A stretch of DNA of 63,498 nucleotides, filler included, from Octopus bimaculoides (Eukaryota), in the NCBI RefSeq assembly GCF_001194135.2. It is 6 parts of 6 records of this genome, joined end to end, with 100 filler letters (N's around TTAATTAATTAA, not from the genome) between each part and the next. Parts side by side here need not be neighbours in the genome. Positions count along the whole stretch, not along the records: positions 50,472 to 59,860 come from NC_068984.1; 5 more parts are not named here. One strand, 5' to 3'. How positions within the stretch are numbered: the stretch's first letter is position 1; every line of letters starts with the position of its first letter. Below the pieces are notes generated by a model. It saw only the letters and a list, made by a program, of their open reading frames with translations, was not told where the DNA came from and ran no database searches. Both the position numbers and the translations under genes were made by a program. This document shows, in pieces, positions 1 through 63,498 of the stretch.

Positions 1-94
1 CACCACCTCCTCTTCCGGTCTTTTCATCATGTAACCTCGTGGGCATCGGTACCATTTTCCTCTTTCTCCGTTCTTCCATTCTCCGAACTTTCCA

Positions 95-131
95 TCTTTC
101 CGACGAAGGGCTACGCCCGAAGCGTCATACA
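95..131 (+). ncRNA. Degenerate minimal type I hammerhead-like motif in a short Penelope-type terminal repeat
   Basis: CCGACGA-A-GGGC-TAC-GCCC-GAAG-CGTC. Stem II is perfect but the core has two substitutions relative to CUGANGA/GAAA. It is followed by a TTCCTGAGCGTC tail similar to the copy at 54.6 kb. Confidence 0.5.
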
Positions 132-634
132 CTCTCTCTTTCCTTTCCTGAGCGTCCAATAATACTATCCATATCACGTCCTCACTTTGTTGTTTTTTTG
201 TTTTTTTGTTAATGTGTTTTTGAACTACATACGTACATATATACATACATACACACACATACATGAATTCATGCATGTATGTATGTGTGTGTGTGTGTGT
301 GTGCGTGTGTGTGTGTGTGTGCGTGTGTGTGTGTGTCTGCTTTTACATACATTTATGACAAGTTAGTTCCATAACTATAGAATTACAGAAATGAGTCTCA
401 GAAATGCAAACATCTGTTTTGTGTAGAAATAAATATATTCAGTGTTAATTTAATGTAACTGTTAATGAGAAATGAATGAATAATTTCAAAGTATTTCATT
501 GTTTCTCTTTATACTACATAATTATTATATTTAAATCAATTATGACAGTTAAGTTTCTGACATATTTTCATTAAACAACAATTGTAGAAGTTTATTAGAA
601 TTGAATGAAGAGAAGGTTTTCTTTGCATAATTGG

Positions 635-890
635 TACACTAGTTGCAAGGTTATCATCTTATACTCCTGATTATATGCTAGTTGATAGGTTAAAGTCTTG
701 TACTCCTAGTCATACACTGGTTATGAAGTTAACGTCTTGTACTCTGGTGATTGACTGATTGTAAGGCTAAGGCCCTGAACTATTAGATACAATGGTTCTG
801 AGGTTATGGCCCTGTACTATTGCGCACTGTAGTTCTGATCTTAAGGTTTTGTATTGCTGAACACAATAGTTGTGAAGTTAACATCCTGTC
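635..890. repeat. Degenerate ~36-38 bp minisatellite, about 7 units
   Basis: Recurring unit resembling tacactagttgNNaggttaaNgtcttgtactcctg. Confidence 0.7.
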
Positions 891-1261
891 CAATTGGATA
901 AACAACATAAATGTTAACATGACACTTAAGCCATACATACTCCACTCTCATTGCAGGAACCTGTAAGGGACCAACTCATAACATGGAAAACCTCTACTGT
1001 GTCAGAAACAGGCTAACTATTCTTTAATTGTAGTCCTCTGAAGAACACAAAGGAATGTGTAACAAATGTCAACCACACAGATTAAAATGTGTGGAGGGAT
1101 GTTTCTTTAATAAGTGTTGTTATAATTTCAAGAAAGAAGTTTTTACATGGTTGCTCAACATGTTAGAAATAGTAATGTCTGTAATGTTTCTTTCTAAACA
1201 TGTATATAATGATAGTTGCATATACGTGCATCTTTATGCCCATATGTATGTATATATGTGT

Positions 1262-1497
1262 GTATTCTTGAGCAAGACACTTTATTTTATGTTGCTCCAG
1301 TTCACTCAGCTGTAGAAATGAGTTGTGACGTCACTGGTTCCAAGCTGTGTTGGCCTTTGCCTTTCCTTTTGATAACGTCGGTGGTATGGAGAGGGGAGGC
1401 TGGTATGCATGGGTGACTGCTGGTCTTCCATAAACAACCCTACCCGGACTTGTGCCTCAGAGGGTAACCTTCTAAGTGCAATCCCATGGTCATTCAT
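1262..1497 (+). mobile_element. SINE-like interspersed repeat fragment
   Basis: CTTGAGCAAGACACTT...TTGCTCCAGTTCACTCAGCTGT motif typical of SINE central domains; a related motif is at about 53800-54060. Confidence 0.5.
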
Positions 1498-2011
1498 GGT
1501 TTTTACCCTTTTACTTTATATGTGTGTGTATCTATGCACAGAAACATATACATACATGAGTCATCTAAGAATCACGACGAGCCTTTTTCATATTCTATCT
1601 ACCAAATCCACTCATAAGGCTTTAGTAGAAGATGCTTACACAAGGTGCTATGCTGTGGGATTGAACCTGAAACCATGTGTTTGGGCAGCAAACTTCTTAC
1701 CACACATCCTTGCCTGCTCCATGTTTAGGAAATTGAATCAATTTTCAGTGAATAGTTACAAATTAAATAAAGTCATTCTGAAATAATTCTTCAGGTTTTT
1801 TGTATATGTATGACTGAAAACTGCTCTATAAAATATTTCCATCCTTTTTCAAAGCTGTTGTGTATGATTTAAAAGACTTTGACTGATATTTCTGGCAAGT
1901 TGAACTATTAAATTGTGGCTTCTTTGGTTCATAATTTCCTACAAGCAGAACAATGTCACTTCTATAATGCTATCTTAAAGATAACAGGTTTGTAATAGTA
2001 ATTATATGTAA

Positions 2012-2051
<40 letters not shown>

Positions 2052-2093
2052 GTGCATGCATCTATGTGTGTATAAATGTGAACAAACATACAT

Positions 2094-2125
<32 letters not shown>

Positions 2126-2959
2126 ATAAAATAAATCATGCTCACATGGAACAGATAGACAAACTGTCAGAATTAAGTAAGAGAAAAATAATTTGAACTG
2201 AAAACTTACTTTGTGTGTATGTGTGCATTTATGTATGTAATTATGTAAATCTGTGTATTTGTGCACTTGTTTCTTTGAGTGTGTATGTGTATGCTCTCAC
2301 TATGTGTACATATATTTATTTATATGTATGTTGTATGTGTAATTATATAAGTGTGTGTGAGTGTCTGTGTATTCATGCATGATGTCTGTTAATATATTTA
2401 CTTATATAGTTGAATGATTAAATAATTCCCTTCATGATCCTCTGGTCTCAGTTTCAATCCTGTTCAGTTCAGTGGCATCATGGCATGTATCTTTTGCTAT
2501 AGGTTCAGGCTGCCCCAAACTTTGTCAGCAAAATTACATCAACAGAAACTGTGTGAATTGACTGTAATTCAAAACATCCAGTATTGCCATACATACAGTC
2601 ATACTGAGTCTACATGAGGAGGCATTCCGGCTACAGGTGTCTGTGGAATACTTAGCCATATAGATACTAATTCCATGAGTTTAGTTAATTGAACAATTGG
2701 AATATTCTACACAAGCATCAACATAGGTCCCTTGTATTCAGTATACTTTGATACTCCTGTGGGCAATTTTTTCACTGACTCACTGAGAGCAGCAGAAGAC
2801 AGAGAAGTGGCAAAATCTAACTGTAATGTCATCAACGAAAGCCCCAACAACTATATGGTAAAGGGATAGTATAGGGATAGATGTGTACCCTAGTGTAGAT
2901 CAATACCTATCTATAATCATTTGCTCAGATACATTAATACTCATATACTATATACTCTT

Positions 2960-3270
2960 GTATATAGATGCATAGAAACTCATGTGTATTCATGTGTACA
3001 TATTCATGCATACATTACTGTGTAGGTACTCTTGTAAATTCATGTGTACATAGATACATAGATATCGATGTGTACTCATGGGTGCATAGATACATTGATA
3101 CTTATGTGTACATAGACAATAGATACTGTGTGTACTCATTGGTACTTGGATATTTATGTATAAGCCTATGTACATCATTACATTGATACCCACATAGTCA
3201 TATGCACTTACATACACTCAGACACATAGATACTCATGTGTACTTACATGTACATAGATATATAAATAGC
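2960..3270. repeat. Degenerate minisatellite built of CATAGATAC/CTCATGTGTA units
   Basis: Repeated catagatac and tcatgtgta motifs at roughly 20-25 bp spacing. Confidence 0.6.
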
Positions 3271-3518
3271 CATACATATACGGTGCATTCAAAACATATT
3301 CAACTTTATATTTCCTGCCAAAACTAGTGCCACATGGGCAAAATCCTTTGGTTGGGAGGTGATGCAATCCTTCCTGTGCATGCATGGGGTCCTAGCCACA
3401 GGGTTACTGTAGGTGCTGCATATTGGAACTGAACTTGAAATACGTTTGGGAGATTGAACTTTTTAACTATGCAGCCATTCTTGCATATGTATATGTTTGT
3501 ACATGTGTGTGCACACAC

Positions 3519-3577
<59 letters not shown>

Positions 3578-3587
3578 NNNNNNNNNN

Positions 3588-3630
<43 letters not shown>

Positions 3631-4726
3631 CACATACACTCATGCATATCTGTAGAGAAAGGAAGAGAGATGATCAAGGAGAGGAAAATAGGGTGAGAAA
3701 GTGAGAGAGGAAGAGAAAGAGGGAGAGAGAACATGAGAGAGAGACATGAAAATTTACTTGTATTTATTCATGTCTAACAATAAAGAAGATATTTTCTACT
3801 TGATTAATTTTTTTGCTAATAACTGAATTTTAAATAGAATAAAATCAATAATTTCATTACAAAAGAAAATTAACATGTGTTAGTAATTATATTCAGTACC
3901 CTCCTTCACATCTCACCTCCCCCCACCCCATCTCAAAGACTATTTTTACATTTGGTAGCTATTTTGCTCATTGTATGTGGTTGAAAGAGGGTGTGGTTGT
4001 AGGTGTGGTGGTGATTGTTGTAGCTTCAGTAGTTATGATAGTGGTGGTGATTGTAACAATGTTAGTCCTGGGGTGATGATGATGGTGGTGTTGGTGCTAG
4101 TATCAACAATATGTGACCTTTAAATCTGCAACCTACTAATTTCCAGTCCTGCAGGTCAAATAACTGCAACACAGGCAACATAATTAAGGTTAATGATGAC
4201 TGAGTTAATGAGAGACAAATCCGATGAAGATGGAAAAGATTTTATACAAGAAATTAAATATTGCCAATTCCGGTGGCTCAGACTATTTTGGTTTTTGTTT
4301 TAGCTTCTAATTCTCTTACTGAAATATAAGCTTTCTGCAGTATAATCAATCAAAGAGTTATAACTTGATTTCTTGCTATTTGGTCTGGTAGGTGTCGTTT
4401 TGTTGGTGTAAATGAATAAATGTATATATGTAATGCATGTATGTATAAAAGCCCGCTGTTCTACTGAGATGGATATCTTGCACTTTGCTTGTCTCTGGGC
4501 TTCTTGGTATTGCTACTAAGAGTCATTGTGGTGTTGTGCAAGCTGCATGTAACTCAAGACACTTTCACAGGTATTGCTGACAGTTGTCAGTGATGGTCAT
4601 ACTCATCTAACAAGTAGATAACTATCTTCTATATATGTATGTACTAATGTATGAACGAGCAATCAATGCTTACGAGTCCAACAAAATATATTTTGCTTGT
4701 GAGATGTAGGTACATTACTTTTCATA

Positions 4727-5092
4727 GGCACTGGCGTGGCTTTGTGGTAAAAAGCTTATTTCCCAACCACATAGTTCAGTATTCAGTCCCACTGCATGAC
4801 ACTTTGGGCAAGTGTCTTCTACCATAGCCTCGGGCTGGCCAAGGCCTTGTGAGTGGATTTGGTAGATGGAAACAGAAAGAAGCCTGTCGTATGTGTATCT
4901 TTGTGCCTGTGTTTGTCCCCCTACCACTACTTGACAACCAATGTTGGTGTGTTTACATCCCTGTAACTTAGCAGTTCAGCAAAAGAGACCAACAGAGTAA
5001 GTACCAAGCTTTTATTTCACTATATATTCTTTAAGGTGGTGCCCCAGTATGGCTGTGGTCTAATGATTGAAACAAGTAAAAGATAAAAGATA
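4727..5092 (+). mobile_element. tRNA-derived SINE, family A (octopus-type, central TA/TG microsatellite), near full length
   Basis: Head GGC..GTGGC..TGTGGTAAAAAGCTT..TTCAGTCCCACTG, body GTGAGTGGATTTGGTAGATGGAAAC, tail GAAACAAGTAAAAGA. More than 12 whole or partial copies occur in the window. Confidence 0.85.
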
Positions 5093-5532
5093 ATTGATTA
5101 AAAACCTTGATTCTTACTCTTCTTTTGAGTTCTTCATTCTAAGTGGCCTGACAACATTCCTCTGAACCTGTCACCTCTATCTGTAACTAACACACATACT
5201 CTTTCTGTTAAATCTTTGATGGTGAATAGTGTGGCAGTGTGGTTAAAAATTTTACTACATAACAATAGGCTCCCTTGTTGATTCCTTGAGATTTGAACTC
5301 AGAATGTATAGAACTGTAACTCAATACTGGAACTCATTTTGTTCAATGTCCTAATGATTCTGACAACTAATCTACTACCACCACAACATGGTCATTACAT
5401 GTAATAATTACATTCATTTATAAACTTTATAAGCATGAATTAACTGCACAAAACAATGTTATTGTTTACAAGTGTATGTATGTGTGTGTGTATGTATAGA
5501 TATTTGCATGTACGTGTGTATATATATATATA

Positions 5533-6908
5533 TACTGTGAAAACCCATGTAATTTACACACTTTTTTTTTTGCAAAAATAAAAATAAGCTTTAGGGGGTG
5601 CATAAATTGCAGGAGTAGATTGTTTCCAGAATTTGTTTGGAAATTTTTTTTATTGAAAAACACATACAAAACATAAACATTCATTCCAAAAGTTGACTCA
5701 TTTAATGTCAGAATGGGTTTTTACAGAAAAGAATAATGGCTTAAATATAATGAAGTTGACTTTTATCTATGCTGGACAGTATAATGCTTACTTTTTCTGT
5801 ATAAATTGGTGCAGGTAAAGATTACGCACACCCAGTGTTTAGGGTTTAGGGTTTAGGTTTAGCGTTAGGGTTACGCCAAAAATGGGTGGTGTGCGTATTC
5901 TTTATCTCCACTGTATAAATTTACTAAAACCATTAAATGGTTTACTACTCTTTGAAGTCTGATGTTCATGCTGGTAAACATGGTTCGGGTCATGTTTTAC
6001 ATTGCTTGGTGTTTCTACCCATTGCAATGGAGCACCATTGACATACATAGTAATATGGATATTCCTGACTGAAAAAAATGTAATGATATGGATAATCTTG
6101 ATTGTATGTTTTTATCTTTGTCTATTATTAGTCACAGTTTTAAGTTTGTCATACTCTTTACACCAATTTCGAACATTGGCTTCATTAACATTAAAATGCC
6201 TTCTGGTTGCTCTATTGCCATGTTCAAATGCATATTCAGCATATTTGATTTCTCCTTCACAGTAAACGATTCATAAGTTCTGCCCATACTAGCAATAACG
6301 GTAATGACAAATTTTTAAGTTTGCTTGACATTTTATAAGTGTGAAAGAGATTAAAATTTTGATACTCCTTATCAAAGGATAAGCAGAATAAGCAGAAAAG
6401 AATTTTGTTAACATAATTTGTTTGATTGGTTACCTTCCTCTGTCAGTTGGGTAAAGTGTCATCCAAGCTGATGTTTATTGGTAATTAAACTTCATTTGCA
6501 ATACTTGTACATATTTATCAGCTTTGTTTTTGTTGGTAATTCTTATCAACAACTTTTTCTGTGATCGTGATTTGAGAAAACACAGCAGTACGCTAAAGAT
6601 CGGACATAATTTCTTGTGGGCAAGAAATATAAAATAAAGTTCATTATAAACAGCACAAACACTTTGTAATTTAATAGCTTTCAATGTGATACCTGTTAAA
6701 CAGAAATTATTTTTATTTAATGAAAATTTTATAAAATCTAATAAGTAAATGAAATCATGCTAAATGCAATTAAATTGAAAACCTTTTTCCCCTGGCTATA
6801 TCAGCAATTCTGAAAACTTTTGGGTGCAAATTTTACATGAGTAGAAGCTTTTTTGAACAAATTTTATCCTGAAAATCACCTGTGTAGATTACACAGGTGA
6901 GCAAAGTA
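5533..6908 (-). mobile_element. Decayed pogo/Tigger-like DNA transposon with Brinker-type HTH DNA-binding domain
   Basis: Minus strand from ATG 6287 reads MGRTYESFTVKEK/KYAEYAFEHGNRATRRHFNVNEANVRNWCKEYDKL with one frameshift. Ends are imperfect inverted repeats (TACTGTGAAAACCCATGTAATTTACACAC vs reverse complement TACTTTGCTCACCTGTGTAATCTACACAG). Confidence 0.7.
5808..5911. mobile_element. 104-bp MITE with telomere-like TTTAGGG/TTAGGG core, nested in the pogo element
   Basis: 24-bp TIRs GTGCAGGTAAAGATTACGCACACC / rc GTGGAGATAAAGAATACGCACACC; 10-bp direct flank TGTATAAATT at 5798-5807 and 5912-5921. Confidence 0.75.
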
Positions 6909-8069
6909 TATGGGCTTTTATGGTGTGTATATATANNNNNNNNNNNNNNNNNNNNNNNNNNNNNNNNNNNNNNNNNNNNNNNATATATATATATATATAT
7001 ATATATAAATTTGTTTAGGGCAAATGCCTCTGAATATGCTTGTAAAAGCTCCTATGCTTCTTTTTGTTGCGTACCACCTGTTATTCCCATAGGATGGTAA
7101 TAATGAAAATGACTTCTGGTTGAAAATTTCTATGCTTTATTAATGTATTGCGACATATATTTCTGCATACCGTATTCATTTGTGAAGATATTCTCACTTC
7201 CATAGGATATTATTAAATATTATTCATAATGTCTATGGATCTTAAGCATGTCTCTGTTCCATGCATATGCTTCATCAGACATTTGACATTCATGGATTTT
7301 TGCTGGACATTCATTTAAAGAAATTTACATTTAAAGAAATTTACCATTACACCCCAATCAGGAAGCTCTGTTAGATGTTTGGGCAGTGCTTGTGAATTGT
7401 CACAACTTATCAAAGAGTTAGATATAGAAACAAAGGAGAAAAAAGAAAGAGAGCAACATTAGGCGTTTGTAGTTCATCACAGCAAGCCGGCAGGAAGAAA
7501 GAAAGAAAATAACATGAAGAAACACATAAGAATTGACTAAGGGATTCTGAACCCCTCCCCATCCTGTGTGTTTTGCTAATGATAAGACAGATATGTAAAT
7601 AATAAAAAACGTTTATTGCCGTGTATGGCAGTTACCATGCCCTGATTCCTTGGTTTGAACTGATCTGCTAAACTACATGAGTGAATTGAAGGACTATACT
7701 TAAGGGCTGTAATGTCTATTCCTAAATACACAAAACATGGAATGGTGGAGGGTATGGAAGAACCAAACAGATCAATGGAGTTGAAGGCATGGCAGTGGTG
7801 TGTGACGTGCCAGAAGACAGGGTGAATTAACACCATGACAATGTCTGTTTATCTGGCAACTACGCTTCACCAATGGTAGTCATCTCAGTTGAGATCAGCA
7901 CACACTGTGTAACAACAGTTCAGTGTATATTTATGTCAACTGCTTTAAAGCAAGGACTGTTTATTTATGTAAACTATTATCACTGGGCAGAACGGTCCTG
8001 CAGTATTACTGCAGGAATAATATCACTAGCATAAGTCAAACAAACAGCATACATTGACTTAGCAAAACA

Positions 8070-9290
8070 TCAAAAACTAACTTTGGTATGGTAAATCTGA
8101 AAACAGGGTGTAATTCATAATGGGACATGACAATCTGTACATATATACCTTGTTTCCTTGCGGCAACTGTGCATTGCACACACAGCACATCATTTTGATG
8201 CATTCTTCTTTTTTTCAGTTGGTGGGATTGAAGTGAGGAAACGTCTTCATCCTTTATGATTTGGTGTGGGAAAAATGATTGATGTAGTGAAAAATCCAAA
8301 CTTTTATTATTTCTTTCACAAGCTACTCATGGAGTGTTAGTCCATCTCCCACACCGCCAAACATTTGCCATATCAAAAACAAATGTACTAGTGTCGTGTC
8401 CACCACATATAAGAAAAGTTTTTTATACCATTTCACAAATTTGCATGATGGTTTTGTGTGTTGATGCCAGCTGATCAAAATGATCAACACTGCCTGCCAC
8501 ATGATTGTATGCCAACACCCCAGTTGGTTTTATTACTGGATTTCCAGCCCCATGTCATTTGCCAGTATTGGACATGCCAGCAGAATGAATGGTGAATAGC
8601 AAACAAACATTTTTGTTGTCTCTCTACATCAGTGTCATAATGCCACTATCAGTGGAGTGGCACAGAGTTTCACCTTTGCTAAGTTTTGTATTGTGGAGTT
8701 TGAGAAGCATGTTTTTTCTGAAGGTGTGCACAGTCCCACAGACATTTGTTTTCCTTGCCTGTAGCTAAAGAAAGAGATTGGGACTGAAAAACCTGTTGTC
8801 CATATAAATTTTGTATCCTATGTCTAACAACTCATCATGAAGTGACAAGACAACATATGTAGATGCTAGAATGTCTGCCTTATCTTCTCCAGTGTATATT
8901 TTATAGTTCCAAGTATAGCTGCAGGCTGCACCAGATGACTGACAAACCTTATAAACTCTTATCATGAAGTGGGCAAGCTTGCTAGGATTGTACTGTTTGA
9001 ATTTCAGCCACCCCTTGAATTTCCACAGACTTTGTCAGTGAAAAAAAAATATCCTGTGTGGGTATATAAGCTATTCTGAAATTCTTTGTTATTTCTTCAA
9101 GGATAGGATGAATTTTGTGAAGCTTGTCCTCATTGTTGTTGCTAGATTTGAAATGAAGTTTTTTTCTGCTGTGCTAAACACCAGTCACAGGGCATCATCT
9201 CTACAAAGGAAGGCGTTGCATTTATGGGACCCCTGCTCCAACATGAAATGAGTGTCATTTTCTACACAATACTCATGAGGATGAATGGAA
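8070..9290 (-). mobile_element. piggyBac (PGBD4-like) transposase pseudogene
   Basis: Minus-strand frames give KFKGWLKFKQYNPSK, RVYKVCQSSG..YTWNYKIYTG, GYKIYMDNRFFSPNLF and a C-terminal Cys-rich domain CAVC..[25 protein letters not shown], with many stops and frameshifts. Confidence 0.9.
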
Positions 9291-10367
9291 ACTATTCAGT
9301 GTCATGTCACTCTACAGCAGGATATTTTCCAAGGTTAGATAAACATGTGGAACTCTGTTATTGTATAAGATTAATATAAGAATAATATAACATGAGGATG
9401 GAAAATACAAAGCACTATTATTTGCAAAGTGCAATTTGGACTTACCTAGATGTGAAATTGACATTATATTAGCCTCACATAGCACAATAAATGATTATAA
9501 TGCAAAACTATGGATACAATTGGATAGCAATGATTATTTCAATATAACAATGGGATTGAGCAACTTGTTGCAAGTCACCAATCTTGTTGGTATCTATGTA
9601 CTTCTTCTGATAGAATCTTGGATTCCTAGCCTAGTGGGAGGGAGGGCTATACAAGGATAATAGAAAATTGTAGCAAAGTGGAATTGGAAAGATGTAAGAA
9701 GGAACTGTTCAAATTATTCAAAAACTTAGGGCTATCTATAACTATTGCAAATGACCATAGAGTAATGAATTTCTTAGATGTAGTGATTAACCTAAACACA
9801 GAAATGTTTGAATCTTTTCACAAACCAAACGAAATTTAAAATATGTTAGTAAAAACTCAAATCATCCACATTCAGTACTAAAATGTATAGCAAAAAGTAT
9901 ATCAGATAGAATTTTAGGACTATCTGCAAATGAAACAATATTTAATGCACATGCTGAGTACCACATCATAATATTAATTAAAGCTGGGTATATAAAGACA
10001 AAATTAAATAGTCACCTAATAATAGACTAATGAATAAATATAAAAATGGATATAGAGTTAAAAGAAAAAATTATGTGGATAAGCATGCAAGAAGTAGGGT
10101 AAAAAGTACAGAAGTAAAAAAAAAAATAGTGGCAATCAGTATGAAGATAAATGTCATAAAAGAATAGATGAAAATACTCATAAGGACAGAGAGAAGAAAA
10201 TAACAGTTGAGAATAAAATCACCAAATTTAATCCAAATAGAAAAGGCTATAGCTGAAACTTGAATGGTTACCCTAAATCCAGTAATACATAAGTTAAGGA
10301 TGGCATATTATGGTTTAATCTAATACTTGGATTACAAATCAAATCTAAAATTGCTCATGAATTTTTA

Positions 10368-10798
10368 GGTGCATGCATTGCTGTGTGGTAAAAAATTTGC
10401 TTCCTGACCACATGGCTTGAGGTTCAGTCCCACTGTGTGGCACCTTAGGTAAGTGTCTTCTACTACATCAGCCTCAGGCTGACCAAAGCCTTGTGAGTGG
10501 ATTTGGAGATGGAAACTGAAAGAAGCTTATAAAATATATATGTTTGTGTGTGTGTGTGTGTGTGTGTGTCTTTGTGTCTGCATTTGTTCCCCACTGCCAC
10601 TTGACAAATGGTATTGGTGTGTTTACGTCCCCATAACTTAATGGTTTTAGCAAAGAGATTGATAGAATAAGTACCAGGCTTTAAAGGAAATAAATAATGA
10701 AGGTCATTTCATTCAACCAAAGGAAAAAAAAATTCAAGGTGGTGCCCCAGTCTGGCCACAGTTTAATGATTGAAATGATTAAAAGAGATGAAAGAGAT
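10368..10798 (+). mobile_element. SINE family A inserted into the Penelope coding region
   Basis: Full SINE splitting the Penelope peptide between ...HEFL and DRHF.... Confidence 0.85.
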
Positions 10799-12454
10799 TA
10801 GATAGGCATTTTCTTAGGTCTAGTGGATATTATAAGATCTTTAACTGGCATAGGGTGAAATCGTCATATGTGACATCCCATAACCTTGACTACTATATGC
10901 ACAGACGAAATAATAAAAAGCTAAATAAGTTAAAATCTGAAAGCAGAACTCAAAATAGTTCAGATCCAGTGGATAGGGTAGAAGATCCTTGTGATGGCCA
11001 AGCTAATAACTGTTCTGAAAATCCTAATATAAATGGCAACATTGGAACAAATGGGAGAAAGGACTAAGGAAATTGAACAGAAACAAATGGCGATGGAGTT
11101 ACAGATAAATACTTAGGAACAATCGAGACAGAAAAGACAATAGCAACTACACCAATATGCACAATGTAAAATGAAATAGGAATATGAATTAAGTCAGAGA
11201 AAGACAGATTACAAAAAATGAAATGAAAAAGTGCAACTTCAGAAACAAAAATGCATGTCCCCTGGAAAATTGCTGTTTGAGAAAGAACATTATATATAAA
11301 TGTAAAGTGGAAACAAAGACACATACATATATATAGGTGCAACAAATACTACCTTCAAAATCTGCTTTAGAAATTGTTACATCATTTTCTAATGGGTGCA
11401 AAAGTTAATGCACCTCACTCATAGACATTGTGTGGAAACTGGAAAGGAAATAGATATGTTATGTAGCTATATGGTTGGTATTGCAGAATGCTAAACCATA
11501 TGATGCACAGTCTACAATATGCAACTTACACCTGAAGGAAACTCAAGAAATAATTTTATGTAATGAAAAATTAATTTATAAGTATTCTGAGGTTATACTT
11601 ATGTGTAACCATAAACTAAAAAGTTTTTTTATAGGGTTTGAAAAAATAATGTAAGAAATTTTTTAAAATTCCAAATTAAATTATTTACATCAAAATTTTC
11701 ATTAAAATAAATGGGTTACGGGGGATGACAGGTTAGAATTGTTGTTTGCATGCCTGTTAAAAGAATTGTTATAAATTGTATGTCATTTGTTGTCCTGTAA
11801 ATGGATGACTCGTAATAATGAGTTGACATTGTTTTTTGCAAAGTCATTGTAAAATTTATATAAATTGTATATGGAAAAGAATTGTAATAATTACTATATG
11901 TCAATTATAATCATCTAAGTGGATGACCCAAAACAATGCAAGTGTATCAAAACGATTATGTAAATTACCATATGTAGTAGATGTTAAAGAATGAGAATAA
12001 TTTGTGTCAGTCAATTATAATCAAATAAGCAAATTGCTAGTAATAATGAGCTAACAAGTGATTATAAAAATTTGTATATGTCGATTATAATCCTCTGTTA
12101 ATTGCAATAATATAAAAGACCCAATGTTAATCAAATAATGGTAATATGATGTTTCATGGAAAGTTAAAATCCTGGAAATTGATTTAGTATTCTCAAAAAG
12201 AGGGTTAAATGTATTCTTTCAAAATGAAATTTGTAATATGTGTAGCAGTGATTGTTACAAGTTAGTATACTCAGCGAATTATTTAGAGAATTAATTGTAA
12301 TAATTTTGGGGAAGATTAAAGTAATATAATAGTGATAATAGCTACACAGTGGCATATAAATCAGAGATGGTCATAGAGTATCAAATATAAAGTTTAATTA
12401 TAGAAAATATATATGTAGAATGTGGGAAAATATATAGTGTTTGTAAGGACATAG

Positions 12455-12600
12455 ATAATTCAATTTCGCTAAGGTCGACTTGGCCTTTCATCCTTTTGGG
12501 CTCAATAAATTAAGTACCAGTTGCATACTGGGGTTGATCTAATCGACTGGCCCCCTCCTCCAAAATTTCGGGCCTTGTGCCTAGAGTAGAAAAGAATATT
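12455..12600 (+). mobile_element. SINE family B fragment
   Basis: GGTCGACTT..CCTTTCATCCTTT..GATAAATTAAGTACCAGTTG..ACTGGGGT motif shared with copies at 30390, 32870, 34905, 48750 and 51040. Confidence 0.75.
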
Positions 12601-13512
12601 TTATTATATCATAAATGTAATGTAAGATGAGCTGATGCATTTAGATCATCAAATCAAAATTGTCATTTGAATGTGTATTGAAATTGTCACAAAAAATATG
12701 AAAACACTGATAAAATTATGTGACAACAATAATCTAGAGAAGAATTTAGGTTTTTGCCAGAAAATGCAGCTAAAATAAGCTAGTATATTTTTTAGTTGTG
12801 GTTTTGTTTTAGTAGTAGATTTACATTGGCAGTAACGAATCTAACATTTAGAGAATGGAAGACTGGACATTGATTAGTGGTGGGAAAATAGGAGTATGTA
12901 CAAAGTATTAGTGTATATGTAGATCTGTAAATTTCTAAGTGTGAGATAAAGGTGTAAAACTGTGTAGAAAACAAAAGGTAGTAAATGAGAAAATACATAT
13001 AAAATATGGGAAAAAAAGTAAGTTTGTAATCTAGTAATGGATGACAACTGGGATTCATAATAGTCACTTTAAGCCAAAGGGCCTGAAAATATAAAAATAA
13101 TTTATAGTTCAAAAGAGATGTCTACGGTGGTAAAAAGATAGCATAGAAATCAAAACCATCCCTTGTAAATTTATTTATTTTATTTTAACCCATTGACACA
13201 GTTTCTCTTCTATTTGGTAAAAGCCAGCTTCAATTTTATTTTATTTTTATCTTATTGCAATGTTATTACCAACCCGTAATTTTATTTTATTATCACTATC
13301 ATTTAAATAGATTTAGTTCTATTATTTTTATTACTGTCAGTATCATTAAGGTTGCCGTTTTTTTGTTATTGTGATATTACTTTCATATTTGTTTTTATGT
13401 TATTACAACAATATATGTCACTTTGAATCTAATGAACTGTTTGGTGGAGAATTATAGACAGGGTAATCTGAGGAAATTCAAAAAAATCCAATAGTACTTG
13501 ATTGCATTCCAC

Positions 13513-13546
13513 CTGAGGAAGCATCTACTCACAACTGATGTTGAAA
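13513..13546 (+). ncRNA. Hammerhead-like core at the 3' end of the plus-strand Penelope
   Basis: CTGAGGA-AGCATC-(11 nt)-GATGTT-GAAA; stems I and III are degenerate. Confidence 0.5.
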
Positions 13547-13717
13547 AATATCTAATTATGTAGTAATTCTAAAGAGTAATCTTATTTAATGATGTATTAA
13601 TGTAAGCACAGCAACTTAAAGCTGCTGTCCAGTACAGAAACAAATGTTATGATTTGTTATTAAAGCCTGGTAATTTCCATACTCATGTTTTATTAGTCTT
13701 ATGTGTGTGCTCCTTGC

Positions 13718-13772
<55 letters not shown>

Positions 13773-13799
13773 CATACACACACACACACACAAGAGTTA

Positions 13800-16530
13800 T
13801 AGAATGGAATATGAGAAATCCAGGCTACATATGTTTCATAGCAAGTGGAACTTCAGAAGTGGTAAAATCCAAGTGAGGTGTATACCACTACTTACTCTTC
13901 AGGCCAGGAACATCTTGATTTGATTAAAGGCTACATTGTTGCACGGATGTACATGTTGATGCACAGATTCAATCAGAATGTGTGGAGGGCACAATATGTG
14001 AGGGGTATATAAATGAGGAGAGAAATAAGTAATAGAAGAGGGGAAGACAGAAGAGAAAGAAGAATAAATAAGATAAAATATAGGGAATGAGAGAAAGGAG
14101 GAATTGGACAGGTCAGTGATAGATAATGTTGTAGTTTTAGCTTAATCACAGAATTCTGTAGTGGGATTGGCATTTGAAGAGAAGAGAAATTGGAGGGGAG
14201 AGGGTGGGTAAATATTTTTGGTCATGGGTGACAAAAGAAAGTATGTATGAATAAAGCAAAGTAGGGTGGGGAGTTTAAGCACAGCTAGGGGTTTTATGGT
14301 AAAAGGTCATAAATTGGTACAAGAAAAAGGAAAAAATTGAATGAAGTGGTGAAGGTGTATGTAGGCATATGTATCTGTACATTTACGGGTAGAGTGGGTA
14401 GGAGGGGACAGAGTAGAAATATAAAGAGAGAATAGTATTTTAGGTAGTAAGTAAAAATACAAGTAGAAAATTGTAATTGACAATTAAGGAATTAAAAGAG
14501 GTGAAAATAATATTGTTGGTTTAATACGCTATGGTAGTGAAGGTGGATGAATGCGGAAAAGAATATATAAGAGTTATGAAGAGACAAGAGTGAGGTGGGG
14601 TTGTAATTAATTGTATTTTGAGAGTAGGTTTAGTGCCCGATGTTTGCAGGTGAATATTATACTGCTGCGCTTATTGAGACAGTCTGTGGATTGCAAAATA
14701 GTCATGACCTCGGCTATGCAGAGATCACACTTATTATCATATCCACTGTATGGTTTGGCATGGGTGATTATAGACCATTTGAGAGTGTAAAGAGTTGAGT
14801 CAAGTGTTAGTTTATTGATAAGTTTAGATAACGATGTACTGTTAGATTTTGTATGGGATTTGAAGCTAGAGTAGTGATTGCTCACTCTAGCTTTGAAGGT
14901 GGTGCTTCATGAGCCAATGTAAATGTAGTTGTAGTTGTTAGTTGATACTGTGCACTTATAAAGCATGTTTTTAGTAAGACAGTGGTTATCTAAAGGACAG
15001 GAGGATTGGTGTCTGAAACTGCATAGGTTTGTGGGGGGTGCTCCAGATGAGCTTGTGAGGGGATTGTTATTTAATGAAGAGTCAGTGTTTGGTTCGTTAT
15101 TGTAGTTGGTGCTAAGGTTATTAATTGTTAAGGGGTTGATGGTGGTATTGTTGGGTTGTATGGAATGATAATTATTGTGTCCAGTGATATCCTCAGTAGT
15201 ATTTTTTATTGTGGTAGGAGGTATATTTGGGTGTTGTGGTAAATTTAAGGGTCGGGTGTTAGCAATGACACTATAGTTTTAGTTATGAGGGTTTGTTGTG
15301 AGGCACTATAGTTGTAGTTATGAGGGTTATTTTGTTTGGTGTATTGGTTTTATATGTATGGAGTTAGGGGTTATGTTGAATTAATTTACAAGGGTGGGGG
15401 TTAGCCATTAGTGGATTTCAGAGTTTCTTGTTAAGATGTTGGATAACTCCAGCAATGTTGGTGGTGGTGGAGTAGGATAATTTTATAGATTGGGGGTTAA
15501 ATATTTTTCTAAGAGGGTTAGCTTTAGGGAAATCTTTTTTGAGTTGGGTGAAGAAGAGTTTGGGTACTCAAGTCTGGATGTTAAGGGCGAAGGTGAGGGT
15601 GGAACCATATAATGTCTTGGATTCTACTTTATTTAATATGATTGGTGGGGGGTTACCTATGTGGAGATAGGGTTTTGGATGTGTATGTTGGTGTCTGTTT
15701 TGGTGAGTTATCTGGTGGTGGTGGGGGGAGTTGTTAGGTTGATTTCTATTCCAATCTTGGGGTGCATATTGGGGATGATTTACGTCTATCATTTGGGGGT
15801 TAGGAACTGTTTTTTGCTCTAGGTTTTTCAGTTGAATGTTTATATCTAGCACATTGTAGGGAACAGACAATGAGAAGATCCAGTAGGACATGATTTCTAC
15901 AATAGATTTTAGGATGGAGGTGAAGTTCATGTTGTGGAGGTTTCCTCCAGGTTTGTGGTATGGATAGAAGGTTTGGTTTTGTAAGCCCAGGGTAACATCT
16001 AAGAAATTAGCCATTTTAACATTGTTACAGAAAGAGATGCTGAGGCTAACATTTTTAAAGAAGCTTCTTAATCTTTTTTTTAGTTTGTTCCATTGTCCAG
16101 TTACTAGAATCTTGGATAATGAACAAAGTGTCATCTCTGTATCGACCACCGGAGATGTTGGGAAATTGTTCATGGAGACCGTTAAGTAGGTAGAGTTCAA
16201 CAAGTTCAGTAACTTGGATGGATGTCTCTTTGCAGGCCCAGGATTTCCCATCAAAGGATATGATATTTCAGGGGGCTGCTAGTATAATGTCAATATCTCC
16301 ATGAGATAGATTGGAATATTCCTTGGCAAAAATTAGAACCTTATATTTGTACTCCGTCCTACCCCTCTTAAACGTACAGATACATGTGCCTACATATACC
16401 TTCACCACTTCATTCAATTTTTTTCTTTTTCTTGTACCAGACTTTTTACCATAAAGCCCCAATCCCTCCTTTCTCTCATTCCCGTATATTTTATTTTATT
16501 TATTCTTTTTCGCATAATCAGCAACCCTGG
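13800..16530 (-). mobile_element. Penelope-like retroelement (RT C-terminus + GIY-YIG) with inverted terminal copy
   Basis: ORF 15568-16254 has ANFLDVTLGLQNQTFYPYHKP. ORF 14607-14885 has LKWSIITHAKPYSGYDNKCDLCIAEV..LNKRSSIIFTCKHR. 16320-16510 is an inverted copy of parts of 14050-14430. Confidence 0.85.
13819..13909 (-). ncRNA. Type I hammerhead-like motif with extended stem II at the 3' end of the minus-strand Penelope
   Basis: rc: TCCTGGC-CTGAAGA-GTAAGT..AGTGGTA/TACCACT..ACTTGC-TAT-GAAA-C-ATAT-GTA-GCCTGGA. Stem I pairs 6/7, the stem III loop ATAT is palindromic, the triplet is GUA, and there are 3 extra nt before GAAA. Confidence 0.65.
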
Positions 16531-17039
16531 TTNNNNNNNNNNNNNNNNNNNNNNNNNNNNNNNNNNNNNNNNNNNNNNNNNNNNNNNNNNNNNNNNNNNN
16601 NNNNNNNNNNNNNNNNNNNNNNNNNNNNNNNNATATATATATATATATATATACATACATACATATATATACACACACACATGCACACACACACACACAT
16701 GTATGTGTATATGAATGCATTTATGTATATATGTAGTGAAAGGTGTAGTAGCTGTGACCTTTTGATGTGATATCTTCTATTGATGTGTTTATATTATTGC
16801 CTCTATACTTCCCATTGATATCAAGATCAATAAAGACACGATTGATTTGTTCAACAACTCTAACATCATCCCTCACTTTACAAAGACAGAATAGTTTTGG
16901 AAATCATTGTTTCCATCTCCATGTTGTCGCTCTGCCGTTATTTCAGGATTTTACCATTTCCTGTTTAACAGACTAAATATTTGATGCTAAATGAGACACT
17001 TAGTTTATACACTCAACAACAACTACACCTACTACTACA

Positions 17040-17650
17040 ATGCAAATAGATTTAGCTTACAAACATTCAGATACACAGCAACAACTACAACAGTAACAGT
17101 AGATTAACTACATACACAGACATGTTGAACATACACACACACACACACCACACATTTTAAGTTCAGTATGCACATATAGCTACCACAATAATTACTACAT
17201 CATAGATTTAATTTGCACGCACACACACACACACACACAAGCACAAACAAATGATACATTTTATACACACATACACACAAAACTATTACAACTATAATAG
17301 CTACAAGTAGATTTAGTTTGCACATACACAAACACACACAACATAAATTATACATTTAACAAACACACACAACAATAACAGCTACTACACAGATTTAGTT
17401 TACACACATAGAAAACACAACACAAATGACAGATTTAGTTCATACATACACACACACATACACATGTTACATTTAGCTCACATACACACACTCACACAAA
17501 TGTTATATTTAGTTCATACACATGCACACAGATGTTACATTTAGCTCTCACACACATATACTTACACACAAATATTACAATTAGCTTCATATATATACAT
17601 ATTTCTGCATACGCACACACACACACAAATGTTACATTTAGCTCACATAC
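17040..17650. repeat. Compound minisatellite of ATGTTACATTTAGCTCA-like motifs separated by (CA)n
   Basis: More than 10 variants of ..(g/c)atttagtt/ctcacatacaca... Confidence 0.7.
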
Positions 17651-18132
17651 ATTTAAAAGATTTATTTTACATACAACAAAACAAATATATAGTTTATATA
17701 TTCACANNNNNNNNNNNNNNNNNNNNNNNNNNNNNNNNNNNNNNNNNNNNNNNNNNNNNNNNNNNNNNNNNNNNNNNNNNNNNNNNNNNNNNNNNNNNNN
17801 NNNNNNNNNNNNNNNNNNGAAGAACAGTAGAGGGAAGAATGAGAGGGGGAGATAGATATAGAGATAGAGAGAGTCGCGTTAGAAAAATAGTTAAAACTTA
17901 CTGTATAAAGGTTAACGCGTGCGTTCTGTCGTGATACAAACAATATATGAGTATATGCATATATATGTACATGTATGTACATACCTTCATCTACACGTAC
18001 ATATAGATACATAACTGGGTACATGACGTGGCAAAAGAACATGGACAAAATGATAAACAAGGTACAATAAACAAGCAAGCCACATAGAAACATCTCCTTC
18101 ATCAGCTGCCACCATTAAAACACCATACCAGA

Positions 18133-18271
18133 TCTATGAGGTTACCCTGGGTTTTATGTCCATAAAGTGCTTAGCTTTTCAGTTTCTTCAGACCCTAACC
18201 ACATTAGGGTCCGAAGAAACACCATAAAGCCAAGTGCTTTATGGACATGAAACCCAGAGTAACCCCATAGA
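18133..18271. repeat. 139-bp near-perfect palindrome (foldback)
   Basis: Outer 35-bp arms have 3 mismatches; the inner 17-bp arms GTTTCTTCAGACCCTAA / TTAGGGTCCGAAGAAAC have 1 mismatch around a 5-nt loop. Confidence 0.9.
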
Positions 18272-18364
18272 CCAGCCATAACTATCTTTACCTAATTATT
18301 CTACTGCTCTATAACTTAAGAGAGTGCTTCTCATTTGGATTTATGAGTTACTGACAATATATAT

Positions 18365-18562
18365 GCATAAATGCACCTGTGCCAGTGGTACATAAAAAGC
18401 ACCCAGCACACTCTGTTAAGTGGTTGGCATTAAGAAAGGTATCCAGCCATAGAAACCATACCATAAGTGACAATTGGAGTCTGAACATCTCCCAGCTGGT
18501 CAGCTCCATGTCATACCATCCAACCCATGCCAGCACGGAAAGCAGACATTAAACGATGATGA
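18365..18562 (+). mobile_element. RTE-family 3' tail fragment ending in (GAT)n
   Basis: Ends AAACGATGATGATGAT, the same tail seen inverted at 29562-29583. Confidence 0.6.
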
Positions 18563-18848
18563 TGATGATATACCACCTTTGATATATATAAGGAAACTGA
18601 GAGAAGCCTGTCATATCTATGCATTTGTGTGTGTGTTTCTGTTTGCCTCCCACAAGTTTGACAGCTGGTGTTGGTGTGTTTACATCCCCATAACTTAGCA
18701 GTTCAACAAAAGACACTGTTATGACAAGTACCCGGCTTTAAAAGAATAATAAAGTACTGGGGTCAATTCTTTCAACTAAAATTTCTTCAAGGCAATGCCC
18801 CAGCATGGCCACAGTGTAATGACTAAAAGAAGTAAAAGATAACAGATG

Positions 18849-18913
<65 letters not shown>

Positions 18914-20583
18914 ATTAAGATAGATAGGATGATAATTTTGGTGTTACTTTGGGAAGCACTCACACAGATGGCAGCTGTCTGTAAATTGCAAAAGGAGAAT
19001 GTCCTTGTGGAAACTGATTATTTAATGTACTGTTTTTGTAAATTGTTCCAATGAAACCACTCCCTGGACTGATATGTGATATACGTTATGCAGCATGCAT
19101 GACTAAACCATTGTTACCATACATGTCTAAAGACATACTGTATGAATAGTCAGCATGGAGTTGTTGAAACAATTGTCGACCTGAAATAGAAATATTATTG
19201 TTTGTGTGTGTGTGTCTGAAGGCAAAATGTAATGGTTATATGGTAAGGATATAATAACAATTGTGACAATGATGAAATATATTTAGAGGAGGAACTTCTT
19301 ATACATTATTTCAGGATATTGAAATTTTTATAAGAAGCAATAGAAGAGTGAATCCTACCCTGTTATTTACCCATCTACCTTCAGCTAACATGGGTGGCTT
19401 CTAACTGGTTGCTCAAAATATCAGAAGTAGCAATCACATATCCTTCAAAATCACACCCTACCATCTTAGATTAGTAAAGACACATTAGACAATGCAGTCC
19501 TAGTTATACTGTTTTGCAAATAAGGTGAGGTGGTCATGGTTGGGATATTCTCTTGATTAGTGCTAGGGTTAAACAGGAACAACAAGAACAGTCAATTATT
19601 TTTTTGCTATGGTTTTGTTGAATCAATACTAGACCAGCCCTTCACCACCATTAACGCCACAACAATAACATTGGTATCAATGCTTTAGAGTCAGAAATTT
19701 GTGCAAATAATTTAACTTGCTGTGGGAATATTTATTGTATAACTCTAACAAAAAACAGGTTTCCTTCCATCCACTATTATACAATTAATTATTGATTATC
19801 AGTTTAATTGTCGTTATGTAGACACAATGTCTGTTTAGGTTAAGGTGCTTGACTAACGATCTAAGTTTAAACATTACCGCTCCCACAATTCTCTTATCTA
19901 CCCTAACTAGATATGCCACTTTGTGTGCTCAGTATTGTTTCATTCCTTAAACCCAGGTTCCATTCTTATTTCATGGTTGAAGGATTTACAGGAAATGCAT
20001 ATGGTGGAGCAATTAATTATTTGAAGGGTGTGTTTGAAATTGGATATAGCTATAATTAACAACATATATTGGATTAAAACAAAAACAACCTTAGATTGAA
20101 ATAAAAGGTCAAAGGGGCTACTTGCAGACTGGAATCCACATCTTCTGTACCCATGACAGTTATGCTAACCACTATAATAAAGTAGTCTTTAGCTTCTCTG
20201 CCAAAGGTTACCTTAGATAAGAAACTTTAGTTTCACAAATGAGAAACCTAAGTCTGTTTACATCATGTAGATGCTTCAATGTAGATGCTTCAATGTAGAT
20301 GCTTCAAGAAGATCTGAAATGTATTGCTTTAAAGGCTAAGTTTATAAATAGATAGAGTTATAAATAATAACTTCTGCAAGCGTCTTCTACTACAGCCCTG
20401 GGCTGTTTAAAGCCTTGTAAGTGAATTTGGTAGACAGAAACTGAAACAGCACTTTGTACTAGGTAGACAGAAATAAGCACTTTGTACCAGTCATTAAATT
20501 AATAGCATTTAATTAAAAAAATACCTTTTTTTGGTCACACAAGAGGCACTAGACAATAAAAATAAAGACATACATCTGGTATG

Positions 20584-20804
20584 TACGAGGGGGTGCTGAA
20601 AAGTTTCTGGCTTTAAGGGTATCTCGAAAGGCCTGGCTGGAGACCCAACCTTCCTAGTTCTTTTACAGGGCTTAAAAAAACTGAAGGACCACTGCAATAA
20701 GTGTGTGAATCTGAGAGGGGAATATGTTCAATAAAATCACAATTAACTGATGCTCCTGTATTTTCTCTTACTCGAAGCCAAGAACTTTTTAGCACCTCCT
20801 CATA
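20584..20804 (+). mobile_element. Mariner-derived MITE
   Basis: TIRs TACGAGGGGGTGCTGAAAAGTTTCTGGCT / AGCCAAGAACTTTTTAGCACCTCCTCATA; retains the transposase C-terminus GLKKLKDHCNKCVNLRGEYVQ*. A related partial copy is at about 53015-53145 (-). Confidence 0.85.
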
Positions 20805-21339
20805 TACCTTGTCAACCCCCTTCTCAATGTATACATAATTTAGCAAAAAGCAATGAAAACCTTGAAAAGAATAATTTACTAGTCAGTAGTTCTGTAGTTT
20901 TGGTTAATCAATCGATCAACTGATGGATTGATTAAACATGCAAACCCCAATGTGCAATGGATGCATTGTACTAAACTATTTGAAACACATGTAAGCAACA
21001 TGAATCATTGATAGTGCATCTTCATTCTTTGTTTTTTCTATGTGTATGTATGTAAGTATATTTGTATGCATGTATATATGTAAGTATATTTGTATGCATG
21101 TGTGTATGTTTGTGTGTATTCTTGTCATGATATCATATGATGGTTGCAAATGACCAGCGCCTTCATATAAGCAAAGTTGTCCATCACAATCATGTCTGTT
21201 TGAAAACAGGTGAGGTTGGCAACAGGAAGAGGCTTTGGATAGAGAAAATCTGTTTCAGTGAGTTCCATCTGAGTCATGGAAAAGTAGATGTGAAAATGAT
21301 GATGATGATAATATTAGATTTAAAAAAACTTTGGAAATG

Positions 21340-22165
21340 GGCAAAAGTTTGACAGTTACCTGTGGTACACAAACCCATGTCGCTTCTGTAGTCTTTGATC
21401 TTTTCCTATCTAAAAGCTTTTATCACATGCTATGATGTATAACTGTATCCAATTCAAGACTCACCCTTAAAATGATTTATTTCACATCTCCAAGCTTCTC
21501 TGATGTAAATGAATGCTAGAACAAATAAACCATCCCACTCATTGACAATCATAAACATGGTTGTAAACTTGCAGCATCAAAAAAACCTACATCCAAAGTG
21601 ATTTTATGACTACTGCTAAATAGAGAATCACAATTCAGTTCTTTGCCTGATGAATGTTGTTGTTTATATTTTTATTGCTTTATTTAAGGGGGTCAATGCT
21701 GTATGCATGGTAGATGTAGGTCTTTAAAAACCTGTTAGATCAATGTAGTTAATGTTGGTCAATAGCTGCAGGCAAACATTGATAAGAATGCCATTCCAGA
21801 AGGTGGAACTCTGAGGAAGAATAACTGCATAGAGTTGTTAGCAGGGAGCCAATGGTGGATGGATAATATAGATGACAGAAGAATGAGAGGTGACTGAGTG
21901 AAAGGTACCTGATTACCACCAAGAATTTTGTTGACACAGCACTTTTGAAATGTTTGATTGACAGGGATTGGCCTGGTCTTGTACCTCCTATATTCAAGTA
22001 CCTTTCATCCTTCTGTCACCTATGTTGTCCACACCCACTCACCCTCCATGCCCATACTAACAGCTCTATAGAGTCCCTCTTCCCCAATGTACTGATCTTC
22101 TGGAATTGCCTTCCTGACAATGTTTTTTCTGTGTATGTTAATTCACAAGTTCAAGACTAACATTA
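21340..22165 (+). mobile_element. Highly decayed CR1/L2-like LINE 3' fragment
   Basis: C-terminal peptide HTNSSIESLFPNVLIFWNCLPDNVF matches the S-F-F-P-x4-W-N-x-L-P motif; upstream remnant resembles D-L-S-K-A-F. Confidence 0.55.
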
Positions 22166-22534
22166 ACAACCAGGTAACCAATTTGGTAGATGGAAGACTA
22201 CTGTGTGGGAGCCTGACAAAGGAATCCTTCCTTGTTCTTTTAGTTACCACTTTCTAATGTTTTGATGAAAAGGGAAGGGGTACATTGGATTGCATAATGA
22301 AATCCTGAAAATAATATGGATTAGTCATGGTTGGAACATCACAGGACAAAAATCTGCTCAAACAAGGCAGACCTGGGGATTAAACAACAACAATATTCAG
22401 AATGTAACATTTAAATACATGCACCTACATTGTATTCATCTTCCTTGTATACAACAACAGACTGATGTTTTGAAATCATTGATAAAGTTATTAATGTCTC
22501 CACTTGTTTACCATTCTTCTTGTCTCTTTTACAG

Positions 22535-22819
22535 AAAAGCCACACTGCTCCATACCACCAATGCCATTAATGGTCAATGTATTAACTCACTTTAACTGTT
22601 CGGTCAATTATGCTGGACTGAATGCCCCACATCTGGAATGGTACCATGGACCAGATATAATGGACACAGACAGCAATATAACCAGTTCCACAGTGTCATC
22701 AACACTGACCATTTCTGCAACCAGAGACAAAAATGGACATATCTTCACCTGTTATGCCAAATATGAGGAACAAACCTTCACTACATATTGTCAAACCATT
22801 CCACCCCTCAGTATTTACT
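22535..22819 (+). CDS. Internal exon encoding one immunoglobulin-superfamily (C2/I-set-like) domain
   Basis: Acceptor tcttcttgtctcttttacag and donor gtaagt; 285 nt, phase 1-1. Peptide KPHCSIPPMPLMVNVLTHFNCSVNYAGLNAPHLEWYHGPDIMDTDSNITSSTVSSTLTISATRDKNGHIFTCYAKYEEQTFTTYCQTIPPLSIY has the canonical C-W-C, STLTI and D-x-G-x2-F-x-C motifs. Confidence 0.9.
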
Positions 22820-24209
22820 GTAAGTATTCTCTATTCACTGGTCCTTCGGTACCTTAAGCTTTGGGTGGCTGTCCTAACATGGTAGTAGATCTGGTCTCTC
22901 AATCTGCTAGAAATAACAGCTAAATCTCCTTCACACAACAGTATACTGCTTTAAAGATGAAGAGTGGATAGTATTGTTCTTGATATTAAAAAAAAAAATG
23001 AAATTACTATTGAGATCAAGACTGCATGATCACAGAACTCATTTGATCATTGGTCTGCTGAGTTAGGGTTGGCCTAGGGCTAAACAACAGCAAAACAACA
23101 ACACTGATCTTTGGCTGTTGTTCAGTGGAGTTTCTTCTGTTGTAAGTATTCAGAGTAGGTCTTTGTTTCCTTTCTCGCATAGAAATGGAGTAACAACCAC
23201 TACCACAGCAACCACTACTAAAAACATCACCACCACTTTTACTATCACTAGAACCTGACCACCCCTATCACCACTACAACCACTACTGCTACCACCACAA
23301 CCACCACTACCTCCACAATCAAAATTACCATCATCAGAGTGACCATGACTACCACCAACACCTGTACATCACTACCTCACCACCACCGTCTATCATTTAT
23401 TGCTACTGAGAGCTGTTGTTTGGAACATAACTTAAGCAAAAAAGGTTCTGAAATAAAACCAATAATGAAAAAAAAAGAGGTTTAAGTTTAAATTTGGACA
23501 TTTCTAAAGTGAGATATTTTGTATAATAAAAGCAGAGGTGGGGGTGCCAGTTTGTACCTAAAGGGTTAATCTAACACAGTCTACTGAACAGAAAAATATT
23601 TGCTGTAATCGGATACTTAATACAAACCAGGGAGGGAGCAGGAGGGATATGGTTTGTGTTTTAAATATAGGAGGCAGAAATTGCAGTTTTAAATATATTG
23701 AAACATAAAATAAAATATTGGTTGTAGGCATTTCTTTGTATGAGATGAACTTTGCTGAATATTCATGGAACTGTGTTATATATTCTAAAACCAAGTGTGT
23801 GTATGTGTAGAGGTATAGTAAAGTGAAGTGGGGTGGATGTCAATATGATTACTTGTATGTATTTACTGGTATGAGTTGCCAGATTATTTCCTCTTATATC
23901 CTACTTTATTGATCTTTAGAAATATTAAAACCACAAGAAAAAATTAATAATAATAATGATAATAATGATAATAATAATACAAATCTGGATTCTTCTTTTC
24001 TCCATTCTCTATTTATAAGTTTTGACAGATTTGACAAAAGTAGAAAAAAAAAGACGTTTTAAATGAATGCACTTTCCTCAGTGGTCAGGAATGGCTTCAT
24101 TTTATGTGATATTGTTTTAATGTTGTGGCTGGCATGTGTGTGTATACAAACACACACACACATATACGTATATATATATTGATATATATGCATACACACA
24201 AACACACAC

Positions 24210-24292
<83 letters not shown>

Positions 24293-24837
24293 CATATATT
24301 AGTTGTCTAGTAAGTTTTTAAAAGTCAGAAATATACTGGTACTTGTATATTAGGTAATAGGGTAGGTATGTTATTTATACAATTTAGTCTCATAGCTTTC
24401 CATTCATGTTACTAAATGGTTTCATGTTGAAGAACCCTTTAAGTGTAGAAAATTAAATCAATAATCATCAGGCAAAACTGAAAAGATGAGTATAGCTTGA
24501 TCTCTTTATTGCCTGGCTTGGAGGAATATAGTATTTGAGGCATTGTTTTATGATCAGATGCCTTTCTTGATGCTCACTGTTACCTGTTTCTCATGTAAGG
24601 AATCTCTTATTCCACACAGATAATTTGTTGGCAGGAGAAACTGACAACACTGCTATCTGTACTGTACCAGTAGATGCAGGTGTAAACAACCATGCTTGCA
24701 CATGCAATTATCTTCTTCCTGTTTTTGTCTACCAAATCTATTCACAAGATTTAAGTCTATAGTAGAAAACACTTGCACAAATTGTCACCCAATGAACTTA
24801 ACCATAAACCACATGGTTTAAAACCAAATTTCTTAGT

Positions 24838-25237
24838 GGTAAAAAGTTTGCTTCCCACCCACATGGTTCAGGGTTTAGTCTCACTGTGTGGCACCTTGGT
24901 CTAATGTCTTCTACTATACCCTCTGGCTGACCAAAGACTTGTGAGTGGATTTGGTAGATGGAAACGGAAAGACGCCCATCATGTATCTATGTATTTATAT
25001 ATCTATGTGTGTGTGTGTCTATGTGTTAATATTTGTCCCCCACCACTCCTTGACAACTGGTGTTGATGTGTTTACATCCCTGTAACTTAACGGTTTAGCA
25101 AATAGATCAATAGAATAAGTACCAGGCATAAAAAGAAAATAAGTGCTGGGTTATTTGGTTCAACTAAAAATTCTTTAATGGGGTTGCCCAGCATGGCCGC
25201 AGTCTCATGACTGAAACAAGTAAAAAATAAAAGGAAA

Positions 25238-25240
<3 letters not shown>
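24838..25240 (+). mobile_element. SINE family A, near full length
   Basis: Same head, body and tail motifs as 4727-5092; an inverted partial copy lies immediately upstream (about 24715-24832). Confidence 0.85.
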
Positions 25241-25274
<34 letters not shown>

Positions 25275-25668
25275 NNNNNNNNNNNNNNNNNNNNNNNNNN
25301 NNNNNNNNNNNNNNNNNNNNNNNNNNNNNNNNNNNNNNNNNNNNNNNNNNNNNNNNNNNNNNNNNNNNNNNNNNNNNNNNNNNNNNNNNNNNNNNNNNNN
25401 NNNNNNNNNNNNNNNNNNNNNNNNNNNNNNNNNNNNNNNNNNNNNNNNNNNNNNNNNNNNNNNNNNNNNNNNNNNNNNNNNNNNNNNNNNNNNNNNNNNN
25501 NNNNNNNNNNNNNNNNNNNNNNNNNNNNNNNNNNNNNNNNNNNNNNNNNNNNNNNNNNNNNNNNNNNNNNNNNNNNNNNNNNNNNNNNNNNNNNNNNNNN
25601 NNNNNNNNNNNNNNNNNNNNNNNNNNNNNNNNNNNNNNNNNNNNNNNNNNNNNNNNNNNNNNNNNNNA

Positions 25669-27865
25669 GTCAGGTGGCACTGGCATCGACCACACTCGAA
25701 TGGTACTTTTTTACATATCACCGGCACAGGTGCCAATCAGGCGGTACTGTCATCAGCCACGACAACGATTTCACTTGCCTCAACAGGTCTTCTCAAGTGC
25801 AGTTTATTGCCCAGTGATTGAAAGGTACCCTTAAATGGGCTGGTTATGCTGCACTGGCATAGGCCATGGTTACGGTCTCACTTGGCTTGACGGGTCTTCT
25901 CAAGCACAACATATCTCCCAAGGTCTCGGTCACTTGTCATTGCTTTGGTGAGGCCCAACATTCGAAGGTTGTGCTTCACCACCTCATCCCAGGTCTTCCT
26001 AGGTCTACCTTTTCCACAGGTTTCCTCTACTGTTTGGGTGTGACCCTTTTTCACACAGTTGTCCTCATAACCATACACAGCACATAACCATACCGTCTCT
26101 CTTGCACATCACATTTGATGTTTCTTATATCCAACTTTTCTCTCTGGGCACTTACACTCTGTCGTGTATGCACACTGACATTACACATCCAACGGAGCAC
26201 ACTAGCTTCATTCCTTGCAAGCTTACACATGTCCTCTAGTCATGGCCCATATTTCACTGCCATGTAGCATGACTGTTTGCATACATGCATCATACAGTCC
26301 ACTTTTTACTCTGAGTGAGAGTCCCTTTGTCACCAGCAGAGGTAGGAGCTCTCTGAACTTTGCCCAGACTATTCTTATTCTAGCACCTATACTCTCAGTG
26401 CATCCATCTCCACTACTGACTTGGTCACCTAGGTAAGGAAAGCTATCACCTACTTGTAGTTTTTTCCCCTGGAATGTGACGGAAGCTGTTTTCTGCACAT
26501 TTTCAGTGTTTATTGCCCCTGAGCATTTGCCACACACAAAACTTTCTTCCCAGTAAGCCTTCCTTTGATATTGCTGTACCTCTTATGTGTCCATAGCTTA
26601 CACCGGGTACATCTTATGGAGTTTCTACCAATGCCTTTTCTACAGATCGAGCAGGGCCATCTACCTGAAAAGATTTGTGGTTTGTCTGCCTTCCTACTTA
26701 TTAAGACTTTGGTTTTTGCTAGATTGACTGTGAGGTCCTTCAATTCTAGACCTTGCTTCCACACCTGAAACTTTTCCTCTAGTTCTGATAGTGACTCAGC
26801 TATTAGAGCAAGGTTACCAGCATAGAGATGCTTCCAGGGATATCCTGTCTTGAATTCCTCTGTTATTGCCTGGAGAACTGTGGTGAATAAGAGGGGGATG
26901 AGGACTGATCCTTGGTGAACCCCTACCACTACCTGGAATTCTTCACTGTACTCATTGCCAACCCTCACCTTACTGACAGCACCCCTGTACATGGCTTGTA
27001 CAGCTCTCACTAACCATTAATCTATCCCTAGTTTCCACATTGACCACCAGATAAGGGATCATGGGACCCTATCAAAGGCTTTCTCCATGTCAACGAAAAC
27101 CAGGTATAGAGTTTTATCTTTGGCTAGGTATTTCTCCTGCAGCTGTCTTACCAGAAATATAGCATCAATGGTGCTTTTCCCTGGCACAAACCCAAACAGC
27201 ATCTCATCTAGACTGACTCTCTCCCTAATTAGTTGGGCTATGACCCTCTCCGTGACTTTCATTACGTGATCCAACAACTTGATGCCTCTAATTAGTCGTA
27301 CCTAATGCGTCACAGATAGATATAGTCTATCTGGCTGTGTATACTATAACCAACACCGCCTAATATTTTAAGCATCTCTGCAGTGATTCCTGATGGGCTG
27401 GGGGCTTTCCCTGTCTTCATACTCTAAATTGCTTTATCTACCAAGGTACTGTCAAATTGAATAGCTGATCCCTCTGTTGGGTTGACATTCAGCAGGCTCT
27501 CTTTCTCCAATTCATTCTCTTCATTTGACAACTTTTCATAGTGGAATCTCCAAGTCTCTCTCTTTGCAGCCTCATTAAATGCAAGTGAGCCATCATCCAT
27601 GCAGACACATTTCTCTCCTATGACATCACGATTGTCTCTCACTCATTGTCTTGCAACATGAAATACTTCAAGTTTTTGGTCCTCATGACACAGAACATTG
27701 GCAAACGTGTTTTCTTATCTGCTTCCCCTCTGGCTAAGTAAACCTGTCTCCTAACTTCCCTTCTGACAATCTGATACAATTCTCTGCTACCACCGTTCTT
27801 CCAGTCCTTCCATGCCAGTTTCTTTTCCCTAATGGCCCTGTCAACTACATTATTCCACCATCACG
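25669..27865 (-). mobile_element. 5'-truncated RTE-clade LINE, RT pseudogene with PHD-like finger
   Basis: Fragments FGFVPGKSTIDAIF, DMEKAFDRVP, GVHQGSVLIPLLF, LYAGNL (decayed YADD), FPYLG, GRPRKTW, with frameshifts between ORFs. Confidence 0.92.
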
Positions 27866-27944
27866 TTACCTTGGGTTGAGAGGGGACTTTTTTCTCTCTC
27901 TGTTTTTTTTTTTCATTCTCTCTCTATTATTTTTCCTCTCAATC

Positions 27945-27980
27945 CTTTCTGTCGAAGGGCTTAAGGTTGGAACATCAAAG
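27945..27980 (+). ncRNA. Degenerate minimal hammerhead-like motif (same repeat family as 54623)
   Basis: CTTT-CTGTCGA-AGGGC-TTAA-GGTT-GGAA-CATC-AAAG; the flanking ~130 bp aligns with 54600-54740. Confidence 0.45.
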
Positions 27981-28146
27981 CCTTTTCCATTCTTCCTGAA
28001 TGTCAAACTAATACACCTGCTTGTTGTTCCCTCACCTATCTTCATCTTTTGTTTTCTGTAAATTCGAACTATATATATATATATATATTGGGTCATCCCA
28101 TAAATAATTTGTAGTTTTCCCCCCTGGAATTGACGGAAACTGTTTT

Positions 28147-28181
<35 letters not shown>

Positions 28182-28182
<1 letters not shown>

Positions 28183-29538
28183 TGGGTCATCCCATAAATA
28201 ATGCAGTTTTTTTATACTTTTTATTTTTCAAAATTAAGATAAAGAAAGTTCTTTTTAATCTAAAATATACTCTCCTTCATTTTCTACAATGCTCTTCCAT
28301 CTCTCTGGAAGACTTGTAAGCCCTCCCCCCTTCCAAAATTCACTTGCCCGTGACGAAAAAATACTCCTCCAGTACTGTTCTGACCTCATCTACAGAATTG
28401 ATATTTTTTCCATCCGAATGATTTTGAGGACTGCGGAATAAATGATAATCAGATGGGGCAATATCTGGCAAATATGGTGGGTGAGTCATCGTTTCCCATT
28501 CAAACTGCTCCAGCCTTTGGAATGTCATCCTCGTTGTATGTGGTCAAGCATTATCTTGATGGAAGAACACCTTGTGTCTTCAAACCAGAGATGGTTGTTT
28601 TTCTTCTAGTGCTGACTTAATCCATTCGAGCTGCTCACAGTAGATCTCCTTTGTTGTCATTTGGTTTGGGTTTAAAAGTTCAAAGTGGACTAAACCTTTC
28701 ANNNNNNNNNNAGTAGATCTCCTTTGTTGTCATTTGGTTTGGGTTTAAAAGTTCAAAGTGGACTAAACCTTTCATATCCCACCAAACAGATAACAACACC
28801 TTACATGGTTGAAGACCTTCTTTAGCCTGGGGTGCTAGCGTTTCTTCTTTCCCTACCCACTTTGGCATTTGACATTATTATAGGGAACCCATTTCTCATC
28901 ACCAGTCACTATTCAGTCTAAAAAGGTTCATTCATGAGATATGATAGCAAAGAAGAGCACACATTCACTCTCTGTGCGTGATTAGACTCGGAAAGATTGT
29001 GAGGAACCCATTAGCTGAATTTACTGACTTTTCCGATGGCACACAGGTGTCAATGAATGGTTGAATGACCAAGTCCAAGCTTCTCTACTAGTTCCTCAAA
29101 AGTTATGATGGGATTTTGTTCCACCAGGGTTTGCAGGACATCCTTGTTGAGCTCTACAGATCTTCCAGGATGAAGCTTGTCTTCTAGGCTGTAGTTTCTG
29201 GCTCAGAATTTCTGGAACCACTGTTGATACTGGCTTACTCTTATTGTCTGATCTCCATTTACTGCATTAATATTCCTTGCACTTACTGTTGCACTGTTGC
29301 CTTTACTGAAATCATAAAGAAAAATATGCCAAATATGCTCCTTTGTCATTTTCATTGTAACTTTGAAAAAATAACTGTTAAAATCGAAATGCACTCATCA
29401 AAACTTGCACTAAGAATAAGTTTAAGGTAAAATTACTACCTGCTTTTATAGCAAGTTGATGCAGGTAGTTTATTCTGTCCCCCTCTAACTTTTAGTTCAT
29501 GCAATTGAAAAAACACATTATTTATGGGATGACCCTAA
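28182..29538 (-). mobile_element. Full-length but inactivated mariner (DD34D) transposon
   Basis: TIRs TTGGGTCATCCCATAAATAATG at both ends with TA flanks; peptides KGNSATVSARNI, WVPHNL, VLLSVWWD, HPPYLPDIAPSDYHLF; multiple stops. Confidence 0.93.
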
Positions 29539-29561
29539 TATATATATATATATATATATAT

Positions 29562-30290
29562 CATCATCATCATCATCATCGTTTNNNNNNNNNNNNNNNN
29601 NNNNNNNNNNNNNNNNNNNNNNNNNNNNNNNNNNNNNNNNNNNNNNNNNNNNNNNNNNNNNNNNNNNNNNNNNNNNNNNNNNNNNNNNNNNNNNNNNNNN
29701 NNNNNNNNNNNNNNNNNNNNNNNNNNNNNNNNNNNNNNNNNNNNNNNNNNNNNNNNNNNNNNNNNNNNNNNNNNNNNNNNNNNNNNNNNNNNNNNNNNNN
29801 NNNNNNNNNNNNNNNNNNNNNNNNNNNNNNNNNNNNNNNNNNNNNNNNNNNNNNNNNNNNNNNNNNNAAAGTCTTCGCAAGTGGAGTTTAGTGTCCAATG
29901 AAGGAAAGGTATGCATAAGTGGGCTGGCTACACCCCTGGCAGAGGCCTTGGATTTAGGTCTCACATAGCTTGATGGGTCTTCTCCCGCACAGCATATTTC
30001 CAAAGATCTCAGTCAGTAGTCATCGCCTCGGTGAGGCCCAATGTTCGAAGGTCTTGCCTCACCACCTCAGCCCAGGTCTTCCGGGGCCTACCTCTTCCAC
30101 AGGTTCCCTCAACTGTTAGGGTTTGGCACTTTTTCACGCAGCTATCATCGTCCATTCTCGCCACATGTCCATACCAGCGCAATCGTCTCTCTTGCACACC
30201 ACAACTGATGCTTCTTATGTTCAGCTTTTCTCTCAAGATACTTACACTCTGTCAGGTATGTACACTGACATTACTCATCCATCGGAGCAT
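29562..30290 (-). mobile_element. Second RTE LINE 3' fragment (spans a gap)
   Basis: MREKLNIRSISCGVQERRLRWYGHVARMDDDSCVKKC..GRGRPRKTW; (CAT)n tail at 29562-29583. Confidence 0.85.
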
Positions 30291-30390
30291 NNNNNNNNNN
30301 NNNNNNNNNNNNNNNNNNNNNNNNNNNNNNNNNNTTAATTAATTAANNNNNNNNNNNNNNNNNNNNNNNNNNNNNNNNNNNNNNNNNNNN

Positions 30391-30520
30391 GTACTTATTT
30401 AATCGACCCCGAAAGGATGAAAGGCAAAGTCAACCTCGGTGGAATTTGAACTCAGAATGTAGCGGAAGAAGAAATACCGCTAAGCATTTTGCCCGGCTTT
30501 TAAGTTTCTGCCAGCTCGCC
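30391..30520 (-). mobile_element. SINE family B, 5' part
   Basis: Reverse complement of GGCGGCGAGCTGGCAGAAAC..TTCAAATTCCACCGAGGTTGACTTTGCC. Confidence 0.8.
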
Positions 30521-31478
30521 GCCTCTCTCTCTCTCTCACTCTCTCTCTCTCTCTCTCACTCTCTATCTCACTCTCTCTCTCTCTCTCTCTCCCTCCTTCT
30601 CTCTGCTACATTTTCCCTAAGCTTCATTTTTTTCCTTATCTTTCTTATTCGCGTAGAGCCAACTCTATGAGCCTAACTATCACATAAATTTAAGTTATTA
30701 ATGAGTTCGTTAAAAAATTCGTTGGAAACAGCTGTAATAAATTGACACCTATCCATCGTTTGTTATTTATTTATTTATGATTCATCTCACTTGGAACCTA
30801 CCCCACGAGTGTTTTGAAGTATGTTGTGGACCGTATATTCAATACAATGTGCGTTTCTGAATTAGCCAAATAGATGATAACCTGAATATCTCTCTGGCTG
30901 TGCTACGGTACCAATGTTTCTGTTCGTCTATAGTTGCTGTATATGCATTTTATTGTAATTGGACACTTGCAATTTCTTTGCAAATGCAGAATAATGGAGA
31001 TATTTACGAGACTTTTATTACAGTCACTGACTTACTCAACAAACATACCTTGCTCACGATTTAGGATTATTTTTTTATTGTTTTTGCCTTGTCCCCGTTC
31101 TAACTCACCCTGGGTTTTTTTTTTGTGGATTCTTTTGCATTTATTTCCTCTGCTTTCCATACCACCCACTACCAATTTTCGCTTTGTCAATCTCCCTCTT
31201 TCTCTCTCTGCCCCTCCCCCCTCTCTCTCTCTATCTGTCTATCTATCTCTACTTATTTCTAACCGCCGATTTTTTTTTTCTGCTTCTACCCGCTTTATCT
31301 TTCCCACTTATTCCCTTCAACGCATTCGCAACATATAATTTTCGGCCATTTCCTCTCATTCTCTATCATGTCCATGCTGTCATAGACCAACAAGAAAAAA
31401 AAAAAACTTACCTCACATCTCAAAAAACTACAACAATTTCAAAACCTACTACTGCAGCTGCTGTTGCTGGTGATGATG

Positions 31479-31509
<31 letters not shown>

Positions 31510-31819
31510 CGATGATGATGATGATGATGTGATTCCTGCTGCTTGCTGCATATTGCTGTTCATACTTTGGTTTCTTAAAGTTATTGTTCTTGAATTAGTT
31601 TTAACATATTAGTGTTCGGGATTCGTTGTTGCCGTTTCGTTTTTGTTTTGTTTTGTTTTGTCTATCTTTTTTTTCTTTAATTTTCTTTGGCTTTCCAATT
31701 TTTCTCTTTTACACCTCGTATATTCATAGAGAGAAAAAAAATTGTATTGATTTTCCTGCACACATATACACAGATATCTATCTACGATACAGATAGACAG
31801 ACAGATAGATCGATAGATC

Positions 31820-31881
<62 letters not shown>

Positions 31882-32429
31882 CAGACAGATAGACAGGCTC
31901 ACTAGGAAACATGCAGACAGACTAGCAGATAGGCAATTAGGTGAGTAGGTAGGAAATCAGGCAGGAGAGGACAAGGATTGGAATCGCTGTGTAGTTGTAT
32001 GTGAGAGATATGTAGAATTTCGTGTTAGTTAGGAAATAATTGACTGAAATGCAGATATTGAAATATAGCTTCTAGCTACGCAAATTCTACAAGACACATA
32101 GAAAATTCTAGTGAGGAACAAATAAAAAGAAAATTAAAATATAATTTTAGTTTTTTGTTTCAGTTGTTTTGTATTTCTTCCACATTTCCTTTTACCCCCT
32201 TTTTTTTGTTTGTTTCTCTCTTGTAATATGTTTACGATAGTCATGTAGTAGGTGCAAGCGTAGAATCATGCAGATGAAGGCCGCTTCGCAGTCTCGATGT
32301 TCTGGCCTCGATTCCACTGCAAGGCACTTTCGCTAGTATCTTCTATCACAACCCTTTTCCGACTAATGACCTACAAGTGAACTTCATAACTGCAACTTTA
32401 TAGAAGCCAATTGGATCTATGTGTATGTA

Positions 32430-32850
32430 TGCAAAGTCGTACTACGTCTGCCTTAGAGTGGTGCATTCTATTCATTGTCAACAACTTACGAATTTTTCTA
32501 TGAAGCTTACACATTTCAGTAGTTGACCAGTTAATAGTATGGAAACTGTGAGTCAGGACCGGTATGGCAAAAGTATTGATCCTTTCGATCCTGTTTCTTG
32601 CTTTTTGTCCTGTCTTGAGTATTTCCTTTACCCTGCGATAACGTTTTTTCTGATCTTTTCCCTCATCATTGAATGTTTAATTCCTTCGCCTTCATATACT
32701 CCAAAGTACTTGTAACCTTCCTCTGATACTAACTCCTTCTGTTGGTCAAGTTTACCGTTGAGTGTTTCTGTCATTTTCCCTCTGATAACGGTTGCTCATT
32801 GCGCATGTATCTTGGCCAAATACCATCCTGATGTCCTCCTCTTCCTTCTC
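32430..32850 (-). mobile_element. R4/Dong-like non-LTR retrotransposon RT fragment
   Basis: Minus frames give EDIRMVFGQDTCA, YKYFGVYEGEGIKH, RRVKEILKT..RINTFAIPVLTHSF..NW, RKLLTMNRMHHSKADVVRL. Confidence 0.7.
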
Positions 32851-32869
32851 ATCATCATCATTCAGGAAG

Positions 32870-33075
32870 CGAACTTGCAGAGCGCTAGCAATCCGGGCAG
32901 AATGTTTAGCAGCATTTCGCGTCTTTACGTTCTGAGTTCAAATCCAGCCGAGGTCGACTTTGCCTTTCATCTTTCTATGATCAATAAATTAAGTACCAGT
33001 AAAACACTGGGATCGATTTAATCGACTAGTCCCCTTCCTCAAAGATTTCAGTCCTTGTGCCTTTAGTAGAAAGGA
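32870..33075 (+). mobile_element. SINE family B
   Basis: Family motifs as above with tail GTCCTTGTGCCTTTAGTAGAAAGGATT. Confidence 0.8.
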
Positions 33076-33717
33076 TTATCATTATTTATTATCATTACTA
33101 TTTATATATATATATGTGTGCGTGTGTGTGTATGTGCGTGTGTATGTATGTGTGCGTATATNNNNNNNNNNNNNNNNNNNNNNNNNNNNNNNNNNNNNNN
33201 NNNNNNNNNNNNNNNNNNNNNNNNNNNNNNNNNNNNNNNNNNNNNNNNNNNNNNNNNNNNNNNNNNNNNNNNNNNNNNNNNNNNNNNNNNNNNNNNNNNN
33301 NNNNNNNNNNNNNNNNNNNNNNNNNNNNNNNNNNNNNNNNNNNNNNNNNNNNNNNNNNNNNNNNNNTATATATATATATACATACATATACATACATACA
33401 TACTTACATATGTACATATATATATATATATACATACATACATACATACAAACATACATACATACACACACACATACATACATACATACATACATACATA
33501 CATACATACATACATACATACATACATACATACATTAAACCTATACATAGAATAATAAGTTTTTGAAATAGTCTTAGAAGGTATTTCCTTGCGTATCATC
33601 AATAACGAAAGCTATAGAGAAGGAATGTTTTAAACTTGCAGTTACTTATGTATTCTTGTAGGAATTACATTCAAATTTCTATCACAATATATAGAGTCCA
33701 TTCATTTCTTTTGTCAG

Positions 33718-33904
33718 AAATACACGACGATATGGCTCAGGAATTTCTGATAAAAGGCCATAATTTCTCACGACAGCTGTATTATGGCAGCTACAGAAAC
33801 GACATCGAGAAAGAACTAACAATAGTTGAAGATATTTTACACATAACAGCAACAACGAGAACAGCAAGACCTGCAGACATTAAAAATACAATCCTATACA
33901 AGTC
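33718..33904 (+). CDS. Candidate orphan exon (phase 1-2), unknown product
   Basis: Acceptor ttcatttcttttgtcag, donor gtgagg, 62 open codons IHDDMAQEFLIKGHNF..ILYKS. No homology recognised, and a plausible antisense acceptor also exists. Confidence 0.35.
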
Positions 33905-34290
33905 GTGAGGTTGAGACGATAAAGGAAAGTAACTTTACCATAATTGAACGAGAAGTGTGAGAGAAAGAGAGATTGATATTTTGACAAAGCTTTTCTGAAG
34001 ACTCAATACATACATACATACATACATGCATACATACATACATACATTACATGTGGGGGATGCGTGTCTGTGTGTATGTATGTATACGTGTATTGAAGAT
34101 TCGTTGCACAATGATAAAGAATAAACGAAATAAGACAAAATTGATTTCGAACATTTAATAATTATATCGAAAGCCATAATTTCGTAAGATGGTTTCCATG
34201 CTTACGCACGCACGCACATACATATGCACATATACGTGTAAATATATGTGCGTATGAGTGTCTATGTGTGCATATATCTATATGTGCGTA

Positions 34291-34328
<38 letters not shown>

Positions 34329-34381
34329 CATGCATACATGTATATGCATATATATACATATATATGTATATATATATATAC

Positions 34382-34417
<36 letters not shown>

Positions 34418-34904
34418 GCATATTTATAGTATTAATCGAAACTGTGCCAGTGGTGTAAATAATATGCTCAATGGACGCAGCAACTTCTATATTGCTAGTT
34501 AACCATTTTGGGTTGTAAAATATATAAACGATGCAACAATTAGTTTTATGACAAGATGGTGGTCGGGAAAAATCTTTATTATTCGTCAACACGTATCTCG
34601 GGATTGTGTGATGCTGAAGTGATATCACACTCAATGTAAGAAATAATGAAGCAATGAGAATAATGATAATAATAATAATATACCAGCACATCTACTATAT
34701 TGGTAGATTCAGGAAGTCGAAATGATCTGCACACCACCTTATCGAATGGTTTAATTGCTTGTAGCATTTTTGTACTTGGCTTATGTATTCCAGCAAAGAA
34801 CAGATAGAACAACGAGTACATATGTACGCACATAACGTTTTTGCATCGTACAAACATGTCGATGAACATACAGAGATTTCTTTGTGGATAATATATAAAA
34901 TATA

Positions 34905-35060
34905 TAACGCGGCGAGCTGACAGAAAGGTCAGCACGTCGGGCGAAATGCCTTTGCGGTATTTCGTCTGCCTTTAAGTTCTGAGTTCAAATTCCGCTGAGG
35001 TCGACTTTGCTTTTCATTCTTTCGGGGTCGATAAATTAAGTACCAGTTACACACTGGGTT
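34905..35060 (+). mobile_element. SINE family B
   Basis: GCGGCGAGCTGACAGAAAGG..GAGGTCGACTTTGC..GTACCAGTTAC. Confidence 0.8.
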
Positions 35061-35435
35061 CTCATTGATAAGGTATTTTCAGCTGTTATTTTTATTATTA
35101 TTGTTATTTATTCAGAGCACTGCCTAGAATTGAACTCGGAATCTTGTGTGTATGCATGTGTGTATATATATATATATATGTATATATACACACAACAAAA
35201 AAAACAATAAAATATCAACAAAGAGAAAGACAAAGGCAAATTGAATTCCGTATAATTATGTATATTTATTTGTTTACATTATATGCCCACGGGCAACAAA
35301 CCGCATAGTGAACCAATACGAAGAAGATTTTATTCCTATCTAGTAAATCCAATGAGTGAATATAAAAGGCAGTGCTCCAGTATGGTCGCAGTCAAATGAT
35401 TGAAACAAATAAAAGAATAAAATAATAAAGAAAAA

Positions 35436-35482
<47 letters not shown>

Positions 35483-35665
35483 AATGTGTAGATACTTTTA
35501 AAGTTTTAAGGTATAAATCTATATATCCAAATATCTATAAGCCACACACGCACTCATACACACATAGACAAACATACACGCATGCAATATACATATATAC
35601 AAACACAGATATTCGTAGACATAAACAAGTGCTAATAAATACATATGTATATACATGCATGCATG

Positions 35666-35696
<31 letters not shown>

Positions 35697-37420
35697 GGCT
35701 GAACTAATTTGTCTTCCCCAGAATTGTTATTGTCATTAATTATTTCCTGTATCATATTAAAACAACGTACTTATTGCCGTTGATGCAGCCTTTATATTCA
35801 GTTTTTTTTTTCTCAAATTATATGAAATTCAATTTGTCTTTGTCTTCTGTTGGTGTCGTTGTTGTTGTTATATTTGTTGTTGGTGGTGGAGGGGGCGGCG
35901 TCGTTGTCGTCGTGGTGTCGTCGTTGTTGTTAAGGTTTTTTGATGATGTTGTTTTACAATTATAGCGGTGCCCAAGAAATTGGTGCTGATTCATAATCAT
36001 CATCGACTATCGATACTCGAAATATGTAAGTAATTATTAATATATACCTATGTATATATATATATAAATATATANNNNNNNNNNNNNNNNNNNNNNNNNN
36101 NNNNNNNNNNNNNNNNNNNNNNNNNNNNNNNNNNNNNNNNNNNNNNNNNNNNNNNNNNNNNNNNNNNNNNNNNNNNNNNNNNNNNNNNNNNNNNNNNNNN
36201 NNNNNNNNNNNNNNNNNNNNNNNNNNNNNNNNNNNNNNNNNNNNNNNNNNNNNNNNNNNNNNNNNNNNNNNNNNNNNNNNNNNNNNNNNNNNNNNNNNNN
36301 NNNNNNNNNNNNNNNNNNNNNNNNNNNNNNNNNNNNNNNNNNNNNNNNNNNNNNNNNNNNNNNNNNNNNNNNNNNNNNNNNNNNNNNNNNNNNNNNNNNN
36401 NNNNNNNNNNNNNNNNNNNNNNNNNNNNNNNNNNNNNNNNNNNNNNNNNNNNNNNNNNNNNNNNNNNNNNNNNNNNNNNNNNNNNNNNNNNNNNNNNNNN
36501 NNNNNNNNNNNNNNNNNNNNNNNNNNNNNNNNNNNNNNNNNNNNNNNNNNNNNNNNNNNNNNNNNNNNNATATATGTATGTATGTACGTATGTATATACG
36601 CATATATAGAATATGCATAACCTCTCTCAACATATACACTCACATATGTGTATGTATATAAAATATATACTACATATATAAACGTATATTTAATATATGT
36701 GTGTGCATGTATACAGATGTAACGACTAATATATATATATATAAGTTCATATAATCGCATGTTTTACTTCTATACGTACATAGCTTACCTGTATACGTAC
36801 ATAGTTTACCTGTATATACATACAAACATAGATGCATACAAACGTGAGCATACATATTTTTTATATATGCATGCACTCTTTTTATATGTACGCACATGCG
36901 TTCATATAAATACACATATACGTATTTATACACATAAGTACGTACATACATTGTTGTAACATAAACCAGACAGACATGATCTGTATCTTTATAACTGAAA
37001 AAAAATCGTGCAGTTAAAAATACAAGAAGAAAACATTAAAAAAAAAACATAAAAAAGAAACAAAAAAAGGAATTGGATTCTGCAGAGAAAGGAAAAATAT
37101 TTTGACAGGATATAGAATTAATTTAAAGCGTCTCCCACTTCAATCTCACTTTTAATCCGATATATCTCAATGATGCTACGTTTGAAATTGCTGGTATAAT
37201 CGAATTTGTGTTCTATACGTCTGATTAACTCTCGGAGCTGTCTATGATAAGTCATGTACGTGTATGTCTCAATCTCATCTGGCTCCTTCAGTCTTGAAAT
37301 CAACATATTCCTTCTCTATCTCTTTCTTTCTCTCCCTCCTCTCTCTCTCTCTCCCTCCTCACTCTCTCCCTCCCTCTCTCTCTCACTCTCTCTCTCTCTT
37401 TATCTCTCTCTCTCTTTCTC

Positions 37421-37453
<33 letters not shown>

Positions 37454-37476
37454 TTCTCTCTATCTATCTCTTTCTC

Positions 37477-37518
<42 letters not shown>

Positions 37519-37675
37519 NNNNNNNNNNNNNNNNNNNNNNNNNNNNNNNNNNNNNNNNNNNNNNNNNNNNNNNNNNNNNNNNNNNNNNNNNNNNNNNNNN
37601 NNNNNNNNNNNNNNNNNNNNNNNNNNNNNNNNNNNNNATATATATATACGTCGTGTCTGTGTATTTGTCTATATA

Positions 37676-37716
<41 letters not shown>

Positions 37717-37729
37717 TAGATAGATAGAG

Positions 37730-37789
<60 letters not shown>

Positions 37790-38113
37790 GGATAGATAGT
37801 TCTATATATGCTTAATTATACACACACAGACATATATCCATACATATACACATATACATGGATGTGTATAAACCTATATATACTTGTGTGTGAATGTGTG
37901 CGTGTGCGTGCACGAGTGTGTGTGTGTATGTATGTATGTGTGTGTATGTGTGTGTTTGCACGTGTTTAAGAGTGGTAACAAATTAAGAAAGACATTGAGT
38001 ACGGTATTGTATTAAACAATTTATTTCTATCAAATTCCATAATAGACTATCTCTACCGCTCAGAGTTCGACAGCACCTCGCCTCGACGTTGCTGTGGTTT
38101 AATTTTCCTCCAG

Positions 38114-38177
38114 TATTTCTCTGCCGTTCAGAATTGTTAGCGTCACCATTTTAAGCGTGTTCGTTCAAGACACTTTC
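38114..38177 (+). CDS. Candidate exon (phase 2-0), hydrophobic peptide ISLPFRIVSVTILSVFVQDTF
   Basis: Acceptor tttaattttcctccag, donor gtgaga; only the phase-2 frame is open. Confidence 0.28.
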
Positions 38178-38617
38178 GTGAGAATAAAATATATAAACAG
38201 GTACATCTGTAAAATATAGCCTTAATAGCATACAACTAAAATTTCTTTCAGAGTGATTGAATCTCATCAAAGTTTGCTTCTCTCTAAAATTTTTTAGATT
38301 ATTTTGAATACGTACAAACAACTGTTTAGCCAAATGATGTGCCACAAAAATCGAAATGATTCGAAAGCGGTGAAACTAGGTACTTCTACTTCTCTACGTA
38401 AATATAGCTGGAAAGGGTTATTCTCTCCATATCGGGATCGGAATACATACAGTACAAGCATATTTATAAGCTTAGAGATTTTATTCTCGCAAAATTTTAA
38501 AACAAAAGGCTAAAATAGTGAAGTATATTATCAACTCTCTCCTTGTGTCAGGATTTTTACTCACTCTTTAGGATCACCTAACGCAATGTATTTTCTACTT
38601 TTTTTTTTTATTCACAG

Positions 38618-38728
38618 ACGGTAATTTGTGATCGGAACGATCTTTTGTTGCTGTTTTTACTAGATTGGAACAGTTTTATACAACATCTCCAGAACAGGAA
38701 AAATAACAACAAATTTTTGAATGTCTAG
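38618..38728 (+). CDS. Candidate terminal exon (phase 0 to TAG)
   Basis: Acceptor ttttttttttattcacag; only phase 0 is open (TVICDRNDLLLLFLLDWNSFIQHLQNRKNNNKFLNV*). Confidence 0.25.
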   Translation, partial: TVICDRNDLLLLFLLDWNSFIQHLQNRKNNNKFLNV

Positions 38729-38759
38729 TAGGGTTTTGTTCTTGAATCCCCTCTATGTT

Positions 38760-39400
38760 ACACCTGTCTCTCCAGGATATGTTGATCCTAGGTTTCTGTA
38801 CTGTCCCTCTCGTATATTTGACAGTCAAACCATAAGATGGCCTTCACAGTCTTCCTCCTAGTCCTTTCTATACTATTTTATGATTTACTCCAATATAGCG
38901 GCCAAATCCCATTTGTGTCAGTTGTGATGATGTTGAATTTTATCATGACACCTTTTTTCACCCTGATCCTGTCCTTTTTGCTGTGCCCAGAAACCTACAC
39001 ACAGTGGATGGAATATTGTATGTCTTACCCTAATTCCATTGGATCGCACATGCGGGACGGGATTCTCATCACTCCTACAAGATCCGCAAGCAAAATATTA
39101 TTTGCGATTAGGTCTTTGGAGGGCATGGGTTTAGCATAGAGCAAACGGAGAATTTGGACTTTGATATTCTTAATTCCAGTTGGAGTTCTGTAGTTAGGGA
39201 GCTTACTAGAGTTATACGTTCTTTAATACTCCAGTGGATGGAGTTAGCTATATGTTGGATGCTTTCCATGGGGCTGGCAGCTATTTGCTGTTCATGGATA
39301 TTTTCTTGTGGGTGTCCTATTACTACTGTGTTGGTATCATCAACATAGCCGGAGTACACGGTTAGAGCTACAGCGATTTCTGCTAATAAATTCGCAGCTC
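38760..39400 (-). mobile_element. Decayed reverse-transcriptase fragment, probably Penelope-like
   Basis: ORF 39108-39359 begins ..GYVDDTN (YxDD). The downstream frames resemble the Penelope RT thumb region but are heavily interrupted. Confidence 0.5.
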
Positions 39401-39719
39401 CATTTCTCTATAACATTCCATCAATAACAATTAACATTACATCTCTTACAGTTTAGTGGAGTGGGTTTACTGAATGTAGTTACAGGCTATCTACAGTTTG
39501 TATTCAAATCTAGACGTGGTCAAATTCAACTTTTATCCATTTAAGGACGAAATACATATGTAAGCATCCGTGAAATAATGTGGTCGATATAATAAACTAT
39601 ATTCTGCCCAAAATATTTGAAGCTGTTTTTTTTTTTAATTTAAAAATGAAATAAAAATAATTAATGATATTTGATTTTGATAGTGAATTCCTAAACAAAG
39701 ATTAATCAAATGTAGATTA

Positions 39720-41290
39720 CGAAAGGTAAATTAAGAAATTATCAGAGATAAATTAAATATAGATAATGTAAGTTGAATTTCACAAAACATCATGAAAGTT
39801 AAATAGAAATTAGATTTTGAGCGTTACAATAAACATTGATTATAAAACATATATTAAAAATAGATTGTAGGCGTTAAATAAAAATCAATTATAAAATGTT
39901 AAATTAAAAACAGATTAGGAAAGTTTAATTAAAAATAGATTACTGCAGTTAAATTATATAGTGACAATTATAATTATTATGCATTTATCATTTTCGATTA
40001 TTATTCCCAACTGATCTGGTAATTATTCTGTGCAACCAAATGAATTGTTGCTACGCAGAATAAAACTTTCTGGCCTTAGATAATATAAATGGAGTTGCTG
40101 TGAATAAAGAAAAATAAAAATATCTATATTCGGGCTCATGTTAGTAACAAAAAAAAGAAGGGACGGGAGTTTGATATGTTGTTTCGGAACAGGGGAGGGC
40201 AGATATGGAAAATGAGCAGAAATATTGATTATGCAATGGCTGTGTGATTAAGAATCTTACTTAGCAACTACATGATTTTGAGGCTCAATTTCGTTGCGTG
40301 GAACCTTGGGCAAGACTTTCTACTGTAGCATTATTTCGAGTAATAGCTTGTTAATGGATTTGGCGGGCGTTAACCATGTGAAAGCCCGTAGTATATATAT
40401 ATATATATATTTATGTATGTATATATATGTATGTGCATATAAGTGTATGTCTTTGTGTCTAGGCGGGAAGGGCGAAGGATAACAGAATCGACAGACCATC
40501 GGATAACATGAGTTGCAGTTTTTATTCACGTAAAGAATTCGTACCTCGTTGAATTCAAGTTTACCCTTCTTCCAGAATCCAATAAGAGTTCAACGTCTCC
40601 CACGAAACTTCTAGATTTGTCTACTGAAAAAACAAAAGTTGATTATGAAAATATATTTTTGAAATATGAAAGCTATAATTACAAAAGAGAAAAGTCAAAT
40701 TAAAAATAGATCTTTTATCTTTTACTTAATAATCAGACTGCGACTCAGCTGGGGTACCGCCTTGAAGGGTTTACTAGTAAAAATCAACCCCAGAAGTTTA
40801 TGCTGATGTTTTTTGTCTTTCTTTTTTTACCTTTCTTTTAAAATTGATGGCCTTGTCTTACAATTAGAAATTTTTTATAGTATATTTTCATTTTAATTTT
40901 CGTGATATTTCTGTGATTTTTCTTCTGGAGATATTTTTTTAATTTACGCTCTTTAAGCTACATCGAAATAATCTTACGTAATATATTTTTCACATTATTT
41001 TCATAATCTATTTCTAATTTTACTCGTATAATCTATTTTAAATTTAACTTTAAAGATCTATTTTAATTTAATTTTCATAATCCATTTTCCATTTATCTTT
41101 CCTAATCTATTTCCAATTTACCTTTTATAATCTCTTAATTATAAAAAGGCACTTTCATAACCTATTTTTACATTTTCATATTAATATTCTATTATAAATA
41201 TATAACTTACATAATTTCTTTAACTTCATTTTTCATAATCTTTAAATTTCACCACTTATTTTGAATTTAACTTCCATGATATTTTTTTTT
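39720..41290. repeat. Two oppositely oriented arrays of a ~24-bp AT-rich unit
   Basis: The TAGATTATGAAAGTTAAATTAAAAA-like unit occurs at 39720-39960 and 40640-40720; its reverse complement TTTCATAATCTATTTTAATTTAAC is repeated at about 40990-41290. Confidence 0.65.
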
Positions 41291-41466
41291 TATTTTAGCT
41301 ACACCTGTTGTGATAAGAAGTTTTCTTCTGAACCACAAGGCTTTGCATTCAGTCCTACAGCGTGATATACTGAGAAAGTATTTCCTAGTATAGCCGCAGG
41401 AAAACGAAAGCCTTTTTAGTGGATTTGGAAGACGGAAACTGAAAGAAACCAGTCGTATTTGTGTGT

Positions 41467-41731
41467 ATTCTTTCGAAGTTGATTTCTCTACCCCAATAGA
41501 TGGAGTGGACCTTATTTAAATATTTTCCTTCGAAGACGATAATTGCAGTTGCTTGAAGTAGATATGAATGATCATCCACTCAATAAAAATATATATTGAT
41601 TGCTTAGAAAATTGCACACGTGAAGAAACTCTGAGTAATAATTGAGTGAACCAATCGGCTTCGAAGTAATATATTTGTATAAATAAGGTCCGCTCCATCT
41701 ATTGGGGTAGAAAAATCAACTTCGAACGAAT
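41467..41731. mobile_element. ~265-bp MITE with ~50-bp TIRs inserted in the microsatellite of a SINE A copy
   Basis: ATTC(T/G)TTCGAAGTTGATTT(C/T)TCTACCCCAATAGATGGAG(T/C)GGACCTTATTTA inverted at both ends. Confidence 0.8.
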
Positions 41732-41887
41732 GAGCGTACAGACATACACAGATGGGTAATTTTACATATATGTGCATGCGTGTGTGCATGTGTGTATTAA
41801 TCTATGCATGTATCTTATGTATAAATGCTTGCATGTACTTTTATAAACGAATGTGTATATATATATATGTGTGTTTGTGTGTGTGTA

Positions 41888-41930
<43 letters not shown>

Positions 41931-42348
41931 TTTTCTTATTGCTTTCTCTAAGGAATAAAGATGCAATACCAAAAGTCAGTAAATCTAAGTTAATCATATA
42001 TAGATAGATTATAGATAGATAGATAGATAGATACATACATACATACATACATACATACATACATACATACATACATACATACAAACATATATATGTACAC
42101 GTGTATATAATTATATATAAATGTGTGTCTGCGTGTGTGTGTGTATATACACACATATACATATTTATACATATTTATACATATATATAAAAATATATGC
42201 ATATACATATGTATACCTATATATTTATTTATTTATGTGTTTCAGCCAAGTGGCTGCGGTCATGCTGGTGCACACATACACACACACACATACATACATA
42301 CACACACACACTCGTGCACGCACTCGCACACATTCACACACAAATTCG

Positions 42349-42381
<33 letters not shown>

Positions 42382-43360
42382 ACATGTCTCTTAAAGGATA
42401 GAGCTCAAAATCAATGCATTGAAGATACTTTATTGCAGCAACAATTATAATAATAACAGAAACAACCACAATAAGCCAAACCTATGCACATTTCAATAGG
42501 GTATCCCGGTGTATGGTTATACATAAAAAATACATATAAATATATATGGGTGTGTGTATCTAAGTATAGGTATATGTGTGTGTGGGGGNNNNNNNNNNNN
42601 NNNNNNNNNNNNNNNNNNNNNNNNNNNNNNNNNNNNNNNNNNNNNNNNNNNNNNNNNNNNNNNNNNNNNNNNNNNNNNNNNNNNNNNNNNNNNNNNNNNN
42701 NNNNNNNNNNNNNNNNNNNNNNNNNNNNNNNNNNNNNNNNNNNNNNNNNNNNNNNNNNNNNNNNNNNNNNNNNNNNNNNNNNNNNNNNNNNNNNNNNNNN
42801 NNNNNNNNNNNNNNNNNNNNNNNNNNNNNNNNNNNNNNNNNNNNNNNNNNNNNNNNNNNNNNNNNNNNNNNNNNNNNNNNNNNNNNNNNNNNNNNNNNNN
42901 NNNNNNNNNNNNNNNNNNNNNNNNNNNNNNNNNNNNNNNNNNNNNNNNNNNNNNNNNNNNNNNNNNNNNNNNNNNNNNNNNNNNNNNNNNNNNNNNNNNN
43001 NNNNNNNNNNNNNNNNNNNNNNNNNNNNNNNNNNNNNNNNNNNNNNNNNNNNNNNNNNNNNNNNNNNNNNNNNNNNNNNNNNNNNNNNNNNNNNNNNNNN
43101 NNNNNNNNNNNNNNNNNNNNNNNNNNNNNNNNNNNNNNNNNNNNNNNNNNNNNNNNNNNNNNNNNNNNNNNNNNNNNNNNNNNNNNNNNNNNNNNNNNNN
43201 NNNNNNNNNNNNNNNNNNNNNNNNNNNNNNNNNNNNNNNNNNNNNNNNNNNNNNNNNNNNNNNNNNNNNNNNNNNNNNNNNNNNNNNNNNNNNNNNNNNN
43301 NNNNNNNNNNNNNNNNNNNNNNNNNNNNNNNNNNNNNNNNNNNNNNNNNNNNNNNNNNNN

Positions 43361-43417
<57 letters not shown>

Positions 43418-44104
43418 GATGCACACACGTATACACACACGCGCGCATACATTCATTCATACACACATACATACATACATACATACATACATACACTGGC
43501 CAAATAACCATATTCCACCCGCATATGCTGATGATAGGTTGGATATCACAACACTTTCATCGCTCTGATAGATAAATAGAAAGCGGATGTGGAACCCAAA
43601 ATAAATACATGATTATGACTTAACTTAGTATAGCTTCTGGCGACATTACAACATGGTTAGAAGATTGAACACTTTGATTAACTCACGGTTATGTCCCCTT
43701 TTGAAATGCGAATTAACTGGATTTCTGGATGGAATGTAATTATAAAGGGACCGAAAAACAATGTTTTCGCGGTATGTTAATGTTCGAGATTGTGTATTGT
43801 GTGTGTATGAGTGTGTGTGAGTAGGGGTATGCATTGTGTGCGTGCATGTGTGTATGGATATATGTATGTGTGCCTGTAAGCTTGTTTGGTTCGCACACCA
43901 AGACATTCAATGTTTGATATCTATGTGTGAATATATATGTATAAATATATATANNNNNNNNNNNNNNNNNNNNNNNNNNNNNNNNNNNNNNNNNNNNTTA
44001 ATTAATTAANNNNNNNNNNNNNNNNNNNNNNNNNNNNNNNNNNNNNNNNNNNNTTTGTTCCTAAGACATCTTTGTCTTTATTGTCTTTTTTATTATCATT
44101 ACAT

Positions 44105-44105
44105 C

Positions 44106-44181
<76 letters not shown>

Positions 44182-44184
44182 TAC

Positions 44185-44244
<60 letters not shown>

Positions 44245-44260
44245 CATCATCGTCATCATC
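44105..44260. repeat. Long (ATT)n microsatellite next to a gap
   Basis: About 50 ATT units. Confidence 0.95.
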
Positions 44261-45523
44261 ATTATCATTATTATCAATGTGAATATTATGATTATTAATT
44301 ATAATAATAATTGCTGTTGTAACTGTTGTTACTGTCGTTGTTAGTGTTGTCTGTTTGTCGTATATATGTATATATATACACACACATGCATATATATCTA
44401 TATATATGTGTGTGTGTGTGTATGTATATGTTTGTGTGTCTGTGTTTGTCCCTCAACATCGCTTGACAACCGGTACTGGTGCGTTTACGTCGCCGTAACT
44501 TAGCGGTTCGGCAAAAAGAGACCGATAGAATAAGTACTAGGCTTCCAAAGAATAAGTCCTGGGGTCGATTTGCTCGACTAAAGGCGGTGCTCCAGCATGG
44601 CCACAGTCAAATGACTGGAACAAGTAAAAGAGTAAAAGGAGGGAGTATATATTCACAAACACGTTACTCTGAATTTACGGATTTTCTTGCTCTTTTCAAG
44701 ATGGCAGGCGTGTAGTTTGAGGGATGTTTGGTTGCTATATCAAGCAAATCTGGTAACCTCATAGGAGCCTTCCCTCTGTTTGGCACGTTTGAGCTTATTA
44801 TTGTATAAGTAGTATAAGAGTTGTTGTTTAACCCGGGGTCATACCTTATTGAGTGCATGTATGATCATAGGTGTTCTCGTCGTGATCAATGGTGTCATGG
44901 ACATTTTATCAAGGAAAAATACCCCTGCCCCCACTACCCCTATCCTACTTAGTAGCAGCAGCAGCAGCAGCAGCAGCAGCAATAACAACAGTAACAGCAA
45001 CCACGATAGCAATAGAATATATTCCTTGTTTTTCTAAGACGTAGATGGACAAACATATACACATATGCATATATATGCATATACACACATATATATATGT
45101 AAGTATGTATGTTTTAATATTATGTATATATACACGTATATATGTATATATATATGTATGTATGTCTGTATATATATATATATATATATATATACAGACA
45201 TACATACNNNNNNNNNNNNNNNNNNNNNNNNNNNNNNNNNNNNNNNNNNNNNNNNNNNNNNNNNNNNNNNNNNNNNNNNNNNNNNNNNNNNNNNNNNNNN
45301 NNNNNNNTGTATATAGATCTATATATGTATGTATGTATGTATGTATAGGGCGTAGGTGTGACTGTGTGGTAAGAAGCTTGTTTTCTAGCCACATGGTTCC
45401 GGGTTCAATTGCGTGACACCTTGAGTAAGTATCTTCTACTATAGCCTCGGGCCGACCAAAGCCTTGCGAGTGGATTTGGTAGACGGAAATTGAAGGAATC
45501 CCGTCGTGTATACATACATACAT

Positions 45524-45563
<40 letters not shown>

Positions 45564-46677
45564 GGCACTTCATCAAAGGGTTATGTCGAACAAAACGATA
45601 CGCACTTTTGAAGTCTGGTACTTATTCTATCGGTCACTTTTGCCGAACTGCTAGTTTATGAGGTCGTAAACGAACCAACATCGAATGTCATTGCGATAGT
45701 GGGGGACAAACACAAAGGCAAGTTTAACTTTGCTCTTCATTCTTCTGGGTGTGCTAAAATAAATTCTCAGTCAAATATTTCTATCAATTTAATATTCATA
45801 TCTAGATCCGAACAGAATTATAATGGGGGACTTCTCGGTAAGGCATCGTAACGGAAGGAGACGAAATCATGTTGGTTCTTCGAAAATTCATGACAAAATT
45901 TCTTTTGTTTCAGATTTCATTTCCACTATTCTTCAGTCACGACAACATCTTTTGATATTCCGACAATTCTTTTTGTTTGAAAAAAAAAAAAAAAGTTTTT
46001 ATAGCAATATATTTGTTTTTATTATTTTTGTTTACGTATTTACTTCCGACATCAGACGAAAACAAATAGCTGACGTCATATTTCTTCTGGAGTTTTACTC
46101 AAGTTCGACTGAAGTTCAAATAAGGAAACAGGAATAAAAAAGAAAAAAAAAATGAAAAATTGTTGTTATTAAAAACATTTAAAATTCGAATGTTGTGTTG
46201 TCTTCAATGTAAATACATTTGAAAGGAATGCTAATTTGTTTTCGTACNNNNNNNNNNNNNNNNNNNNNNNNNNNNNNNNNNNNNNNNNNNNNNNNNNNNN
46301 NNNNNNNNNNNNNNNNNNNNNNNNNNNNNNNNNNNNNNNNNNNNNNNNNNNNNNNNNNNNNNNNNNNNNNNNNNNNNNNNNNNNNNNNNNNNNNNNNNNN
46401 NNNNNNNNNNNNNNNNNNNNNNNNNNNNNNNNNNNNNNNNNNNNNNNNNNNNNNNNNNNNNNNNNNNNNNNNNNNNNNNNNNNNNNNNNNNNNNNNNNNN
46501 NNNNNNNNNNNNNNNNNNNNNNNNNNNNNNNNNNNNNNNNNNNNNNNNNNNNNNNNNNNNNNNNNNNNNNNNNNNNNNNNNNNNNNNNNNNNNNNNNNNN
46601 NNNNNNNNNNNNNNNNNNNNNNNNNNNNNNNNNNNNNNNNNNNNNNNNNNNNNNNNNNNNNNNNNNNNNNNNNNNNN

Positions 46678-47153
46678 ATGGTGCAGAGTCCTGTTGCCAG
46701 ACATAGGGTCTTCCAGCAGCCACCTTCTTCACCCAGGGCAGCACTACCTCCTCCAGGCACTTGATGTAGGCCTCCATGTTGAGTCTGTGGCCGTGTGGGA
46801 AGATGAATGGAGGCATAATGTCGCCATCACTAGTGATCACTCCAAACACCATGATGTTGACTGGATGTTTGATTTTTATCACTCTCGGTACATGTTTTGG
46901 GGACACGGCAAGCGAACGGCTGTTCTGTATATTCACCATTTTTTCGTATTGGAGCTTCCGGCACGAATGCCAAGCAATACAGCATGTCGTTTCCAAATTT
47001 CTGGCAAAGTGAATTGCATCACGCTGCTGTTTTTCTCAGAGACGGTGCCCAACTGACACTACTATACTGTGTAGTCGACAAAATCTAAAACAAGCAATGC
47101 GCATGAGCGAAATTAAAAATATAAAATGGTGACAATTTACCCACGGCACTCTG
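46678..47153 (-). mobile_element. maT/DD37D (Tc1/mariner superfamily) transposon, internally deleted copy running into a gap
   Basis: HPVNIMVFGVITSDGDIMPPFIF..PWVKKVAAGRPYVWQQDSAP; TIR GGTGACAATTTACCCACGGCACTCTG-TA; lacks about 440 bp present in the 61 kb copy. Confidence 0.88.
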
Positions 47154-47220
47154 TATATATATAGTTTTTCTTTCACTAATTCCACTACTCACTCTGCTTA
47201 TGCTTCTCTCTTGCTTTCTA

Positions 47221-47258
47221 TTTTTATGATGAAAGACCAACGTCCGAAACGTTAGGGG
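47221..47258 (+). ncRNA. Minimal hammerhead-like motif
   Basis: TTTTT-ATGATGA-A-AGAC-CAAC-GTCC-GAAA-CGTT-AGGGG; C3 is mutated and stem I is mostly G-U. Confidence 0.45.
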
Positions 47259-47964
47259 TTTCCCATCTTTTTCAATTAAAGCGTTAAAGTAATACCACAT
47301 TCCATAGTTGCTTATTCATCTTATGTTGTCTTTCTCAATGTCTTAACACACACACGCCCCCCCCCCCTCACACACACACGATATCTGCAGCCAAACGCCG
47401 CGACAATGACTACCCATGGGTATGGCTTGACTTGATAAGCTTCCTCCATACTGGTTGTTTTTTTCGCTTGGGTTTACCATTCATTATGACCAATTCCTTT
47501 CCGCTTCATATTCCTTTTTTTGCAGAATCTTTNNNNNNNNNNNNNNNNNNNNNNNNNNNNNNNNNNNNNNNNNNNNNNNNNNNNNNNNNNNNNNNNNNNN
47601 NNNNNNNNNNNNNNNNNNNNNNNNNNNNNNNNNNNNNNNNNNNNNNNNNNNNNNNNNNNNNNNNNNNNNNNNNNNNNNNNNNNNNNNNNNNNNNNNNNNN
47701 NNNNNNNNNNNNNNNNNNNNNNNNNNNNNNNNNNNNNNNNNNNNNNNNNNNNNNNNNNNNNNNNNNNNNNNNNNNNNNNNNNNNNNNNNNNNNNNNNNNN
47801 NNNNNNNNNNNNNNNNNNNNNNNNNNNNNNNNNNNNNNNNNNNNNNACCAATTAAATTTCAAGATATTTTGTTATTTCCGTGTGTCATGAGATCAGATAC
47901 AAATTATAGATAGGAAATTCTATGTGGGTGTTAGCGCGTTCGGCAGGAGGTAGAAAGGGGACAA

Positions 47965-48017
<53 letters not shown>

Positions 48018-48215
48018 CATTGTCGTTGTTGTTGTTGTTACATATTTTCGGTTAAATATGAAAATAGTTTCGAGAGAAATTGACACTTAAACATGCAAAA
48101 CACACACACACACACACTCATACGCATATGTATACTCACACGTACAAGAACCCGTAGACATACACACACACGCACACATATATATATATATACATATACA
48201 TACATACATATACGC

Positions 48216-48286
<71 letters not shown>

Positions 48287-49628
48287 CCTGTGTATATACA
48301 CACATGTATGTACACGCATGTGTGTGTGTGTGTACGCGTACGTATGTATATGTGCGTATATATGTATATGTAAATATATATATGTGTGTACGTCTGCGTA
48401 TATTCACATATACACAAACGTACACATGCTCATATATGTGTGTGTATAAGTGCGTGTGTGTATGTGTGCGTAAGTGTGTAAGTGTGTGTGTGTGCGGATG
48501 CAAATGGGAAGTTGCTTTTAAGAATTCTATGCCACTAGAAAAATATAACTGACTCTCAAAAGCGCCATCGATTTCTTTTTATTCTTGTTTCTTTTTAATA
48601 AAATTTGAGAATTTCGAAAATTGCCCGAAGCTGAGTGAAATTACGCAAAGGATAAAAAAAAAAAAGAAGAAAAACAAATTTGAAGAGTAAAGCTTCTGGA
48701 GATTTCTAGAAACAAATTCTGAATTCTATAACAAGGAAAAAAGTTTCAGCATCGTTAGGACGTCGGAGAAAATGTTTAACGGTATTTCGTCCGTTTTTTT
48801 CTTTTTTTACGTTCTGAGTCGAACTTCCGCCGAGGTCAGCTTTGCTTTTCATCCTTTCGGGGTGGAACACTAGGGTCGATATAATCGACTAATTCCTCTT
48901 CCCCAAAATTTATTATTATTATTATTGAATGAGAGAGCAATGCATGCCATCAAAGTGACACTGGGGTACAAATATACAAATCCCAGTATACCCATCATGA
49001 CTACCCGTCTGATAAGAGTACACCAGGCACATGCATCATAACCGTATGTGTGAGGCATGGTGATCTCATATCAAGATAAACAGCGCATGACCTTGCAGGT
49101 GAGGTCCACTTAGAATTTTCTTCAGGTCGCGTAGCCCATCCCGCTCAAAAGGTCCCTGAATTTATTATATATATATAAAACAAATAATAAATGAGTATAT
49201 GCATATATACGTACAAGTATGTGCATACCTACATCTACCTGTATATATAGGTGCATATCTGGGTACAGGACGTTGCAAACAAAACAGACAAAATGATAAA
49301 CAGAGTACAGGAAACACACAGGCCACATAGAGAACATTTTCCTTCATCAGCTGCCACCNNNNNNNNNNNNNNNNNNNNNNNNNNNNNNNNNNNNNNNNNN
49401 NNNNNNNNNNNNNNNNNNNNNNNNNNNNNNNNNNNNNNNNNNNNNNNNNNNNNNNNNNNNNNNNNNNNNNNNNNNNNNNNNNNNNNNNNNNNNNNNNNNN
49501 NNNNNNNNNNNNNNNNNNNNNNNNNNNNNNNNNNNNNNNNNNNNNNNNNNNNNNNNNNNNNNNNNNNNNNNNNNNNNNNNNNNNNNNNNNNNNNNNNNNN
49601 NNNNNNNNNNNNNNNNNNNNNNNNNNNT

Positions 49629-49664
<36 letters not shown>

Positions 49665-49792
49665 CATAATAGGCTATACGGATAAAAATCCGATTAATGA
49701 TTTTTATCAGGTAATCTCTTGTTCCCTTAATATAATTATCTACATATGTATATTATCATTAATTTAATTATATATATATATATATATTCTTT

Positions 49793-50165
49793 TCTTTTAC
49801 TTGTTTGTCATTTGACTGCGGCCATGCTGGAGCACCGCATCGAAGGGTTTTAGTCGAACAAATCGGCCCCTAGACTTATTTTTTTTTAAAACCTAGTACT
49901 AATTCTATCGGTCTCTTTGCCTGCCGAACCGCTAGATTACGGGGACGTAAACACACCAACACCGGTTGTCAAGCGATGGTGGTGGGGACAAACACAGACA
50001 CAAAGACACACACACATAGATAAATACATATATATACAACGGGCTTCTTTCAGTTTCCATCTACCAAATCCACTCACAAAGCTTTGGTCGGCTTGGGGCA
50101 ATAATAGAAGACACTTGCCCAAGGTGCCACGTAGTTGGACTGAGACAACTTCTTATCACACAGTC
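49793..50165 (-). mobile_element. SINE family A, near full length, CpG-rich
   Basis: Reverse complement of the family A consensus with CpGs retained. Confidence 0.85.
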
Positions 50166-50481
50166 ACAATGTTTTTTTTCTTTTTCGTTTTGTGGGAAAT
50201 GACAGAAAAAAAAAACTACATGAATAAATGTACAGAGAAAAATATTGTAAAATATGTAAATGTGTGGAAATGCGTCAGGCGTGTAATACAATCGAAATAA
50301 TCTGCATAGTTCGAATTAACCCCACCCTCTCTTTCATCGAATTAACCCCCACCCTCTCTTTCATCGAATTANNNNNNNNNNNNNNNNNNNNNNNNNNNNN
50401 NNNNNNNNNNNNNNNTTAATTAATTAANNNNNNNNNNNNNNNNNNNNNNNNNNNNNNNNNNNNNNNNNNNNATATATATAT

Positions 50482-50538
<57 letters not shown>

Positions 50539-50539
50539 C

Positions 50540-50617
<78 letters not shown>

Positions 50618-50830
50618 ATAGATAGAGTTAAACGCAAGTGTTATTCAATGTAATCTCATTTATTTGGTCTCTGAGTTTTTCTTTCCTTTACCCCTCCTCT
50701 TTCTATAGGCTACCTTTGACGTTATATCCTCTAATGTTTTTTTTTTTTAAACTTAATAGCGTTCAGTTCATCACTTTACATATCCATCATATTCTCTTAA
50801 AATGTCTTATTGACGAGTTTTATTTCTTCA

Positions 50831-50914
50831 TTTCCCTGAAGAGAAGATTACAATGTTTTACACCATTTTATTCCTTTGGAATAATACCAATATCTTTGAA
50901 ACATGTGTCGGAAG
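50831..50914 (+). ncRNA. Type I hammerhead ribozyme, intact catalytic core
   Basis: TTTCC-CTGAAGA-GAAGAT..(TATTCC/GGAATA hairpin)..ATCTTT-GAAA-C-ATGT-GTC-GGAAG; predicted cleavage after 50909 (GUC). Confidence 0.8.
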
Positions 50915-51039
50915 TAAAAGAATTTGAATAACACCTGCGTTTAACTCCATTTATTTATTTATATATATTATACAAGATATTTCACCTAAACCCGGAATTT
51001 CTACCTTTAAAAACATTTGACTTGTGTGATCTTTTGCTA

Positions 51040-51250
51040 CCCCGGTAATTGTTTATCGTGAGTACCCCGGACAAAATGCATTGCACCATTTCGTCCGTCT
51101 TTACGTTCTGATTTCGAATTCAGTCGAGGTCGCCTTGGCCTTTCATTCTTTCGGGGACAATAAAATAAGTACCAGTTGAAGACTGGGGTCGATGTAATCG
51201 ACTTAATCCACCCCAACCCACCGGAATTGTTGGCCTTGTGCCAAAATTTT
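51040..51250 (+). mobile_element. SINE family B
   Basis: Family motifs GAGGTCGCCTTGGCCTTTCATTCTTTCGGGG..GTACCAGTTGAAGACTGGGGTCGATG. Confidence 0.8.
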
Positions 51251-54062
51251 TTAGGAAAATATATTGAATTGCGCTATCCAAAATACACTTTATCCGTTAA
51301 GCCGGAGGGATCAGAGAATGTAGTCATTGTTATATAACAAAAGAGATTGCCAAGGTTGGAAGGATTTTATCTTAATTCCCTTGAAACAGCTTTGACTTAT
51401 GGCTAAATAACATCAACAGCAAAATCAGCAATTTTAAAGGTTTCAACCCAACAAGAAATCCTGAAAATCAATGAATCCCAAACTTTGCTCCCTGGCCCTT
51501 TTATCTAACATATTTCGTCGTTTATTTATTAACCCCAAGTCAAAAATATACAGTAAATATTTGTTAGAAATCAAATCTCAAATCACTGCCTAAGCGATAT
51601 CTTTAAGATAGTGAGTTAGCACTAGTATTCAAATAAAATAGAAAATGAATTATAAATACATATTGTACAATCGCTCTACTCGCTCGCATTATAATCTTGG
51701 AGAATATTGCACTACTTAACAATTTACATTGTTCTGTGGTATTATATTTGATACATTAATATTTGTCTATGCACACATACATACAAAAAGCTTGCGCTTA
51801 TATACGTATTTACTTGTATATATAAACATGGGGATGCCTATGTTCATCTGTATATTTACAGTTTTTGGGCGTATGTATCCCTTGCATGCTTACATATTTA
51901 AATACGAACGCGTGCCCGCGCGCACACACATACACACTCACGCATACGCATATGTATATAGGTATGTGTTAATATACGTATGTGTGTATGCACTGCACAC
52001 ACACACATGCATAAATGTATGTGATGGAATAAGGAAAGGTATTGAATATGCTTCACAGTGTATTCATATGTGTGTATGTTTCAACATCTGCAACTGAAAA
52101 AAACGATTCTATATATCGTATATATGCACATGTAATTTGCATGGAAACGCTGAAACTGCTTCCTTCTAATAAATTTATGAATACACGTGTGTATGTATAT
52201 ACGTACGTATATATATATGTATGTTTGTAAGTATGTATGTATGCACACATGAATGCATATATGTATGTATATATGTTTGCAAGTAATTAGGTACATACGT
52301 ACTAAGTATTTAGGAAATATGTATCGCTTATGTAACTCACAAAATATGTTTACTTACATTGAGAATATTTAACAAAATTGAAAAATTTGTGCACAGTCGT
52401 ATATTTATGTCAGTGTTTGTTTAATGGTGTGTGAGTCTACATATTTCATGTAGATGTAAATATGAGCGTGTGAGAGAGAAAAGCCAATGATATTAAGATG
52501 AATTATATTAGTAGCAGCAGGAATATGAAAACTTAGGAGCCAAAGCTGGAAGTCCTTATTCTGTGATTCGACTTAATAAAAATGACAGCCATATTTTCTT
52601 CAAATCCTTTGCTATCTTCAATGTGCAATTGTGAATCCACTGAAATAATGCTTTTGACCATAGCTCTGCCAGTCAGTGTTAAATAAGAAAATCTAAAAGA
52701 CTACAGAGTAAACACTACATGATCAGACGGTACGCATTAACATATATGCAGTATACAATATGAAACACGGGGTAATTCAGGCCAATAACACGACAGCAGT
52801 AACAGTTATATCTAAGTAACTCGTAGCTACTTTATGTCATTCTTATAGGACACTTCCCAATTTTCTATCACCGTCATATTTATGGGCGAGGCGGTAATAA
52901 TTCATGCTTATGCATGTAGAGATACACGTCATTAGAAAATTCACCTGAAATCTCAACTACTAATAAGATATAAATTCCTGGCTTTCGGTAAAAGAAAATA
53001 CAGGAGGATCAGTTAATTATAACTTTATTCCCATCTCAGATTCACACACTTAGTACAGCAGCCCTTCAGTTTTTCTAAGCCCTGTAAAAGAACTTGTCCG
53101 ACCAGGCCTTTCACGATATCCTTAAAGCTAGGAACTTTTCAACACGTTTTAAAAGAGACTTGGATATATTTCCATAATCATAATCTTTCCAAGTTTTAAG
53201 TCAAATATGGTCTCATATGTAAATAAACCTTGAAAACATTCACATAGGAATGCTTCTGATTTAGCAAGGAAGAAGGAAATACGGAAATTGAACCCAGAGC
53301 GTTGAGAATAGAAATAATTGACACAATGTATTTTTCGACATTCTATCGCGTCTACTAGGTTGCCATCCAAACATAGCAAGCAAATAAAAAATATATTATT
53401 TGTTAGTGTTATATAGTAAAAATACAGTAAAACCATGTACTTTGACAACAGGTTTTCACGCTTCTTGATATTATACATACACACAAACACACAAACACCC
53501 ATATACACAAGCTTACATATGTGTATATGTATGTGCATGTGTGTTTGTGTGTGTTTAAGTCAGATAATAAAGGAATGTTACTCCTACTAATGATGCAGAA
53601 TACTCTCTGTCTTATAAAAAGTATACTAGAGTACATTATTTGCTTCTGGGAGACACGATACGTATAATTTCTATAGCTAGCCGCCGAATGGCTCATTCAT
53701 CTTTCTTTAATCATCCTTATGTAATACGTACTTTTCTTCACTCACTCATATACATACGTATATGTATGTATGTATTATGTATATATGTATGTATTCATGC
53801 TTGGTGTTACACTCACGATCTAGCGATCGTGATTTCGATTCCTAGAGCGGGTGGTGCGTTGTGTTCTTGAGGAAAACATTTCATCTAACGTTGCTCTGCG
53901 ATCACTCCGACACCTGACGCGTGGTACACCGGGCACCTGTTCAAACAACATCAATTTGATTGAGAGAGTAATTTAATGTGCGGCACGAACACTTGATCAC
54001 TATAAACAAATCGTTTGTGTAAGCTGAACGCTCGTTCATTATCTTCGACGGGAGAGTCCATC

Positions 54063-54093
<31 letters not shown>

Positions 54094-54438
54094 TGTACGC
54101 ATGTATGTATGTAAATATTTAATCAAGTGAATTATCTGAATAATGAATATAAGTTTTCATGACTGTGGGAATAGTGAATAAGTTCGCTTCACAAATATTG
54201 GATCACATTTTGATGCTACAGTAATTATGGTCAAATCATTTGTTTTTTGTATACCATATCATGAGGTTTCGCTAAAGCATTGTGATTATAATTCGCGACA
54301 CAGAAGGTCTTTGGAAACTTGCTGCGCGGACCATCCTGTAATACATACAAACGCCAAGCTTTGTCACGCACTGACATGTTGAAGGGTCTCTGTAATATTT
54401 ACGCACTTACACGTTAATTTCGAAACCAACAAAGAATT

Positions 54439-54472
<34 letters not shown>

Positions 54473-54622
54473 CTATTGTTTAATGTCTGCTTCTATCTTT
54501 CATTCATTGTCTTTCGGTGTGAATATCTATCTCTTCATCAATCTGCTTATATATATATATTTGACCGTTGACTGGACACTATTCAATTTTTATTCTCCGT
54601 GTTTTTCTCCTTGTCTCCGTAT

Positions 54623-54659
54623 TCTTTCTGTTGAAGAGCGTAGCTCGAAACGTCAAAGA
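54623..54659 (+). ncRNA. Minimal type I hammerhead variant (CUGUUGA core)
   Basis: TCTTT-CTGTTGA-A-GAGC-GTA-GCTC-GAAA-C-GTC-AAAGA: perfect 5-bp stem I, 4-bp stem II, and palindromic ACGT in place of a stem III loop. Confidence 0.7.
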
Positions 54660-54750
54660 CTTACCGTATTCCCGAGCGTCATACTAATACATCCTTTTGT
54701 TATTTACACCACCTGTCCTCGTCTGTTGTTGTTTTTTCGTATATTCTCCC

Positions 54751-54787
<37 letters not shown>

Positions 54788-55195
54788 TATGCTTGTTGTG
54801 CGGCTATATGTGTGTATCTCTGTACGTCTACATTCGTGTGCCTGTATATGTGTCTATGTCTCCGTGTGTGTCTGACATTGTTCCCTTGTTTGTATACACA
54901 CATGCATGCAACATAGATATGTATAGACAAATACCAAAGCAGATATGCATATTCACACATGTACACGCACACACATATTTCTATGTGTAAATCTAAATAC
55001 ATTTTTCGGTGTATGTGTGAGGGAGTAAATCTATGTGTCTGGTTGTGTGTACATAACAAACCTACAGTACCTCCAACTACCAACCCCGTACGACAAAAAT
55101 ATGCTTAAAAAAACAACAAGAAGGTAAGGAAATTTTAGTATTAGTCTAAATTTAGCTGGGAGAATTGTTACTAAAACTATCTTTTCTATTTTCAG

Positions 55196-55328
55196 TGTTT
55201 GTTGAGTCAGAATTTTCCGGTTCAGCACCAGCAGATGGACTTGACAAATATTGTTCCATACCTCAACACACTTGCTCTGCTTTCAGCAAACAATTGCACT
55301 CTTTCACAACAAATATAAAAATTCCAAG
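55196..55328 (+). CDS. Candidate exon after a 72-nt intron-like segment
   Basis: AAG|gtaagg (55124) ... tcttttctattttcag (55195); open in phase 1 (FVESEFSGSAP..IKIPR); downstream donor gtcata is weak; no homology recognised. Confidence 0.3.
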
Positions 55329-56741
55329 GTCATATTTGGACGACAAATTCTACAATTTTGTTTATTATTTATATTTCGGCACTCAAAATATTTGCGTTTG
55401 TGTTGCTGTGTGAAGGAGTATTTGTGTATATGATGTGTTTGTGTGCTTTTTTTCCGTTCACATGCGAATGTATACAGATTCTTCCGTGTAGTTAAGCATG
55501 CTATACATACATATATACAGACATACATACATACATACATACATAATACTTACATACATACATACGTACATACATACATACATATATGCATGCATACATA
55601 CATACATACATACACACACACATACATACACACATACATACAAACAAACTCATAGGCATTCGTTGATACAGATGCGCACACACGTATGTGTCTGGCTCTG
55701 TGTGTCTGTGTGTAAGTTAACCGAAGCAGCATTAATTGAAAAATATAATATACTATATAATTGTACATATATACTATACAATAGTAAACGCGCGCGCGCG
55801 TGTGTATGACCAGTAAGAAGAAAGGGGAAAACCTTAAATAACAATAACAAGCAAATTTTTTTACTGAAACGTGCAACCAAAATTTATCTCAGAACGTCAC
55901 AGTCTATTGAATTGATACTCTACTCCACACGTTGTTGCTATTATATCTATTATTACGACGGGTATATTTTCATCCACAGATGTTCCCGATGAAATCTAAA
56001 CGAAAGTAATGATTATAAGCATAATATTGCAGTTCATGTGATTCGGTATCTTATCTTTTGCTTGAAGTTACCAACCTTCTAAATAATTGCTTCTACGAGT
56101 CAACGAGGAAGTCTCTAAGTGAGCCGACACCGACAGCGTCTAAGTGATAACACATCCTGCTAAATGTAACAGCTACATCGCCTTCAAATCACACTCTTCT
56201 TTCTAAAAAAGGAAGTTCACAACATTTCCTTCAATATTTACTGAAACAGATGCAAAGACGTCCGTATAGTCACTGATCAGTAGCTTCAATATCTTGATCA
56301 TACTACTGTCGGAAAGAGCTGACCTGCGGCTAAGTAACAATCATTACAACTTCAATATTACCTAAAGCAAAACTTTCTTGAGACAACATGGAAGCTACAA
56401 AAACCTGTGACAATAAATAAAATATGTTAAAATAAAAAGATGGACACTATAGCGATAGTTCACGTATGTAATACAATGAGCCACAAAGATTCGATCACAT
56501 GAGATTATCCACGGAATTAATAGATAAAATCCTATTTTAGATCTATTTAAGATTTAAGATTAGCAACCAAAGGAGATAACTCCACATGAACATCTGCACG
56601 TAATTTAGACAGTATAGATTAAATTGGATGTGGCTCTTAAATGCCAACTAGTATCAGCAACAGACATATTTTGAGGCTATTAGACTTCGTCAGCGACATA
56701 TATTCTATTCTGTTGGTAAGACTAAGACATACAATATATAC

Positions 56742-56774
<33 letters not shown>

Positions 56775-58523
56775 AAACAACAAATTACTAAGAGAAATAA
56801 CTCAGAGTAGCTAGTGACGTGTATATCAAAAACAGACAAATTGAATATTATATAACATCAATTCATTTATTTCCGATTCTATTATAATTAAGATCAACTC
56901 CATATTAAAAAGGGATACAATCTCAAGAATTCTTCAGACTTGACTGGCTTAAATGTTAAGATTCTCACATTAGTACTACAGTTATAATTCAGTTAAAGCA
57001 ATTTTTATTAAATAAAGTTCTGCATCATTCGGCTCTAGGAAAGCCTTTCTAATGCTTACAAGGTTTAAGCAATATTAGACAATGTTTAAGAAAAGGATGT
57101 TTGTACTCGAAGGTATAAATATATAGAGCCATTATCAAGCTAATTATTGAAGAATATTTCAAAGGAGAGGAGTCCAAAACCAAAATAACCACCACATACA
57201 ATCAAGTAAAGAATCATAGGGAAATTTATACTATATGTTAATGGATCTATGAAATGCAATTCATGCATAGATGAAACATCGCATTTTCTTTTTACATATA
57301 AGAATTTCACCGCACTACTGATTCCAGATCCGAAATTTTCAGCAAATGCAAACATATGGGCAAATTTCTTAAGGCGAATTAAAATTTATCTCTCACTGGA
57401 CGGAGTATTTTTTGTTGCTGTTACCTTAAGGGAACAGTAAACTCTCCCCCTCTCTCTTTTTACATATATATATANNNNNNNNNNNNNNNNNNNNNNNNNN
57501 NNNNNNNNNNNNNNNNNNNNNNNNNNNNNNNNNNNNNNNNNNNNNNNNNNNNNNNNNNNNNNNNNNNNNNNNNNNNNNNNNNNNNNNNNNNNNNNNNNNN
57601 NNNNNNNNNNNNNNNNNNNNNNNNNNNNNNNNNNNNNNNNNNNNNNNNNNNNNNNNNNNNNNNNNNNNNNNNNNNNNNNNNNNNNNNNNNNNNNNNNNNN
57701 NNNNNNNNNNNNNNNNNNNNNNNNNNNNNNNNNNNNNNNNNNNNNNNNNNNNNNNNNNNNNNNNNNNNNNNNNNNNNNNNNNNNNNNNNNNNNNNNNNNN
57801 NNNNNNNNNNNNNNNNNNNNNNTGTATCTATATTTATGTGTTTGTCTCTGTCCCCAACATTGCTTGACAATCGATGTTGGTGTGTTTACGTCCCCATAAC
57901 CTAGCGCTTCGGTAAAAAAAAAGATCGATAGAATAAGTCCTAAGTTAGATTTTTTCGACTAAAAATCCTTCAAGGTATGGTTCCAGCACGACCGTAGTCA
58001 AATGATTGAAACAAGTAAAAGAATAAGAGAATATATATATTCATACATACATATGTATACATATAAATTTGACATGGACGATTCTTTCTTGTCTTGGGAT
58101 TCACGGTCAAACGGCTGGGTGGAATTGCGCGAAAAATTACAAAGATGTGTAGAATGATCCGGTGGTGATGCTGGGCTTTGTATTTTTTCATAGCTGCCAT
58201 GGGTACCGAGATAATCTACTATAATAATACTCGTGTTTATGAAGAAGAAAGGAAAGGGTGATAGATGAATAAGGAAGAAAGGGGTGATGTCATACTTGGT
58301 AGTCGGATGATGAAAATTGTACGATGAAAAAATAAATCAAACAGCGTTTCAACTCTGTGTGAATATATGTGTGTGTGTGTAAAAGGAAGGTGTGTGAATC
58401 TGTGTGTGTGTGTGTGTGTGCGCGCGCGCGCGCGCAATGGATGTGGGATGGATCATCTTTGTCCGCTTAGTATTTGGGTTTATCTTTTGATTTGGTTGAA
58501 TCTTAGTCGGTTTGTTTTGTTAG

Positions 58524-58998
58524 TGTTATATCGCACGTTCGATGACCTCTACACAACTACTCCGACGTCTAGACTTCTCCCTCTATATCTATGTATTGGG
58601 CTAGCCTACTTCATCGTCTGGAGGCGTCGACACAACACCTACCCCTTTTGAGTTTTTTAAACCTGAATTTATCAATTTCATTTCCTCGGTGCGAAACTAG
58701 CATATCTTTTTCTGTTAGCGTTGATTTCCATCATTTCTGTAGGTTTTCTCTTCCTGTTCGACCTACGTCTCGGTTCTGCTTTCAGTAACTCTTCCATTTC
58801 GGTACTATTCAAAATCCTCGTCGCCACTGTTGTATCGCAGTACTAAACAGTGGCTGCGTGAGCTACGAAATCTTCGTCGCCACTGTTATATCGCACGTTC
58901 AGATGACCTTTACTCAACTACTCCGACGTCTAGACTTCTCCCTCTATATCTACGTATTGGGCTAGACTACTTCATCGTCTTGGGGCGTCGACACAACA
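58524..58998 (-). mobile_element. TRIM-like miniature non-autonomous LTR retroelement (Gypsy-derived)
   Basis: Direct repeats 58524-58637 and 58884-58998 bounded by TGTT..AACA. On the minus strand, PBS TGGCGACGAAGAT lies 1 nt from the 5' LTR and PPT AAAAGGGGTAGG abuts the 3' LTR. Confidence 0.88.
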
Positions 58999-58999
58999 G

Positions 59000-59135
59000 C
59001 TGGTCAGTTATATTTAGCGTTTTGACAGAAAAAATGTCGTTCAAAAATTGCTTCTTAACGTAAGATACTTACACAGAGCAGGTTTTACAGTCACATCATC
59101 CAAACCGACCGGGTGAAACCGGCCTTAGCTGCTAG
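59000..59135 (+). mobile_element. Possible Helitron 3' terminus
   Basis: GC hairpin GACCGG-GTGAAA-CCGGCC about 7 nt upstream of CTAG followed by T; no 5' end identified. Confidence 0.45.
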
Positions 59136-59823
59136 TATATATATATTTCTGCAGCACTTTTTCTTGATGCTGGAAGAAGGAAGAGTAAAGATAGCTGTGA
59201 TGAGATTTTGTCACTCCATCGTCTATGTTTTTTAAAAACTATAACAGTGAGTTTCGAAAATAGGTTTTACGAAAGAATATATGCAAGCATGAAACATTGT
59301 ACTTATTTACACCCTTCATTACTATCTCCATAAACTCTCTGATGTTGGAAACAATAATTTGAATATCTATCTTAAGAATATTTGCAAAAGTTGGTTATAT
59401 TACCGTAGAGTGTTTCAGTTATGACAGAAACATAACTAAAGATTGAGTCACGTACATATATTTGAGTTGCATTTTCTACAGACAGTACTTCTTTCTAATG
59501 AAGTTATGATTAGTAAAATAACCATTCCAATGCAACAGACAACCGAGCAAGTACGCGTAAAATGTTCCTATAGAATGTTCCTATACAAAAAATTCAGATA
59601 ACATAACAACTAGACAGAACATACATGTGACGTCCATACATACATACATACATACATACATGAATACAAACATACATCCGCAAACATTTATGATAGTCTT
59701 AGAACAAAGGAAACTTGTAATCACATAAGTATGCTTTATATATTTTACAAATTAATACATGTGTATGTGTATACTATTATATGAATGTACATGTATGCAT
59801 TATTATCATCATCATCATCATCA

Positions 59824-59860
<37 letters not shown>

Positions 59861-59960
59861 NNNNNNNNNNNNNNNNNNNNNNNNNNNNNNNNNNNNNNNN
59901 NNNNTTAATTAATTAANNNNNNNNNNNNNNNNNNNNNNNNNNNNNNNNNNNNNNNNNNNN

Positions 59961-60049
59961 AGCCATCTCTTCAGTTATCCAACCACCGGAGATTCTATTT
60001 TTTTTTTTTAAATAGAATCTCCGGTGGCTGAATAACTGAAGAAATGGTT
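59961..60049. repeat. ~40-bp-arm palindrome adjacent to a gap
   Basis: CCATCTCTTCAGTTATCCAACCACCGGAGATTCTATTT / AAATAGAATCTCCGGTGGCTGAATAACTGAAGAAATGG, 3 mismatches, T-run loop. Confidence 0.9.
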
Positions 60050-60092
60050 GGAGCGGAACCCCGCCCGGGCATCGGAAACTCGGAGTTTTATC
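60031..60092 (+). ncRNA. Type I hammerhead-like motif overlapping the palindrome's right arm
   Basis: AATAA-CTGAAGA-AATG..GGAGCGG/CCGCCC..CATC-G-GAAA-CT-CGG-AGTT-TTATC; GUU triplet, one extra G before GAAA. Confidence 0.55.
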
Positions 60093-60961
60093 ATGGCTAC
60101 TGAATAAGTGTTACATATCTTTACAGATACATTCCTCTATTTGCATAATATTGACGTCTCTTTCTTTCTTTTGTTGCCATTCCTGCCAAATATATATATA
60201 GATCTATATACACAGAAATGAACTACGAAAAATAACTGGAAGTGATCAGTGATATGTTTATGAATAACAAATAAATACTGATACGTTGATCATAATACAC
60301 AAGATTCGTTAAAAATTCTTTAAATTATTTCTGCTCCTAGAGGATATTCTACGATTACCAAATGGCAGTCATGACAAAGTAGTCTTTATAAGGGGAGATG
60401 ATCTCCAGATTCAAAGATTTTCTAAAACTGACATTAAAGTAAAAAGGATAAGCTTATTGTCTGGAGACAGAAGAACTGTCATGACTATGAGCTTTTTGCT
60501 CACTAAGCTTTTCCCGACTTTCTCGTGTACAAACTCATTTTGGAAAGAAGTCACTCTCCCCTTCTCAAGTGGAGCTGGCTATACGTGCCATTGCATCAGG
60601 TCATCACCTCTCTCCTCGGATTATGTTATATATATATATATATATATATATATATNNNNNNNNNNNNNNNNNNNNNNNNNNNNNNNNNNNNNNNNNNNNN
60701 NNNNNNNNNNNNNNNNNNNNNNNNNNNNNNNNNNNNNNNNNNNNNNNNNNNNNNNNNNNNNNNNNNNNNNNNNNNNNNNNNNNNNNNNNNNNNNNNNNNN
60801 NNNNNNNNNNNNNNNNNNNNNNNNNNNNNNNNNNNNNNNNNNNNNNNNNNNNNNNNNNNNNNNNNNNNNNNNNNNNNNNNNNNNNNNNNNNNNNNNNNNN
60901 NNNNNNNNNNNNNNNNNNNNNNNNNNNNNNNNNNNNNNNNNNNNNNNNNNNNNNNNNNNNN

Positions 60962-61002
<41 letters not shown>

Positions 61003-61003
<1 letters not shown>

Positions 61004-62200
61004 AGGGAGCGGTGAATAAATTGTCGTCTAAATTACGTAGAAATGTAAATAACACTGACATCTCATTTTAACAGATATATTTACCAAAATTACATAAAAC
61101 TGTCTTGAAATGCTAAAGAGTAAATTTGTTTAATAAAATCGCCATTGGCTTCAACCACAGCCTCCAGACGACTTCGGAATCTCCTGCAACTCTCCTGGGC
61201 GGTCTCCTTGTTTAAGTTGGTGAATGCTGCCATAATCCTTGCCTTCAGTTCACTTTGGTGTTACAAGGAGTTTTGTTGCTCTCTCGCTCAATAATCAAGG
61301 GTGTTGCAGCCTTGGGAGTTAGGCGATGTACTATTGACAGATATAGGGTCTTCCAGCAGCCACCCTCTTGACCCAGGGCAGTACTATCTCCTCGACTTTA
61401 TGTAGGTCTCCGTGTTGAATGTGAGGCCGTGTGGGAAGATGAATGGAAGCATAACGTCGCCATTTACTAGTGATCATTCCAAACACCATGATGTCGACTG
61501 GCGGCTGTTTGATTTTTATCACTTTTGGTACATGTTTTGGGGACACAGCAAGTAAACAGTTGTTCTGTGTGTTCACCATCTGATCCTGGCAGAATTTTTT
61601 CTCGCCTGAGAAAAACCAAAGCATGTTCAGCTGGAGGGGATATTTGAGTTTGTTTAAAAGCTTTGTTGCGCGGTCTTTCCTCTTGTCCTTGATGGTTTGG
61701 AATAAAAAAAACGGTCCTTTCTCAACTTGTATGAGGAATACCGAATGTCTTTATGCTCTACCTGCCTGATAAGAAACTCAGACATTCCCATGTCCTTGAC
61801 GATGGACCTGATTGACTTTGAGGATTCGTTGTCAATCATGGCCTGGATCTTACTAACAAATTCAGGAGTTCTTTTGTTATCAGAATGAGTTTCCTGAGCT
61901 GCCGTACCTTCGTAATCACCATTAGACTCGTCCTAGTCTTTTCGAATCATCTGCACGTCTTCAGATTAACAATCAAACACTCTGAAATGCTCATTTTGGA
62001 GCTTCCGGCCCGAATGCCAAGCAGTACAGCATGTCGTTTCTAAGTTTCTGGCAGAGTGAATTGTATAATCGTGCTGTTTATCTCACAGACAGTGCCCAGC
62101 TGACCCTACTATACTGTGTAGTCGACAAAATCAAAAACAAAAAATGTACATGCGCGAAATAAGAAATATAATATGGTGACAATTTACTCATCGCACCTGG
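61003..62200 (-). mobile_element. Near full-length decayed maT/DD37D transposon
   Basis: TIRs CAGGGAGCGGTGAATAAATTGTCG / rc CCAGGTGCGATGAGTAAATTGTCA; peptides VDIMVFG, PWVKRVAAGRPY, PNSQGCNTLDY, ELKARIMAAFTNLNKE..RFRSRLEAVVEANGDFIK. Confidence 0.9.
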
Positions 62201-62362
62201 TATGTGTGTGTGTGTGTGTGTGTGTGTGTTTGTGTGTGTGTNNNNNNNNNNNNNNNNNNNNNNNNNNNNNNNNNNNNNNNNNNNNTTAATTAATTAANNN
62301 NNNNNNNNNNNNNNNNNNNNNNNNNNNNNNNNNNNNNNNNNCATTTAAGATGATTCCCATGC

Positions 62363-62448
62363 ATTCCCTGAAGAGAAGGTTACAATTTTAATATCACAGA
62401 TCCCTATGGATCACATAGGTTGTAATCCTTTGAAACATATGTAGGAAT
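62363..62448 (+). ncRNA. Type I hammerhead ribozyme, intact core with extended stem II
   Basis: ATTCC-CTGAAGA-GAAGG-TTACAAT..CCTATG/CATAGG..GTTGTAA-T-CCTTT-GAAA-C-ATAT-GTA-GGAAT: perfect stem I, palindromic ATAT loop, GUA triplet (cleavage after 62443). Confidence 0.85.
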
Positions 62449-62673
62449 AAAGTATGCAATTATAACATGCGTTTTCTCCTTTCCTTAAATTTTTAAATAT
62501 ACTCAAATACCCAAAATTTCAAGGAGTTCCTGCCTTAAAAACAGGAACTACACCACAGTTATTTTGTGTTCTTTGCTACATTGGTTTCTATTAACCCATT
62601 TATTCTATCCGAAGAATTTTTATTCATTAAGATAGAAGAAATACATATAATTAAATATATATATATATGTATA

Positions 62674-62881
62674 CAGGATGTCCACAAAAACAATCCCAGC
62701 TGCGTCACTATGGGGTGGCAGTCATCTTGCATTTTCTTACGTTCACATCAAAGATGGTAAGTCTCCTGAAACTAAAAGAAAATATGTAGAGAATGTGTAG
62801 ACACCATATTTATCAATATATTAGAATTATTTTAGATGTCATAATGTCATGAAATCAGAGAGTGTTTTCGTAGGCACCCTG
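62674..62881. mobile_element. Tc1/mariner-type MITE
   Basis: TIRs CAGGATGTCCACAAAAACA / rc CAGGGTGCCTACGAAAACA, flanked by TA. Confidence 0.75.
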
Positions 62882-62927
<46 letters not shown>

Positions 62928-63354
62928 TGTATATATGTATGTATGTATATATGTATGTTTGTATGCATGTATGTACGTATATTTGTATGTATGTATACAT
63001 ATGTTTGTGTGTGAATGTGTGTATACAGGATGGGGTTCTTTCAGTTTCTCTCGACCAAATCAATTTACAAGGCTTTGGTTGACATTAGGCTAAACTAAAA
63101 GGCACTTACCCAAAGAGCTTCACAGTGGACCTGATCCTGAAACCATTTGGTTAGGAAGCAAACCTCTTAGCACACATCCATGGGTATACATGTGTGTTAG
63201 CGTTTGAATAAATCTAGACAGACAGACAGATAGATAGATACATTTCTTTTATTAGCCACACAGGGCTCAACGAAGATGGGACAAATACAATGTAGAGCTT
63301 TTCTTTTTGGGAAGGGGAAGGAAGGAAAAAAAAAATTTTTTTAAAGTGGTGGTG

Positions 63355-63445
63355 TCGATCAAAAGGGATCGTAGGAAGGGAAAAAGGGGGAGTTCGATCA
63401 AAAGGGATCGGAAAAAAAAAAGGAAAGGCCGATCAATAGGGATCG
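63355..63445. repeat. Three copies of CGATCAA(A/T)AGGGATCG separated by purine-rich spacers
   Basis: Each copy is a CGATC/GATCG mini-hairpin at about 36-bp period. Confidence 0.75.
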
Positions 63446-63498
63446 TGTATCACACAGTAATGTTCTCGTGTAAAAGAGGGGAGGACAGTTTAGGTTTA

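What the first reader, a model, noticed from the sequence alone, without database searches (positions are those of the whole stretch)
58524..58998. Complete miniature LTR retroelement (TRIM-like) with tRNA-Ser PBS, PPT and a 39-aa gag/integrase fusion ORF
Seen: 114/115-bp LTRs starting TGTT and ending AACA, a 246-bp interior, a PPT abutting one LTR and a PBS 1 nt from the other. The internal PBS copy (58814-58826, ATCCTCGTCGCCA) matches the 3' end of metazoan tRNA-Ser(GCT) as I recall it, a primer used by Gypsy elements such as the Mag clade. The interior encodes MEELLKAEPRRRSNRKRKPTEMMEINANRKRYASFAPRK* (58797-58678, minus). RRSNRKRKP resembles the RRS-x-R-x-R-x-P tail of Gypsy integrases. Inference: this is an internally deleted Gypsy that keeps every cis signal needed for mobilisation in trans. 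TRIMs are well known in plants but reported in few animals, and I know of none from cephalopods. The flanks gttag/gctgg are only a 3/5 TSD match.
Basis: partly seen in the sequence, partly recalled or inferred. Interest (0 to 1): 0.75.

Follow-up and report, generated by a model that had tools for sequence, protein, structure and literature searches.

The report
Old miniature LTR retroelement copy
This is a real but decayed 475-bp copy of a protein-less LTR retrotransposon that still shows its tRNA-Ser primer site and polypurine tract. That is an ordinary kind of genomic parasite relic, and its claimed "gag/integrase" mini-gene has no support.

Summary
The structure is in the sequence as described. 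Two direct repeats of 114 and 115 bp (58524-58637 and 58884-58998) are 94% identical, carry TG..CA ends and 8/10 terminal inverted repeats, and enclose a 246-bp interior. The sense strand is minus. A PBS lies 1 nt after the 5' LTR, and a purine tract AAAAGGGGTAGG abuts the 3' LTR. Both PBS copies match 11/11 nt of the 3' ends of published vertebrate tRNA-Ser(GCT) isodecoders and no other tRNA compared. It is therefore an LTR retroelement with TRIM-like architecture.

Several claims are not supported:
- The 39-aa ORF has no relative in Pfam, PDB, 5.8 billion proteins or 1.84 billion representatives. An ORF that long arises in 10% of shuffles.
- No target-site duplication exists at any boundary shift.
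- The Gypsy/Mag origin is compatible with the data but not diagnostic.

Family status, meaning copy number and an autonomous partner, could not be tested. The host tRNA set and the host identity are also unverified.

An unexplained second U5-end/PBS copy and an inverted 9-mer sit in the leader.

Verdict: an ordinary, old, probably inert non-autonomous LTR element. Interest is low to moderate.

The parts
58884..58998 (-). 5' LTR (115 bp; sense strand is minus). Reads TGTTGTGTCG...CGATATAACA. Contains CCAAT (58960-58956), TATA-like GATATAG (58950-58944) and the poly(A)-like hexamer AGTAAA (58914-58909).
   Evidence: Direct repeat with 58524-58637, 94% identical. The promoter and poly(A) roles are inferred only.
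58870..58882 (-). PBS1, TGGCGACGAAGAT, 1 nt (G, 58883) downstream of the 5' LTR.
   Evidence: Its complement CTTCGTCGCCA equals 11/11 nt of the 3' end of mouse tRNA-Ser-GCT (PMC11551137). Motif expectation is 0.08.
58846..58854 (-). Inverted 9-mer GCCACTGTT, a perfect complement of the LTR-end/PBS junction AACAGTGGC. It could form a hairpin with either junction.
   Evidence: A perfect 9-nt inverted repeat with a loop of 60 nt or less occurs in 87/5000 shuffles.
58814..58839 (-). Second copy of the U5 end (TGCGATACAACA, 58839-58828) + G + PBS2 (TGGCGACGAGGAT, 58826-58814). With the two following T (58813-58812) it forms the 28-nt repeat, 26/28 identical to the real junction. TAGTAC flanks it on both sides (58845-58840 and 58807-58802).
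   Evidence: (family D5). The PBS2 complement CCTCGTCGCCA equals 11/11 nt of human tRNA-Ser-GCT-1-1 (PMC10359600).
58678..58797 (-). 39-aa ATG ORF (MEELLKAEPRRRSNRKRKPTEMMEINANRKRYASFAPRK*), most likely fortuitous.
   Evidence: It has no homologue or domain. Its length is reached in 9.9% of shuffles.
58638..58649 (-). Polypurine tract AAAAGGGGTAGG abutting the 3' LTR. The wider 21-nt tract 58658-58638 has 17 purines.
58524..58637 (-). 3' LTR (114 bp). The AGTAAA position reads TGTAGA here (58553-58548).
58519..58523 (.). Flank gttag (+ strand). The expected TSD partner is not matched.
   Evidence: 3/5 against gctgg, and no perfect TSD at any shift.
58999..59003 (.). Flank gctgg (+ strand). The expected TSD partner is not matched.

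Best explanation
This is a copy of a miniature, protein-less LTR retrotransposon with TRIM-type architecture, lying on the minus strand. I infer that it arrived as a short element.

Inferred mechanism:
1. A short RNA was transcribed from the LTR promoter.
2. It was packaged by the Gag of an autonomous LTR retrotransposon.
3. Host tRNA-Ser(GCT) annealed to the PBS next to the 5' LTR and primed minus-strand DNA.
4. The purine tract next to the 3' LTR primed plus-strand DNA.
5. The partner's integrase inserted the TG..CA-ended DNA.

Shown: the LTR pair, the TG..CA ends with 8/10 terminal inverted repeats, the position and tRNA-Ser(GCT) match of the PBS, the PPT, and the absence of any recognisable coding capacity.

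Inferred: mobilisation in trans, the identity of the partner (a short-LTR Ty3/gypsy such as the Mag lineage is compatible), and the promoter and poly(A) assignments.

This copy is old, with 5.3% LTR divergence. It has no target-site duplication and carries a rearranged leader with a second U5-end/PBS copy plus an inverted 9-mer. That leader looks like a template-switch product of reverse transcription. The copy is probably immobile now.

I put about 0.9 on 'LTR-retroelement derived'. I put about 0.55 on 'the short form itself was what integrated', which is the confidence given for this explanation as a whole. I put about 0.4 on 'member of a multi-copy family of this structure'.
For: - The LTR pair is far beyond chance.
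- PBS1 starts 1 nt after the LTR. Both PBS copies match 11/11 nt of published tRNA-Ser(GCT) 3' ends, against 5 nt or fewer for the 12 other human tRNAs compared. My estimate of the chance of such a match at that position is about 7e-5.
- The PBS motif has an expectation of 0.08 in the whole window.
- The PPT, with its G-run, abuts the 3' LTR.
- Size and parts fit the published TRIM definition: under 1 kb, terminal repeats of 100-250 bp, PBS, PPT, no protein (PMC6934838; PMC10886601).
- There is no coding signal.
- The leader rearrangement is bounded by TAGTAC microhomology and duplicates exactly the U5-end/PBS junction, that is, the 3' end of plus-strand strong-stop DNA. That fits an error made during reverse transcription.
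Against: - There is no TSD. The flanks match 3/5, and no perfect 4-6 bp match exists at any shift. With 5.3% divergence, two changes in 5 bp are expected only about 2% of the time.
- No second copy was found anywhere. The 9.4-kb piece has none. Metagenome, viral and prokaryote-genome scans gave 0 hits. Translated LTR and ORF searches were empty. These collections probably do not hold the host genome, so this is absence of data rather than absence of copies.
- The host tRNA-Ser sequence is unknown.
- The 3' LTR lacks the only poly(A)-like hexamer.
- The interior RNA is not unusually structured (z = -1.1), so no packaging signal is evident.
Confidence: 0.55

Rival explanations
1. It is a one-off internally deleted derivative. 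A full-length autonomous LTR retrotransposon, of Gypsy or another superfamily, either inserted here and later lost about 4-5 kb of interior by genomic deletion, or lost it in the single reverse-transcription cycle that made this copy. On this reading there is no family of this short structure.
For: No other copy of the short form was found. The 5.3% LTR divergence and the scrambled leader show a decayed, rearranged element. Deletion derivatives of LTR elements are common (PMC3286476).
Against: The deletion would have had to spare exactly the PBS leader and the PPT-proximal end, which TRIM families keep by selection. An in-situ deletion should leave the TSD intact, and there is none. No residual gag or pol similarity was found in any frame of the interior. 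The searches that found no copies could not have seen the host genome.
Confidence: 0.3
2. It is a recombinant or chimera of two related copies. Unequal or ectopic recombination between two elements of the same family at different loci joined a 5' part and a 3' part. That would explain the unmatched flanks, and possibly the double U5-end/PBS.
For: An otherwise complete LTR-PBS-PPT-LTR structure without a TSD is the classical signature of inter-element recombination. This is established knowledge of LTR retrotransposons. One search shows there is no TSD. The two U5-end/PBS copies differ by 2/28, about the same as the LTRs.
Against: The 28-nt spacer after PBS1 is unlike both the LTR and the sequence after PBS2. 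Simple crossover between two identical-structure copies therefore does not produce the leader seen. The left flank is T/G-rich low-complexity DNA, where TSD decay by slippage is also plausible.
Confidence: 0.2
3. It is not a retroelement. A local 360-bp tandem or segmental duplication (1.3 units) happens to carry PBS-like and PPT-like strings.
For: LTR-int-LTR is formally 1.3 copies of a 360-bp unit (spacing 360/361). LTR_STRUC-type false positives of this sort are common (PMC3286476). There is no TSD.
Against: The repeat ends precisely at TG and CA with 8/10 terminal inverted repeats. An 11-nt exact tRNA-Ser(GCT) 3'-end complement begins with TGG 1 nt from one repeat. A G-run purine tract touches the other repeat, on the same strand and in the right order. 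Tandem Repeats Finder reports no array there.
Confidence: 0.03
4. The 39-aa ORF is a functional remnant, a gag N-terminus fused in frame to an integrase C-terminal tail, and it contributes to mobilisation.
For: The ORF starts 16 nt after PBS2 and stops 28 nt before the PPT, where gag start and pol stop would lie. It is basic and purine-rich like many Gag and IN tails. That comparison rests on my own knowledge and was not tested.
Against: No homologue was found in 5.8 billion proteins or in 1.84 billion representatives read exhaustively. There is no Pfam family at E <= 1 and no meaningful PDB match (best E = 0.43). Its length is reached in 9.9% of sense-strand shuffles. The first in-frame start is a GTG inside PBS2.
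Confidence: 0.03

Closest known systems
[quoted passage not shown]
   Same: Total length is under 1 kb (475 bp). Terminal direct repeats fall in the 100-250 bp range. A PBS follows the 5' repeat and a PPT precedes the 3' repeat. There is no protein of its own.
   Different: No TSD is present. Copy number and conservation of the structure are unknown. The PBS is of tRNA-Ser(GCT) type, whereas plant TRIMs typically use tRNA-Met (my own knowledge) and biv-TRIM has no canonical PBS. The leader carries a duplicated U5-end/PBS. No sequence comparison to these families could be run here.
Mag lineage of Ty3/gypsy (Bombyx mag; Culex cqgypsy families, PMC3286476)
   Same: LTRs are short (119-304 bp in Culex), the PBS is mostly tRNA-Ser or tRNA-Leu, and ends are TG..CA. 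This makes the lineage a plausible autonomous partner or ancestor.
   Different: Mag elements are 4-10 kb and encode gag and pol, while nothing here is recognisably coding. Mag makes 5-bp TSDs and none is present here. A tRNA-Ser PBS is shared with 17.6-group errantiviruses and other clades, so it does not assign the clade.
Non-autonomous LTR elements without a known master copy (cqUNK families of Culex, PMC3286476) and SMART small LTR retrotransposons (292 bp, cited in PMC10886601)
   Same: They have LTRs, a sharply defined PBS and no coding capacity. No relatable autonomous element is known for them.
   Different: The Culex elements are 1.6-14 kb, carry internal tandem repeats and have LTRs more than 98% identical. 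This copy is 475 bp, has no internal tandem array and has 94% identical LTRs.
TRIMp3 elements (Cassandra, Helenus, Ajax; PMC10886601)
   Same: They have TRIM size and layout. Animal and molluscan members exist.
   Different: Their LTRs contain a tRNA- or 5S-rRNA-derived Pol III promoter. Here ARAGORN and Rfam find no small-RNA-like sequence in the LTRs.
cqgypsy_1 of Culex (Osvaldo lineage) with an atypical PBS region
   Same: The region just downstream of the 5' LTR is rearranged and includes a direct duplication of the LTR end (26 nt there, 12 nt here) next to tRNA-related sequence.
   Different: In cqgypsy_1 a 149-bp head-to-head tRNA dimer replaces the PBS. Here two ordinary 13-nt PBS copies are separated by 28 nt + 12 nt.

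Membership tests
LTR retrotransposon (any superfamily) | Two long terminal direct repeats ending TG...CA with short terminal inverted repeats | tested here: met
   LTRs of 114 and 115 bp are 94% identical and read TGTTGTGTCG...CGATATAACA, with 8/10 terminal inverted repeats.
LTR retrotransposon (any superfamily) | PBS complementary to the 3' end of a tRNA, within a few nt of the 5' LTR | tested here: met
   PBS1 lies 1 nt from the LTR and matches 11/11 nt of a published vertebrate tRNA-Ser(GCT) 3' end. Other tRNAs match 5 nt or fewer. The host's own tRNA was not available.
LTR retrotransposon (any superfamily) | Polypurine tract immediately upstream of the 3' LTR | tested here: met
   AAAAGGGGTAGG at 58649-58638 has 11/12 purines and abuts the LTR.
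LTR retrotransposon (any superfamily) | 4-6 bp target-site duplication | tested here: not met
   The flanks match 3/5, and no perfect 4-6 bp TSD exists at boundary shifts of +-3.
TRIM | Total length under 1 kb with terminal repeats of about 100-250 bp and a short interior | tested here: met
   475 bp in total, with 114/115-bp repeats and a 246-bp interior. Definition from PMC6934838 and PMC10886601.
TRIM | No coding capacity for mobilisation proteins | tested here: met
   There is no Pfam hit in the three sense frames and no homologue of the only ORF.
TRIM | Multi-copy family with the same short structure, dispersed, each copy with its own TSD | not testable with these tools
The host genome is absent from the searchable collections. 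No second copy lies in the 9.4-kb piece.
TRIM | Autonomous partner sharing LTR, PBS or PPT sequence | not testable with these tools
   There is no host assembly to search. Translated LTR and ORF searches were empty.
Ty3/gypsy, Mag lineage (derivative of) | RT/IN phylogeny placing pol in the Mag clade, or LTR or leader identity to a Mag element | not testable with these tools
   No pol remnant is present and no candidate parent was retrieved.
Ty3/gypsy, Mag lineage (derivative of) | Short LTRs and a tRNA-Ser or tRNA-Leu PBS (typical of the lineage, not exclusive to it) | tested here: met
   The LTR is 115 bp and the PBS is of Ser(GCT) type. Culex Mag families have 119-304 bp LTRs and Ser or Leu PBS. 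A Ser PBS also occurs in errantiviruses.
TRIMp3 (Cassandra/Helenus/Ajax) | tRNA- or 5S-rRNA-derived Pol III promoter inside the LTR | tested here: not met
   ARAGORN finds 0 genes, and Rfam at E <= 1 has no hit within 58524-58998.

The most novel reading that the evidence does not exclude
The copy belongs to a dispersed, multi-copy TRIM family of a cephalopod genome. That would be the first such family described for the class. It would be primed by tRNA-Ser(GCT) and mobilised by a short-LTR Mag-like Ty3/gypsy. The duplicated U5-end/PBS plus inverted junction 9-mer would be a conserved family feature, such as a structured initiation site or two alternative primer sites for two tRNA-Ser isodecoders, rather than a private scar.
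Probability: 0.3. Interest if true: 0.4.

Novelty: new member of a known kind. Interest (0 to 1): 0.25.

Why it matters
If a whole family exists, it would add cephalopods to the short list of animal groups with TRIMs: hymenopterans, taeniid cestodes and bivalves (PMC10886601). It would also give an unusually clear animal TRIM with a canonical tRNA-Ser PBS, useful for finding its autonomous partner and for dating bursts. As a single old copy it has only annotation value. It should be masked as an LTR-derived repeat, and its ORF should not be called a gene.

Tried and rejected
Copy number, expression, small RNAs and empty alleles therefore could not be examined, and read laying was not attempted.
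- Family search through proteins: the interior ORF and a profile of the open antisense translation of both LTRs found nothing among 5.8 billion proteins. An exhaustive HMMER run over 1.84 billion representatives with the ORF gave 0 hits.
- Exact look-ups: the two LTR-spanning ORFs and ten other ORFs of the piece are not in the collection, so the host genome is evidently not held.
- DNA pattern scans: the most conserved LTR 23-mer and the U5-end/PBS 25-mer gave 0 hits in metagenome, viral and prokaryotic genome contigs.
- Host identification: a search with an ORF from the interspersed-repeat-like block at about 51037-51260 and a literature string search found nothing relevant.
- Collapsed array or nested LTR: I rejected this for the leader, because the spacer is not LTR-like (918/2000 shuffles score as well).
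- Extended tRNA T-loop complementarity next to both PBS copies: I rejected this as evidence, because it needs a 5-nt skip and is not significant.
- RNA folding of the interior and of the whole element gave z of about -1.1, which is nothing notable.
I did not paste the X-substituted frames, so the upstream 7 kb was not profile-searched. By eye its ORFs are microsatellite translations.
- Supplementary PBS tables of the eLife errantivirus paper are not held.

Full report
**Observation**

The piece (50472-59860) is AT-rich, microsatellite-laden eukaryotic DNA. At 58524-58998 there are two direct repeats, 58524-58637 (114 bp) and 58884-58998 (115 bp). They differ by six substitutions and one single-base indel (p = 5.3%, JC 0.055). 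They are the only matches to each other in the piece (blastn E = 1e-46, nhmmer E = 5e-27). A 23-mer from them has zero chance matches in 100 shuffles.

Read on the minus strand, which is the sense strand, each repeat is TGTTGTGTCG...CGATATAACA. That gives TG..CA ends with 8/10 terminal inverted repeats. Similarity stops exactly at these ends on all four sides, so the boundaries are firm.

**Cis signals**

One nucleotide after the 5' LTR comes TGGCGACGAAGAT (PBS1, 58882-58870). Immediately before the 3' LTR comes AAAAGGGGTAGG (58649-58638), which has 11/12 purines and a G-run. TGGCGACGARG with up to one mismatch occurs only twice in the window, against 0.08 expected. Both occurrences are in this element.

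I could not obtain the host's tRNAs, so I used published sequences. Human tRNA-Ser-GCT-1-1 ends ...CCCACCCTCGTCGCCA (PMC10359600). A mouse tRNA-Ser-GCT isodecoder ends ...CCCACCTTCGTCGCCA (PMC11551137). PBS1 is an exact 11-nt complement of the mouse form. The internal copy PBS2 (58826-58814) is an exact 11-nt complement of the human form. Twelve other human tRNAs, including the three other serine isoacceptors, match 5 terminal nt or fewer.

My estimate of the chance of an 11-nt match to any of about 50 tRNA 3' ends within 6 nt of a repeat end is about 7e-5. Together with the TG..CA ends and the PPT on the same strand and in the correct order, this makes an LTR-retroelement origin very likely (about 0.9). 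The 'fortuitous tandem duplication' rival becomes very unlikely.

**What is not there**

There is no target-site duplication. The flanks are gttag/gctgg (3/5), and no perfect 4-6 bp match exists for any boundary shift of +-3. At 5.3% divergence, two changes in five positions are expected only about 2% of the time, while a 3/5 match is what random flanks give about 9-10% of the time. The data therefore mildly favour 'no TSD' over 'decayed TSD'. The usual explanation is recombination between two copies. Slippage in the T/G-rich left flank is an alternative.

The 39-aa ORF (58797-58678) is real as a string, but nothing supports it as a gene:
- It has no word-sharing candidate among 5.8 billion proteins.
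- It has no hit at E <= 0.001 in an exhaustive HMMER pass over 1.84 billion representatives.
- It has no Pfam family at E <= 1.
- Its best PDB match has E = 0.43, to an unrelated yeast ribosomal protein.
- An ATG ORF this long appears in 9.9% of sense-strand shuffles of the purine-rich interior, and in 26% of 246-bp windows of the piece on either strand.

The 'RRS-x-R-x-R-x-P integrase tail' resemblance therefore remains an untested recollection.

**LTR content (inference only)**

The LTR carries CCAAT (58960-58956), a TATA-like GATATAG (58950-58944) and a variant poly(A) hexamer AGTAAA (58914-58909). In the 3' LTR that hexamer reads TGTAGA (58553-58548), and two of the six substitutions fall in it. 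No tRNA- or 5S-like segment is present in the LTRs, so the element is not of the Cassandra/Helenus/Ajax (TRIMp3) type. The interior RNA is not unusually stable (z = -1.1).

**An unexplained leader**

The junction 'LTR end + G + PBS' occurs three times:
- the genuine junction at 58887-58870;
- a perfect inverted 9-mer GCCACTGTT (58854-58846);
- a second direct copy comprising the last 12 nt of the LTR (one change), G and PBS2 (58839-58814). With the two following T it makes a 28-nt repeat that is 26/28 identical to the first.

A perfect 9-nt inverted repeat with a loop of 60 nt or less arises in 1.7% of shuffles. The 28-nt spacer is not LTR-like, and it differs from what follows PBS2. This rules out a simple tandem duplication and a collapsed LTR-int-LTR-int-LTR array.

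The second copy is bracketed by TAGTAC on both sides (58845-58840 and 58807-58802). It duplicates exactly the 3' end of plus-strand strong-stop DNA. That pattern fits microhomology-guided template switching during reverse transcription, which is an inference.

The single PBS difference (A/G) sits at the position where the mouse and human tRNA-Ser(GCT) isodecoders differ. It may be a plain transition, or it may reflect copying from two isodecoders. I cannot tell which. A Culex Osvaldo-like element with a duplicated LTR end next to tRNA-derived sequence is a loose precedent (PMC3286476).

**Mechanism**

The best reading is a non-autonomous LTR element. It would be transcribed from its LTR, packaged and reverse-transcribed by a partner's proteins, primed by tRNA-Ser(GCT) and the PPT, and integrated through its TG..CA ends. 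Only the anatomy is shown, and every step of mobilisation is inferred.

The copy is old. With assumed neutral rates of 2-5e-9 per site per year, K = 0.055 gives very roughly 5-14 million years. That rate is an assumption and was not measured for this host. The copy is probably inert.

**Family and clade**

The layout meets the structural definition of a TRIM: under 1 kb, terminal repeats of 100-250 bp, PBS, PPT and no protein (PMC6934838, PMC10886601). The defining population feature could not be tested. That feature is many dispersed copies of the same short structure, each with its own TSD, plus an autonomous partner.
- Exact look-ups show that the host's ORFs are not in the protein collection.
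- All DNA pattern scans of public collections were empty.

These negatives say nothing about copy number in the host. A one-off deletion derivative therefore remains a serious rival (about 0.3).

The Gypsy/Mag attribution is compatible with the data. Culex Mag families have 119-304 bp LTRs, mostly tRNA-Ser PBS and 5-bp TSDs. It is not diagnostic, because tRNA-Ser also primes 17.6-group errantiviruses and other Ty3/gypsy clades, and no pol remnant exists to place.

**Novelty**

Animal TRIMs are already described in hymenopterans, taeniid cestodes and bivalves, with further Repbase entries in fish and oyster. The held literature has no paper that describes a TRIM in cephalopods. However, I could not verify that the host is a cephalopod.

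At best this is a new member of a known kind, and as a single decayed copy it is ordinary. I score interest at 0.25. The most novel reading still open is a cephalopod TRIM family with a conserved dual tRNA-Ser PBS. I give it about 0.3 probability and 0.4 interest if true.

Noticed in passing
window 58812-58887 (minus strand): The LTR-end/PBS junction is present three times in the leader. It occurs twice in direct orientation (26/28 identical) and once as a perfect inverted 9-mer, GCCACTGTT at 58854-58846. The second direct copy is bracketed by TAGTAC. The two PBS copies differ at the same position at which mouse and human tRNA-Ser(GCT) isodecoders differ.
   Followed up: partly
window 58909-58914 vs 58548-58553: The only poly(A)-like hexamer of the LTR, AGTAAA, is intact in the 5' LTR but reads TGTAGA in the 3' LTR. 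Two of the six LTR substitutions fall in this hexamer.
   Followed up: no
window 58356-58436: An alternating purine-pyrimidine run, (TG)n followed by (CG)n, of the Z-DNA-prone type, lies about 90 bp from the element's 3' LTR. A sub-threshold Rfam SCARNA7 hit over it (58279-58460, 29.7 bits against a gathering score of 65) is a low-complexity artefact.
   Followed up: no
window 50474-50626, 52176-52276, 54064-54113, 55503-55646, 59635-59677, 59799-59860: There are dense tetra- and trinucleotide microsatellites, including (ATAG)38, (ATAC)36, (TATG)n, (CATA)n and (ATT)20. The sub-threshold Rfam 'mir-297', 'mir-3149' and 'mir-1277' hits checked against these arrays fall on them or on similar TA/CA-rich low-complexity runs. 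All those hits are far below gathering scores.
   Followed up: partly
window 51037-51260: This non-low-complexity block looks like an interspersed repeat. From my own recollection it resembles SINE-like repeats common in cephalopod genomes. ARAGORN and Rfam find no tRNA in it, and a protein-word search with its ORF found nothing.
   Followed up: partly
window 57475-57822: An assembly gap of 348 N lies 700 bp from the element. The source is therefore a scaffolded draft, and local mis-joins near repeats cannot be excluded.
   Followed up: no
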